DNA of 64,000 nucleotides from contig OZ025668.1 of assembly GCA_964019335.1 (NCBI GenBank), positions 434,001-498,000 on the forward strand, in the 5' to 3' direction. Position numbers and translations under genes: made by a program. The notes under the pieces were generated by a model. That model did not search any database. It saw nothing but the letters and a program-made list of their open reading frames with translations, and was not told the origin of the DNA. This document shows positions 1-64,000 of the stretch, in pieces. This DNA is from Diplonema japonicum. Taxonomy: Eukaryota; Protista; Euglenozoa: Diplonemea. Every line of letters starts with the position of its first letter. The first letter of the stretch is position 1.

Positions 1-1147
1 CCAAAGTGCATGTCCTGCAGGCCCACACATTAGGGTTGTGCATGGCTGGCTGTGTCGGCTTTGGGGGTTCGCTGTACCCGCCCTGCCTTGACTTCTGCAG
101 TTCGTCCTTGACACGCATCATCTCCTGCTTCAGCTGTGCTATCTCAGACTGCTGTGCGTTGTCTTTTAGTGCCCCGTACCCGCCAGTGCCCATGCTGACC
201 CCTGCCGCACCCATCCCGACACCAGCACCACTGTGGTCACCATTGTACGTACCAAGCGCCGTACCCATGCCCAGCCCCGTGGAGCCCGCACCCACGCTCG
301 GTACACCCAGACCGCTCGTGAGCCCAGAGCCTCCTGTTGCAGTTGCACCCGGCATCCCAGCTATCCCCATACTCAAGCCACTGGGGGTAGCTGTAGTGTT
401 GATGCCAGGTGTGGCAAGCGGCATGGTGCCTGTAGAATTATGGACATCGGGTGCGAGCCCAGCACCATGGCTGAGAGGTGTTGTGGATGCAGGCATGCTG
501 TAGTTAGTGGCTGTCGCTGTAGCCGGTGTTGTGGATGCAGGCATGCTGTAGTTAGTGGCTGCTGTAACTGGTGCTGGTGTTGTGGATGCAGGCATGCTGT
601 AGTTAGTGGCTGTTGTTGTAGCTGGTGTTGCGGACGCGGGCATGCTGAGGCCCGTGGCTCCTGCTGTGGGGTAACCTGCAGTTGTAGGCGTGCTGTAGTT
701 AGTAGGGGCGGGGGCTATCCCAGCCGATGCATGCATATTAAAGCCCGGAGTACCTGCTCCACCGGCTGTGGGTGCAGGCAAACCAACAAGGGGAGTTGTG
801 GATGCAAACACACCTGTAGTAGCCATACCACCTGTTCCAGCAGGTGAAGGCACACCCATGGACGCAGGCACCGTCGGGTTGGTTACAGTGGAGGGAGGCA
901 TGCTGTAGCCATTAGGTATGCTGTAGCCGGGGGCTGTAGGAGTTGTAGAAGTAGTGCTAAACCCAGTTGTAGCAGTGGGCATGGTGTAGGCGCCTGGCGT
1001 ACTCCCCATGTTCGCTGGTGTGGGGTGGGAAACTGGCGCCGGGGTTGGGTTCACCGCTGCAGCAGTTGGCGTAAGGCCAAAAATATCATCAAGAGTAGCC
1101 CCCCCGGACTGCGCGGGGGCTGCTACCACCGGCTGCGGTGCGTACAT
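1..1147 (-). CDS. Pro/Thr/Ala/Gly-rich protein with coiled coil and start of a RanBP2/NZF-type zinc finger (partial, runs off window)
   Basis: Not in the ORF track because it has no stop in the window. Open - frame from ATG 1147 (MYAPQPVV...) to the edge, ending ...QLKQEMMRVKDELQK...NVWACRTCTL, which fits W-x-C-x2-C-T. Confidence 0.75.
   Translation of the reverse strand, partial: MYAPQPVVAAPAQSGGATLDDIFGLTPTAAAVNPTPAPVSHPTPANMGSTPGAYTMPTATTGFSTTSTTPTAPGYSIPNGYSMPPSTVTNPTVPASMGVPSPAGTGGMATTGVFASTTPLVGLPAPTAGGAGTPGFNMHASAGIAPAPTNYSTPTTAGYPTAGATGLSMPASATPATTTATNYSMPASTTPAPVTAATNYSMPASTTPATATATNYSMPASTTPLSHGAGLAPDVHNSTGTMPLATPGINTTATPSGLSMGIAGMPGATATGGSGLTSGLGVPSVGAGSTGLGMGTALGTYNGDHSGAGVGMGAAGVSMGTGGYGALKDNAQQSEIAQLKQEMMRVKDELQKSRQGGYSEPPKPTQPAMHNPNVWACRTCTL
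477..647. repeat. Coding tandem repeat, 48-51 bp unit x3.5
   Basis: Unit ggtgttgtggatgcaggcatgctgtagttagtggctg starts at 477, 525, 576 and 624; it encodes TNYSMPASTTPA on the - strand. Confidence 0.9.
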
Positions 1148-1296
1148 TGGTTGTTGTTTTCCTCTTCTTTTTTTCTTTGTGTGTTTCTTTTTTTTTTTCT
1201 CCTTCTTGTGTTGTATTCGCGGCGGCATGGGCGATGGCTTTGAGATATAAAAGGTGGTGGTTGAGATGGGAGTGGGAATGTGTAAAGAAAGAAAAA

Positions 1297-1490
1297 AAAA
1301 ATCACTATGATAGGAAGCGAAGTGGTTAGCAACGGCCCACCACCACAAAAAAAAAAAAATTCTTTATGACTATATGTCTTTGTTGTTCGCACGAGCAAAA
1401 AAGGTTTTTAAAAAGCTGCGAAAGTTTTTTGCTCGGCACAAGTTGCATATAGTTATAAAATCATTTTTTGAAAGATAAATATTTGTAACA
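1297..1490. repeat. Dispersed repeat family C, longest copy
   Basis: Segments recur at ~42957-43018, ~36566-36665 and ~61838-61878, and more weakly at ~18775-18815 and ~50118-50158. Internal 11-bp inverted repeat cgagcaaaaaa...ttttttgctcg. Confidence 0.75.
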
Positions 1491-1505
1491 AAAAAAAAAA
1501 AAAAA

Positions 1506-2449
1506 GACATTTACAAAAAAGATGTCTTTGAGGGAACCTGCAGTATGTGACAGGATCGCCTAACGACAATCAACTCATCTAGTGTTTGATCCCTTCTGTC
1601 GTGGTAGTGCCTTAGGCCCGTCGTAGTATCTTTTCAGCAGCTTGGGCGTGAAACCAACTAGCGAGTTGTTGAGGATGCAATGAGTTCGTAACTGTTCCTC
1701 TAGGATAGGGTGGGTGACCTTCGGGGTTGCGAAGACCGGACGAGTGGAGTACCCAGTGATGGGTTGGCTGTGGAGCCCTAGGGTACGCAAAGAGTGTACT
1801 GATTTCCTAGGTTCTGCTGGAATCAGGTGACTCCCCGTGCCTTTTTGGTGAATCCTGTCCAAAACTCTTAGGATTCCGCCGATTTTTCTTGCCCAGCTCG
1901 CTAGGTCTTCACCCTCCATGTGGATCCTTTCTGTTGCAATTAGGTCGACCGCAAGTTCCGCCTTGGACACCTGCCCACCGTCCTTGCCCCACTTGAGGGC
2001 TTTCAGCCATTTGAGGATAAACGGGATTAGGCCTGGGAAGTACTTCTTCGCCAGCCCGTTCTTGTGGTACCAAGTGAGAGGTTTCGGGGTTAAGAGGTTC
2101 CCTGGCTGGAAAGGTCTATTCCAGAAGTGCTGGTTTTCGTACCTGACCTGCTTGTCGGCGTGCAGACAATCGAGTTTTCCTGCAATATCTGCAAGCATCA
2201 GGTGGAGTTCCTTGACTCTTGGCAGGCTGATGTCCGAGTCCGTAGTAATGATTCCGTGAATCTGGGTGCAGTTCGGCCAGCTCCTGTGTTCTTGCACCAG
2301 CCACTTGCGGTCGGCGTTGGCTGTCCTATAGCCGGCGTGTGCTGGACAGTGCCAAATGGTATGCTGCAGGAGGCTGCTGGTTCCATTCCTAACGTCGTAG
2401 AGTGCGTCACACCCGAGGCATTTCGCACGTGTGCCTGACAAATCGCCGT
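1506..2449 (-). mobile_element. 5'-truncated non-LTR retrotransposon (LINE) 3' end
   Basis: ORF 1575-2441 begins with a CCHC knuckle typical of LINE ORF2 C-termini (CLGC...HTIWHCP). Its end is repeated at 51100-51268. The 3' UTR stem-loop (1532-1561) is shared with the RT-bearing fragment at 53620-54346. T-tracts flank both sides. Confidence 0.8.
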
Positions 2450-3262
2450 AAAAAAAAAAGGAGGGAAAAAAGGTCGCAAAATAAATCTACTTACGAGTTC
2501 GGCAAAAATATTATGTACCTCCTTTCCCCCCCTCTTTTTTTTTTCTTTTGCTGGCGGCTCGCCTCTACTAGGGAACAAAAAAGAATAAGAAAAAAGGGGG
2601 GGTCTCTTTACCTGAATCACTGCAAATTAAAGTAACCCAAGGAGGACTGAGATGAAGAGAAAAATAGGGCCTTTTCGTGCGATTATGTAAATAAAGTTAC
2701 GAAGGGGCCCTTGGAGGAGAAAAAAAAAAGAAGAAATACTGGAAGGAGGAAGACAAAGGTCCTTGAACATACGTTTAAGTTGCTCTCTTTCTTCCTCGCA
2801 GTTTTATAACCCTGACGAGGAAAGGATGTATGTTTGTGCAGTCGAAAGAAGAAGAGAAAAAGAAAAAGAAAAACTCGATCTATTGTGCGGTGCGCTGGTT
2901 GGTGCCCACCGTGGTCTTACACTGTATTGTCCTTCTTCGGATTTTGGTGGTAGTGCTCTCTGATAGCACGTCTCAGCGCATCTCTCACCTGGTGCGTCCT
3001 CGTGTACCTTCCACTTAAAAAAAACATAAAAGATGAAGGAGGTTGTTGGAAAAACAGTCTCCACAGCAGGAGTGGGCGGGGGAGAAAAAAAAACCCACCC
3101 ACCCCCCCCCCCCCCCCCGTTTTACAAGAAAATGGTCAACTCACCGACAAAAGTACAGGAAAAAAAAAATCACTACAAAAAAAAAGGAATGAAGGAGAGG
3201 GAAAGGCAAGAAAGAGATGGAAATCCCTTCAACACGCACGTCCCCCCCCCCCCCCCCCCCCC

Positions 3263-6200
3263 CTACTTCGAGTCTAAAGCTCGAAACTCCCAAGAATCAG
3301 GCCGCTTGTTATCGTGAAAACCCAAGTAATTGATGATGTTAAGAGCTGCCAAGTCGTCATGAGAGTGGTAGAGTATCCGGTACAACTGGGATGCATGCTC
3401 CCACTCACCAGTAACATATAATGCGTGGGCCACACATGACAACTATTTTTTTTTTCCCTACCACTTTTTCCCCCTCCATACCTTCCGAAAAGAGACTGCA
3501 ACAGTACCAGACTCTTGGGCAAGTGCGAATTTTGAGATGCTTGAGCTAGTTCTGTTTATGTCAGGAAGGAGCGGGCTGACTAATTCATTCGCTTCCGCCT
3601 CAGCTTCCATGGAGCACACAAACCGCGCACTATGCGCGCTATGCATTGCCCACACACTGTTCATCAAATTCTCATACGCAGCACCAGCAGGAAGGAGATC
3701 CGAGGGGACTTCGCACCATTTCCCGAGCTGCACCGAACCTTCATAGAAGAGAAGTGGTGAGTTCGTTCCCTTAAGGGAGGCGAAGTCTACAGGACGTGTG
3801 TACAGTTCCTTGACCTGGCAAGAGAGAAGATTATAGATATCGGTGCTGATGAGTATTTGTATGCCGTATTGTCTGGTCGCAGCCTCCAAACGGGCGGCAA
3901 GCTGAATCGTTTAATTAAAAAAAAAAAAAAAAAAAACTCAAAGTGCAGGACAAACCCCCTCATGGAGGGCCGCCCTTGGGTGGGTTGGGGGGGGGGCTAT
4001 CATAGAGTCGCTATATTTCTGAGGACGTTCCGTAACTCTACCGGCAGCGGGCCGCAGTGTCCGTTTTCACAAAGCCTTAGCATTTGCTGTTTCGCACTGC
4101 GGATCTTGTGCTTCAGCTTTTCTAGTCTTTGTTGTCTGTTCGATGCCGCTCCGACCGCCGACTCCGCCGACCTCGCACTTAGCTCCGATTTCGTAGGCTC
4201 CCGTACTTTGCCTCTCCGGTGTACACGCTGCACGTCGGCCCCTTGTACCCATGTAATAGGTACTCCTCCGTGAGGTCTGATATCTCCGAGAAAGCTTCGG
4301 TGGGCTCCTGTGCTGCTATGAACTCCCGGTACCTCGACTTCTGCATCAGTGCCTTCGCCACCTCGCCAGGCGCCTTCTTGGTCTTCGGTATCTCCTGTGG
4401 GATGGTGTACCTCAGGACTTCTTGACGAAAAGCTGGGATGTTGAGTGTCACCGACAAGCATCGGTGGTCCGACCCGGTGATCATATCGCTTACTCCGCAA
4501 TGTTCGAGACCTTGGGCCGCGATGTTATTCAGCAGGACCCTGTCAATCCTCGTGCTGCAGTTGGTCCTAACGAACGTGTCCTCCGCCTGTACACCATCCC
4601 TTCTTGCACAGAACGCAGCGGCGTCTACCCAGTCTGTCTGTATAGCTTTCCTTAGCGTGGGGATCGTGTGCTTGCCCGGCCGTCGAAGGCGACGTGGATG
4701 GGCTGCTTCTTGGACTTGGACTCTCCCACGATAGGGGAGACGATGAGGGCGCCGCCGTCGGCCGTAATCAGGTGGATGTCGGTCTTCAGTGCGCGGGCGG
4801 TGGCTTGGATGGTAACCGGGTCCGCGGCGGTCCCCTCCCTGGCGTGCTGGGAGCAGTACAAGTCGTAGTCTCCGATGACATTCACCTGATACTCCTCGTT
4901 TCCTCGCAGCTCTTGTATCATGCGACGCCTAACGTCGCTCCCCTTCTTTCCCGTCTTCTCTCCGACCACTCCGTAGAAGGAGTTTCCGTTTCCAACCCCG
5001 TACCCCTTCCCGCGGGCTGTCATCCCGTACCCCTTCAAAGCTTTGTGAACGTCCATCTTAGACCGACGCGGTAGCTTAGATTGCCAATGTGTTTGCTGTC
5101 TGATATGATCTGATATGACTTGATATTTCTTCTCTTCTCTTCTCTTCTCCTTTTCGTTGCTGATCTGTGTCGCGCTTCAACTTTCAATATTTGTATTTTC
5201 TTTTCAAACCGTTGCTGAGTGAAACTTTATTGGCACGGTCGGACACCAATAAAGTACAGAAACTGTAGCTTTAGAATCGTTGGAAAAAAAAAAAAAAAAA
5301 AACACACACACACATTTACATGCGGAGACAGGTACGACACGTCTACCTTCATTTCACTGCCTATGGGGCCTTCGACAGCCCAACCGAAATGGATGCCGTA
5401 CCCAAGGTCACAAGTGTACCCGTTGCCTACCTTTTCACAGATCATTCTTAAGGGCACGTCGTGTTCGATACGCTCCGTGCACCGCAGGGCGAAGGCAAGA
5501 GACGTTTCCGCCTTTTTTTTTTTGTTTTATTTTTTTTTCCTTCTTTTAAAATCCATACGCATCTTCTGGAGCCCGAAAGGTTGTCGATTTGGTTGACCGA
5601 TTCGCGTCGGCCTTGGACGACACCAAGCCGCCAGGTGCAGAGGAAAGCATCGCCGATGTTTTTGTTGGGCATCCCGTCGCATTCCTTGACAGTGCGGTGG
5701 ACGATCGCGGCGATCTGGTTCACGAAGAACATCACGTCCTGCCGCAGAACCTCCGTCGCGGTGGTGAAATTCCGAATGTTGCAGAAAGCGAAGACCGCTT
5801 GCACGTTCCTCCCCGGGAGCATCGTGAACAGCGTGCCGTGCTGCAAGTTCTGGGAGATCACCTCCGTCCCCGCCTCACCGAAACCAACTTGTATCAAATT
5901 CCCAAGCTTCTTAATAGACCGCACCATATGACTCGCCTCGTTGTTCTCATATGTACTCAGTTCGGCTGACCAGTTAAATCGAGCCAAAGGGTTCACCACC
6001 AATGTGTCAACAACACGTACCATTCGCTCAATGGGAGCTACTAGAACTATCTGAACATCGGTGATGATCAGGAAGTTGAACATCACCATAGAGAAGATCA
6101 CGAAGATCGTCAGGCAGACCGACAGGATGGCGACAGTCGCATTATGATCCTTTTTGTGCAGCACGAGCTCCCCTCTTGTGCTGTTGACCTGCATCGTGAC

Positions 6201-7313
6201 CTTGGAAAGATCTATCTCACGGTATTTTCCGAAATCCCGCGACCCGTAAAACACTGTGCTGTTCACAGCGATGTACAACAACTCAGACCCGTACTCGTTG
6301 AACAGGGATCCGACGGTGTCGGGTTTTGGATTGTAAATGATAAGAGAGAGGTACACTTCTTGACTGTCAAGTGCGTCAGCAGGGGGACTGGTAAGGAGCA
6401 TAGAGCCGAGGATGACCAACAGTACTAAACATGCGTTTTTTGTGGTCAATTTGGTGTTGATCTCCATTCCCACTTTGCTTGGTGCTGCGCTCACCTCATT
6501 TTGCCCGTCGTTGAAACCATCTTCGAAGTCGTACACCGTGTGTTGTTTCCGACAGCAAAGCCAATCGCAAGCTTTCGTAACATGCCCCACACGGCCTAAC
6601 ATGGTGCCTATCCGACCCGCTCTCCCAACTCTCGCCAATGCGAAATTGATTCCTTGTTGCCGCGAGCTATCCCACACCCCGAAAAAAACTAAGATATCCG
6701 GAACAACAGAAAACATCGCAACAAGATCCAACCACAGAAAGACAGATTTGACGTATTTGCCTTGAAAGGTCAGAGCTTGCAAGATGACCTCAATGAGCAG
6801 CAACACACCAACAACAAGGGTGATGCAAAGAACGACCATGTCAGCCTCCTTGGGAAGGATGAGGTAGAACAGGTCATTGGAGAAGAGAAGGTGAAATGTC
6901 CCTACAGCAAGGAGGGTCTTGGTGGTCTGCAGGGAAAGGAATACCTCACACTTGCATCGCAACCTTTCGCAGAATGGATCGCCGCCGGTGTTTCGGAGTG
7001 TTGAAACAGAACATGACTGGTCGTCGTAGTCCGACAGCTCCTTCACAAGATGGAGCTCCTTCATCAGGGCGAAGGAGGAATCAGCGATCGTTTTGTTCTC
7101 CGGCCTTGCCCCCAGCCACGACCTCGATCCTGTCGAACTTGACATTCTGCTTGTCTTGCTATGCAGCACGCTAAACATGTGACCCTCAGCTCCCGACTTC
7201 TCCAAGTCATCGTTGTTGCCCTTCTGCCTCATCTCTGTCTCATACACAGGCACTGTGAACGATTTTCGCTGTGGCGACAGTTTGAACACCGGAAACTGCT
7301 CATTGGACGACAT
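3263..7313 (-). CDS. Ion-transport-domain / class III adenylyl cyclase, 4 exons (7313-5559, 5511-5314, 3901-3482, 3442-3263), 850 aa
   Basis: TM helices with an S4-like LARVGRAGRIGTMLGR segment and a HAMP-like PIERM. Cyclase motifs FCNIRNFT, NKNIGDAFL, GIHFGWAVEGPIGS and YLSPHVN|LAARLEA, the last joined across intron 3902-5313. All three introns are GT-AG and keep the frame. Confidence 0.9.
3937..5283 (-). mobile_element. Internally deleted non-LTR retroelement (SL exon + OTU-like domain + APE fragment) inside cyclase intron 2
   Basis: Flanked by T19 and T20; removing it leaves a 45-46 nt intron like the others. ORF 5056-4652 is OTU-like (GNGNSFY...GTAADPVTIQATARAL...IHVAFDG). A shifted frame from ~4677 reads DTFVRTNCSTRIDRVLLN...GSDHRCLSVTL, the C-terminal APE motifs. 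No RT domain. Confidence 0.8.
5247..5283 (-). other. Spliced-leader exon relic (37 of 39 nt), diplonemid type
   Basis: - strand reads CCAACGATTCTAAAGCTACAGTTTCTGTACTTTATTG. It carries the euglenozoan SL core ACAGTTTCTGTACT.TATTG and matches the diplonemid (AA)CCAACG start as I recall it. Confidence 0.9.
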
Positions 7314-7562
7314 CTCACTGCAACGAATGGGGTCGGTGGGAACACCACCTCACCCCCACTTCCGCTCCTTTCTCGCTGCTTTTTCTAGTTTTTTTTTTTT
7401 AATACCCCCTTTTGTTTTCTCCTTTTCTTTCCCCCTCCCCCCCTCTTTTTTTTTCCACCCGTCCCGTTCTCCCTTCCCCTTCCTTTTTTTTTTATGAAAT
7501 TAATTCTTTTTTTGAAATAAAACGAAAAAACGGGAGGGTTTTTTTTTGACTTAACGAAGTAT

Positions 7563-8294
7563 CTAGTAAGCAGGATACGATCTAGTGGTATAAACAATGG
7601 GAGCAGGAAGAGGAGGCGGTGAGATGCTGCCGTAAGAGTCGAGTTGCGTCTGTGAGATGATGGTGTTGCAGGACTTGACTTCGTCGAGGGACATCAAGCG
7701 CCACAGGCGTTGCAGCTCGTCGTCTCGCGGTGATGACGGCGTGGACGCGACGGAAGGGACGGAACACTCCCTCACAGGGATGATGGGCGGCTGTATGATG
7801 ACCTCGATGTCGGGCTCTACCAAGGCAGGGGACACTGGTGTGTAGGAATACACGCAAGACGAAAGCGCTGAAGACGACTGTGGTGCTTCGAGTACATTTT
7901 TATTCACAACAGGCATGAGAACAGGCTCCGCACGTATACATCTGCGACGTGAGGTCACCTTCTCCACAACCCTCTCGCTGTTGAAACTGTTAAGATTGCT
8001 GATATCCATCGGAGGTCTCGGCTGAGTTAGCATAACGCTTACGGTACTCTCCTCTTGCCAAGCATTGCTTGTTGCCGCCTGTGTCTTCTCAACTGGCGCA
8101 AGCTGCGGCATTGTCGCCCTTACAGGTCTTTTAACAGGCCGTGGTGGATTTGTGCTGCTTGATTTTGTAGAGGATTCGCTTCGGCAGCCTCCGCAGTCGT
8201 AGGTTACTATAGGAGACTTTCTTTTGCATGTGGAGCAGTTCGGGCTGCTGAGCCTGTTTATCGTGTCACATTTGCAAACCCACCCACGGGGCAT
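7563..8294 (-). CDS. Hypothetical protein with N-terminal RanBP2-like zinc finger
   Basis: 243-aa ORF starting MPRGWVCKCDTINRLSSPNCSTC, followed by a Ser/Pro-rich region. Confidence 0.7.
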   Translation of the reverse strand: MPRGWVCKCDTINRLSSPNCSTCKRKSPIVTYDCGGCRSESSTKSSSTNPPRPVKRPVRATMPQLAPVEKTQAATSNAWQEESTVSVMLTQPRPPMDISNLNSFNSERVVEKVTSRRRCIRAEPVLMPVVNKNVLEAPQSSSALSSCVYSYTPVSPALVEPDIEVIIQPPIIPVRECSVPSVASTPSSPRDDELQRLWRLMSLDEVKSCNTIISQTQLDSYGSISPPPLPAPIVYTTRSYPAY

Positions 8295-8432
8295 TGCATT
8301 TGGGGGGTGTTCCTGTTGTGTTGGTTTTTTGGGGATATCAACTTACGAGTGCTAAACACATAAACAGAAAATAATAACAGAATAAAGTGTACAAGCGTAA
8401 ATAGCACTATCTATTTTTATAACAAAAATTCT

Positions 8433-10002
8433 ATATATGGTCACCTCTCCGCTATTTGTCACAAAGTACTGCCCGCAAATTTCATATTTCTTTAAGTGTA
8501 AAAATCAAAAGCCGTGCCTGGATTTGCTCCAGAAGTGGAATAAAATTTTGAATAAGAAAATCATGGCTAGGTGCTGTCATTTTTTTTACTTTCTTTAAAC
8601 CCAGCGAAAATTAAGCAGGATTTACACTACTTTTCCCTTTAATTCCATGTCAAAGTTGTGCAAACTGTGTTCATACGCCACGAGAACCGGTATCTTGTTA
8701 TCCAGCTTCCCTCAGGCCATGCAGTCGAAGCTGTTGGGGTCACACATTGTGAAGTCGTGAAGCCCTTCAAGGGTAGTGACTTCAGAGCAGTCGGTGCAGC
8801 CGATACGGCGCATAGCGGCGTTGTGGGCTTCTAAGACGGGTTTGGGTGTGGGTCTTGCATCAGCACCTCGGTGTCTGTGGGCACTGGCAAGGTCCCTGGG
8901 ACCTGGGGGACCTGGGTACCAAAAAGTTTTCTGGAGACCCACACACACTTGGCACCCCAAAAAACAGACTTTATTTTTTTTTCTCTGGGGCCACCTGGCT
9001 GGTGTCCCCCCCAGTAGGGGCCCTACCAAGGCTGATTTTGCCATTTTTTGGAACTTTTCCATTGGGAAATTTGGCCTGATTTGTCTCGGGCGTTTCTTCA
9101 GGAAGGTGGAGTAGCCAACTACATCAGCACCCGAGCCCAGGTACTGTACGTAGAACTCATGAAAAGTGCCTTGGACGTAACGCAGCCCAATGCGTTGATC
9201 ACTCCCGGGAGAAACACGAATTTTGATGCAGAATCGATTCATTTTGCCACCAAGTCACAATAGCGCAGGCTATGCCTGTCGACAATGTATCAGAACGCAT
9301 TTTCCCTGCGGGGGACTCTCGTGTTCTGTAACACAAACGCGTGTCACTGTTGCCCAAGGAAAAGAACTTGACGATGTCCTTCGGGTCGACATCCTTGTCC
9401 AAGAAGGGCTGTTTTGAACCACCGTTTCTCCCACCGAATTCATCCGGCTCTTTGCAGTAGATGCCGAAAAACCGCTGCAAGAGTCCCAACAGCACCCCAC
9501 AAGTACCTCATGGTGTTTGCTGGGCCAAAAGAGCACTTAGAAGTGTCGCTGTGTAGAAAATCTGATTTTATTGCCTGAATCAGGAGGGCCAAAAACAGGC
9601 CAAAAAACGCACACAAATTGGCTCACTAGTGCCCACCGAAGATCGTACAGAGACAAAAGTACCTTCCAGTGGAACCCCTCTTGGGCTGCAGATTGTCAAT
9701 AAAATTTTGAATAAGAGATCTATGGTTAAATGCTGCGCGTTTCTGGGTGAATAAATCGGGATTTGCTGCATTTTCCCGTTTTCGTGGCAGCCGAATTTCG
9801 GTTCATTTTTATGTTTCATCCCTCCACATTGTATTTTTTTCTCAAAAGCAAGCCCTTTAACGGAGTTTTCGGGACTATTTACACGTTTCTTTCATACTTC
9901 CTGTGGTTGCATGCTGCCCCTTTTTTGTGAATATTTAAAAAAGCGTTTTTTTCGCATTTTTCGAAAAAAGCATTGACAAATAGCGGAGAGGTGACCATAT
10001 AT
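8433..10002 (-). mobile_element. DNA transposon remnant with perfect 29-bp inverted termini and decayed Cys-rich transposase fragments
   Basis: atatatggtcacctctccgctatttgtca (8433-8461) is the exact reverse complement of 9974-10002; the outer AT/ATAT is a likely TSD. Internal broken frames include EFYVQY...VGYSTFLKKRP, CQCP and CDPNSFDCM. Superfamily is uncertain (Sola-like by recollection). Confidence 0.85.
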
Positions 10003-10012
10003 CCTTTTTTAT

Positions 10013-10339
10013 CTATGCCCTCATGTGACGTCTGTCGGGCTTCCACGGCACGGTGGGGGGCGACGAAAAGGGGAAGTTCGGGAGGGAGTGAGAGGACACG
10101 AAAGATGTGCTCTTACTACTGACGCTCCTGCTGGGCGAGGAGAGAAATGTGGAAGAGGATACTAGGCTCGATAAGCTTGATGCATCCTCGTCACTGCTGC
10201 AGACACTGCCCGATCCCTGCCTCGACAGGTCTTCAAAAGAAATCCCCTCCCCGTCTCTTCTGTAACCGTGCGTCACAGACCGCAAGAAGTTGAACACATG
10301 CCCATTAGGCTCCTTCCTCAATCGTTGCGTTCCATGCAT
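10013..10339 (-). CDS. Small Ser-rich hypothetical protein
   Basis: 108-aa ORF with coding-like composition on the cluster strand, ATG after an A-tract; no motif recognised. Confidence 0.4.
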   Translation of the reverse strand: MHGTQRLRKEPNGHVFNFLRSVTHGYRRDGEGISFEDLSRQGSGSVCSSDEDASSLSSLVSSSTFLSSPSRSVSSKSTSFVSSHSLPNFPFSSPPTVPWKPDRRHMRA

Positions 10340-10441
10340 GTCTTTTTTTTTTTTTCCCCCTTTTCTCTGAGCAATTCTTTTTTTTTTTTTTTTTTATTTT
10401 TTCCGAAAATATGGAAAAAAAAAAAAAAAAAGAGAAAAAAA

Positions 10442-10570
10442 GAGGAACTGGCCGTTATTTTGTACGTGCCGGGGGTAAAAACCTAAGTTTATAAACCCCG
10501 AAAACCCGTTGCCAAACGTTTTCCCCCCTTTTTTTTTTGTTTGACAAAAAGTCAAAGACTCGTTCTTGCA
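10442..10570. repeat. Dispersed repeat family B copy (diverged)
   Basis: gaggaactggccgtt...caaagactcgttcttgca matches 27883-27995 and 39851-40029. Confidence 0.85.
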
Positions 10571-10762
10571 TGGAATGAAAAAAAAAAGGGAAAAAAAAAA
10601 CAAAAAAAAAAAACTAATGCTGATTCTCTCTAACGCCCGTAGGTAAACGAAAAACCCGGCTCGCATACACCCTGTCAATGTTTCCTATTTCCCCTCCCCC
10701 GAAGGTTTAAGGCTAGGTACCACAGGAGGAGAACATAACAACAAAAAAAAAAAAAAAAAATC

Positions 10763-12679
10763 TCAAACATAAACTAAATCCACGTACACAGGGATGTGGT
10801 CGGAGGGATGCTCGGCAGTGGGAAGGCTCTCGTTTACAGCAGGAACAGACATGGTACCGGCTACCTGAAACGTCTGGGGGCTATAGAGAGTATAATCGAG
10901 GACTTCCCCAAAACCAGGGGTGAAGATGGTCTTCCGCAGCGAAGCAGGGTTCGGGTTGCGCAAGGAAAACGGAACGGAGAGGGTAAGCGACAGTTCAGGA
11001 CCGCCGAAGTACTCCTGTGTGTAACGCCAGTCAGGGTCTGTAGGTTTGATCACCCCACCGTCGATCATCCTATAGGCGCAAGGGGGCTGTATCACCCTGG
11101 GAACCTTCATATCAATCCCCGTTGCCTTCACACCACAGGACAGAACAAGTGATAATGCATCGAAGAACTCCCGGTCTGTAGGTACCTCCGTCTTCTCATC
11201 AATCACGAAAACCCCTTTACACAAATCGTAATCAATGCTTGATTCAACCTTTACCCCGTCAATGGTCAACACACCGTCCATCACGTTCACCTCAATATCC
11301 CGTTCCCCTACCTTATATGTGCCCATTGTTATGTCGGGTTTGATGTCCATGGGACGAGAATGTGTCACAGTGTTCAGATCGCCCGTTAGGATCAGATTGT
11401 TTGCGTACCCTTTGTCGGCAGCATGGGAGTATAGAAGGAATAGTTGCAACGCTCTGATGACGTTTCCGTATGGGCGGAAGTACAGGTGGGTGTTGCAGTA
11501 CGCGAAGCTTTTCCCTGTTTTGACATCGGAAATCTCGAGGAATTGCGCGACAGAAACTACCGTTTTAAAACATTCCACTGTCGGTGCGTGGTTCACAATG
11601 TCCCCGAGGATGTGTGACGGGAACCCGAGGCCGGACGGATCGCCGCCCAACGGCAGTTTTTCCTTTTTAATGATTGTAAAGCGGGATGTTTTCCAGAACA
11701 CAGCACAGCCTTCTGCGCCGGTTCCAATCTTCGGAAGGTGCCACCCGTCGTATCCGAACCCCGAGAGGACCGAGAGAAGCTTTTTGAAAACGGTGTTTCC
11801 AGATTCTTGAAGGGAAATTATATCACAGTCCATTTCGATAATATCTTTCAGGATAACATGGAAACGGTAGCGTTGATCCAAAATGTCACGTTCGACATAA
11901 GGGTACAGAACCTCTCTGCCATAGGTGGTTCCGGCTGCGAACATGTCCGCGAGGATGTTGTAAGAACCGATACGAATGGCTTCGGATGGAAGTTCCGTGT
12001 TTTTTTTCCACGATTCGTATTTTTCGGTCAAGGCCGGGTGGAGCGGAATGGTGTCCTTGGAAGCCTCGATTTTTTTTGTAGAGACAAAGCCGTTCTCACC
12101 GTAGCATGTTATCGTTAAACCAACTCGCTTCCCAACCTCTTTTTCCGTTGGCGTAAAGTAACAGCTGTTCGTGCCCTCGTGACAAATATCCCCGTCATCA
12201 CATGTTGACCACATGTATCTTACTTCCAAAGGGTTAGATCTTGTCCCCAACATGGTGGCGTCAGCCTTAAGAGGAACACCTTGCATGGGCCATTCGTTTG
12301 ATAATGTTATGTCGGATACTACAGGTGGGTCGAAGAATACAGGAATGGTGTCTTTGCCGAATGTTAAACTGCAGTTGCCAGAATCCCAAGCTTCTGCGTT
12401 GGTTTTTCCGTTGATTTCGTGGGTTGGTGTGACGTCCATTTTGGCCCATTTGGAGATCTTTCCCAGGGTCTTCTCTGCTGCGACATCTTCCCATCCCATT
12501 ACGGTCTTCGTTTTGCCGTTCAGCCGTATTGTGAATTGGATGCCGTTCTCCTCCTTTCCCACGGGGCCGGACTTCACATGGTGCACCTCTACTCTGTTTG
12601 CGCTTTCAACACCAATCGACATCCTTCTTGTCCTCCCTATCACAAACACCCGTGTTGCAAATGATCCAAATCGATACAT
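10763..12679 (-). CDS. PDE12: 2',5'-phosphodiesterase 12 / CCR4-like EEP nuclease, probably mitochondrial
   Basis: Motifs SYNILAD, DIISLQE, EGCAVFWK, NTHLYF, GDLN, LDY and PSDHIP. PDE12-like N-terminal beta domain and an Arg-rich presequence. Confidence 0.8.
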   Translation of the reverse strand: MYRFGSFATRVFVIGRTRRMSIGVESANRVEVHHVKSGPVGKEENGIQFTIRLNGKTKTVMGWEDVAAEKTLGKISKWAKMDVTPTHEINGKTNAEAWDSGNCSLTFGKDTIPVFFDPPVVSDITLSNEWPMQGVPLKADATMLGTRSNPLEVRYMWSTCDDGDICHEGTNSCYFTPTEKEVGKRVGLTITCYGENGFVSTKKIEASKDTIPLHPALTEKYESWKKNTELPSEAIRIGSYNILADMFAAGTTYGREVLYPYVERDILDQRYRFHVILKDIIEMDCDIISLQESGNTVFKKLLSVLSGFGYDGWHLPKIGTGAEGCAVFWKTSRFTIIKKEKLPLGGDPSGLGFPSHILGDIVNHAPTVECFKTVVSVAQFLEISDVKTGKSFAYCNTHLYFRPYGNVIRALQLFLLYSHAADKGYANNLILTGDLNTVTHSRPMDIKPDITMGTYKVGERDIEVNVMDGVLTIDGVKVESSIDYDLCKGVFVIDEKTEVPTDREFFDALSLVLSCGVKATGIDMKVPRVIQPPCAYRMIDGGVIKPTDPDWRYTQEYFGGPELSLTLSVPFSLRNPNPASLRKTIFTPGFGEVLDYTLYSPQTFQVAGTMSVPAVNESLPTAEHPSDHIPVYVDLVYV

Positions 12680-12827
12680 AAAAGAAAAAAAAAAGAAAAA
12701 AAAAACTAAAAGGAACGTGGGGGAGAGGGAAGAAAAAAAAAAAAAAAAAAAAAAAAGGCGACCAGGGAAAGAAATAACACACGAGGTATTTTTTTTTTTT
12801 GTTCAAAATACACACTTAACGGTTAAC

Positions 12828-12858
<31 letters not shown>

Positions 12859-12865
<7 letters not shown>

Positions 12866-13850
12866 GCGGATACTTCGATGCCCTTTCTCCTGAAGAGTTT
12901 AATGGGGAAGTTTTCCGTGATTTGGTGGTTGTCCTCCAGCAACACGACCAGGTTGACCTCGAATTCGACTTTGAAGTTATTGGCGACAAGGGTGGGACAG
13001 GTGAACCACCGGGGGAAGATCATGTACAGGGGGATATCCAGTCCTTCCACGATATTGCCGTCTGCTATCTGGATGTTTTGTATTTCAGTGGCCTCCTTGG
13101 CAACACCTTCAGCGGCCGCGCAGAATTCAACACGAACAAGCTGCAGCTCAATAGATTTGATTTTTTGGGAGCACGCTTCCACCCTAATATTACCTGTTAG
13201 AGGTTTTGCAATATCGCACGTGTAACTATCCAATTGCCCAGCGATTCTAAATTGAGGTACATGTTGCAAATTGGCTTTTTTAACATTACGCAGGGTTTGC
13301 GGGTCGAGGGCAAACGGTAAAGCTTGTTGTTCCTCGTCAAACTCCGGTTTCCAACTCTGTCCTTGGTTCATCACATTAAATGTGGTCTGCTCCACCACAT
13401 TTTTCTGGAACATTCCCCTTGTCATTTCGACTGTTAGTGTGTATGATACGCTGACGAAGACACCGTGATAGCTTTCCAAGAGGCCTACGCTGCCTGGTTT
13501 GCTCACAAGGTCGAATTCAAAGGGAATTTCAGTGGTACCATCAGGGAGCTTCCCCTCGTTGACGATCGGGATCTCCACCGCCAGCAATTTCAGTGGTTTT
13601 ATCGTATTGTAGAAGGCCTCGAAGATCCCGACCGCTTTCGGCGACAGTTGCAACGCCACCGCTCCCTCTGCTCGCACTACTATTCCCTGAGGGTTTTTTT
13701 TTTTTTTTTTTTTTTTTTGAAAAAAAAATTCTTTTTTAATACATTATGTGTGCAACCTCCTTTTGTCGTAGCAAGTACCACACCCCTCACCGTTTCCCCG
13801 CTCATGTAGGTTCCTCCTACTCGGTCCACCCTTATGTCCAATGTTGCCAT
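12859..13850 (-). CDS. VPS26C: VPS26C/DSCR3 (retriever subunit), 2 exons (13850-13743, 13686-12859)
   Basis: LQLSPKAVGIFEAFYNTIKP, KEATEIQNIQIADG and IFPRWFTCPT. Exon 1 MATLDIRVDRVGGTY...HN joins GIVVRAEG through a 56-nt GT-AG intron (13687-13742). Confidence 0.92.
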
Positions 13851-14166
13851 TTTTTTTTTTTCTTTCTTGAGGGGTGTGTGTTTCCTCCCTCCTTTTTTTT
13901 TTGATTTTTTTTTTATTTTTTTTTTTGCTTATCGCCGAGAAGAAATAATTTGCAATTTTAATAAGGGAGTTTCATTTTTTTTACTTACAACAAAAAAAGG
14001 GGTAAAAAAGTGGAACACAAAAAAAGACGGGGGGGGGGAGAAAAAGAGACAACATAAGAAAGAAAGGAAAAAAAAGATATATAAAAAAATATGCAGGTAT
14101 TCTATTCACTAAATAAGAGGGGGGAGAGAGGATCTAAAAAAAGGGAGAGGTGGGGGGAGATAAAAT

Positions 14167-15508
14167 CTAATAATAATCAGGAGGGTATCCATACTGCGGC
14201 ATCTTCCTGTGGTCCTCCTCTTCGTCTTCATAGCTGTCTTCTTGGTCATAGTAAGACCCCCTTCGTGACCGGGTGGCGTAGGTGGTTGGCTGGCGAACGG
14301 CGTCCGTTTGATCGACAAAGGCGTTTGAGCGATCGTAGTCACCTATGTTCTGCCAACCAATGTCCCTTTTGAGATTCGCGTTCCATTGTGGGCGGGTGCG
14401 GGCGACTTTGGGTTCCTTTTTTTTTTTTTTATTTATTTTTTTTTTTTTTTCTCTTCCTCCATCATACCCTCAACGTGTCTGCCCACTGTGACGAGTATTT
14501 ATTCTCGATATTCCCCAGCTTCACCAGATGCTTCCCGTAGTTGAAGTTCTCCTTCCCCAGCTTCTCAGCCATTGTCCTTCCCCTCCTAGACGACGATCTG
14601 GTCCTTGTAAGATCCTCGGGAATCTCATACTCCACATTGTCGAAGTGCCGCATCAACGTCGAAGCATTTGACGCCCTCCTCCCTCTATGGTAAGACTCCT
14701 TGTGCGCTGATGACGAACGTGATCGGCGAGGAAGCGGGCGGTCAGGTTGATGTTGGGGATGGGGTTGATGTTGTTGCGGTACGGGTGGGATTGACACAGG
14801 GCGTTTTGGCGGCAATGGTGGCCGGTATGCTGGTGTCTGCTGGCTTCTCAACATTCGTTGCAGCTCGTCGACCTGCTGTTGAAGCCGCTCTGCACGATCC
14901 TCTGCTTCACGCAACGCGTGTGTAGTCTGCACTGCTGGCGGTGGCGGAGCTTGCATTCCCCCCTCCGCAGGTTCCATTCTACCCGGCGACACTGTCGGCA
15001 TCATACCCCCACCACCCGGGGAAGATCCTGGCGAACTACAACTTCTATTTAATTTATACTCCTGAAACGGTGTCATCTCCGTCTCTTGTTGAGGAACAGG
15101 TGCCGTGCCCCACCCCATGTTGTTAACGGGTGGCCGTGAGGTTGGTACAATGTCACGGTTCTCAGGGGTGACCACTGGTGTAGCCCATGCAACAGTCGGA
15201 GTACTGGTTTGCCTTGAGTACTGCCCCATGGCCTCTCCCCATGATATACTATTGGTTGGGTGTTGTTGTTGTTGTGTTGGGTTTTGTTCTGGTACTGGTG
15301 TTGTTGAAGGGGTGTTGTTTTCTCGCGATGCCGACCGGTACTTTCCCAGGACGTCGGGCCATCCTGACGCGCTGCTTGCTGACATTGTTTTCGCTATCTT
15401 TCTATATGCTTCCTCTACCCCATCGGGGCTTCCTTCCCTTTTTTCTTGTACTACCCGCCTCTCTTGTTCCGGGGAAGCCCACCAGTTGCCGCTTATCATT
15501 GTCGTCAT
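14167..15508 (-). CDS. Low-complexity hypothetical protein with coiled coil, 2 exons (15508-14468, 14415-14167)
   Basis: A GTATGA...AAG intron (14416-14467) joins WADTLR to an open frame EPKVARTRPQW...PPDYY*. Confidence 0.75.
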
Positions 15509-15843
15509 GTTCTTTCGTGTTCACGCTCGCATTAGCTTTTTTTCGTGACGAGAAATAAACAAAACAAAAAAAAACCACTGCCACCCCCCCCCACCACCTT
15601 TTTTCTGTTTTTGTAATATTTTCAAGGGACACGGAAGAAGAAAAAGAAGAATGAAAAAAAAAAAAGAAAAAAAAAAAACACCTCCATTATGACAGACATG
15701 TACCGTGTGAAAACGTAAGTAAATAATAAAAAAAAGATGAAAATATATCATGCATGATCAATGAAACGCAAGAGAGAGAAGAGGGGAAAAAAATGAGGGG
15801 AGGGGTGTGGGAGAACCGACGGAAACAAAAAATAAGGAGACAT

Positions 15844-16794
15844 CTACTCCAAAGCGGTCATCTTGTCAACCCTGCCCGCATGGCGGCCGCCTTCGAAAGA
15901 AGTGGTAAGGTAAGCGTTGAGCATCTCCTTGTGGAGGTCGGGGCCGGATGTGCGCGCACCCATGCACAGGACGTTTGCGTTGTTGTGGAGACGGCACATT
16001 TTTGCTGTGTATGCCTCATGGCAGAGGGCAGCACGAACCCCGGAGAACTTGCTGGCGGTGATTGCCATGCCAATACCGGAGCCACAGATCTAAGGGATTT
16101 TTTTTTTTTTTTTTAAATTTTATTTTTCTCTCCATACCAAAACACCCTTCCCACCGGTTTTGATGACCTCTGCGCACACTGCCGTCGCAATATCAGGATA
16201 GTCAACCCTGTCCGCCGTGTGAGTTCCCATGTCCACAACCTTCTTCCCAAGGGACTTTGCGTACTCCACCATGACTGCCTTCTCTTCGTAAGCAGCGTGG
16301 TCGCACCCGAAGACCAGTACATCGTCGTCGGAATCCTTTGCAGGTTCAAAGGTGGGCTTCTCGGTCATGATCTTTGCCACACGGTCTGCGTGGCGGCCGC
16401 CTGCGAACTCTGTTGCAAGGAAGGTGTCGACCATCTGCGACAGGATGGCCGGTCCTGAGGTGCGCGCACCCATGCACAACACGTTGCAGTTGTTGTGCTC
16501 TCTGCACATCATCGCCGTGTACTGGTCGTGGCACACGGCCGCCCGTATTCCCTTCATCTTGTTGGCTGAGATCGACATTCCTATCCCGCTTCCGCAGATC
16601 AGCACACCGCAGCTGTTCTCCTCGCTCAGCACCTTCTTGCACACCTCGGATGCCACATCTGGGTAATCCACCCTGTCCGTCGTGTGGACACCACAGTCCA
16701 CCACCTCCAACCCCATCTTGTTCAACTGTTCGACGACCTCAGCACGAGCTTTTGGGGCTGCGTGGTCACATCCGATCACCACTCTCCTGAACAT
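15844..16794 (-). CDS. rpiB: Ribose-5-phosphate isomerase B with two tandem RpiB domains, 2 exons (16794-16138, 16089-15844), 300 aa
   Basis: GCDHA, VDYPD, CGSGIGM, HNN.NVLCMGAR and GGRH each occur twice. Intron 16090-16137 joins GGKGVL to ICGSGIGM. Confidence 0.92.
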
Positions 16795-16941
16795 TTTCTA
16801 GCGTTGCAAGTGGGAGGGGATCTTCGTGTTATGTTCATTCACATCTTTTACACACAAAAAAAAGAGAAAAAAAAAAATATTACAGTTAACTGGGGTAAAT
16901 ATACTTTTTTTTTTTTCCTTTCTTTCTTCCTTTTTCACCAT

Positions 16942-18321
16942 TTAAACACCATCGCACGCCAGCCTCCGCACCTCCTCGACCATTGTGTAAAGCACGACGC
17001 TGTTGTCGTAGTGCATTCCGTCCCCACGGTGGAGGTGCTGGAAGGGGAGGGATATGGCGTAGAAGTCGATGGTGGGGATGCCGTATCGTGCTGCGAGACG
17101 GGCGGTGTGTGTATTCCACAAGCGGAGACGCGAGTTCGTGATGCGGAAGCCTTCAGAGTTTCGGCGGGGCTTGGGCCACGCTGGAGAACCTGCCCAAATG
17201 TACTTTGTAGGTGAGCCCTCCCGTGACGCGTTGATCCGGCGGAAGAGATCCTCTGTGTATTTGAAGAACCGTTCATGGGTCCACCCCATGTTAGCTGGCC
17301 ACGGACCAAACCCTACAACTGCGTAGTCAGGAAAATCGGTCGAACCTTTGAAAAGATACCTAGACCCGTTCTCGAGCAGGTCCGTCAGAAGTGGGTTGAA
17401 CGTGAACATCACGCGATGCCCGCCGGACAAAACCCTATCAGATTCACTTGTCTTTGTCAAAACAGGTGTCGTTCCTTCCCATGCAGCTTCGTAGTGCCGC
17501 CAGACTGTTCGGATCTGTGAGTCGCCGATGAAGAGCAACGATTTTTGTTTGCATGAAGGCGGCGGTGAAGCGGGGGATGTGGAGACCCATTCCCATTCCC
17601 CTGCCTTAACGTTCTGAAGCGGTTTGGGTTTTCGTTTTGTGTATCTGTGTGACAGGGGTGTCTTGGCGTCTCCACTGCATTTCAGCTGTACCTCGTACCC
17701 CTTCACCAGATACTTCTCCCTGAAGCTTGTTATCGTTTTCACTGTTTCCGTCACCCCGTTGAAGTGGTCTGTTTCCCATTTTACGGTGATTTTCGCGGTG
17801 ATTGTCGGGGTAGTTCTTAGAAGGGTGATCGGGGCGGTGAGCACGCAACGGTCTGTTTCAATCTTGTAGTCCGTTGGCGACATGATTTCGTTCGCTGTTT
17901 CGACGGTGATTCTGTAGTGATCCGGGCCTATTTGGTTTTTTAGAAGATGGTCCAATTGTTTGTTGTCGGTTATTCTTGCCCCGGAGTCCCATTTTGTGTC
18001 ACATTGTGTTCGTGATAGTTGGATCGATCCTTCGCAGTTTTTCGCATTCCAAAACAGCTTCCCTGACAGGACATTTCCCCCGCTTTTCAGTGCCGCTCCT
18101 ATAGTAAAGATTTCATTTTCGTTCTCTTCTTGCGTGGAGTTTTCAGGCACCGGCGATGGTATTCTTGTGCTGTGCTGGTTTTCCCTCTCCTGCACGACAA
18201 GCGGGGCGTTTTCTAGCTCCAGTGTAAATGTGTAGCAGTATACAATCACGCCAATGGACGCAAATAAGAGTACCCATGCTACCCCTGTTAAGAGCCTTCC
18301 TATGTGTTTGTGTCGGGCCAT
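16942..18321 (-). CDS. Type II membrane protein with SGNH-hydrolase-like domain (PC-esterase/TBL-like O-acyltransferase or esterase)
   Basis: Start taken at MARHKH, because the upstream ORF extension is homopolymer-derived. One N-terminal TM helix, FIGDSQIR and a C-terminal DGMHY (DxxH). Confidence 0.75.
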   Translation of the reverse strand: MARHKHIGRLLTGVAWVLLFASIGVIVYCYTFTLELENAPLVVQERENQHSTRIPSPVPENSTQEENENEIFTIGAALKSGGNVLSGKLFWNAKNCEGSIQLSRTQCDTKWDSGARITDNKQLDHLLKNQIGPDHYRITVETANEIMSPTDYKIETDRCVLTAPITLLRTTPTITAKITVKWETDHFNGVTETVKTITSFREKYLVKGYEVQLKCSGDAKTPLSHRYTKRKPKPLQNVKAGEWEWVSTSPASPPPSCKQKSLLFIGDSQIRTVWRHYEAAWEGTTPVLTKTSESDRVLSGGHRVMFTFNPLLTDLLENGSRYLFKGSTDFPDYAVVGFGPWPANMGWTHERFFKYTEDLFRRINASREGSPTKYIWAGSPAWPKPRRNSEGFRITNSRLRLWNTHTARLAARYGIPTIDFYAISLPFQHLHRGDGMHYDNSVVLYTMVEEVRRLACDGV

Positions 18322-18663
18322 TCTTTTTTTTTTTTTTTTACACCGACTTTTTTTTCTTTTTTTCCCGTTGGGCGAGGGGGGGGGGACAAAAAAAGGAAGA
18401 ACTAAATTGTAGTCTTTTTTTTTTTTTTTTTTTTTTTTTTCTTCCTTTTTTTTTTTTTTTTTTCCTTTTCGTCTCTCCTGCTCGTACAATGAAGAATGAA
18501 TGGGGGAAAAAAAAATTGACGAATAAGCTGCTCCCCAGTTTTTCTTCTTCTTTTTTTTTTTTCCTGATCGCCGCACATACCGGCCCGTTTCTTTCCTTAT
18601 GCTCTCTTGTCTTCCTCGCCTTTTATCAAAAAAGGGGGAGGGGACTATGGATAACGAGAAAAA

Positions 18664-18695
<32 letters not shown>

Positions 18696-18890
18696 CTGAA
18701 AATCAGAATGTGAAGAGAAACAAAAAGAAAAGGGTTTTGCTTTTTGTTTTTTTTTTTTTTTTTTGAAGAAAGAAATTCACCATTATAGGGGTGAGAAGTT
18801 AGTAGTGACTCCTACAGACACACACAAAAAACACACCCTCATCTAGCTGTCCTCCCCTTTTTTTTTTATTTATTTCTTTGTTCTTAGAGT

Positions 18891-21800
18891 TCACCCTTCT
18901 CTTTTTTTTGTGCTATGCCGGCGGTCGCTTGCAATTGGCTTTTGAGGAGGGGTAATGTCACCAATCCCTGCACCAAAGAGAGAACTGTGGTCATATTGTT
19001 GGTTTCCATTTTTCTTTTTTCCTTTTTTCTTTCTGCACACCTGAACGTATCGAAATAGACAGCCTGCCCGACCCAAGCCTGCAGCTGAGGGGACAGCTTT
19101 AGAACAGCATGGTGGAACATCCAATTTGAGAGGATTCCATGAAAGAACAGCTTTGCGAGGTCGAAATAGGACTTCTTCCCCTGCAGCCCATGATAGACGA
19201 GTTCGTCAGTGAGCCATCTGTGTTGTTTTTCTTTTTTTTTCTCTCAAAAAAAAAAAAAAAAAAAAATACCTGAATTCAAGATAGAGCCCCTCTACTGCTC
19301 CCAACGATTGCTCAAACCGAGACAGCTCATTGTGCACCGCATTGGCACAGCTTTTCCCCTTTTCACACCCATCGTCGCTGCTGCCGTCGGAGTCGTCTTC
19401 GTTCTCCTCCAGAGCAAGGACCCTCTCCTCCAAGGCTGCGAACACCTTGAACTGTCTCACCATTAGGAAGATCTTATCTCTCAACCTTTTAAAAAAGAAA
19501 GTTATTGTTACCCATCCAGAAGAAAAAAAAGTGAGGGCTACCTGTTAAAAGTCGTCATTGCAGGGAGCACGTCCTTCGGCAGGAAGCTCTGCACGCTCAT
19601 TCCTGCAAACGCGTGCAGCGTGATGAACTGTTTGTTTTGTTTTATTTTTGAGGAAGAAAATAAAATAAAATAAAAACACACCTTCTTCTCTTTGGGGATA
19701 CCCTTGTTGTACACAGCAAAATGCTCTTCAACAACAAAATTGGACCTCTGATGCTGTTTTTTGAGACCTTCTATCTTACTCACGTCCAGCGAGACTGTAA
19801 GAGTAAGTGTCTCCTTCGGGCCAAGCACGAACGGCGTATTGATAGGCATCGCTGCACCAAGAGAGAAGACGGACAAGGCAAACCGGCGGACCTCAACAGC
19901 TGCCGGTACAACCCACTTGTTGCTCAGCATGAGGAGTGCGGCAGAAGGGTCGTCAGAGCACGCCACGTTCAGCTCATGTGCCGACACCGACACTTGTGGC
20001 TCATGACACCACGCCTTTACCACAATGGTCTTTGTGAGGTCCTTCACCATCCTGCATTTCAGCGTGATTTCTGTAGTCAATTCTACAGCAGGCAGTCTAT
20101 TCTCAGCGCCCTTCCGTGAGCTCGCCAGGTACCATATGTACACTCTTGTTGTTTGGTGTGGTTCAACAGATAGTCTCTGAAAGGGACGCAGAGAGTGTAG
20201 TGTGAGCGACATCTCCAGCTGCACGTCCACGTCGGGCACCTGCTGTGTTGTGTGAGACACATTGAATTCCAACCGCGTGCTGCTGCTGTTCACGATGTCG
20301 ACGCACCTGTGCATCATCTGCTCGTCGTAGAACAGGTCGCCCAGTTCCATCTCGTACGTGTGCGGCCTAACGGGGGTCGTCGTCCTCCCGTCGACAAGAA
20401 TGTCAAAACACGAGGCAGCAGTGCTCCCCCAGGCCTGCACGTCGCCAGTGCACTTTAGTGAGATCGACTCCCCGAACACATCAGGCACCTCGAGCAGCAC
20501 GTACGTTGAGAAGGACCCAACGTTCTGCGTTGCAGCGCTTAATATAAGAGGCTGCTTGTCATGTGCATTGATCTTCAACTTCGACTTGTTCGCCCGCAGC
20601 CACCCCGTCTCGTTGGGAAGCTTGATGATGTTCACCTCAACGTCTATCGTACGCGACAGCATGTTCTCAATGTGCACCATCGTTGATGGCGGGTCGCCAT
20701 CCAGCTTTCCCGGTGTGAGGGCCAGACTGTACTGCCTGCACGTGTCTGTAGGGTCAAGTGCTTTGCAGTTGAGGAGTTTAAGCACAGGTGCGTCGTTGAG
20801 AGATATTTTGCTGATGTAGTCTTGTAGGTCAGATTCGGATGGGGGTTCGAGGTCTTCTAACCGCCTATCCTTCCCAGGGGACACAACGGATTCTGCTGAA
20901 GCCTTGTCGTCGCCTTGTATGCACGGGGAGTCTGCCCTGTCACGTTTTGTCTTATCAGAAACCTGCGCGACGTCTGCGGTCTGTGAGACATCCGGTACTT
21001 CACTCGAGTCACATGTTGGGAGCATCTCCTGTACCAGTGCGTGCTCATCGTCGTTCTCGGTGGTCGGCTTCATAAAGCAAATCGTTATGGCCTGCACAGA
21101 TATGGGGCAGTTCAGGTCCTGGAAGAACAGTAGCACAGAGTCGTGCAAGTGATCGTCCTGCATCATCAGAGGCACCTGCACTTTGATGTTGATGGTTACA
21201 GGCTCAATTCCTGCCACTGTGACACTCGGGACCTCTACGTGTATGCTGTACCCGTCCCGCATCACGGGCTTCGTTAGCAGGTGTAGATCGCGGCCGCTTT
21301 GCGCCTCCAAGTTCGCCACCTTGAAGGAGCCCTTGAACATCTTCTCGCTGTCTGTTCTGTTTGTCTCGTACAAAAATAGCTTCTTATGGCACGCGATTTC
21401 ATAGGTGGGTGCTTGGTGGATGTAACCCCATATCTCCTTCCGTGAAGAAGGGTACCCTGCAGACTCTACTATGAGATCCCCAAGGTGGATCTGCCTCGCC
21501 TCGACACTGCGGTCCCTCAGCCGCAGGGTCATAGAGTAGGTCACAACTTCGTAGGGAGAGATATTGTGGTCGATAAGGGCACTGGTGTCCCAGTCCGTGG
21601 ACTCGTTTTGTACGTGCACTTCTTTCTCTTGGGTATGTTCGGCCTGCTGGAGGTCTTCAAGGAGGAACCGCCACATGTGTTCAGCAAGGGTCTTGGTGAT
21701 GCACTGTCCAGTGATAGGTGTGCAGCGGACACGGAGACCTACTGTGGGCTCGTCACGAGTGAACGCAAGAGCGGGCCTGGAGGGGAGAGAGACGTTAGTA

Positions 21801-24800
21801 GCGAGGAGGAGCAGCTTGAGGGATAAGAAGCCTTCGACATCTGTTTTCGTTTCCAAGACAACGGTGGCGTTCACAGTTTCGTCTTCCGTAGCAGGCGGCT
21901 CGTTGCACCGCAGGACCAGCTTGGCGTCTGCCCGCCCTGTGTCATTGCCGGAGCCCGAGGGCGCCACGCGAATAAGCGAGTTCAGCCTCAAGGGACCGTC
22001 GTTCTCACCCTCAGCACCGACGTCCGGTCCTTCGAACACCCAGACGCTCCTCTGTACCACAGCAGTCACAGGCAGTCTATGCACGTTGGCCTCAGTGTAC
22101 GCGTTCTTCAATACGATCTCTGTCGAGATGCGTCCACGCTCGTCGTGCTCTATGAACGGAGGGCAGAAGACGCAGTGGAGAGTCACCTCAGACTCAGCAG
22201 GGATGGGGTACTGCCAAGGCCCTTCGGTGTCCCCCAGAATCTCTGTAGATGTGGCAAGGAGAGAGCAGCATCGGGTCATATGGGCCCCTGGGGGTGTCAA
22301 GGCGGGCACAAATGCAGATGGTGAGGAACCTGAGCACCGTTTGACACTCGCGGTGTGCCCTGAATGGCTAAATGGGATAGGTTTAGCCAGCCCAGGAAGC
22401 CGCATAGGGTCTACAGACTCAACGGGGAACCCGCACTGGAACGGCGTCTGGCACGGCTCGATGTACATGTTGGGAGGCAGCACCAGCATCATGTCTGTTT
22501 CGACTTGGCTAGTGTTCCGCACTTCCACGTTGAATGGGAACTTCTCCAGCTTGCTGATTTTCCCCAACTCCAAGCTGTGCGGTGTGCCGAACTCAATGTC
22601 CGAGCTGCATATTTCAATCAAGACCTTCACAAGCTGCGCCGCCCTGCCGTGTGAAAACGGCGTGCCCGACGAAATCCTGCTGTGGCTGATGGCCTTCTCG
22701 ACAAAGAAGCAAAGGTTGCAACTGATGGTCACCCTTTTATTTTCTCTGAGTTTCTTCTTGTCGGACGATGAGAGGTTAGAGTAGCATGGAACGCACCGGG
22801 CCTCAAGAAGCACGGTGGTGGAACGATCCTTCGGAAGGACGATGCAAGGGCCTGCGGAGGACCACAATACGCTTCGGCGGGCGTTGATGTTAGGTGGACT
22901 GGCAGCAGGGACTAATCGGTTAGCTTCAAAGTCCTCTGTTTTAATGCAAGCTGTGAGGCATGGAAGGTAGTTGCCTTGAGAGTCGTAGCCGTGGAGGTCG
23001 CACTTTGGCAGCATCCACAGTTCAGTTCCTGATTTATTCTCCATTTTGAACTCGACTCTCTTCTGTGCTAAATTGTTCACAAACACATAGTTTGTTTCCA
23101 CACCGCTGATTGCCTTCTCCGATAATGTTACTGTTCTCACAGGCAGCGGGAGCACCAAGCTTCCTGATCTTGAAAGCAACGATGTTTTGATGCACTGGTC
23201 GTCGACGAACAGCAACAACGTCCTCTTAATCTGCACCTGGCTCGAGCTCCTGTTCTTGAACGTTATGCTCTCCTGGATCAACCCCGACCCATGAGGCATC
23301 AGTGTGTAGCCCACCTCCACGACACCGTTGGGCTCGATGAACCCCTCGAAGTTGTCCACACGCAAGATCGCATCGTTCGTGGAAAGGGAGTACTCCAAGG
23401 CCAGCTCCTGATTCATGTTCTGAAGCATGAAGACGCCTTTGATAGGCAGGTATTTGTTCCTTTTATCCTTCTTGCACGTTCCCAAATCGACAATTGGACT
23501 GCCGTGGACCTTCAAAGGGACGCAACCCACGGTGCATGTGAACGGTATGTCTTTACGCCAGCTCCCCGTCTCCGATGAGATCATAACGGCGCCCTTTAAC
23601 CTTCGGCAGATGCCTCTTGCAGCTTTTTCTCGTTCGAGACGGGGGTACATAGCGATGTAGATGGGGGTTGTGGATTTCTTGGTGAGGTGGAGGGTTTTGA
23701 TCTCCTGGCCGGGCTCGGCCTTGCTGAGGTCTTTGTAGATACCGCACTGTGCCGCGTGTGTGGAGCTGAGCTTGACGTCGAAGTCAGTGTCTAACTCATT
23801 GTGGATGGACACACGAAGGAATTTTTTCGCCTGCTCTTTAGACCCAAAGCGGTCGACAGGCTGTTTTGTGGCCAAGTACACAGTTTCGAAGTCGAGGCAG
23901 GCAGGGGATGTAGCAATAGGTGCGACCTCAATACCACAGACATTCAGCATGACAGTGGTGACAGATTTATCGAACAGGTTCCGGATATCAAGGAGGTACT
24001 TCTGCAGCTTCCCGCACATTGGTGTCACAGAGATGGTCACCTTTACAGGTTGTGACGGTGTTACAACACCGTTCTTCGGCTCGATTTCCACCTTCGCGTC
24101 CTTTGACCCCGACCCGCCTACACGCTTGTTCTGCAAGATAACGTACCCCGCCTGCCCGTTGTGTGCCGACAGTGTGATCACCTTCGACGCTGACGTGCCT
24201 ATGTTCAGCTTCCCAAAGTCGATTTCCTCTGTGTTTACGCTGAGCTCGCCGATCTCTTTCGGGGGGTGTTCCTTGTTCCGTGGGGCCCGTCTGTCCTCAC
24301 GTTCCATTGGATCGCAGTCTTCCGTGGGGCGGTACCCATTCGTGTTGCTCTTCATGTACGCCTCAAGGTTGTCAACGATCCTGAAGGTCGTCTTCACGGT
24401 GGAGTGTGCTTCTTTGTCGCGTGCTTCTGAGATGCTGAAGTCCAGGTTCACGACTTTGTTGAGCTTTTCATGGGTCAGTTTCTTTATGTAGATGGTAACC
24501 CCCACACTGATGGTTCCACCGTGTGGAACAGGTCGTGTCACGAACCTGCCCTTGCCACTGCTGTCGACAAGGGCTCTGTCCTTCTTGTTGTCGTCGTCGC
24601 TCGATGACACGCTGCCGCCATCGTCGGAGGTGTCGTCGTTGGTTCCGCCGCTTACGAGCATTTCCTTTAGCCGTGCTAGTTTTTTCTCTGCTCGAGCGAC
24701 TTTGTCTTCGTTTTTTTTCCGCATGTGCCCTTTGATCTTCTGCTCCAACGCCTCGATCTCTTCCTCCAAGTTCCGCGAGCTAGCCTGCGCCTTGACCGTC

Positions 24801-27556
24801 TCGACATCGAAGTCCACCGTCATCTGGATGTCCTCCAGGTTGAGGGGCGTCGCCGACGACGGGCTGATCACGTACTCCCTTTTGCTCTTCCCGATGTTGA
24901 TGAGCGTGAACTTCGTCCGCACTGTGTCTTTGCACCGGAAGTACGACGCGTGCATCCCGGTGTCCCCTAGAAGCACCGTCCCTGCGTCGATAGCCATCGG
25001 CTTCACCTCAAAAGTTGCCGTCTTCGACACGTTGGCTTTGAGGATGAGAATCTTCTGCGTTGCAGGATCAAGCAGGTTTGAAAATGTGAGCCGTTCATTG
25101 AACTTCCCTCTCATGGAGGGGTGGAACTGAAGCTCGAGGGGTCTGTTTGCGAAGGGGCGTACAAGCCCGACATATTTTTGATCCTTCGTGCCTTCTATTC
25201 TGAGCTGCGTCGAGTGAAGACTGCTGCTGTCTTTGACCACTTCGAACAGCAAGGGCTGGCGGCTGGCGTTGGAGAGGAATATCATGCAGGAGTTCCGTTC
25301 GCCGACGATGACCTGCCCGAGGTTGAGGTTGCGCTGCCCGATGTCAAGGCCCGTTTCGTGTATTTGAAGCACAATAGGAATCTCACGCTCACCAGCACCG
25401 GGTAGGTTCTTGACGGATATTTTAATGCTTTCTTCGCGCGTGGAGCGCTTCCCACTCATACGGACGAGGACGTAGCATATGGCTTCGCTTTCAGGCTGGC
25501 CTTCAGGCGCAAGCGTGACGTCTTCAATGGGCATGAGCTCCTTGGTGGATAACGCTTCGTCAAGTCTTTGTTTCAGTTTGAGAACGTTGGCTACGTAAGC
25601 ACGTTCTTCCTTAGGCTCCCTTTCGGGGAAGGTTTTAAGGTACCCATCGTTGTCGAACTCACGTAACAAGCGGGATTTTGATAGAGAATCGGATGCCACG
25701 TACACACCCATCGACTGCGGGCGGGAGGTTCCCAGTGAAAGAACCAATTCCTGGTCCTGTTTATTTTTAAGACGGAAGGCTCGGAGGGTGGGGAACCCAG
25801 GTGTGACTTCAACGGTGAGTTCTGTTTGGCGTGATGAGCCCTCTTCTTTGTCGCGCTTCTTGTTTAGCAGCGTGAGGGAGTAGTATTGAGCGTGTGTGCT
25901 GGTCATTGAGTCGATATTGTTGGACGATAGGTTGATGATGGACAGGTCCTTCGGGTTGTGGATGTTTCGCAAGTAAACCTGCTTGCAGAACGAAGGGTTC
26001 ACCTTGTGGGGTACGATTTGAAACTCCAACGAGATCGCGGAGCTTTCTTTAATAACAACCTCATTCCCGCTGACGGCTTTCATGATCTTTGAATCGTACT
26101 CAATACGCATCTCGGCTGGCATCTGTGTGGGGTTCTCGATGGTTACCTGGCAGGACGCCGTCGCTCCGACAAGCGAGTCACCGAAATCGATCTCTTTCTC
26201 TTTGACCTCGACACGTGAGGTGCAGACTTTCGCACGGCAGGATATCCCTTTTGAGTTTTTTTTGACGCCTTCTGCAGGGACTTGTTCGCCGTCTTTTAAA
26301 ACGGAACTCCTGACGAAAAGTCTGAACCGGACAGGCTGTAACTTGTCGCCAGGACGCCTGCCTGTAATTTTTCGTTTGTCATGCGTCAGGTCTGGTGTGT
26401 AACACACGGCGAGCTTTTCGGACATCCCGGGTTTTAAAAAAACCTCGCACAGTTCGTCCCGGTGCTGTTCTTTGAGATGGTGTTGTTCATCGTGAACACG
26501 TACTCCGAGCTTTCCTTTGACGCGATCACGAGTGTCGTTGGAGTCGTGGTCGAACTGAATGAGCACGGGGTGGATCGACAGGTTTGTGACCGTCATAATC
26601 TGGCTGGTTTCCTCCCCCGCATAACAGTTCCCGAAGTCCACGAAATTCTCGCCCGAAGGAAGCGATATATCCGTGAAAGGCTTGCTAGGAGAGGTTGAGT
26701 GCGCGATGGTCCCGCAGATCAAAACTGTGTGTGTTGTCTGGTCCGATCTGTTCTCAATACGAAGCTGCATGTCGTGATCGCCCGACGTGTCCGGCTTGGC
26801 AACCACAGAGACTTGTATTCTCTTGAAGTCATGAGCGCCGACTGTGATCTCCTTGTCCACAAGATTCTCGTTTTGATCGTAATCATGAACAATACACACC
26901 AATCCACCGCTCCCCCTTGACACACGGAGCACAATGTCTAATGGGATAACTGAGTTGTTGCTTATTGTTAATTCTTGTATTTGCGTGTTTGCCTCGTTTG
27001 GGACACTTGTGATCAAACCGAAATCGAGTTCTGTTGCGGAGACTTCTAATATCGGTATGCAGCATCTGCATATGAATTTCAGTTTTGTTTTTTGCGTTCG
27101 GCCGTCTTCGGTGCGGGCTTGGAGCAGTATCTCCCCGACATCTTGGTACTCCAGAGCTTCCAAGGGTCCCTGGTGGGGTTTTCTCGGCTGTTCTGTCGGC
27201 CTGTAAGAGATTACGACGCAGACAGGCTTTTGAGGAGGGATCTCAACAGCTTTAATGAGGTTTACGTAATTGAAAACCTGGTTGAAATTGTGCTTCTGGA
27301 CAGGGTTTTCCGTGGTGTCTCTGAAATTCTCATTTGAATGCTGGAACCCTAACGTAGGCACAGTACTCGTCAGATCCAGCCTGACAGGCACGTCCGTCTT
27401 GTTCAAAACTTCACAGTATGAAAATTCATGTTTATTACTCACCAAAACATGCCCCAAATCGACTGTGTCGCCCGACAGCACTTCAAGCAACGGTTCAGCT
27501 TCCATTCGTGAAGATCCCGAGCTTGGGGTCACCGGGGTGGTACTTTGTTCACTCAT
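18891..27556 (-). CDS. Very large (~2850 aa) protein with repeated Ig-like ASH/PapD-type domains, 5 exons
   Basis: Recurrent (L/I)DFG...I.N motifs. Introns at 19628-19681, 19486-19541, 19218-19269 and 18985-19040 give a continuous frame to the stop at 18891. Confidence 0.8.
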
Positions 27557-27565
27557 TTAGTTTTC

Positions 27566-27599
<34 letters not shown>

Positions 27600-27882
27600 C
27601 TCTCTAACTTCTCTTCCCCGTTATGTCTTTACCCCTCCCCTTTTTTTTCTTTTCTCTTCTTGTGGGTTTTTTTTTTTTAAAGTATTTTTTTTTTAAAAAA
27701 GTTTTTTGTGTTGTATTTTATTGCATTTCCACAACACCTCCCCCCTCCCCCCCCCCCCTCCCACCCTCCCTTTTTCACCTTCGACCTGTGGATGTTTTAT
27801 TTCTCCCCCATTTTTTTCAGTTTTGAAAAATTAAAACGTGAAAAAAGGGGGGGGGGGGGTAAAATCAAAATAAAAGTGTAAA

Positions 27883-27995
27883 GAGGAACTGGCCGTTGTT
27901 TGTACGTGCCGGGTAAAACCTGGAGAAGTTTGTCAACCCGAAACACGTTGCCAACGTTCCCCTTTTGTTTAGACAAGTCAAAGACTCGTTCTTGC
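27883..27995. repeat. Dispersed repeat family B copy
   Basis: Near-identical to 39851-40029 without the 68-bp extra segment; a partial copy lies at 28602-28637. Confidence 0.9.
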
Positions 27996-28803
27996 AAAAA
28001 AAAGGGGGTATGGGTTAAGTGTAAAAAAAATGGGGGGGACAGGGGGGAAGAAAAAGAAAAAGGGGCGAAGGAGATTAAGTGGAAATGGAAAAATAAAAAA
28101 TAAAACATGGGGGATGGGAGTGAAGAGGGGGGGGGGGGGGGGGGTAGAAAGAAGAGAAAGATGAAAACAAAAGAGTGTAACTTCTTTTCTTTTTCATCTC
28201 TCTTTTTTTTCCTTCTTCACAAGCTTTTCTTTTTTTAAAGGCCAGAATGGAAGGGAAAAAAAAAACTTTTCCTGGCGCTCGTTCAGTTATGCACTGGGGG
28301 TCTAGCAGATTTCATTGAATTGCGCTGAGTTCAAGGCAAAACAAAATCTAACAACTGCTTTCGTCTTTAGTAATTTGTAGTTGGTGGTTGGACTATGATA
28401 TTGTTAATACAAAAAAAAAGTAAAAGGGGCGGGGGAAAGGAAGAAGGAAAAAAAAAGTTTTTCTCTCTCTCTTTTTTTTTTTTTTTTTTTTTTTTTTCGG
28501 AGCCCCCTTTTTTTTTGAAAGAATTTTTAGTGTAAGAAAAAGATGGACTCTGCTGAGAGGAAAGAAAGAGGGGGGGGGGGGGGGGGGGGGGTGAGGCTTC
28601 ACCTTTTTGTTTAGACAGTCAAAGACTTGTTCTTGCATTTAAAAAAAGGGGGCGGGATACAGAAAGTTTGTTTCTTCATTCTTTTTTTTTTTTTTTTAAA
28701 GGTTTCTCATGTCTTCTTTTTTTTTTCTTTTGGTTTCCCCTTTCCATTCCAAGTACCCCAAAAAAAAAAAAGAGAAAAACAAAAATAGAAAAAAAAATAG
28801 CAA

Positions 28804-28834
<31 letters not shown>

Positions 28835-30248
28835 GAAAAGAAAATGGCACAGAAAAAAAAAAAGAAGGGAAAAAACATGAAGAGAGGAGTATGAGAAAAA
28901 AAAAAAAAGGTGAGAGGGAATTATAAAAGAAGTTCTCATTTTTCTTGTTTGTTTCCTTCTTTTTTTTTGTTTCCCTTGTAAAAGTCAAGCAATAAAGGGA
29001 GGAAGAAAAATAACAAAGAAATGAATGCTCACAAAGATCTGCCAGCACACAAATTAAAAAAAAAGGGGGGGGGAAGAGAGAGAGAAAAAAAAGAAACAAT
29101 AAGCAGCCACAAAATCTTACGCGGCTTAGAGAAGTACTTAAGGAGTTTGGTTTACCTGAGAGAGTCCCCTTTATTTATTTTTTATTTTTTTTTAAAAGAA
29201 AAGTTCAAAGAAAGAAAGACAGAAGTCTTCTCTTTTTTTTTTCTCCAATTTTTTTGAAGTTTGAATTAGGGGGGGGGGATAAAATAAAATGAAAATGAAA
29301 AAATAACATGGCAGCCGGATTTAAAAAAGAAAATAGGGGGGGGGGAAGGGTGCCACAAAAAAGAAAGAAAAAGAAATATAATATAATAGATAAAGGAGGC
29401 CAGTGTTGATGGCGCTCTTGAAGAAAGGAAAAAAAAAATAGAAGCACTAAGCTGAAGCCAGAACTTTTTCTGGGAATAAACGGAAAGAAAGAAACAAAAT
29501 ATAAATAAAACTACTTCTCTGGCGTCCGTTTTTTCGCTCAACCTTTCTTCTTTTTTCTTTTTCGATTTTTTTTTTTTTTTTGAACCACCCTGCTCGAAAT
29601 AGCTTTAAATACTGACGATATAAAAATTGTTTCCTTCTTTCCTCCCCTCCTTCCCAATTTCTTCCTGTTTTTTTGCTTTTCCTTCTGGCTTCTTTCGAGG
29701 GAGAAAAAAAAAAAAAAAAAAAAAAAAGCACACTTAGGTAGCAACAGAAGTTGCTAAAAAACAGCTTTTCTTCCTTTTGTTTCCTCTCCCCCCTATTCTT
29801 TTTTTTTCTTCTTTTTGTTTTGGTGTGTGTGCCTTTATTCTTAATAAAAAAATAACTAAAATAGCAAGTTCAATTCCCCATCACTTAGTTTCCCCCCTAA
29901 TAAAGTGTGTTTTTTTTTGACTTAATTCCCTTGAAGTAAAAAAAAAGAAAAAAAATGGCGGAAAAAATAAAATAGAACAGAAATAGAGAGACAGGGAAAT
30001 AAAAGGAACAAGGGTGTGCTTCAAAACAAATGAAAACGTTAGCGTCCCAGTGGGGGGACAGGGGAACAGGACCTGCTTCTTCTTTTTTTTTTTAATTTGT
30101 GTGCTGGTTTAGAAAGCCTGTAGGAGTTTAACCCATATTTCTTTTCTTTTGACAAAGCCATGCAGAAGTGAGAACACGAAGGGGCAGGAAGGGAAGTGAA
30201 ACAGCTCCTTCTTCTTTTTTTTCTTTTTTTTTTTTTCCTTCTTCTCCC

Positions 30249-30287
<39 letters not shown>

Positions 30288-30578
30288 AATAAGGGTTAAT
30301 AACTCTAAAAGGAAAATAAAAATGAAAAAAGCAGACATAAAGGGGGGAATGCATGGTATTTCGCAACCACATTAGGTACCCAGTGGTCAACAGGGAAGAG
30401 GGGGAAAGTGGTGTCACATTTCTGGATTGCATACAGCACAAAGCGGCACGGAGGGAACCAGGAAGCGAACCTTCTCCAGGCTGCAACATATAGATAGGTG
30501 CTGGGGAAGATTATTAGGGCTTTTTCTTTTTCTTTTTTCTTCTTTTTCTTTTTTCTCCAAAGAGGACACCCCCAGAGG

Positions 30579-30616
<38 letters not shown>

Positions 30617-30817
30617 GGAGATTAACGAGGGGTAAGAGAGAGAGGGAAAAAAAAACACAAAAAAAAACACTTTTTTTTTAACGGGGTCTAGAGAAATAAA
30701 AGAAAAAAAAAGAACAAAGAAAATTTAACTTCATCTTCTGTTTTCTTTCCCCCCTTTTTTTTTATTCTTCTCTTTTTTTCCCCCTCCTTTAGCAGTGTTA
30801 TCATTTAAATAAAGAGT

Positions 30818-30977
30818 GTTCATATCTCTAAAACCCGTTTAGCACCCCTTTGTGTTCGGGGGGGGGGGGGGGGGGGGAAGGAACACTGAATTTTGCTATG
30901 TTTCAAAAGAATCTTCGAAAAGGTTGAGATTTTCCCAAAAAGTTCAAAATTCTATTCTGGTTTTAGAGATATGGAAC
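30818..30977. mobile_element. MITE-like element, family D
   Basis: Inverted termini gttcatatctctaaaacc / ggttttagagatatggaac; the same terminal motif bounds 36467-36837. Confidence 0.6.
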
Positions 30978-31357
30978 GTCAGAAAATAAAAAAAAAAAAT
31001 ACGGGGGGGGAAAAAATGGGACAAGAGAGGCAGAATAAGAAGGTTATTATTAGTAGAATAGGGAAAGGAGTTTTACCCCCTTTTTATCGTTGTCCCTTTA
31101 ACACCCATCACGTGTTTCGGCACCCCAGCTCATGTTCTGTTTCTTAACGAATGAGCATGCTTGCTGACTGTTCATCACATTAGAAACAGTGGTTTGCACC
31201 TTTTTTTTTTTTTTTTAAAAAAAAGTTTTTCCAAAAGAAAATACCTGATGAGGGTATTCCACCCTGTGGTGGCGGGGATTCATCGCTACGGTTTGAGGGC
31301 TTTGCATCTTTTTTTTTTTTTTTTTTTTTAAAGTTTCTTTGAATAGTTGTTTTCCCC

Positions 31358-33093
31358 TCACACCTTTGTAATAATAGGAGATGAAGGAGCTGGAGCAGGT
31401 CCGGTGGACAAACATCCTTGCTTCTCAAGCCTTGTAACAAAATGTTTCCCGAAGGGCGCCCTTCTCAGGTAGTGGACGTTGGGCTTCAGATGCTCCACGA
31501 CAAGAGCCTTTTGCTTCTCATCGCAGAGGTCGAAGATCTTCTGCATCACGTAGTTCCCGTACTGGTCCATGACAGCACCCACAAGACCAGAGACACCATC
31601 TTCTCTCTGGTGCATTGTGAGTTCCTCGAGGAGGGAGATCCTCACCGCAGGCGATGCATACTCAAACATCTTCTCTACCACGTTGGAAGCAAACTTATGA
31701 GTGCTGAGCACTGTGTAGTACCCCCTGAGCTTCGAGGTGATGGCGTACTGGTACTGAGGGTGCCCGTTGATTATAACATGCTGCACTACATAGTTCCCGT
31801 ACTGGTCTGTCACCAGGGACTGCACTGACTGAAGGATTTCTTCCAGGATTGGTACGATCTCCTTGTGGTTCTTGCAGTACTCCAGAATTCTTTGCACGCA
31901 CCTGCAACCGTAAGCATGGGTTGCGAAGGCCGCGACCCTCCCCACGAAGGCCTTCACGATGAAGCCCACCTTGTCGCTCATCACCTCGATGCACTTCTGG
32001 ATGACGTGGTTCCCGTTCTGGTCCTGCACGCACCTTGGTACATGCCCGTCGACTTCCCTCACGATGTCCGCCCTTTCACTGTCCGTCATCACCTCCAACG
32101 CCTTCTGCACGATCCTGCACCCGTACGTCTGCAGCGTCAGCATCAGAGTGTTGCCCTTTTTTTTTCATTTATGTTTTTATATTCCCATACCCTCAAGCAG
32201 TCGACTAGCTCCTTGCGCATCCCAGGGGTCCCGTGTTCTAGCAGCTTCTGGATAACATAGTTCCCAAACACGTCCTGCATCAGCTGCAGTGCTACGGGGA
32301 TCACCTCCTTGAACACCAGCATGAGGTCTTCCGGGGAAGATTTCTCAAGCTTCCTTTGGATGAGCCTCGAGCCTTCCTGATCGGTTGTGAACTCCACCAC
32401 GTAGCCTTGCAGCTGCTTGAGCTCCCAGTTGCAAGTCGATGCCGTGGCGCGGTACTCCTCCATGAGCTTGGAACGGGTGCGAGAGGACCTTTTCCTGTTG
32501 TTAAGGGGAGCAGTAGGGATGGGGAGGACTTGTGGGACGCTGATGGGGACCTGAATAGGGGGCTCGTACTGAATGGGCTGCACTGAGGGGGAGTCGGGGA
32601 TGGCATCCTCGTAGTACGAAGGGTGGGCCGAGGGGTAGGCTGTCTGGGGAAGGGGAAGCGGCTGTTGCTGAGGCGAAGGGTAAGGGAACGTGGCAGGAGA
32701 GATGGGGCTCTGAACGGGTGTGGAAGGCTGCGATGTGTGGACTGTGGCGTAGTCAGTTACCGTCATTGGGCTCTCTGGCTGCTGGTACATGTTGAAGGGC
32801 ACGAAGGGGACAGCTTTGCTGTTCAGACCCGTGCGGGAATGCTCCGGTGTGTTTCTTCCATGACTACTGCACGTGCTTTCTTTGTCGTCCATTAGGGCAG
32901 GAAGTGCCCTCTCCTTCTGCACACTGTGCATGCCTAGCTTGTTTGACTCCACCTTGCCTGTCTGTATCTGGTTGTAGTACCACTTCGACTCAGTTACCTC
33001 TTTTGCCTGTTCATCAGTTTCCTCTATTTCCCAGTCCCCTCCCGTCAGAGACGGTGCGGAGCTGCTCCTCTTCATGGGCTTTCCAACGGCCAT
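31358..33093 (-). CDS. Pumilio/PUF RNA-binding protein, 2 exons (33093-32191, 32155-31358)
   Basis: Eight PUF repeats (SRLIQ, NYVIQ, CRIVQ, NHVIQ, CRCVQ, NYVVQ, SNVVE, NYVMQ) and a 35-nt GT-AG intron at 32156-32190. Confidence 0.95.
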
Positions 33094-33274
33094 TTCTTTT
33101 TTTTTTTTTAAAAAGGAAATAGAAAAATTCGGTTTAAAAACTCAACAGAGAGTGAGGGAGGGAAAGACGGAAATAGGGGTGGAAAAAAAAAGGGGGGGGA
33201 AAAAACTAGTAAATAGGGGGAACAATAAAAATTGTCCTGTGTTTGTGTGTGTTCTCCCCCCCCCCCCTTAAATA

Positions 33275-33493
33275 CTGTAAAACCGATAAAGTTCTCATGT
33301 GGTTTTGGTTTTTGGCCTTTCTCTTTTCCCCTTTCTTTGATCTTTTGACAATCCCTTGAAACTCACCTACCCACGGCCCCAGCCTAAATGCCTAAAAATT
33401 GATCAATACGACAAGATCCACTTCGATACGATAAGTACCCTAACCCTCAACCCGAAGGGCTCTCTTCCGCTCAAACTTTATCGGTTTTTACAG
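33275..33493. mobile_element. Tc1/mariner-type MITE (219 bp, TA TSD)
   Basis: ta-ctgtaaaaccgataaagtt ... aactttatcggtttttacag-ta: about 19-bp TIRs with TA on both sides. Confidence 0.8.
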
Positions 33494-34268
33494 TAAAAGA
33501 AAAAAAAAGAAGCGGGTCGCAAAAAGAAAAAGAAAAAGGTGAATAAAAAAATAGAAAATCATAGGGCTATTAGAAGGCTCCCTATCAGAGGGAAATTTTC
33601 TTTCCCTCTTTCGTTTTTTCTCTCTCTTTTTTTTTCACCATTGATCGCCATTTTCTCCCCCCCCCCCACAAATAAAAAAAGCACAAAAAACATGAAGGAA
33701 AGGATACAGGAAGCTACGGAGGGTTTTTTTTCTTTTTTTTTCTTTTTTTTTTTTTTTTTTTTCTTGAGCACAAAAGAGAATAACTCGACTGGATTTTTCT
33801 TTACTTTTTTTTATTCAAATGCCGATTTGAGCAGAAATGATAACTAGAACTTGTAATTTCTTTGCGCTGAGCAAGGAGCTATTTCCACCTTTATTTAGGA
33901 TTACATTCTTCTGCCCGGATTTTTCTTCGCTATAACGGAGAAAAAAAAACAAAAACTACAAGTCCATAATTACTATTTTTTTTATCTTTATTGCATTACA
34001 GTAATCTATTTTGCCTAAATCCAGGGGGAAAAAATGATCTTTCGAAGGGTAAGGAGCAATGAGGGGCCGCAGCTGCATGGCGAGGGGGAAAAAAAAAGGG
34101 GGGAAAAAAAAACATTTAATCTTCGTGTTTCTTTCACGCTCACCAGCTAGTCCAGCGGCTTTGGAGGAAAAAAAAAAAAAAAAAAAAGTAAAAAAATACC
34201 GTAATTTTTTTTTTCTTCAGAACCACAAAGCCGGGTTTAGAGGGGGGGGGCAATGGGGGGGAGGGGCG

Positions 34269-34307
<39 letters not shown>

Positions 34308-34309
<2 letters not shown>

Positions 34310-36290
34310 ACACATCCGCTGTCAATCTCTTCATATGACCCAAGATAGACCCGGTAGCTGTTGTAAACGGCTCAATATCAGGCTTAAACTCATGTTTCTT
34401 CAGCAACGCATAGACCCTCTCATGAGCCTGCCGGAATCTACTCCGAGGCAACCTTGGCATCAGGTGGTGCACAATGTGGTAATTCAGACCACCATGGACC
34501 CAGTCCATATACCATGGGCAGGAGATGTCCTTGATGACCTCAGCCTGCCTGCGAACCCAAGAACCCTTCACATCTTCTTTCTCTCGAAAAGGTTTGTCGT
34601 AGTGAGAGAGGCACAGTTGAAGAGCGAGAAGACCTTGCACGGTGGCTCCGATGTACCACAAGGAAACAGCCTGCATGAGTTCAACTCTCGAGAGCATTGC
34701 GAGAACCCAGCTCCAATGTATGATAATACCGACCCACTCTTTAAGACCGTGTTGCATGGTGTAGGATGCAATGCAGATTCCAAACCTGCCAACAAAGAAC
34801 ATTATAGGGAGAAAGGTGATGTGCTGGAGCTTGATGATGTACCGGCATATCTCGTGGGGGAGGAACTGTTTCAGCATATGGTCCTGCATGAAGATCCCTT
34901 GTTCAAACTGTTGAGGGTCGGAGCACCCGACTCCTTCGACAACGGTGTTTGTGAAGAAGTGATGCTCGAAATGTTCATCCCGCCACCACGTCCCGGACAA
35001 CCCCATGCAAACGTTCCCCCAGAACCACCCGTGTTTTTGATCCCGTTTTCTATCGTTGAAAATTGAATTGTGCATTAAATCGTGTGCGAGAAAACCGGAT
35101 TGTTGCCAAAACAACCCAAGACACACGCCGGGAAGAACCCTGTTTGTCAATGTTGTTTCGCCGAAGAAAACACCGGCAACACAGCCTGCAAGGAATCCCA
35201 TACAAGCTGCAGCCTTGCAAAGGTACCAGTTGTACGGCACGTCGAACCAGTGCGTGTCCCACATTTCATTGAGAAGATCGAGGAACTCTGCTTCAAGGGG
35301 GTCGGCGATGTTCCAAGTGTAGCTCCCCACCGGGGTGTACCTCTTGATCAAGGATGGTTTGTGAAAGGCTTCAAACTGCAGAGTCGCGTCTTTCCCGTAG
35401 AACTCCTCTAGAACATCCCCGCCTGGGTGGTGCTCGATGAAGTGTGACACGTCGTACCAGTTCCCACGGACACCGATTTTCTTCGGCGCGTCCAGGCAGG
35501 TCCGCATACGCCTGTTGTGCGAATCCTTGAAGACCGCCCCCGATTTCGTCGAAGCAAAGGGCTTCCTCCTAGCACCGTTCCATGAAAAGTTCATGTTGTT
35601 CCAGATTATAACCCCAACAGCCGCGCCTGTTGCAAGGTGAATACACACTAAAAATCCAGCATCCTTTGCAGCGTAAATAGTAGTAAGCCACACCGTCAGC
35701 TCAACAGCAGATCTGATAGGGTACACCGACCAGTTTTGAACAATGTTAAATGCACGGTCCAAGAGAAGCGCTCCTACAAATGAAAACGAGTCAAGCTTAG
35801 ACAGCGTATCACCTATGATCAGGAAGGAGTATCCACACGATGCGAATGCCAAGCCAGTCTGCGTGGTGTTCTCTAGTACTTTGTACGTAAGGAAGGACAG
35901 CGGCCACAGAACTATCAAGGTGGAGGACCCTGGTCTGGGCTTTAGGTCTTTTGGGAATGACATGGTTGCCTTTCGAGGGAGGGAAGACTGAACAGCTTGA
36001 GACAGGTATGCCCATGATATAATGGACAGCATGCTTGTGACAGTTCCCACTAGGAAGGAGACCAGGACCCCGCTTGGCGACATAACGACGAGCATTCCTA
36101 TCCAGTGGGTCAGTTCTATGAAGGATCTGACGGTGTGTTTTTTCCAGTTTTCCCGTGCGTTTATGATCCTCTCTTTGAGGACCTTTCCACCCGGGATCCC
36201 CAAGAACTCCAGAACTCTACCAGCGACGATCAGTGCTAGGATGGACAGCATCAGGCTGGCCGCCACGGAGTCCACTGACACTCCCTCCAT
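34308..36290 (-). CDS. Cytochrome b5-fused fatty acid/sphingolipid desaturase with extra N-terminal membrane domain
   Basis: HPGG and His boxes HDLMH, HFEHH and HIVHH. Start taken at MEGVSV (36290). Confidence 0.88.
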
Positions 36291-36466
36291 CTTCCTCCCC
36301 TTTTGTATTCCCTGCTTTTTTCTTTCTTCTTTTTTTTTTCTCGCAGTAAAAAAAAAAGGGGGGGTGGGAAAGGTTAACAAGAAAGAGAAGGGAAAAGAAA
36401 AAGGAATATTCACACAAAGAAAAAAAAAATAGAAACATATAAAAAAAAATAATAATAATAATAACC

Positions 36467-36837
36467 ACGGCCTCATATCTCTAAAACCCGATGGGTTGTC
36501 CCAGTCACTGTCAACGGAAACCCGACACCCCCCCCATTTTTTAATGTACTTTTTAAGGTACAAATGACCACAAGAAAAAAAAAATTGTTATGACTAAAAT
36601 GACTTTTTGTTGTTTCGCCGAAAATTTAAAAAAAAAAAACTGTGAAAAGCTTTTTGCTCGGCAAAAAAAAAAAAAAAAAAAAAACAGATATGCGCAGACA
36701 ATTTTGTCCGCGACTCATTCCCGCCATTGGTTTTGAAGGAAAAGAAAAACAGCAATATTTCTCACAAAATCGGTTAAACGGAGGGGAGGGGGGGGGGGGG
36801 GGGAGGTTGAAAACGGGTTTTAAAGATACGAGGGCGT
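36467..36837. mobile_element. MITE-like element, family D, containing a family C fragment
   Basis: acggcctcatatctctaaaacccg / cgggttttaaagatacgagggcgt are inverted termini; (AAT)n flanks both sides. Confidence 0.65.
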
Positions 36838-36930
36838 AATAATAATAAAAAACTGTAACTCTAAAAATCTTCTTTTTTTATAACAAAAAATGGGGGGGGG
36901 AAGAGAAAGAGAGAGAGAGTATCCAATCTA

Positions 36931-38643
36931 TCACGAACAAGCTGCGACCAGCTCCCTACTGGGGAGGGACGCTCTGAAAAACGCAGCATCTTCGTCACGG
37001 CCTTCTAAAGCCGCCTTTTCCATCAAATCCTTCAAATAAGTATGCCCTTCTGGATACCCCTTGTACAAAGTAATCAATCTGGCAAGCACCACAGATGTAT
37101 GTGGGGGTAGGGACGGCTGCTGGAGGAGCGCGGCCATCGCGTCCCTAGAGTAGTCAGCTTGCGGAGGGTTCAAGAGAAATGATTTTTCGGCTTTGAGGTG
37201 GGTCCTCAAGGCACGGGTCCCATGTGATAAGCAAACCTCAGCCAAAGCAGGGTCGTGACTGGAGGCAATATAGTACAGCTCATCAAACCAAGAAGAAGCT
37301 TGTAAAGTAGTGGCCATGTAAAACCCATTGCAGACGTCTTCTTCTTGCAGAGATTTGACGTAAAATCTTCTGAAAATCGACGTAAAGACATCACCATCGA
37401 CACCTTTTGGCATTCCCACAGGGATGTACCCCGGGGCGAACTCAGTGAGCACACCTTTTGCGAACGTAAAGTCTGATCTCGCATACGCCCTGCACACAAC
37501 CTCGGAGATCAATGTTAGTCTATCGCTTTTTGTTAGATTTCTCAGCAAGTTTATAGTCTTTTGCAACGGGAGATTTTTGGCAAGATGTGCATGGGTTGAC
37601 CCGCCGGACAACGAACAGATGGCAACGGGCCCCCCACGCCCCACCACCGCCAGCGAAGACCCCGAAAGAAACATAGCAGCCACGGAACTGTTGAAAAAAA
37701 AATGCGAGGGAAGCGTATAATGCCCCGGTGACGCACCGCTAAGCACCTTCAAAGGGTTCAAACCGTAATCATAGAAGTTAACGAAATCACCTCCTGACAC
37801 AATGACCAAAGTAGACGAGACGAGTATGGTAGTAGCGGTACCTTGAGTGGGGTGGTCGGATGTCACCTGCGTGCGGGACACAGTATTCCGAAGAGTTAGC
37901 TTTGAGTTGGTGCACCCAATACACCACATCACTCCGTCCGGACTTACCCCTGCACAGGAAGGCACACCTGGCGTGTGAATCGACACCTTTTCGGAGATTG
38001 TCATTTCCTGCACAGACACCGTGAGCAAGGTTGTGGTGAGCTCTCCTCGCAACGCGGTTGTTCCCAATATTCTAAAGAAGTCCGAAGTAGAACTATCGCA
38101 CCACTGCACACGAAGAATTCTGTCTATAAAATGCGGGATGTCGGTAAACGACTGCGACCTGTGCATTGCACCATTCGCAGTGTCCTTTGAGACCAAAAAA
38201 ACCGTTGATGGCGGTGTTACGATAATGGTGGTCCGGGCCCCAGGTACTATGTGTGTAGCATCATCGCTTATGTCTGTCGATGTCTTCCCGTTGGAAAGAA
38301 CACCTGAGCACGACACTAAGGTGTCGTCTAGAGAGGCGAAGGCCGCACACGCGACAGTTTTCTTCCCTCCTTTGCACAACGCTGTTTTGAATTTCATGTT
38401 TGGTCCTTCAGTGGTTCTAATGTTGCCCACAGCACCGTTGCCCAGGGCGAGATCGAAGGATATTTCGCCGTTTTCGGAGGTCACCCTGCCGCCTACAACT
38501 TTATTCGTCCCAAGGTTGCTGTTTAAGAGGTTCAGTGCCGTCGCTCCTTTTTTCCCCACTTCGCCCACCGTGAAGGGCCGCACTCCTTCTACATGTTGTC
38601 TATTCTTCCCAACTGTCGATACTGCGCCTGCTAGGGATAACAT
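36931..38643 (-). CDS. WDPCP/Fritz-like ciliogenesis protein
   Basis: Beta-rich N-terminus. C-terminal FRRFY...FYMA...WFDELYYIA...ALAEV resembles the conserved WDPCP block (RRFFHHLL...FLLA...FMDIHYLA...ALAEV) as I recall it. Confidence 0.6.
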   Translation of the reverse strand: MLSLAGAVSTVGKNRQHVEGVRPFTVGEVGKKGATALNLLNSNLGTNKVVGGRVTSENGEISFDLALGNGAVGNIRTTEGPNMKFKTALCKGGKKTVACAAFASLDDTLVSCSGVLSNGKTSTDISDDATHIVPGARTTIIVTPPSTVFLVSKDTANGAMHRSQSFTDIPHFIDRILRVQWCDSSTSDFFRILGTTALRGELTTTLLTVSVQEMTISEKVSIHTPGVPSCAGVSPDGVMWCIGCTNSKLTLRNTVSRTQVTSDHPTQGTATTILVSSTLVIVSGGDFVNFYDYGLNPLKVLSGASPGHYTLPSHFFFNSSVAAMFLSGSSLAVVGRGGPVAICSLSGGSTHAHLAKNLPLQKTINLLRNLTKSDRLTLISEVVCRAYARSDFTFAKGVLTEFAPGYIPVGMPKGVDGDVFTSIFRRFYVKSLQEEDVCNGFYMATTLQASSWFDELYYIASSHDPALAEVCLSHGTRALRTHLKAEKSFLLNPPQADYSRDAMAALLQQPSLPPHTSVVLARLITLYKGYPEGHTYLKDLMEKAALEGRDEDAAFFRASLPSRELVAACS

Positions 38644-39815
38644 CGCATTATTTTCCCCGCCCTCCCTATTTTTTTTGTTGCTTTTTGTTTTTTTAAAAGA
38701 AATAATAATAAACTTTTTTTGGGGGGGTGTAGTGGGGGGGGCGGGTTTAGCAGGAAAACAAAAAACTTGCGTTCTCTCCCCCTTCCTTTTGTCCCCCCCC
38801 CCCCCCCCATAATAAGCTATTGTACTTTTAAAAAAAAGGTTCCTAATTGTACGAAAGAATCATAAATCGCAGTCATCCAGGAGTCATATCAAAATGGAAA
38901 AAAAGGCGATGTTTAAGGGCAAATCCCACTCGAGGACCACCCTAAAAAAAGGGAGGGGTTGATAAAAAAAGAAAAACGGATCCGTAGTCGGCCAATCGGT
39001 CTAGCCGACCATATCTTGGAGGCCGATTGGAGTCATGGAATAGGCCGACCGACAAGAAGAAAAAAATAAAAGGAGAAGCAGCAAAAAAAAAAGCAAGGAC
39101 GGCAATAGGTCAGCATAGGCTCTGGTTGATCAAGGTGGCCCGAGTTACCGAAATGGGATGACTCTTGCGGTGTATGTAAAAAGGAAGAAAAGAAAGAAAA
39201 ATAACTGAATAATAAAAAAAAAAAAAAGAAACAAGGACATTATACTACTAATTATAAGGGGAATAAAGGGGGGAGAGGCTAAGACTGAACAGATAAGGAA
39301 AAAAAAGATTTTAAGGGGGGGGAGAATAGAGAAACTTGACATTAAAGATCGCACCAAACCTTGGCTCGAGCAAGTTGCTTGGAGAAAAGAAGAAAAAGGG
39401 AAGGGGGGGGGGTTAAAAAGAACGATTGGACCCTGCTTCGGGGAATCTTAATGCCACCCGATACCTTCCCGACGAACGGATAGCTTTCTCTTCCCTTCCT
39501 TTGTGGCCAAGACCGCTTCACACAGAGGAGTGCGAGCTAAAACAAAAACCTCTAACAAAAGACCATTCTCTGTCAGACGAGACTGCAAGGGTTAGGCGTT
39601 GGGCTTATCACTTAGGTGCCCTTTTTCTGTTACCCCACACACAGCGGTTATGAAGGAAAGAAGAAAAAGAAAGGGGGAAAGACTTTTTTTTTTTTTATTA
39701 TAAAAAGAGTTCGGGAAGACGCTTTTACTTGGAGCGTCCCCACTACAGTACTTTGTTTGGCAGTAAAGCCACTTGCTTTAGTTTTATTAATTTTAAAGGG
39801 AATGAAGTAAATGAT

Positions 39816-39850
<35 letters not shown>

Positions 39851-39852
<2 letters not shown>

Positions 39853-40029
39853 AACTGGCCGTTGTTTGTACGTGCCGGTACTCGAGGTCCGCGTATTGGA
39901 CCAGATCATCCCAGTCTAGTGCCGTCATTTTGTTTGTACGTGCCGGGTAAAACCTGGAGAAGTTTGTCAACCCGAAACACGTTGCCAACGTTCCCCTTTT
40001 GTTTAGACAAGTCAAAGACTCGTTCTTGC
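39851..40029. repeat. Dispersed repeat family B, long variant
   Basis: Contains 51 extra nt between 17-bp direct repeats ttgtttgtacgtgccgg (39862-39878 and 39930-39946). Confidence 0.9.
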
Positions 40030-40045
40030 AAAAAAAAAAAAAAAA

Positions 40046-40085
40046 CATTTAAGGGTACCTGCGGTATGTGACAGGACGCCTGATG
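40046..40085 (-). mobile_element. Stand-alone LINE 3' stem-loop copy
   Basis: Near-identical to 53622-53658; homopolymer tracts on both sides. Confidence 0.75.
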
Positions 40086-40383
40086 AAAAAAAAAAAAAAA
40101 AAGTACACCACTGAATGAGGCCTCTTGAACTAAGAAGCCTGTTCATCAGGTGGACAACAATGTGATAGATACGTTGGGGAATCGTACGTGAAGGAGAAGG
40201 AAGAAAGGAAGGAAGGGAAGAGTGGAGGAGGAGGGTGCCTTGCGCAAACCTGTCCTTTTTTTTTTTTTGGTTCGTTCCACTTTTCTCATTAACAACATCA
40301 CATACACTCAAAAGAAAAAAACGCTCAAAAAACCAAGAAAAAAAAATAGGAAAAAAAAAAGGGTTAGAAGAAATAAAATCCAT

Positions 40384-40424
<41 letters not shown>

Positions 40425-41305
40425 GAATTGTAAATCTTCTTCTTCTCGTAAATAATTACTGCCATCTCTTTTCCACACCTTTAATGAATCCTCCTGTCAA
40501 CCTGTACACACTTGCTATCAAAATTGGACAGGTCGCGGTGTGCATTAAATCTTTGTGTGAAAAAAAGGGAGCACCCCACCGTCATGATGTTGGAACTTGG
40601 CACCAAACCTTTTTTTTTTCCCCCTTTCTCCTTTTCCCTCCCCTTCTCCACTTTTTTTTTTCTTTTTTAATTTCACACGAGCTCAAAACCTTTCTATCCC
40701 AATAAATTCACATAGGGAAGTGTGAAACAAGGCCTGCTTGCTCAACTGAAAAAAAAAAAAAAGAAAAAGGGAGAACGGGAATAGTTCAAAAAAAGAAAAA
40801 GAGAGAAAAAAAACAATGTACAAAGGTCAGGGAAGTCGTGAGTTGAAAAAAAAAAAGAAGGGAAGAGACGGGATACTGGCAAAAAAAGAGAATTGGGCAT
40901 GGGGGGTTAAGTCCTTATGCATCAGGAAAACCCCTTCATCTCATTTTCTTTATTGTGCATGGCTGATCAGAGAATTTTCTATGTTCGATTTTCAGAGGTA
41001 GTAGCGCATCAGAAAAATAAATATGATAGGGGGGGGGGGGGGGGTATTATTACCAGATTTGGGAATTGGATTTTCTTTTTCGGTTTTAGGAGTGTGTAAT
41101 GTAATTTCAAAGTACCCACCACCAAGGAATGGCAGGCCTATTTTATTCCTTACTGAAAAAAATAATGGTACTTTCTTTGGGGTTTTCACTCAATTTGGGA
41201 CTTTCTTCGGTCCAACATATTCCCAAATCTGGAAAAAAAGAAAAAAAGATTCTGTCAGAAAGAAAACCAGAATCACTTCTACTTTAAAAAAAAAAAGAAG
41301 ACGGC

Positions 41306-41352
<47 letters not shown>

Positions 41353-41420
41353 AGACGGCAGTAACTCAGCTTTTCTTTTTCTTTTCTTTGTCTACACAAG
41401 ATCAAAATGGAGAGAGCTCC

Positions 41421-42230
41421 TCACCTTTTATGAATATTTTTCAACTTCCGTATCCCCCGACGCTCTGGCTGGATTTCTTGAACATCAGCACTGGCTGCAA
41501 CAAGCTGGTCGCACACCTCCCTGTGCCCTCTCAAGGAAGCGTAATACAACGGTGTGTGCTGTTGGTGGTCACGCGGGTCAATACTGCATCCATAGGAAAG
41601 AAACAGTTCTACTGTATACCTGTGACCCCTCGAGGCAGCCAGATGAAGAGGAGTTTGACCAAGATTATTTTGCGCGTCAGACGCTCGGGTCGATCGGAAG
41701 AGCAATTCTGTTGTTTCTAAGCAACCTGAGGAGGCGGCAAAATGTAAAGGAGTACCACCACAAGACGCACGACAGGAAGGGTCAGCGCCCAGTAGCAACA
41801 AAGCAGATACCATTTCTGTGTATCCATTGGCTGAAGCGTAGTGCAAAGCGGTCCAAGAACTGCTCACCAGAAATATTTCAGATCGGCTGTCGATTTCACT
41901 AACCTCTACCACACCGGCTTGAATTAGCCAAACCATGTATTCTACTTCATTACGAAGAACGCATTCGAAAAATTCCTCTTTCGTGCCTTGCAGGCCAGCT
42001 TGTCGCAGCTTCGACATCGGTGAGGATCGGACCCAGATAACATCCCCTTCGGTGAAGCCCCACACCCCTTCTTCCTTAACGACGCCACCTTCGTGGACCA
42101 GTTCGATCCCGTCCTCCCTGAACCCGTACAGCCCCGCCACCTTTTTCAGTATTGTTTCAAACCGTTCATTTTCACCTACCGACAAGCATTTCATGTCGCC
42201 GCTGCTTTCCGTGCATATGTGCAGTTGCAT
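41421..42230 (-). CDS. Ubiquitin-like + ankyrin repeat protein
   Basis: TALHYAS, TPLHFAA, TPLHLAA and TPLYYAS repeats; N-terminal ~70 aa look Ubl-like. Confidence 0.85.
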   Translation of the reverse strand: MQLHICTESSGDMKCLSVGENERFETILKKVAGLYGFREDGIELVHEGGVVKEEGVWGFTEGDVIWVRSSPMSKLRQAGLQGTKEEFFECVLRNEVEYMVWLIQAGVVEVSEIDSRSEIFLVSSSWTALHYASANGYTEMVSALLLLGADPSCRASCGGTPLHFAASSGCLETTELLFRSTRASDAQNNLGQTPLHLAASRGHRYTVELFLSYGCSIDPRDHQQHTPLYYASLRGHREVCDQLVAASADVQEIQPERRGIRKLKNIHKR

Positions 42231-42419
42231 TGTGTCAAGTGGGTACCGTTGGTGTTCCCCCGCTCTCCCCCTCCCTCTCCCTCCCTTCTGATTCAGTTGT
42301 TATTTAAAAAGATAGGGAGGAAAAAAGGGGAAAAATTCGGCTTTGAAAAAGCGATTACGTGAGAAGAGGTAAAAGAGGTGTGTGTTCTTTCCTTTAAAAA
42401 GAAAAAAGAAGAAGAAAAC

Positions 42420-42600
42420 AGCTATTTTTTTTTTTTTACTATCAACATTTTCCTTACCGTTGTACCTCGAGATTCCGCAGTTGTTTGTTTTACCATCGAG
42501 GGCCCGGAAAATAGGCTATAATTTCACCGTGAAGTAATGAGATTTAGCGTGAAGTAATGAGCCCTGAGAGAGCGTGAAGTAATTTCAGAAGAGTGAAAAG
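42420..42600. mobile_element. Family E deletion derivative
   Basis: Left arm of the 47594 hairpin (up to gggccc) is joined directly to the sequence of 48240-48335 with three gtgaagtaat motifs. Confidence 0.75.
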
Positions 42601-43145
42601 AAAAGAAAAAAAAGAAAAAAACCGAACAGGAGTAAGAATAGGAGAAGGGGGGAGAGAGAGAAATGTGAAAGCGAAGATTGCAATTGCGTCATCACTACAC
42701 TGTAATTATGTTCGAGAGGCAGAGGGGGGCGGGGGGGGAGAGGAAACTTTAATAAAAAAAAACTTGAACCAACACTTTGTAGAAAATGCCATCAGGCTCA
42801 AGGGCTTCAGGTATCCTGTGCCTATAAGGTAAGGCTTCTTCTTATTTTCTTTTTTGCCTCTCCCCCTTTGTTTCTTTTTTTCTTATTTTTTTTCTTCTTC
42901 TTCAAAATTAATATTTGTTCGCTGAATGCTTATCAAAGTCACTCTCGGGGGAAATAAAATCACTATGACAGGGAAAGCGAAGCAGGGGCAGCAACAACCC
43001 ACCGACCCTGCATGACTAAAAAAAAAAAAAAAAAAAAAACGGGAAGGGAAAACCTTGGGGGAAAGAAAATCAAAGTGAACCTACCGGTGGTGGTTTCATT
43101 ACGAGGTTAGAATTTTTTTCTTCCCCCCCCCCCTCTCCTCCCCTA

Positions 43146-44036
43146 TCAACATTTCAACGCCCGCCTGACAATCGCGGTAATAATCGCCTTCTCCACCGCA
43201 GCAGCACCCGTGGTGCAAATAAGATCATTCCTACTACTGGGCATCGACGCAGGCGCAGCACAATATCCAGGGAGGACCTCAGAAGGGTTCTCAATGAATG
43301 CTACATGATCAGGATGCAACACTGGCTCAGCCTCTGCAACAGATATATGAGGAACAGTTCTGTTGCTCTCCTTTCGGACCGACAAAGCAGGCATCACAGA
43401 AGACACGGTTTGGTACAAAGAATAAGACACCACAGCTGCAGAAGCAGCTGCCATAACGGGACGGGAATTGCAGTGGGACACCACACCCATCGTTGTCTTC
43501 AATGGATTGCACACTGCCGTTTTACAACTTTGCAGAGTTTCCAAAGGATGCGCAACGCAACGCGCTGCGGTAGAAAATACAGACACGACCCCGTCAATAG
43601 CTTCATGAACCATATACTGTGCTGGGTTAAGAGATGGTTGAGGTTGTGAACGTGAAGCCAGGACAGCAGATTCTGACACCGTGGACTGGATGACACTAAG
43701 GAGGGACTCGCAGTAGTCGGAAAGCTCATCTTGAGTGAAATCTTTGTTAAGATCTGCGAGGTTGAAGGGAGCCGTTCCCTTTTCTACGGTGAGCTTTCCG
43801 TTTTTCACTGTGACCTGGCAGCTGTGGCGAAGGCCGTACATACCGCAGAGAACGTTCTGATAACCTGTGTTGGGCAAAGCTTCGACCTTCTTCGCCAGCT
43901 CGTCGATGTTTTCGTTGTTTATCATACGGAGCACGCGCATTACCGCTTCCTTGTCAATACCCTCTTCTTGTAATATTTCATTGATGCCTGCCTCGAAGCA
44001 TTCCATTACTGCACTGCACTGCAGGCCTGATAGCAT
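43146..44036 (-). CDS. Hypothetical protein
   Basis: 296-aa ORF on the cluster strand with ATG after an A-tract; no motif recognised. Confidence 0.7.
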   Translation of the reverse strand: MLSGLQCSAVMECFEAGINEILQEEGIDKEAVMRVLRMINNENIDELAKKVEALPNTGYQNVLCGMYGLRHSCQVTVKNGKLTVEKGTAPFNLADLNKDFTQDELSDYCESLLSVIQSTVSESAVLASRSQPQPSLNPAQYMVHEAIDGVVSVFSTAARCVAHPLETLQSCKTAVCNPLKTTMGVVSHCNSRPVMAAASAAVVSYSLYQTVSSVMPALSVRKESNRTVPHISVAEAEPVLHPDHVAFIENPSEVLPGYCAAPASMPSSRNDLICTTGAAAVEKAIITAIVRRALKC

Positions 44037-44267
44037 TTTTTTTTTATTCCTTAACGAGTCGGAGTACAGGGGGGTGAAAACAGAAAGAAGAAAGAAAAAG
44101 GCTGAAAGAAGAAAGAAAGAAAAGAAGAAGAAGAAGAAAAAAAAAGTAAAGTAATTGGCACACAGGGTAAAAAAAGGGGGGGGGGGGTGTGGGGAAACCG
44201 AGTTGTTGGGTTGGTGGTGAAGGGTAAAAGATTTATATTTCTTGTTTTTTTTTCTTCACAAAAAAAA

Positions 44268-44302
44268 GGGCGAATCCGCAGTATGTGATAGGATCGCCCT
44301 TT
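44268..44302 (-). mobile_element. Stand-alone LINE 3' stem-loop copy (variant)
   Basis: gggcgaatccgcagtatgtgataggatcgccc, between A-tracts on the + strand. Confidence 0.65.
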
Positions 44303-44961
44303 AAAAAAAAAAAAAAAAAAGAAAGAGGAAGAAAAAAAATCTGGGTAAATGAGAAAAGAAATTTTTTCCTTTTTTTTTGGGTTGGGCAAAGGGGGGGGGG
44401 GGGGAGAAAAGACAGGGGAGAGGTGGGAAGGAAGGGGGTATAATCATCATGGTTCTTTCGTAGCTTTTTTTTTTCTTTTGCTTTTGTTTTGTATTCCTTT
44501 GTTTCCACTCTCTTCAACAATTTTCTTTTTTCGGCTATAAAAAGAAATAGGAAGCCAGCAGAGAGAAATTTAATTCAAAAAAGAAAAGTTAGAAAGAGAT
44601 CAAATAGGGGGTGGGGGGTGGGAATGGTAAATGAAGGCGAGTGAAAAAAAATAGCAAAAGAGAGAAAAAGAAAAAAAGATGAAAAAAGAAAATTTCAGTT
44701 TCTTTTCTTTTTTTTCCATTGATAGGGAGAAGAATAAGCGGGGGGGGGGGGGGGGGGGAATGGAACAAAGGTATGGAACTAAAGAAAAAAAGATTTTTTT
44801 GATCTACCAAAATAAGAAGACAAAAAGGGGAAAAGAAAAAAAAAAACACACACGAAGGGGAACAAAAAAAATATATGAGTTAAAGGAAGTCTTTGTGAGA
44901 CGCCCCCCAAAAAAAAGGGGGGTAAAAAAATTTTTTTTGCAAAAACATTTTTTTTTTCTCT

Positions 44962-45711
44962 TCAATTGATGATTCTCCAACCTTGCTCAGGCACATAGCA
45001 GTAACAAGACAATGTTATGTTCTTAGAAGTGGTCAAAAACGATGAAGTCTTACCATGCACCCTTTCACCATTAACATGGACATACACATGAACTGTAACA
45101 TGTCTGTTCTCATCTTTGGGACTATAAGAGTAAGATTCTGTCACGAACTCCAAGATTGAACCTTTTTTGATAAGGTAGTTCTGAAGTTTTTCGGACTCCC
45201 AGTGGACGGCACCTTTTTCACCGATGCTGACTTGAGCCATTTCCTCGGACCCTCGGCCTGCTCGGACACCTTCTGCAGTGACTCCAATAGAGGTGGTCCA
45301 TGAAGGGTCATACATGCATTGGGCCATGAAAGAGAAATTTGTTCCAGATGGTTTCAGGGGGAGCAGAGGGGTGGTGTGCGCGTCCCAGTTTTTGGTCCCG
45401 CTGCACTTGTTGATGATGACCGTGTTATTTTCCGTGAAACCCGCGACAGTATTGTCACCGTCGAACAGCTCCCACGTCAGCTTCACAGGCTTGGCAACCA
45501 GGTCTAAAACATCATCACACCCGACTCCTGTTTCACTGATATCCTCGTCGCTTTCCAGCATCACCTCGTTGAACATCAAGGTGAACCCTTCTGTGTCAAC
45601 AACACCCTTTAGCTCCTGAAAAATCGCCTCTACAGAAGCATCAGAGGGCACCGTGATCCCATGGATCGTCCCGTCTCTGTCCCGGACGTGAAGCGGGAAG
45701 TCCCCGGGCAT
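44962..45711 (-). CDS. Protein with N-terminal ubiquitin-like domain and beta-rich C-terminus
   Basis: LHVRDRDG...FTLMFNEVMLESDEDISETGVGCDDVLDLV fits a Ubl pattern. Confidence 0.75.
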   Translation of the reverse strand: MPGDFPLHVRDRDGTIHGITVPSDASVEAIFQELKGVVDTEGFTLMFNEVMLESDEDISETGVGCDDVLDLVAKPVKLTWELFDGDNTVAGFTENNTVIINKCSGTKNWDAHTTPLLPLKPSGTNFSFMAQCMYDPSWTTSIGVTAEGVRAGRGSEEMAQVSIGEKGAVHWESEKLQNYLIKKGSILEFVTESYSYSPKDENRHVTVHVYVHVNGERVHGKTSSFLTTSKNITLSCYCYVPEQGWRIIN

Positions 45712-45728
45712 TTTTTTTTTTTCTTGTG

Positions 45729-45766
<38 letters not shown>

Positions 45767-45803
45767 CTCGGGGGGGGGAATAAAAAAAAATGTTTAACAC
45801 GTT

Positions 45804-46994
45804 TTACACAACCGTCCTACTCGGCACTGGGACGTTTTCGTGCAGTTCCCTTGCGTGGAGCTCCGACCAGCTTCTTCGTCGTTTGGTGAAACCGTTCGGC
45901 GGCCCAGGGGGTTGCAGAGCTTCCATCCGCCGTTTTTTCCTCTCGGCGAGGTGCTCCGCGTTTCTCACCAACCGCTCGTTAAACGTGTCCTGCGCCTCCT
46001 TAGTAAGCTTGTACCGCTTGCTGTCCTGCACATATTGCGCATTGAGACGCTGCGCGGTTTCGGCCGCTTTTTTCGCTTCCGTATAATACATCCTCTCAAC
46101 ACAGTCCCGTTCCTCTGACGCTGTAAAGCGCAAGGTGCTCTTGTGGTGAGCGGACATCCTCGATACTTTCTCGTTCATTTTCATCAATTTCACCCTATGC
46201 GCTTCATGCAAGCGAAACGCCATGTCCTCCTGTTGCCGGTAGCTAAGCTTCATGAGCTTCTTCTTATGCAACAAGTCGAACAAAGCTTCCTTCGCCTTGT
46301 CAACGACAAGCTCCCTCCCAAGCGTCCTCGATTCGGGGGGTATTAAACTACTGTTTTTACTATTCACAGGGGGTCTTGGTTTGAAAACAGGTTTCTTTGC
46401 ATGCCGGTGGACGGCACCCCTGCATCCACTTGAAGATGGATTGAATGGGAGGAAGCTTAGTAAAAGCTTGCACCAAGGCGCTCTGCCGATTTTAACGATA
46501 GTCGCTATTCCCCGGCTAGTAGCAGGGCGTGAAGGGTTCTGCAGAATGTACCCAACGGTGTGGGTGTATGTGTACGGTGCTTTGTAAACCTTTGAGGCAT
46601 CGCGGATCCATTTTGTTTCTTTGTTGCACACCATGAGGTGGTCGTCTCGCTCTGTGCTGTAGTAAATCATGAGGGGGACGGTGCCTGGGCGCCTGCTGCG
46701 CTCGGCGTATCCGAGGAGCTCGCCCCCTCTCTGCCCTCCGTTGACTTCTACTAAGCTGTTACTTGGGGTTTTGTAAACCCACCCTATGGAACAAATGCCG
46801 TCGTACCCCTTCGCTACTGCCTTCATGTGGTCGTTCGTCGTCATATGTTTCCGAAGCCCTGGGTTCCAGTAAAGCCACAACCTTGTTAGATCTGATGAAG
46901 CAATAGACGCCAATCTTTTGCGTTGTGCTGCAAGCTGTGCCAAGTGCGACCTTGTCATTGTTTGTATTCTCGTTGCTGCGGTATCTGGGTCCAT
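45804..46994 (-). CDS. IQ-motif protein with DUF5648-like repeats and coiled-coil tail
   Basis: AATRIQTMTRSHLAQ is an IQ motif. Repeats LWLYWNP...HMTT...GY...IGWV and PLMIYYS...DHL...VGYI. Confidence 0.7.
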   Translation of the reverse strand: MDPDTAATRIQTMTRSHLAQLAAQRKRLASIASSDLTRLWLYWNPGLRKHMTTNDHMKAVAKGYDGICSIGWVYKTPSNSLVEVNGGQRGGELLGYAERSRRPGTVPLMIYYSTERDDHLMVCNKETKWIRDASKVYKAPYTYTHTVGYILQNPSRPATSRGIATIVKIGRAPWCKLLLSFLPFNPSSSGCRGAVHRHAKKPVFKPRPPVNSKNSSLIPPESRTLGRELVVDKAKEALFDLLHKKKLMKLSYRQQEDMAFRLHEAHRVKLMKMNEKVSRMSAHHKSTLRFTASEERDCVERMYYTEAKKAAETAQRLNAQYVQDSKRYKLTKEAQDTFNERLVRNAEHLAERKKRRMEALQPPGPPNGFTKRRRSWSELHARELHENVPVPSRTVV

Positions 46995-47089
46995 TTTTTT
47001 TTCTTTTGCGCTGAAGGTTTTTTTTCTTTTGTAAAAAAAAAAAAGAAAAAAAAAAATGAGGGGGAGGAAATTTTCTAGAAATTCTACAT

Positions 47090-47521
47090 CTATAAGGTTG
47101 TCTCGGCCATTTTCATGATAATTTTGAACTCTTTCTCATCTAAAGGGAACACCGACAGTCTTGCCTGTCTCACTAAGGCGGTTTCCTTGAGCTTCGGTTC
47201 AGCCTTCACCTGTGCGAGGGTGACAGGTTCTTCCAGCGGCTTCACTGGTTTGATGTCCACCGCAACCCACTTGGTGTCTTTTGTAGTGGGGTCTTGGTAA
47301 TGCTCTTTTGTCACTTTTGCTATGCCGACAAACTTCTTTTCTGTCACAGAGTGGTAGAAAAGGACAATATCACCTTTCTTCATTTCCTTCATCATGTTTC
47401 TGGCTTGGTAGTTCCGTACCCCGTCCCAGTAGGTTTCCTTCTCCTTCACCAACTCATCCCAGTGGTACGCACCTGGCTCGGATTTCATGCCCCAGTACTT
47501 AACCTTGCTGGTTTTCGGCAT
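47090..47521 (-). CDS. EVE domain protein
   Basis: YWGMKSEP, WDGVRNYQARN, GDIVLFYHS and RLSV. Confidence 0.93.
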   Translation of the reverse strand: MPKTSKVKYWGMKSEPGAYHWDELVKEKETYWDGVRNYQARNMMKEMKKGDIVLFYHSVTEKKFVGIAKVTKEHYQDPTTKDTKWVAVDIKPVKPLEEPVTLAQVKAEPKLKETALVRQARLSVFPLDEKEFKIIMKMAETTL

Positions 47522-47593
47522 TTCCCCCCCCCCCCCTTTTTTTGGGAGAACAAAAATGGGATATGGGAAGGGATGTACAAAAAAAAAAAAAAT

Positions 47594-48335
47594 AGCTATT
47601 TACTGCCAACAAGTAATGACTTTACCGTTACCTCGAGGTTTCCGCATTTTACCGTCGAGGGCCCGCAGGGCCCGAGATGGTAAAATGCGGAACCGAGTGG
47701 TCGGTAAAGCATTACTTGGCGGTAGGTAAGTGGTTTTATTTCACGACACTCTGAAATTACTTCACCACGAGGGGCACAACAGGGTGACAAGGGGTACAAC
47801 AAGAGAGGGGTTACAAAGGTTACAATACAAGTTGTTTTCCCTCCTTTTGTTGACTAAGAGCTGCCGCTGTCGCTGGCATTGCCACTGTCACCATCTCTAA
47901 TCAGGCCTTCCCATACCTGGCGCGGCCGCTGGCTCCTTTTTTTCTGCTGCTTCGGTATTTTGAAGTCATTTGGGGAGCTTGGGTAAGCTGACTAAGTTAC
48001 CCTTACCCACAGAAGAGTTACCCCCAGAAACTGGGAACAAGGCCTAGCCAAAAGTGGGCAAATTGGGAGGAAAAAGTTGTCCAACTTGGAACTGAGCCGA
48101 GGCAAAAGTTGGCCAATTGAGCTGAACCTGGGGGGAAATAGCAAACTGAGAGAAAAAAGTAGCCCCACTGGGAACCGAACCGAGGCAAAAATTGGCCTAC
48201 CGAGGCATATTATTTAACGGAAACCCCCTATTACTTCACGGAAAACAGGCCATTATTTCACCGTGAAGTAATGAGATTTAGCGTGAAGTAATGGGCCCCC
48301 CAGTGCGTGAAGTAATTTCTGAAGAGTGAAATAAA
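47594..48335. mobile_element. Family E element: ~130-bp hairpin plus asymmetric inverted repeats
   Basis: Imperfect palindrome 47597-47728 centred on gggccc-gca-gggccc. 47735-47766 is inverted relative to 48307-48335. Repeated gtgaagtaat motifs and a second copy at 42420. Confidence 0.7.
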
Positions 48336-48745
48336 AAAAAAAACAACAAAAACAAAAAAAAAAAAAAAAAACAAGACCTCTGTTACCTTCGATCTTGGTT
48401 ATAACATATAAGAGGAAGGGGAGAGGGTGTGTGGATACTTAAAATATCTGTTTCAAGGCATCCGTGAGTGTGTTTTTTTTTTTTTTTTTTCTTCTTTCCT
48501 TCTTTTTTTTTTTGTTCTTTCTTTTTTTCTATTTCCCCCTGTGAGTAGTGTTAGCAACACAACCCGCTGCGGTGGTGTGCTATATCTTATGAAACTCTTT
48601 TGGAAGGGGGGGGGGGGGGGGGGGGATATCATCTCGGAAATAAATAGACAGTTTGGGGGGAGAGGATGTTTAATAAGCAAAAATAAAATAGAAGACAGAA
48701 AAAAAAAGTGTTTTTTTCCCCCTTCTTTCTCTTTTTTTTTTTTAA

Positions 48746-49947
48746 CCATTAAGCCCACAGGCAAAAAACCGAAAAAAAGCCCATTTTTGAGGCGATTCCA
48801 AAAAATTCAAAAAAAAATGGCAGCATTTAACCATACAAAGTGTTCTTTTTATGGAGAAATGACCTCTGGAGACATTCAGGTATCAGGGTTCCCCTGAACT
48901 GGCTTTTGAACTTATGATTTTTGACCCAACACACTTTTTGGTAAGGGGGGGAAGAGGAGCAGAAAAAAGTGCAAAATAAATAATAATAAAATGCACTAAA
49001 AACCCCTTGTAACACTATTCTAGCCCAGATTTAGCTTGCGTTTCACACCTCTCTGGCCAGTGGAGGGGGTCCGGGGGCCATCAGTGAGTTTCTGGTACTT
49101 GTCGGTGTTTCGGGCTCCTGATCATCCTCGGTGATGTCTTCGTTCAGGTGGCAAAGCCAAAAGCAAGGTGTGGAATAGAGGCACTTGCCACAGGTGGAAC
49201 ATTCAGCCAGAGGACCTTCTGGGACCCATGCAATGATGGACTACGCACCTATTATGCTAATTTTTGCAGGAAAATGCTCTTTGATGCGGTCAAACCTTAC
49301 ATCCTTCGAGTCTTGTGGTCTCGATGGTGCAGGTTCTTTGCCCATGCATTTACAGAGGCCGTGTGCGATGCATTCTTCCAGTTCATTGAACTTGATGGGG
49401 GAATTAACGCTCTTCGTAAGTACCCAGCAGTTGAAGAGGCTTTTGTCAAGCAGGAACCTTAATATTTTCATCTGCCACCGGCGGCTTTGGACTACTTTGT
49501 GTTGCGTTGGGTGGCAGGTGGCATGTATGGTGTAAAAAACGAATAAAAAAGCTGGAGAGGGCTCTTCCCTGTTGGGTCGTCTGCTGGTTCGATTACACTG
49601 CCTCTTTCCACCCTATTTCCTCCAATTCTTCCCCACTTTCCTCCCCCCAAGTACTACTAGACTCGGAACTACCATTTTCTGACATTTCCTAGCATTCTTC
49701 ATCACTCACGACCAGCCCTCTGCTCCAGTCGAGTATTCTTCATTCTCAAATCATTTTTTCCCGGATTTTCGACCTCTCAAATTCTTAAAATAATGCTGAA
49801 AAAGGGCAGCATTTAGCCAAACAAAGTGGAAAAAATCGCGCAATGGCGTCAGAAAGGTGAAAGAAAGGTCATAATTTGACCAAAAGGCCTATATATTTTT
49901 TTCTTTTTTTTTTTATGTCATATATATATGACATGTGGGTTTAATGG
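48746..49947 (-). mobile_element. Internally deleted piggyBac element
   Basis: TTAA at 48742-45 and 49948-51; TIRs ccattaagcccaca / tgtgggtttaatgg. Transposase remnants SPLQLFYSFFTP, ILRFLLDKSLFNCWVL, DVRFDRIKEHFP and CSTCGKCL...CF..CH. Confidence 0.92.
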
Positions 49948-50009
49948 TTAAACGTAATAGAGCCAGGAACACCTGTGGTAAGGCTTTCCAGACCGTGGTT
50001 TTGTTCTCT

Positions 50010-50042
<33 letters not shown>

Positions 50043-51099
50043 GAGTTAAAGGAGGCCGGTGTTGGCGGCGCCCTGCTGAAAAAACCCGCAAACCCGAAAA
50101 AAAAAAAAGAGAAAAAAAATCATTATAGGGGGAGAAAAGTTAGCAACCATTTCACCGCCTAAGGACGCCCTTTAAAAGAAAAGGAGATTCGAGAAGGAAC
50201 AAAAAAAAAAAGGCGGTAAAAATACAAAGAAACCATATTATGGCCCTTTTTTTAGGGAACGGAAAGAAGAAGAAGAAAAAAAAGAAAAAAAAGAAAACTG
50301 TATTTCGTTTTTTCCTTTCTTAAAGGAAAAACGCGTGTCAAGCAAGAAAAAGGGCAGCAAGGAGGGGGGGGGAAGAAGAAGAAAAAACAAAAGAAAATTC
50401 AGCAGCCCCCCCCCCCCCCCCCCGGTTCAAAACGGGATTTTTTTTTTCGATAGACCTGCGATATTTTTTTTGGGAATACGTTTATTGGGAGCACACTGAC
50501 CCCCCCCCCCCCCCCCCCTCAAAAAGGTTCACATGCAGTTTGCTTGCCGGCATTTCACGAAACCGTTTTTATCACGAAAAGACGGCTTCACTAAATCAGC
50601 AGCTAGTAACTCCGCATGGCATGAACGGACCATTAGGCGAGCTTCATGATTGCTCCATAAAGCAACCCTTTCACAGAACTGATGAAGAGAGACAAGAAAT
50701 TCGCCGGCTTATCTCCACCTTGCGGGGGCCCTGGAATAATTCAGTTTTTTTTTTTTGGGGGGGAAAAAAAAAAGGAAAAAATACTCCACTATGCCTGACC
50801 CCACGGCCTGTGTAAGTGGAAACTCGTAGGGTGTAAAATTAATTGACACAAGCACTTGAATAAAAAAAAAAAAAAAAAAAATCAAGGTTGTGTCAATTCC
50901 TTTAAATGGTCGGTTGTTAGCTGATCTGTAAGATGGACTTATTATTTTTTTTTTTTTTTTGAATGAATTATTGATTTGAAACTGTATAAAACCGTGTCAA
51001 AAAAAAAAAAGAAGAGAAAAATAAAAAGGTGGTGGCGCGCCCCGCTGAACATTATAAGGACCGATGATGGATCTTTCTTTTAAAAAAAAAAAAAAAAAG

Positions 51100-51268
51100 C
51101 ATCAAATGTTTGATCCGTTCTCTCGTGGTAGTGCCTAGGCCGTAGTATCTATTCAGCAGCTTGGGCGTGGAACCTACTAAAATGTTGAGGATGCAATGAG
51201 CTCGCAGAATCTCCTCTAGGATAGGGTGGGTGGCCTTCAGTGACGCGAAGACCGGACGAGTGGAGTAA
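51100..51268 (-). mobile_element. LINE ORF2 3'-end fragment
   Basis: Homologous to 1577-1751 (YSTRPVFA...THPILEE.LR.HCILN); lacks the stem-loop. Confidence 0.85.
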
Positions 51269-52334
51269 AAATTTGATAAATTTCGGTGTGCGGGTGGGTG
51301 CTCACCGTTCAGGGATAACACCGTAAAAAGAAAGAAATTAAAGAGGTAAAAGGAAATCCCTGATCTGGGACTTCCTGTCTTGTTCTTCTACCTGCCCCTA
51401 TCTCCCTTCAGCGGCTTCGGGTTCCGAGACGTGCAGCGGTCTTCTGTCCCAGCCCAAGACCTTTCTCCCCCCTATGGTCCTCAGGCCGTGGTTCCGCCGT
51501 TGCTCCGCCGGTATGGCTCTGTGTCCCCTGACCTTCCTCCTTATCCGCGCGTCCTGCCAGCCTTCCTGCAGCCTCACCAGCAGGCCATGCAGCCGTCTCG
51601 CCTTTTTACCTATTAGTGTCAGGTCTCCACGTTCACCCACCAAAGAAAGAAACCATAAATATGCTCTTTTTTCCCCTCCCCCATGGTTTCCCCCTTTGGA
51701 GTTCGACTTCATCGAAAGAAAAAAGGGGGGGGAGGGGGAACAAAACAAAAGAGCCGAGATAAAAGGATATCACTGCTGCTTTGTATTTCAGTTGGCCTCT
51801 AAAACACCGACCACTCAGGGGGGGAGAAAAAAAAAGAATTATTGTGCACACAATATAAATACTGCATGTTACCACTACTCTTTTTTGCTCCTACAATTAA
51901 ACACATAAAAAAATATTTCTTTTTTAAAAAAAGCACCTTTCTCCCCTTTCTTAAGACTTCTCCCCGTTTTTTTGGCTCTGTGCTCGCCCACCTTCTTCCC
52001 CAATAAACTACACGATGGAGAAAAGCTAGTTTCGTGCAGCGCTGGGAAAGAAAAAAAAGAGAGAAACACAAAAAAAAGGAAGAAAAAGGAAATCTCCTAA
52101 CAGGGGTTTTGTTTGTTAATGTCATCGCACTCTCTCCTCCTCCCCCCCCCCCCCCCCCTTTTTTTGAAAATAAAAAAATTAGCTAGTATTTTGGTTGTAT
52201 TCATTTTTTTTTTTTTGAAAATTATTTTACGCCGTCTAAACTACCGGATTTGTACTTATATTGTTATGTGAAAAATCCCAAATTGGGCAAAAAATTCGAA
52301 AAAGGTACATAATATTTACAGAACACCATTAAAA

Positions 52335-52377
52335 GATGTCTTTAAAGGGAACCTGCAGTATGTGACAGGATCGCCTT
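52335..52377 (-). mobile_element. Stand-alone LINE 3' stem-loop copy nested in the TIR element
   Basis: gatgtcttt...gggaacctgcagtatgtgacaggatcgcct matches 1521-1561. Confidence 0.8.
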
Positions 52378-52504
52378 AAAACAAAACATAAAAATTACAA
52401 AAATAAAAAAAATCCCAAAAAATATCCCTAAAAATAAAAAATCCCAAGACAAAAACAAAATACCCCCCAGCCGGGGAGGGGGGGTGGTATTACCGCAATT
52501 CTAG

Positions 52505-53320
52505 TTCATTATTGCCCAGTCCTGCACGTAAAGCACACCACATAGTCGCAGGACGGGCTGACCCTCCCGCGGGTGCTCATGTCATGCTCACCAGAGCATT
52601 CCGTGCACTCCCACACTGGTCTCCTTTCTAACCTGCTTGAGGGTTGCGCTGCAGTTGGGGCAGGGCACCCTCGTCACGTTGTTCGTTCGCTGGCTTGGGG
52701 TCACTTGGCTTGGTGCCGCTGCTTGGCTTGGGGCTGAGGCTTCTTGGTCAGGCATTTCTTCTTCTTCTGCTTCTTCGTCAGAAGAAGGCGCATCAGAAAT
52801 GGCCTCTATGTCGAGGTGCCCAGCCTGCTGAACATCTCAGTGATCTCAATGTCCGGGTCTTCGGGTGCTGTTCCGGGTCGACTGACAGTCCCAATGGCTC
52901 CAATGGATCAATCTCCATCGGGTCAACTCCTGCATCTGCACCCAGCTTCTCGAACCAGCTCGACCTCGGAAGCGAGGGCGCAGGAACGTCCTCAGTGGGC
53001 GGGTCACGGATGCAGACCCGGGTGGGAGATCGTTAAAAAGGTAAGCGAACCCTGCCCGGATTGTTAGCTTGCGGTAAGCCTCGACACCCCAGGCAAGAAC
53101 AAAACGACGCATAATCTTTGTCCTTTTGTCAACCTCTAGCATTGCTGATTTTGCAATCTGTGAAGGTGTCGGGGCAGCAGGGGAGGCCACGGGGTTGGCA
53201 ACAGAAGCAACGGGACCGGCAACAACAGAAGCACCAGGCGCGGCAACAGGACTAACGGGAACAGAAGCCGGACCAACAGCAGTAAGAAGGGCTTCTCTTC
53301 TGTGTCTTTTCCGCTCTTTC
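52505..53320 (-). pseudogene. Frameshifted ORF with Ala/Pro-rich region, acidic region and C-terminal Cys-rich zinc finger
   Basis: Across frames: CPNCSATL ... ECTEC ... SCDYVVCFTC (ZZ/DC1-like spacing); several frameshifts. Confidence 0.55.
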
Positions 53321-53586
53321 TTTATCTGGGTTTTGAAAATGGAAACCAAAAAGTAGATCTTGTACACCACAAACGTGGCTTTGATTTTAGTGGGGCCTGT
53401 CCTGGGGGGGGGGGGGGGGGGGGGGTCAGGCCAAAAATAATAAAAATAGTTTTTTGTATTGTTCTGTAAAAAGTCCCAAGTTGGGTCCAAAATCCGAAAA
53501 AGGTACATAATTTATACAGTACACTAAATCCCCAGACCATTATTAAAACTGAACAATATAAAAAACTATTATAAATACAAATCCGG

Positions 53587-53617
<31 letters not shown>

Positions 53618-53619
53618 GA

Positions 53620-54346
53620 GACATTTAAGGGTACCTGCGGTATGTGGCAGGACGCCTGAAGAGTCTCAATCTCTGCACGCCCTGACGAGTGAACTGGACT
53701 CATCGTCGCTCCTCATCATCCGCGCAAACGTTGTGATCCTGCGGTATGCGGCTGCTGAGTACGGGTCCAGCCTGTGTCCTTTGAAAGCCACCCCGAGGAG
53801 GGCGCCTGACGAGCGTGTTGGGTTGTGGGGGCCCCATATGCAAGAGGTAATCTTCTTGCCTTGTGTTCTTCGTCCTGGTGGGCTGTAGGCACACCGTACA
53901 CCCCAGCATAGTTACGCTTAGATAGGGCAGCCCTGGAGGATTCCGTTTGTGGTGCGAAACACCTCCCCTACCCCCGCCTGGAAGCGCAAACGCCGGTCGA
54001 GGTTGGCGTACATGGATCTCAGTGGCCTTAGGATATCTCGGACATGCCCAGTCTCTCCGCAAGGTCGAACGTTAACGTGACAGGGACGGAGTCGAAACAC
54101 TTCCTGAAGTCTAGCCGACAGGCCATACAAGGGTTCTGCCCCCTGTCGAGCATTTTCCACCTGCGCACACACTTTGAAGAGTAGGTCATCGACGCCGTGT
54201 TTTGGTCTAAAGCCGTGCTGCGTCGGGGTGATCCAACGTTCCTGCCACTCGAGAATGCCTGGCACATGCCCATAGGCGGTAGAAGGCACTGGAGACCGTG
54301 ATCGGGCGACGATCTAAGGGCTCTTCCGACTCAGACTTCGGGATTA
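53620..54346 (-). mobile_element. Degenerate LINE reverse-transcriptase fragment with 3' stem-loop
   Basis: RRPITVSSAFYRLW, QHGFRP, LDFRKCFDSV and GILQGCPI across frameshifts; ends in the shared stem-loop followed by a T-tract. Confidence 0.9.
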
Positions 54347-54535
54347 TAAAAAAAAAAAAAACAGAGACCTTTTTAGGAAACCCTCCGGATTTAGCTGCTG
54401 AGAAAAGTTCTTTCAAGGATTTCCCGTTCTAACGGTGGGGGGGAGGGGGGGTTAGAGATGCAAAGTACTATAAGCATCACCAATCTTTAAAAAAAAAGAC
54501 AATCAATCAAGAAAACAAATAAGAAAAAAAAAAAC

Positions 54536-57142
54536 TTACTCAGCTAAGTGGGGATCTGTCCCGTCAAATGTGAAATCTAAGGAAACCAGTTCCACTTCTT
54601 CCAACGCTGCGGATTCACGCAGATCGGCTTGGTTTTTATGTTCTGGCTTTTGTGAAAACCCCTTCCTGACCACGCCAAGGAGGAGGGAACAAGGACTCTC
54701 CACGATCACCCACAGCAACAGCGATATCACAAATGAGATCACAGCCGAAGCACACCAATTCCACACGACGCCGTAATCGGTATAACGCACAGGTCCACCT
54801 GTAGCTGCGGCCGCTGCATAAATAACAAGAGGGTGCACCAAGTAAACACCATAAGAGAGCTTTCCCAAAGGGTTCCACATAGGGTGAGACATTGCCCTGC
54901 GGACCACACCACCATGCCCCATGGCAAAGGGTATGCACAGCAACGATAGACCCAACCCCCAGCTGAACAGGTAGTATATGTTGAAGAGGTCGTAGTTCGC
55001 TTTGCTCCACGGTGTGTGCAGTTCCTCGTTGCTCTCTCTCTTGAAGAGGATGTACACTGCAGACAGCAACAGTGCGCAGGACGTTGTGTAGCACACCACA
55101 CGGATGCGGGACATCTTCGGTTGTGCTTGAGGGGTTTCATCAGAGTCGCTGTCGTGCAGCGGTTGTGACATGGATTCCTTCTCGTCTTGAGCAGAACGTC
55201 TGCATGGCACCCACTCCCACCCGTTATGCTCGTTGATATTCGCAAGGCATATCCCCGACAGCACGCCATACAGGTAGGGTGCCATTCGCAGGTGCGGCCT
55301 TACATAAGTCGAGTCCGTTCTGGTCAGATGCATGAAGTACCCCAAGGCCATGTTCAGCATGATTAACGCCACCAGCACGGCCACCGCCACCGCGCGAAGG
55401 TTCTTCCCGAGCTTCACGTACGGCAGCAGCAGGAACGGCAACGCTACCGAGTACTGGAAGTCCACTGACAAGTACCACAGCCACCCGAAGCACATCTCGT
55501 CCGGCCAGTCGAACAGATTCGCGATCATCAGTACATTACGCCACCAATACTTCTCGCACACATCTGACGATGGCGGCAGCATTAGGTTCCACCTGTAGGT
55601 ATCCCAATAAGGACCTGATCCCATATGCGGGACGACAAGGGTGCCCATCAGCATGGTGTACCCCATGAGCGGCACGATGCGGAGGTACCTAAGCACGCTT
55701 GAGAGTGCTATGGAACGGGCTGCTCTGCCCATGGTGTTGAACTTCTTTGGGGACTTCGCGACTACTGATAAGAAGATGCTGGTGCCCAGCAGTCCTGACA
55801 TGTAGAAGAAGGTGTCGACGGCTAGCTCGGTGGACACCACGGGTGCGGAGGGGACGGCAGCTAGCCTGTCAAGCTCGTAGCTTGGGTTCGAGAATCGTGG
55901 GCTGATAGAGTAAAAGAAATACGAGTGGCCCAAGACAATCCACAGCACACTGATGGTACGGACGCAGTCCAGAAAGCCTGTGGCCGACCCACGTGACAAC
56001 AAGAGCGAGTCCATCGAGCGTTGCACGTCCCAGCATGCCACGAGCCTCCATCTGCCGGAGCAAGACCCCACACACACCAATGCCAGCAGCACACCGCTCA
56101 GTGCCACAGACACCGCGAACCCAATTGAGAGTCCCGGTCCCTCCCCTTCGCACGTGACGGTCACATCATCGTAAAAGTAACCGTTCGACAGCTCTCTGAA
56201 AAAGTCTTTCAAGTCATCCGACCCACATGCCGCAGGGACGCAGATGAACAAGCTCTGGAACACGCTGCAGAAACGACTTCCATCTGAGACCTGCCTGCCG
56301 AGCTCGTAGCAGCTGCCGGTGTCGCCGTACCACCCGCCTTTGATAAGACTGCCCATCCAGTCCCTGTATGAGAGCTCTGTTGTCCCCGTGGAGTACTGGT
56401 AGTACGGGTTGGCACGGAAGGCTCTGCAGTGTTGTGCGTTGCCCTGTCTGGGCGGGCAGGCCCCGCAAGTGTTTTTACAGTAGTTCGAGACAAGGCTGCC
56501 TTTGGGTAAAGAAGCGTTGTCTGCGTGGAAGTCGTATTTACAGCCGAAGTTGAAGGCGAGCTTGCCGCAGTCGGTGCCGTAGGCAGACATGTCTGAGTCA
56601 CGACAGTAGGCAGGGTCTTGGGGAGTGCAGGCACCACATGTAGCACGACAGAAGGTCCAAACGGAGTTATCTGCGTTGGAGAAACTGCCGCACCCATAGG
56701 CGGCGGTGAGAGAGGCGCAGTCTTGATCGGGAGGAAGTATGCCTTCCGGGTCGTCAAGACACTGTGAAGAGGCAGGATGCGGAGGGGTCGGGCAGTTCTG
56801 GCAAGTCTTTCTGCACAATGCATTCACCGTGGTGTTGACTGTCCCATTTGCCACGATAGCATCGCAAGCATTTGCTTCCAGAAGTACACCACATTGAGGA
56901 GCATCCACGCACTCCCCACCACCCTCCCACCACGGACAGTTGTAACAAGACTTCCTACACACCTCCCCAATCATCATCGAAGAAGGTGCTTGCAATATAT
57001 GCTTGCTCAACTGTTCCCAACAAACGCTCAATTCCGTCCCGTTTTGTGTCAATCCTTCACATGTCGCGCCCGACTTCCATAACCATCCTTTGGGGTCATC
57101 AAGACAGGCAAGGCTAAGGTGCACAATGAAGTGCAGCAGCAT
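54536..57142 (-). CDS. Acyltransferase-3 (NRF-6-like) membrane protein with four N-terminal ShKT-like repeats
   Basis: FLDCVRTISVLWIVLGH, AVDTFFYMSG, RYLRI, WYLSVDFQ and LSYGVYLVHP. Repeats CRKSCYNC, CRKTCQNC, CRATCGAC and CKNTCGAC. Start taken at MLLHFIV. Confidence 0.88.
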   Translation of the reverse strand: MLLHFIVHLSLACLDDPKGWLWKSGATCEGLTQNGTELSVCWEQLSKHILQAPSSMMIGEVCRKSCYNCPWWEGGGECVDAPQCGVLLEANACDAIVANGTVNTTVNALCRKTCQNCPTPPHPASSQCLDDPEGILPPDQDCASLTAAYGCGSFSNADNSVWTFCRATCGACTPQDPAYCRDSDMSAYGTDCGKLAFNFGCKYDFHADNASLPKGSLVSNYCKNTCGACPPRQGNAQHCRAFRANPYYQYSTGTTELSYRDWMGSLIKGGWYGDTGSCYELGRQVSDGSRFCSVFQSLFICVPAACGSDDLKDFFRELSNGYFYDDVTVTCEGEGPGLSIGFAVSVALSGVLLALVCVGSCSGRWRLVACWDVQRSMDSLLLSRGSATGFLDCVRTISVLWIVLGHSYFFYSISPRFSNPSYELDRLAAVPSAPVVSTELAVDTFFYMSGLLGTSIFLSVVAKSPKKFNTMGRAARSIALSSVLRYLRIVPLMGYTMLMGTLVVPHMGSGPYWDTYRWNLMLPPSSDVCEKYWWRNVLMIANLFDWPDEMCFGWLWYLSVDFQYSVALPFLLLPYVKLGKNLRAVAVAVLVALIMLNMALGYFMHLTRTDSTYVRPHLRMAPYLYGVLSGICLANINEHNGWEWVPCRRSAQDEKESMSQPLHDSDSDETPQAQPKMSRIRVVCYTTSCALLLSAVYILFKRESNEELHTPWSKANYDLFNIYYLFSWGLGLSLLCIPFAMGHGGVVRRAMSHPMWNPLGKLSYGVYLVHPLVIYAAAAATGGPVRYTDYGVVWNWCASAVISFVISLLLWVIVESPCSLLLGVVRKGFSQKPEHKNQADLRESAALEEVELVSLDFTFDGTDPHLAE

Positions 57143-57239
57143 GCCTTCCGACAAATGGCTCCTGGGATAAAATGGGTGTCTTAGACAAAGAAATAAAAGG
57201 AGAAAAAAAAATAAATAGAAATTCAATAAAATATAGGGG

Positions 57240-57428
57240 TTTCTAAATTGGGGGTCAAAATTGTGCCCTGGAGTCGGTTTTTCAAAACACCCCTTGTACC
57301 CGTAGGACGCTCGATTCGGCGGTTTTTTCATGACACCTCGCACCCCTATGCTTTCGTGATATATGGTGATCACAACCTCTGGGCCATCAAGTGTTACTAG
57401 GGCACAAATTTGACCCTCTATTTAGAAA
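57240..57428. mobile_element. MITE-like element with 32-bp imperfect inverted termini
   Basis: 57240-57271 versus the reverse complement of 57397-57428 matches at 28/32 positions. Confidence 0.65.
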
Positions 57429-57453
57429 TTCTCCCCCAAAAAAAAACCTTCTT

Positions 57454-58950
57454 TTAATCGCTCTCCCATCCAGGTGCAGTGCTGACGATGTCGTGGAGGG
57501 TTTGCCATTTTTTGCCTGAAGCCTCCATTTTTTCGCGTATGTTCTGCGGCGGTGGACGGTTGGACATCTTGGCTCTTCCTGTAAAGGAAAACATCCCACT
57601 GTCGTAACGGACACTGTGCTGTATCGCAGCCTCGGGCGAAGGAGGCATGCACGGGAAAGGCGTAGGGGACCGCAGCAACCTCGACTCCCTCAACGTCTTC
57701 CAAGGAATGTGGACCCGGGCCCTCTCCGGGATGGTTCCCCGTGCCAAGACACTTCTCCTTTTCCTCCCCCTTTTCGGTGGTTCCTTACATTTCTTTTTCC
57801 CAATAACAGGTGGCATGGGGGAATATCTCAAAACTGCATCAGCGGTCGGCGACATCGGGCGTTCTTCAGGCGTAACAAACAGGTTTAAATCACTGGCTTC
57901 TTGTTTTGCTTTAACATGACAAGGCAGAGCGTCTATCCAATTCACTCTGGACCTGCTGCGTTCTCCTCGTTCTCTCGGCGGGGGTGCTGGTGAGGGTGAA
58001 GGTGAAGGTGTTGCCCTTCTCGTCTTGGCAACCTGTTTTTTCACGAAAGATTCCCGGTACCGCGATCTGGTAACCCATGACACAATGCAGCTCAAATCAC
58101 CATTATGCAGCTGATTATGACCGCGCAGTGTTTGAAAGGCCGTTTCATTAGGCCTGGCGGGAGAGATCGGCTCCGGGTAATCTTGTGAGGGGACAATGTT
58201 GTACTCCTTGCAGTGATAATACCCCTTCAAGTACATCTCGAACTTATTCTCCGCAGGCGGTGCGGGCTTAGACGATATCCGTGAATACCCAACGACCTCT
58301 GCGTACGACAACGCTGTGGTGTAGTGCCTGTGGTTATGGTACCGCTTCGGGGCTACTTTAAAAACCCCCCTGCAGATATTAACGAACCCGCGTAGGGCGA
58401 TGGGGTTCATAAACCTGTCACCGTACCTCCGCACTAAGGGGGCGATCTTCAACAGGCACATGGAGAGGAGTTCGTTGTCGTAAGTGGTCATCTTCCCTAA
58501 GGCCGAGATGGTCACGACATCTTTGTATTCCACAATTTTCTTGTCGTCTTCTATCCTGCGCTGCAAGGCGTGTTGCATCGCAAGCCTGTGCACCGCCACT
58601 GCCGATTGTCTTGTTTTGCATTTGTTCACCGTGTTTTCCAGTTTTTTGGCGATTTTCTCTATCCTTCCGCGGCGTACTGTCGCGTATGTCTGCACGGAGG
58701 AGATGACTTTCCGCAGAGCGAAGCGCATTCTTTTCAAGCACAGCTCGATGCGGCGCCCGCGCAGGTCCTTCAAGTACAGCAGCAGGAGTTCCCTTGCACA
58801 TGAAACCATGAACACATTCGGCAGCGGCCTTTTCAACAGGCAGAATTGGATGTAGTCCACTGTCATGTACTTCTTGCTGTACTCTGCAAACTGCCTCGTC
58901 GTCAGCCATTGCCAGTTGCTGCTGAAGCACAACCGCTTTTCTGACGACAT
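57454..58950 (-). CDS. Basic hypothetical protein
   Basis: About 500-aa ORF on the cluster strand; first ATG at 58950 (MSSEKR); the start is uncertain. Confidence 0.65.
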   Translation of the reverse strand: MSSEKRLCFSSNWQWLTTRQFAEYSKKYMTVDYIQFCLLKRPLPNVFMVSCARELLLLYLKDLRGRRIELCLKRMRFALRKVISSVQTYATVRRGRIEKIAKKLENTVNKCKTRQSAVAVHRLAMQHALQRRIEDDKKIVEYKDVVTISALGKMTTYDNELLSMCLLKIAPLVRRYGDRFMNPIALRGFVNICRGVFKVAPKRYHNHRHYTTALSYAEVVGYSRISSKPAPPAENKFEMYLKGYYHCKEYNIVPSQDYPEPISPARPNETAFQTLRGHNQLHNGDLSCIVSWVTRSRYRESFVKKQVAKTRRATPSPSPSPAPPPRERGERSRSRVNWIDALPCHVKAKQEASDLNLFVTPEERPMSPTADAVLRYSPMPPVIGKKKCKEPPKRGRKRRSVLARGTIPERARVHIPWKTLRESRLLRSPTPFPCMPPSPEAAIQHSVRYDSGMFSFTGRAKMSNRPPPQNIREKMEASGKKWQTLHDIVSTAPGWESD

Positions 58951-59116
58951 GTCCTGCAGCTTGCGATGATGACCATTTGTCAAACACCCCTCCCTCCCTC
59001 CCTGTGAGTATTATCGGCGTTAAAAAGCAAAAAAAGAAAAAAAAATGGGAAAAAACCCCCAGCAAAAACCGCGGGGTTTCTTTTTTTTTTTTTTTTTTTC
59101 CCTTCCCCCTCCCCCC

Positions 59117-59773
59117 TCATAGATCCTTCGTTTTGCTGAGTTCGTAAGAAGCTTGTATTTCAGTTGCTGTCATACCGGACCGGCTGGCAAGCCTTCGTGC
59201 TGCAGCAAAAAGTGCCACAACCTCTGCGTCCACCGGTCCGGGTGGGGCGCTGACAGGCTGCGGGGAAGGAACACGAGGGAAGAGCGAAGCACAGCGGGCT
59301 TCCAAGGCTTGTACCTGAAGATCCCCCGCCTCAGAGATGGAATTAGAAATGGCCACTCGGAGTATGGGGTTGGTCACAATATACCGAAGTTCGAAATCGA
59401 TGGAACAAGACGAAGAGTCAAGCGGTGTGAGCTTCCAACTGCTGGTGAGAAGGGAAAATGTAGATGAGTCTAGCGCTTCACTTGTTACTTCTTCGTGTGG
59501 CACCGCCCGTACTTTTGATGTGTATTCTTCACTGTACATGCTGAAGCCTACTTTTAGTTTCGCCTCGAAGTCCTCTCCTTCCTTATTCACCTTTGTGACT
59601 TTGCTCTCTGTCACATACGGGAGGAACTCGCTGTACTTCGCCACGTCCCGTACAGTCGCAAACACATCCTTCGCATTAAAGCCCACCACCTTCTTTTTGT
59701 GATATTCCATCGCCTGCTCCCCACCCCCCAACACATCAAAGACTCCTTGTACTACCCACGTCCTTCGCAACAT
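59117..59773 (-). CDS. COQ10: Coenzyme Q-binding protein COQ10 (START/polyketide cyclase fold)
   Basis: VRDVAKYSEFLPY, AKLKVGF...EEYTSKV and LTSSWKL; MLRR start suggests mitochondrial targeting. Confidence 0.85.
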   Translation of the reverse strand: MLRRTWVVQGVFDVLGGGEQAMEYHKKKVVGFNAKDVFATVRDVAKYSEFLPYVTESKVTKVNKEGEDFEAKLKVGFSMYSEEYTSKVRAVPHEEVTSEALDSSTFSLLTSSWKLTPLDSSSCSIDFELRYIVTNPILRVAISNSISEAGDLQVQALEARCASLFPRVPSPQPVSAPPGPVDAEVVALFAAARRLASRSGMTATEIQASYELSKTKDL

Positions 59774-60521
59774 TGATGAATCCTTCTTGTTTCCTTCGGG
59801 TATTGATTAGGTTTGGGGATAAAGGGGAAGAAAGAGAAAAAAGTGGGGGGGGGGACAGAGTGGGTCTAAAAGAAGGGAAGGGGGGGGGTTTCATATACTA
59901 TACTGACATAAGAAAAAAAAAAAAAAAATCGATTCCCCACCTTAGTGAAAGAAAGGAGGGCAATAGCGGAAAAAGAAAAGGGCGAATAACAAGAATACAG
60001 GAAACACACAACACACAGCACCAAATTTTAGGGGGGGGGGGAGATGGTGCGAAATGTACATTCTTCCAGTGCAGGTCAACTTGGGGAGGGCGGGGAATGG
60101 GGGGGGGGGAAGCGGAAAAGAAAAGAAAAGAAAAGTTGGCGGTTTGTCATGTGCAAAGTCGGGGCATTTTTTTTGTCCTGCAGAAAGGTAAAAAGCCGAA
60201 CAACCTGCCTCGACTTAGCAAATAACAATTCATTTACAATTACTTTTTGTCTTTCTTTCTTGTTCGAGTAGAAGGTTCACTATGATGGGGGAAGAATGTG
60301 CTCCCCCTCCCTCCTTCTTTTTGTGCAACGACCCCAACCCCACATCACTACCGCAAAGAGAAAAAAAAAAAAAAAAAAAAACAGAGGAAAAAGAAATCTA
60401 TTGTAAGATACAGCACAAACATGAGAAGAAAACAAAAACAATGAAACTCTACTCCCCCCCTCTTTTTTTTTCTATTTTTTTTCTCTCTCTCTCTCTTTTT
60501 GTTTTCTCTCTCACCAACCTT

Positions 60522-61565
60522 TCAAACAAGGGGGTCAAGCTTTGCTCCGAAGGACTTTGCGCTTTCAGAGGGAGCGATCGCAGAATCATGCCGGGGCTCG
60601 CTGTATTCAAAGGGCAGGGATTTGAACGGGGACTGCCCATGGCTAGAATTGATAGAATTTTGAATCGGGGGTGGCAGGTTGATGAGAGGAGAGCTCGGCC
60701 GGGAACTAACCTGCCGCAAAGCAGAGATCTTTAAAGGTCCCTCAAGATCGGGGTTCGCATGGAAGGAAGCAGGTGCGGGGAGCGGCTGGGGGTAGTTCCC
60801 CGAAGCCTCGGTTAAAGGCGAAGGCGGGTCCTTCGGGATTCCAACAATAGCCATTTCACTACCATTCTCCTGCACATTCCCAAGGGGTTCCACATGCCGA
60901 AGTTCGGTGAACATCCTTGGTTTAGAATCACCATCAATCATCACCCACACTCCATTCTCCTCAGGGTCGTTGCTTGTTACAACACCCCTCTCCCATTGTA
61001 ACGATTCCAAACCCTCTCTGACTTCAACTGAATCCCCTGGTTTGAATTCTTCAATAGGTTCTTCTCGAAGCTCATAAGGACGGCCTAGCTCATGCTCAGG
61101 AGGGCCTGAAGCAGCACCGCCCATATTGAACTTTCTCATTATGAGACATGCTATCATCATCACGCAGAGACCTGCGGCAATGCCGATGATTAACCATAAC
61201 CACCCATCCAGTCCACCCCATTTGTCATCAGAAGATCCAGGAGGGGGTGCCGGTGTTGGTGGTATAGGGCAACAGTCGGCGCTGTAATTCAGCGAAAGCG
61301 ACATTGTCATGGTGGGTGTCCTTGTTGCGTTTTCGCTGGTGTTCCCCGCGGTTGCATTTCCTAGGTCGTCTTCGATGTAAGTAGGTATGTCGCTGTCGTT
61401 CACCTCCGTTCCGTTGTCTGCAGGCGGACACAAGCACAAAACCTGCACTGTTTCAGTTGGGAGGGTTGTAATCGTTGTGGTGATCGTTCTCGTTGCATTT
61501 GTCGTATTAACTTGCCCTGCTGCGGCAGGGGCGAGCACCATGATAGCCATAAAGACCTTATGCAT
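60522..61565 (-). CDS. Type I membrane protein with Thr/Asn-rich ectodomain and cytosolic Tudor/Agenet-like module
   Basis: Signal peptide MHKVFMAIMVLAPAAAG, TM WLIIGIAAGLCVMMIACLIM and FKPGDSVEVR...WERGVVT. Confidence 0.75.
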   Translation of the reverse strand: MHKVFMAIMVLAPAAAGQVNTTNATRTITTTITTLPTETVQVLCLCPPADNGTEVNDSDIPTYIEDDLGNATAGNTSENATRTPTMTMSLSLNYSADCCPIPPTPAPPPGSSDDKWGGLDGWLWLIIGIAAGLCVMMIACLIMRKFNMGGAASGPPEHELGRPYELREEPIEEFKPGDSVEVREGLESLQWERGVVTSNDPEENGVWVMIDGDSKPRMFTELRHVEPLGNVQENGSEMAIVGIPKDPPSPLTEASGNYPQPLPAPASFHANPDLEGPLKISALRQVSSRPSSPLINLPPPIQNSINSSHGQSPFKSLPFEYSEPRHDSAIAPSESAKSFGAKLDPLV

Positions 61566-61737
61566 TTTTTTTTTGTCGCCCCCCCGATCACCACCCTCCC
61601 CTCTTTTTTTTTTTTTTTTGTAATGACATGGGATACAGATAGAAAAGAGGAACAAAAGAACAGAAGGAAAGGGGGAGAAAAAAAAATATTGTTTTCTACC
61701 GGCCGGATTGAATTTAGTCGGCTAAGAAAGAAAGATG

Positions 61738-61791
<54 letters not shown>

Positions 61792-62176
61792 ACACACATG
61801 CGTTATTTTTTTTTTTTTGAAATTGGTAAATTGAAATAGTTAAAAATCGTTTTTTGAAAGATAAATATTTGTAACAACAAAAAAAAAAAAAAAAAAAAAA
61901 AAACGCAAGCTGAAAAGTATCAAATGTCACTCGCAGCAACAGGTATGCAGAAACACTCTCTTCTTCTTCTTTTTTTATTTATTTTTTTTTTTCACTTCAA
62001 CGACCGGGAAAAAAGATGGAATGGAGGAATATTTTATCTTTTCTTTCTGTTTTTTTTTTCTTTTCCTCCCCCTTTTTATTTTCCCTTTTGCCCCCCCCCC
62101 CCCCCGTTTTCTGTTAAAATTCTCACATCGCCGGCAGCGACTGCGGTAAAACAGGAGGGGGGAGGAAGAAACCCAC

Positions 62177-62860
62177 TCACAGCTTCTTCAATGCTTTCGT
62201 AGCATCTTCCTTCTGCTGCTCTTGCTTCGCCGATACGGGACTGATCTTAGACACCTCTGTGTAGTACTTCCTTGCTTCTTCCTTGTTCTTGAGAGCCACG
62301 TAGCAATCCCCGAGGAGGAGGTTGTTTGTCGGGTTGTCAGAACGGAGCTCGTAAGACTTAAGGAGGTAAGGAAGAGCAGTTTCATAAGTAGAAGAAGGAG
62401 GGTCCGCAAAAAAAGTCTTGGCAAGCTGACGAGTGGTCCATGAAACAGAAGAAACACTGCAATGCCAAGCACCAATTACATGCTGGGATGTGCTGTCCTC
62501 AGGGTTCAGCTCAGCAGCCTTTGTGGCCCAGTCCCTGATGGTGTAAGCTGACTTGATCTTTTCGGTGGTGCTGACAAGGTCCCCCATCTTGCCAAGAAGG
62601 ACGGAGGCCCACTTGAACCCTTCAGCACAATTTCCGTGTTTCTCCATGCACACCTTCGCCTTCTCCAAACCCTCTTCAAAAAGTTTTTTCTTCTCCTCTT
62701 TGTTTTCCTTCTCGCACCCGTAGTCGTAACACGCTCTGGCAAACCACCACAGTGCCTCGACATCTTCAGGGTTCTTCTCCACCACGTCCTTCGTCACCTC
62801 ATACACCTCCTGGTACTTGTGAGCCTCGTACAGCTTACCAGCCGCTGCGAGAATGGACAT
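62177..62860 (-). CDS. Regulator of microtubule dynamics (RMDN1-like) TPR protein
   Basis: LWWFARACY, FKWASVLLG, KAAELNPED...HVIGAW and FADPPSSTYETAL. Confidence 0.85.
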   Translation of the reverse strand: MSILAAAGKLYEAHKYQEVYEVTKDVVEKNPEDVEALWWFARACYDYGCEKENKEEKKKLFEEGLEKAKVCMEKHGNCAEGFKWASVLLGKMGDLVSTTEKIKSAYTIRDWATKAAELNPEDSTSQHVIGAWHCSVSSVSWTTRQLAKTFFADPPSSTYETALPYLLKSYELRSDNPTNNLLLGDCYVALKNKEEARKYYTEVSKISPVSAKQEQQKEDATKALKKL

Positions 62861-62934
62861 TATTATTTTATTTTTTTTTTAATATAGAAGAAAAAAAAAA
62901 GGGGTGCTGTGTGGTGTGGGCGTACGACATAATA

Positions 62935-62980
<46 letters not shown>

Positions 62981-63260
62981 TAATGCTACATGTTTTGAGG
63001 AAGGAGGGGCGGGGGATGGGGAGAACATAATCAGATGTTACCGGTTGGTACCACGAGTAAGGGGAAACAAAAATAAAAACAAGAAAAAAAAAAAACCAAA
63101 AAAGAAAACGGGTGAGATCAGTCCGTTCACTAGACGCCTTTTCGCCCCCCCGTGTCTTTTGGCATCTACACTCTGAGCAACGACATCAGCACAGGAAAAC
63201 AACAAGAAAAAAAAAATAACAAACAACAAGATTTTTCTTTTTTTTTTTTTTTTTTTTTTT

Positions 63261-64000
63261 TCACCCAAGCTTCTGTTTCGCTTCCTTCTGCAGCTGTTTC
63301 TCTAAGTTTGATGATGGTGAAATACCCGCAACCTTACCGTACCAAATCGTAGCTTCTTTTTTGTTGTGCATTGCACTATAAGTATCACCAAGGAGAAGCT
63401 GGTTCGTGGGGTTTCCGGCATTAAGAGCTTCGCTGCGGAGAAGGAGGGGCAACGCATTCTCAAAAGACGAGGTCGGGGGTGTACCGAAGATGGCTTCTGC
63501 CAGCTTTCGTTGTGTCCAGGAAATGGCTGCGACATTGTAGTGCCAGGCACCAAGGACATGGAAGGACGTGGCATCGGTGGGATCGAGCTCGCAAGCTTTG
63601 TCAGCGTACTCCTTAATGAGGTAGGTGTTCTTGATCTTATCGCTGGTGCTGATCAAGTCTCCAAGGACGCCCAACAGAACAGCGGACCACTTCCAACCCC
63701 CAGCCACGCTTGGATAGTTGGTCCTGCAAGTTTTTGCCTTGGCAAGGCCCTCTTGAAACATCTTCTTCTTCTTCTCCTTTTCGTGTCCTTGCATTTCGCA
63801 ACCCATTTCGTAGCAAGAGCGGGCGTACCACCATAGCACCTCGGAGTTTTCATCTTTTAAAACAAGCTCTGTGAGCTTTGCGTGCATTTCCGGGATTTTA
63901 AGTTTTCCTTGCATATGCCGCAGGTCGCCCAGAATATCTTCATCATGTGTTGGGGTGACGGTGGAATTAACAGAATGTTGTTGGGTGTTGACCGATGCAG
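63261..64000 (-). CDS. RMDN1-like paralog (5' end beyond the window)
   Basis: Same motifs as 62177-62860; the frame stays open upstream of 63914 to the window edge. Confidence 0.85.
   Translation of the reverse strand, partial: ASVNTQQHSVNSTVTPTHDEDILGDLRHMQGKLKIPEMHAKLTELVLKDENSEVLWWYARSCYEMGCEMQGHEKEKKKKMFQEGLAKAKTCRTNYPSVAGGWKWSAVLLGVLGDLISTSDKIKNTYLIKEYADKACELDPTDATSFHVLGAWHYNVAAISWTQRKLAEAIFGTPPTSSFENALPLLLRSEALNAGNPTNQLLLGDTYSAMHNKKEATIWYGKVAGISPSSNLEKQLQKEAKQKLG

Follow-up and report, generated by a model that had tools for sequence, protein, structure and literature searches.

The window is a 64,000-nt stretch of the Diplonema japonicum genome, in which a LINE derivative occupies positions 3937-5283 in sense orientation within the T-tract of a GT-AG mini-intron of about 46 nt. 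All element and intron features are on the minus strand and are given in its direction, with the intron ends and the downstream T-run read directly off the sequence. The 5' part of the host intron, GTGTGTGTGTG (5303-5313), adjoins the exon codons ..CAT GTA AAT and is followed by a run of 19 Ts (T19, 5284-5302), the upstream copy of a T-rich target-site duplication and originally the polypyrimidine tract of the intron; other copies of the element are T-rich on both sides. Next comes a DNA-encoded spliced leader (SL) exon, nucleotides 3-39 (37 nt, 5247-5283) with the first AA absent, recognised by its identity to the 39-nt exon of the SL RNA genes L039 and L057. It is the single SL match in the window, where none is expected by chance. 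The 5' UTR is 190 nt long (5246-5057). It starts directly after the SL with a 32-nt segment running from GT to CAG (5215-5246), which is exactly what some other copies are missing, and which contains the fold-back arm CCAATAAAGT (5233-5224) that base-pairs with the SL 3' end (5255-5246). The remainder of the UTR (5057-5214) consists of microsatellites and of the conserved block CGGTTTGAAAAG, found by alignment to the parent copy L059 and kept in families A-E.

The coding remnants fall into two segments. Segment A (4673-5056, equal to L059 495-878) holds codons 1-128 of ORF1, a pseudo-OTU; the ATG ORF itself is 134 aa long (5056-4652), running out of frame past segment A until the stop at 4652. 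At the first deletion junction a 5-nt filler, AGCAC (4668-4672), stands in place of 2,525 bp that the parent has at L059 879-3403. Segment B (4003-4667, equal to L059 3404-4070) covers approximately residues 222-444 of ORF2, i.e., the last third of the APE endonuclease and the APE-RT linker. Identity to the parent is 98%, with two deletions of 1 nt each, and an open frame at 4661-4182 includes the APE C-terminal motifs RIDRVL and SDH. At the second junction, at about 3995-4002, some 2.95 kb of the parent are gone, and with them the RT and the ORF2 C-terminal part. Segment C (3937-3994) is the conserved LINE 3' terminus, ending in ..GTCCTGCACTTTGAG (CTTTGAG) without poly(A). It aligns to L059 7026-7094 with 68 of 69 aligned positions matching, an alignment made up of the last 60 nt of the element (to L059 7085) and part of the flanking T-run. 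The downstream copy of the T-rich duplication (T20, 3917-3936) and the 3' part of the host intron, AATTAAACGATTCAG (3902-3916), follow, and the exon resumes at 3901, in frame with the ORF at 3458-3889. The first-pass annotation, made from the letters of the window, had proposed this very order (T19, SL, UTR, OTU-like ORF, junction, APE C-terminal third, 3' end, T20), and it is borne out piece by piece. It had also named a 3' hairpin, CCCTC-CAT-GAGGG. This inverted repeat is present at the 3' end of the element, but we reject it as a stable structure, as the fold of the 74-nt 3' end is thermodynamically unremarkable (z = +0.92).

Removal of the element together with one T-run leaves 11 + ~20 + 15 nt, i.e., an intron of about 46 nt with GT..AG ends and an intact reading frame (..HVN / LAARLE..), in agreement with the 45-46 nt predicted earlier. 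Introns of D. japonicum have a published median length of 41 nt (PMC12621601). The RNA-like contigs of run X7 skip two mini-introns that neighbour this one in the host gene, 3443-3481 and 5509-5557. The contigs of public runs were searched for a spliced junction or an empty site at the element, and they stop at the flanking T-runs. The many apparent joints to 5244-5247 were discarded as element junctions, being the SL ends of other mRNAs placed on the only SL of the stretch. An estimate of SL copy number from read depth was dropped because the same bin includes the T-run. Searched exon by exon against Pfam, the host gene gives only a weak Guanylate_cyc match in one exon (E = 0.097), a faint hint that it may encode a cyclase. 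For the window itself the effect is an ordinary one: a dead insert grows a 46-nt intron to 1.4 kb.

The element had been taken for a derivative, without RT, of an APE-type LINE, and a search of the genome for full-length copies identified the RT-bearing parents. The parent is an APE-type LINE of 6,837 bp, whose intact copies are 98-100% alike. Intact copies lie, for example, at the loci of L059, L061 and L063. Its layout is an SL exon, the 32-nt GT..CAG segment folding back on the SL 3' end, a UTR, ORF1, a single in-frame TGA, ORF2 and a fixed 3' end. ORF1 (747 aa) contains the pseudo-OTU, a coiled coil and a Cys-rich end, with no Pfam match over residues 141-747, while ORF2 (1,428 aa) contains the APE, the RT and a C-terminal part. 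The Pfam matches of ORF2 are RVT_1 (6.2e-21) and Exo_endo_phos (3.9e-9 over aa 76-290), and its nearest solved relative is human L1 ORF2p (2e-14); no restriction-like endonuclease was found C-terminal to the RT, EEP and RVT_1 being the only domains found in ORF2. The parent thus has the RT domain and the N-terminal APE in the RT-bearing ORF that define such a LINE, and the window copy is without RT. Profile searches, proposed for both the OTU and the APE part, gave a match for the OTU and for the parent APE but none in Pfam for the APE fragment of the window by itself. At least 10 longer copies match both halves of the window copy, with about 2.5 kb between the two, and five longer copies at four independent loci share its end point, all ending in CTTTGAG. 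In the parent family the 3' end is fixed and without poly(A), and the 5' ends are variable, with 12-39 nt of SL. RNA-like contigs extend beyond the junction points of the window copy into full-length LINE sequence.

The window copy retains both termini, and its internal losses of 2.5 kb and ~2.95 kb have short filler at the junctions. Both deletions could have arisen by template jumps during a single insertion, or by later events. The annotation had called the element non-autonomous, which in the sense of an amplified family is not supported. A SINE-like element moved in trans by the LINE would indeed need what this copy has kept, the 5' head and the 3' terminus required by the RT. However, among 446 candidates no second copy has the same junctions, and the full 1,347 bp have no match outside the window; the copy also carries frameshifts and differs by ~2% from active copies. 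We therefore give the SINE-like reading hardly any weight, and the element is shown to be a dead, single-copy, internally deleted derivative of a recently active LINE.

As the annotation had supposed, the OTU-like part belongs to the LINE: it is the N-terminus of its own ORF1 and not a captured host gene. As a single sequence it matches Pfam OTU at E = 0.0012, under the curated cut-off. The family profile matches OTUD5 at 3.3e-4 and OTUD3 at 0.005, and 31 of 33 aligned sequences are Pfam OTU. The predicted fold matches OTUD3 with a TM-score of 0.77 (Foldseek, E 2.3e-7; model pLDDT 86), where the alignment behind the model is dominated by true OTUs and may bias the fold. By profile and model, the ORF1 N-terminus qualifies as a true OTU homologue.

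This homologue has lost its catalytic residues. At the GDGNC box, families A and B have GNGNS, and families C and D show GAG-G or KDYT. The nucleophile position holds Ser in the former two and Gly or Thr in the latter two. At the catalytic His position, in the C-terminal HY box, Ala, Ser or Arg is found across all four families. In two families the intact copies have Cys to Ser, Asp to Asn and His to Ala as fixed changes. The two single-base changes that separate the window copy from the OTU consensus are therefore no recent decay of this copy. Because the catalytic Asp, Cys and His are gone in four of the four OTU-bearing families, the domain is, judged by its residues, a pseudo-OTU and not a working cysteine deubiquitinase. 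The claim that the element encodes a deubiquitinase is not supported on the same grounds, with the catalytic residues replaced in two families and missing altogether in two further ones. The expected combination of OTU(Cys/His), APE and RT in one ORF holds in part: the OTU homologue and the APE-RT are present, but they are in separate ORFs and the OTU is without the Cys and His. Families A and B compared with each other give a dN/dS of 0.21, i.e., purifying selection on the domain, which, together with the Ser at the Cys position in these two families, would fit a hydrolase in which Ser has replaced Cys. We regard this as highly unlikely, since the catalytic His and Asp are substituted as well and the nucleophile position is Gly or Thr in families C and D.

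The LINE is found in T-rich sites. Averaged over 30 copies, the T fraction of the 15 upstream nucleotides is 0.71, compared with 0.27 in the background; one copy has the target-site duplication TTTGTT and others have T-runs on both sides, which supports the targeting of T-tracts suggested from the window alone. We suggest that T-tracts are nicked by the LINE and that its RNA is copied by target-primed reverse transcription from the fixed 3' end. Joining of the 5' side at the cap-proximal end would then give a full SL, and joining by T-microhomology inside the SL would give partial heads of 12-16 nt.

The SL head is shared by several families. The SL/GT junction with the fold-back arm occurs in 57 genomic copies from at least five families, and 30 of these 57 arm-bearing copies were read at the sequence level. 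Every one of the 30 distinct copies has 12-39 nt of SL immediately before the GT, and the window copy, with SL nucleotides 3-39, is SL-headed as the annotation described. None of the 30 has an AG splice acceptor at the junction (TTG/GT). The ORF1 N-termini are only 40-78% identical across families with this common junction, and three families have a predicted hairpin of the SL 3' end with the arm. A retrocopy of a trans-spliced RNA has an SL encoded in its DNA at the 5' end, as the window copy does; however, the SL of retrocopies is joined at a former AG acceptor, at a junction that varies between events, whereas here the same SL/GT junction is seen in 30 of 30 copies and five families. There are also variant heads. 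An SL followed by a 16-nt relict is found in L045, L054, L082, L063 and L087; relict heads make up three of the 30 copies read, and the window copy has none. In L066 and two family-E copies, found separately from the 30, the SL joins the sequence immediately behind the CAG of the 28-33-nt segment. In some copies, among them L067, L029 and L056, the encoded SL has substitutions. An Rfam scan of six SL-bearing loci gave chance-level matches only; neither a ribozyme nor an SL RNA family was detected.

The real SL RNA genes (L039 and L057) were reached via a 5S rRNA search. They have the 39-nt exon, a conserved promoter and an intron unlike the LINE head. Candidates from two sequence patterns were set aside: those from a short pattern belong to an unrelated 5.8-kb tandem repeat on C124-C132, and those from a second pattern are variants of a subtelomeric family only. 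The similarity of the LINE sequence after the SL to the SL RNA intron does not exceed that of shuffled sequence (p ~0.5-0.66), and a derivation of the LINE head from that intron was rejected on this basis. None of the LINE copies read lies inside an SL RNA gene; their sites are unrelated and T-rich. These observations also bear on a broader idea, in which the head was captured from SL RNA (exon and start of the intron). This would have happened by RT template switching, of which U6-L1 chimeras are a precedent, or through an ancestor that inserted into an SL RNA gene and was co-transcribed from the promoter of that gene. The GT directly after the SL would be expected from such a capture, the pairing of the LINE arm with the exon 3' end resembles that of the CAATAAA arm of the SL RNA intron, and L032, a near-complete SL RNA retrocopy fused to other sequence, indicates that such chimeras form here. 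However, outside the 7-nt arm the similarity is at the shuffled level (p 0.5-0.66), the real SL RNA has a different predicted minimum-energy fold, and no copy was read within an SL RNA gene. We consider the capture improbable.

In Euglenozoa mRNAs are normally capped through SL trans-splicing. To our knowledge, only the trypanosomatid L1Tc/ingi elements have an established route to a translatable full-length LINE RNA in such a genome, by Pr77 and a ribozyme. As there is no AG acceptor at the dominant junction, read-through trans-splicing cannot regenerate SL/GT, and from the junction without acceptor it follows that the copied RNA would have to start at nucleotide 1 of the encoded SL. The simplest source of such an RNA would be an internal promoter lying within the first ~80 nt, which are conserved, as a counterpart of Pr77 in trypanosomatid LINEs; this putative promoter is suggested by one observation, the missing acceptor. 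The head itself was probably inherited as DNA within the element: its first source may have been an SL-capped RNA that was reverse transcribed, and it would now be passed on as an element part. Taken together, a dead derivative of an SL-headed LINE, with the head inherited as DNA, T-tract insertion and an internal start, is the joint explanation that we favour and consider likely.

The annotation had instead proposed that the element is trans-spliced like a host mRNA and needs no promoter. The LINE transcript would be cut from the host polycistron by SL trans-splicing in each cycle, and the head would be renewed each time. The relict and post-CAG variants show that LINE RNAs are also spliced, and the relict ones prove trans-splicing for some of them; to that extent the proposal stands. 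An SL with a 16-nt relict is explicable only by trans-splicing onto the CAG in the encoded SL followed by reverse transcription, and an SL directly after the CAG of the 28-33-nt segment points the same way. Moreover, the copies are co-oriented with flanking ORFs, the largest of which shares the strand of the element at four other independent loci, and the T-tract just upstream could act as a polypyrimidine tract. It does not hold for the dominant junction, TTG/GT, which is without AG in 30 of 30 copies read, across families. In addition, the relict or shortened heads that renewal predicts are a minority (3/30 relict, and three shortened ones found separately), and no 5' transduced flank was seen. 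Renewal of the head in every cycle is therefore possible but doubtful in our opinion. DNA-encoded and trans-spliced SLs are indistinguishable in reads.

An extension of the internal start can be put forward only tentatively. The first ~80 nt (SL, GT, arm and CGGTTTGAAAAG block) might be a self-contained start module, from which a "pre-leadered" mRNA is made from nucleotide 1 with no trans-splicing, and the hairpin might block use of the SL/GT donor. If true, a euglenozoan transcript would carry a spliced leader templated by the genome, which would be a new solution for LINE expression in a polycistronic, trans-splicing genome. In a whole clade of diplonemid LINEs the 5' terminus is the host SL, inherited along with a conserved fold-back, and the splice variants of the head are kept as "fossils"; with these preserved variants the question of LINE expression becomes directly testable.

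No paper describing SL-headed LINEs was found in the literature, and the known systems share only parts of this arrangement. SLACS, CZAR and CRE1-2 are likewise euglenozoan non-LTR retrotransposons physically tied to SL sequence, site-specific inside SL RNA genes and with a restriction-like endonuclease; the D. japonicum LINE is in contrast APE-type, dispersed in T-tracts, and has the complete SL as its own 5' terminus. Dinoflagellate retrogenes with relict SLs also have a DNA-encoded 5' SL from reverse-transcribed trans-spliced RNA, and as in the D. japonicum LINE copies an AG inside the SL is re-used to give an SL plus relict (PMC5585692, PMC12014239). However, these are copies of host genes in which relicts accumulate (PMC5585692, PMC12014239), whereas here the LINE itself is SL-headed, and its mostly single head, with a conserved junction and arm, is inherited across families. 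In Diplonema papillatum, hundreds of SL-exon pieces outside SL genes were ascribed by the authors to mRNA reverse transcription (PMC10161547 supplement); this is a one-paragraph "collateral damage" hypothesis that makes no link to LINE 5' termini, a conserved junction or a fold-back arm.

L1Tc/ingi are also euglenozoan APE-type LINEs with a conserved 5' signature in several families, Pr77, which solves the problem of having no promoter in a polycistron (PMC1874656, PMC3185411, PMC8190864). They share with the D. japonicum LINE a 2A-like motif ahead of the APE domain. However, Pr77 is not an SL and the transcripts are unspliced (PMC1874656, PMC3185411, PMC8190864), while at the D. japonicum 5' end, with its putative promoter, no ribozyme family was detected.

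The OTU-APE-RT LINEs of D. papillatum and Symbiodinium (P0130, P0174, P0220 and P0239; PMC13405545) are of the same RT lineage and also have an N-terminal OTU-family domain. RT identity to the D. japonicum LINE is 35-47% for three diplonemid-type proteins and 30% for the Symbiodinium protein. In these four proteins the OTU is part of the APE-RT ORF and keeps its Cys and His, whereas in D. japonicum it heads ORF1 and the catalytic residues are lost. A retrotransposon clade has thus retained an OTU domain after loss of its catalytic residues, and, for the question of what LINEs gain from an OTU, the related LINEs, with an apparently active OTU, provide a natural contrast.

The SL-headed OTU/APE element in the window is real, and rereading 3700-5500 bore out the order of parts given in the first-pass annotation. 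On the minus strand, a host exon ending ..CAT GTA AAT directly before 5313 is followed by GTGTGTGTGTG (5313-5303), a run of 19 T (5302-5284), nucleotides 3-39 of the spliced leader (SL) exon (5283-5247, 37 nt identical), a UTR of 190 nt, an ATG ORF of 134 aa found by ORF search (5056-4652), an open frame whose translation contains the motifs RIDRVL and SDH (4661-4182), and a C-rich stretch leading to the terminus ..GTCCTGCACTTTGAG, which ends at 3937. A run of 20 T (3936-3917) and AATTAAACGATTCAG (3916-3902) separate the element from the host exon, which resumes in frame after 3902 (LAARLE..). The SL core matches once in the window, versus 0 matches expected by chance. The inverted repeat CCCTC-CAT-GAGGG, described earlier as a 3' hairpin, is present at the 3' end, but its stability is not notable (folding z = +0.92).

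Removing the element together with one T-run would restore a GT..AG intron of ~46 nt with the frame kept, in agreement with the proposed insertion into the T-tract of a mini-intron. Introns of D. japonicum have a median length of 41 nt and are 98% GT-AG (PMC12621601). Two neighbouring mini-introns of the host gene, at 3443-3481 (39 nt) and 5509-5557 (49 nt) on the minus strand, are skipped in RNA-like contigs of the public run X7, and the contigs of public runs all stop at the T-runs flanking the element, showing neither the splice junction of the intron that holds it nor an empty allele. By its motifs, the host gene resembles a class III cyclase; an exon-by-exon profile search reaches only E = 0.097. 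Further along the minus strand, a G-run of ~22 nt directly follows a TAG (3241-3269). RNA contigs join the SL to 3261-3269, which makes this the probable trans-splice acceptor of the gene that follows downstream.

The window's own genome was searched with the whole 1,347 bp of the element. Its first 611 nt and next 668 nt each match at least 10 longer copies, where they lie ~2.5 kb apart, while a full-length match exists only in the window. The search for full-length relatives called for earlier yielded an RT-bearing parent of 6,837 bp with defined ends at four independent loci and one segmental duplicate. It consists of an SL head and 5' UTR, ORF1 (747 aa), a single in-frame TGA, ORF2 (open frame of 1,428 aa; Exo_endo_phos 3.9e-9, RVT_1 6.2e-21) and a fixed 3' end without poly(A). 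The OTU-APE-RT arrangement in one ORF, which was to be tested for, is not found here, as the OTU-like domain lies in ORF1 and APE and RT in ORF2, beyond the TGA. In contrast, related diplonemid and Symbiodinium LINEs carry an OTU with intact Cys and His fused before APE-RT in one ORF, a layout mentioned in passing in a 2026 preprint (PMC13405545). Human L1 ORF2p is the nearest solved relative of ORF2, and the nearest relatives of the RT are diplonemid proteins. In the full-length copy L059 (positions 2736-2890), ORF1 and ORF2 share one frame split by the one TGA, and ORF2 has a 2A-like motif (..GIEPHPGP) ~35 codons past it, in which His replaces the canonical 2A Asn. L059 (G000:C69:70245-77100) and a second full-length copy, L060 (34839-41700), lie 35 kb apart on the same contig with identical flanks; they are a segmental duplication, not two insertions.

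Alignment to L059 resolves the window copy into three pieces of the parent: 246-878, a 5-nt filler, 3404-4070 (98% identity, two 1-nt deletions), a junction of a few nt, and the last ~60 nt. The copy is therefore a one-off remnant that has undergone two internal deletions, and does not belong to an amplified non-autonomous family. The earlier proposal of a non-autonomous derivative holds as far as an APE- and RT-bearing parent is concerned, but not for amplification; what lies in the window is a dead LINE fragment of an ordinary kind. Splice-site ends are absent from both deleted segments, and the short fillers fit template jumping by the RT at insertion as well as end-joining afterwards.

The OTU-like identity of the ORF1 domain is well borne out. 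The 134-aa ORF alone reaches Pfam OTU with E = 0.0012, under the curated cut-off. The same domain stands at the start of ORF1 in four of the genome's LINE families (identity 100, 78, 44 and 43%), and the best solved relatives of their profile are OTUD5 (3.3e-4) and OTUD3, with the whole domain covered. Searched against 1.8 billion proteins, the profile gave 120 matches; in an alignment of 29 of these with the four LINE domains, 31 of the 33 members are Pfam OTU. The AlphaFold model (pLDDT 86) has a TM of 0.74-0.77 to OTUD3, OTUD5 and OTUD1. The homology to OTU is real, because profile, alignment and predicted fold all match. The earlier suggestion of a deubiquitinase fails: true OTUs in the alignment have GDGNC.., ..WGDH.. 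and ..HY, whereas in the LINE domains the Asp and Cys positions hold Asn and Ser (families A and B) or unrelated residues (families C and D), WGDH is replaced by AADP, and the His position is taken by Ala, Ser or Arg. The two single-base changes pointed out earlier represent an old, selected state and not decay of the window copy: the altered positions are fixed in intact, near-identical copies, and dN/dS for family A versus family B is 0.21. The N-terminus of ORF1 is a conserved pseudo-OTU.

The assembly has 227 occurrences of the SL core, which stands at the head of many repeat families unrelated to one another. Directly after the SL, members of the LINE clade have GT(G/A)TC(C)GACCGTGCCAATAAAG, which includes an arm (57 occurrences in the genome) pairing with the last 10-12 nt of the SL plus G; the hairpin is predicted in three families. 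Junctions were read in 30 distinct copies, and all have 12-39 nt of SL before the GT. Half of them (15/30) begin with 37-39 nt of SL, 12 have 12-16 nt directly after a T-run, for which T-microhomology at the 5' join is the best explanation, and three have a full SL plus a leftover 16-nt SL piece (relict) beginning just past the SL's internal CAG. In another three copies, two from family E and one (L066) from family B, the SL is joined exactly after the CAG closing the 28-33-nt GT..CAG segment. Splicing of LINE RNAs followed by their reverse transcription does take place at times, because relicts arise only by trans-splicing onto an encoded SL. However, in none of the 30 copies read is the GT preceded by an AG acceptor or by other sequence, and trans-splicing of a read-through transcript cannot remake the dominant head because its junction is TTG|GT. 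The dominant head thus appears to be inherited as DNA, across families whose ORF1 N-termini are down to 40% identical. The idea that the element is trans-spliced like a host mRNA therefore stands for the relict and post-CAG copies but not for the dominant junction. Most simply, an internal start module would set the first nucleotide of the copied RNA at nt 1 of the encoded SL. A precedent for such a module is the Pr77 sequence of L1Tc/ingi, to which transcription factors of SL genes bind (PMC1874656, PMC8190864).

The genuine SL RNA genes are found on the minus strand at L039 (G000:C4 near 650090) and, as two copies 352 bp apart, at L057 (G000:C15, 779080 and 779432), adjoining a 5S rRNA gene (C15:778588-778706). 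They have a conserved upstream promoter block of ~45 nt, the 39-nt exon beginning AACCAACG, a 92-nt intron beginning GTACCCAATCTG, a terminal hairpin and a T-run terminator. Capture of an SL RNA as the LINE head is not supported, as the post-SL sequence resembles the real intron only at the level of shuffled sequence (p 0.5-0.66), the 7-nt arm excepted. One locus, L032 (G000:C2 near 150572, plus strand), is a retrocopy of nearly the whole SL RNA (exon and ~82 nt of intron) without the SL gene promoter; its fusion to a sequence carrying an ORF recalls a U6-L1-type chimera. The small contigs G000:C124-C132 (L090, L091) are made up of a ~5.5-6 kb tandem repeat, which matched by chance via the shared word CTTTATTGGTAGG and is no SL gene.

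The insertion-site profile agrees with the suggested targeting of T-tracts. The 15 nt upstream of the 30 copies are 71% T, compared with 27% in the window overall; T-rich sequence follows all five element ends read, their 5' flanks are also T-rich, and one copy has a clean target-site duplication (TTTGTT). The window copy lies in sense orientation within its host gene, and the largest ORF next to the element shares its strand at each of four other independent loci. T-tracts and co-orientation fit insertion into sense-strand polypyrimidine tracts of splice acceptors, and equally fit dependence on host transcription. The family is transcribed, because segments A (L059 495-878) and B (3404-4070) are covered by RNA-like contigs of run X7 that continue into full-length sequence where the window copy has its two junctions; none of these contigs shows expression of the window copy itself.

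A literature search found no published account of SL-beginning LINEs in Euglenozoa. The closest is one paragraph in the D. papillatum genome supplement (PMC10161547), reporting hundreds of dispersed SL-exon fragments, which its authors guess to be collateral products of retrotransposon activity. The closest mechanistic parallel is the relict-SL retrogenes of dinoflagellates. The clade to which the element belongs, marked by its heritable SL head and pseudo-OTU ORF1, is unusual among LINEs and apparently undescribed.

A second SL-headed family (SL then GTCGTTCGTGTTCTGCTGGTGCC..) clusters within ~10 kb of many contig ends, for example on the minus strand at G000:C5:515, C6:1908 and C21:1582 and on the plus strand at C2:1000461, C11:820968 and C44:547334, as well as in L087-L089. 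Its head lies inward and its body points outward, and the copies are often stacked, some with relict SLs; it may be a telomere-associated retroelement. On G000:C24, SL matches at 7178, 17837, 28496 and 39079 have a regular spacing of ~10.66 kb, suggesting that a long SL-headed unit is arrayed in tandem there.
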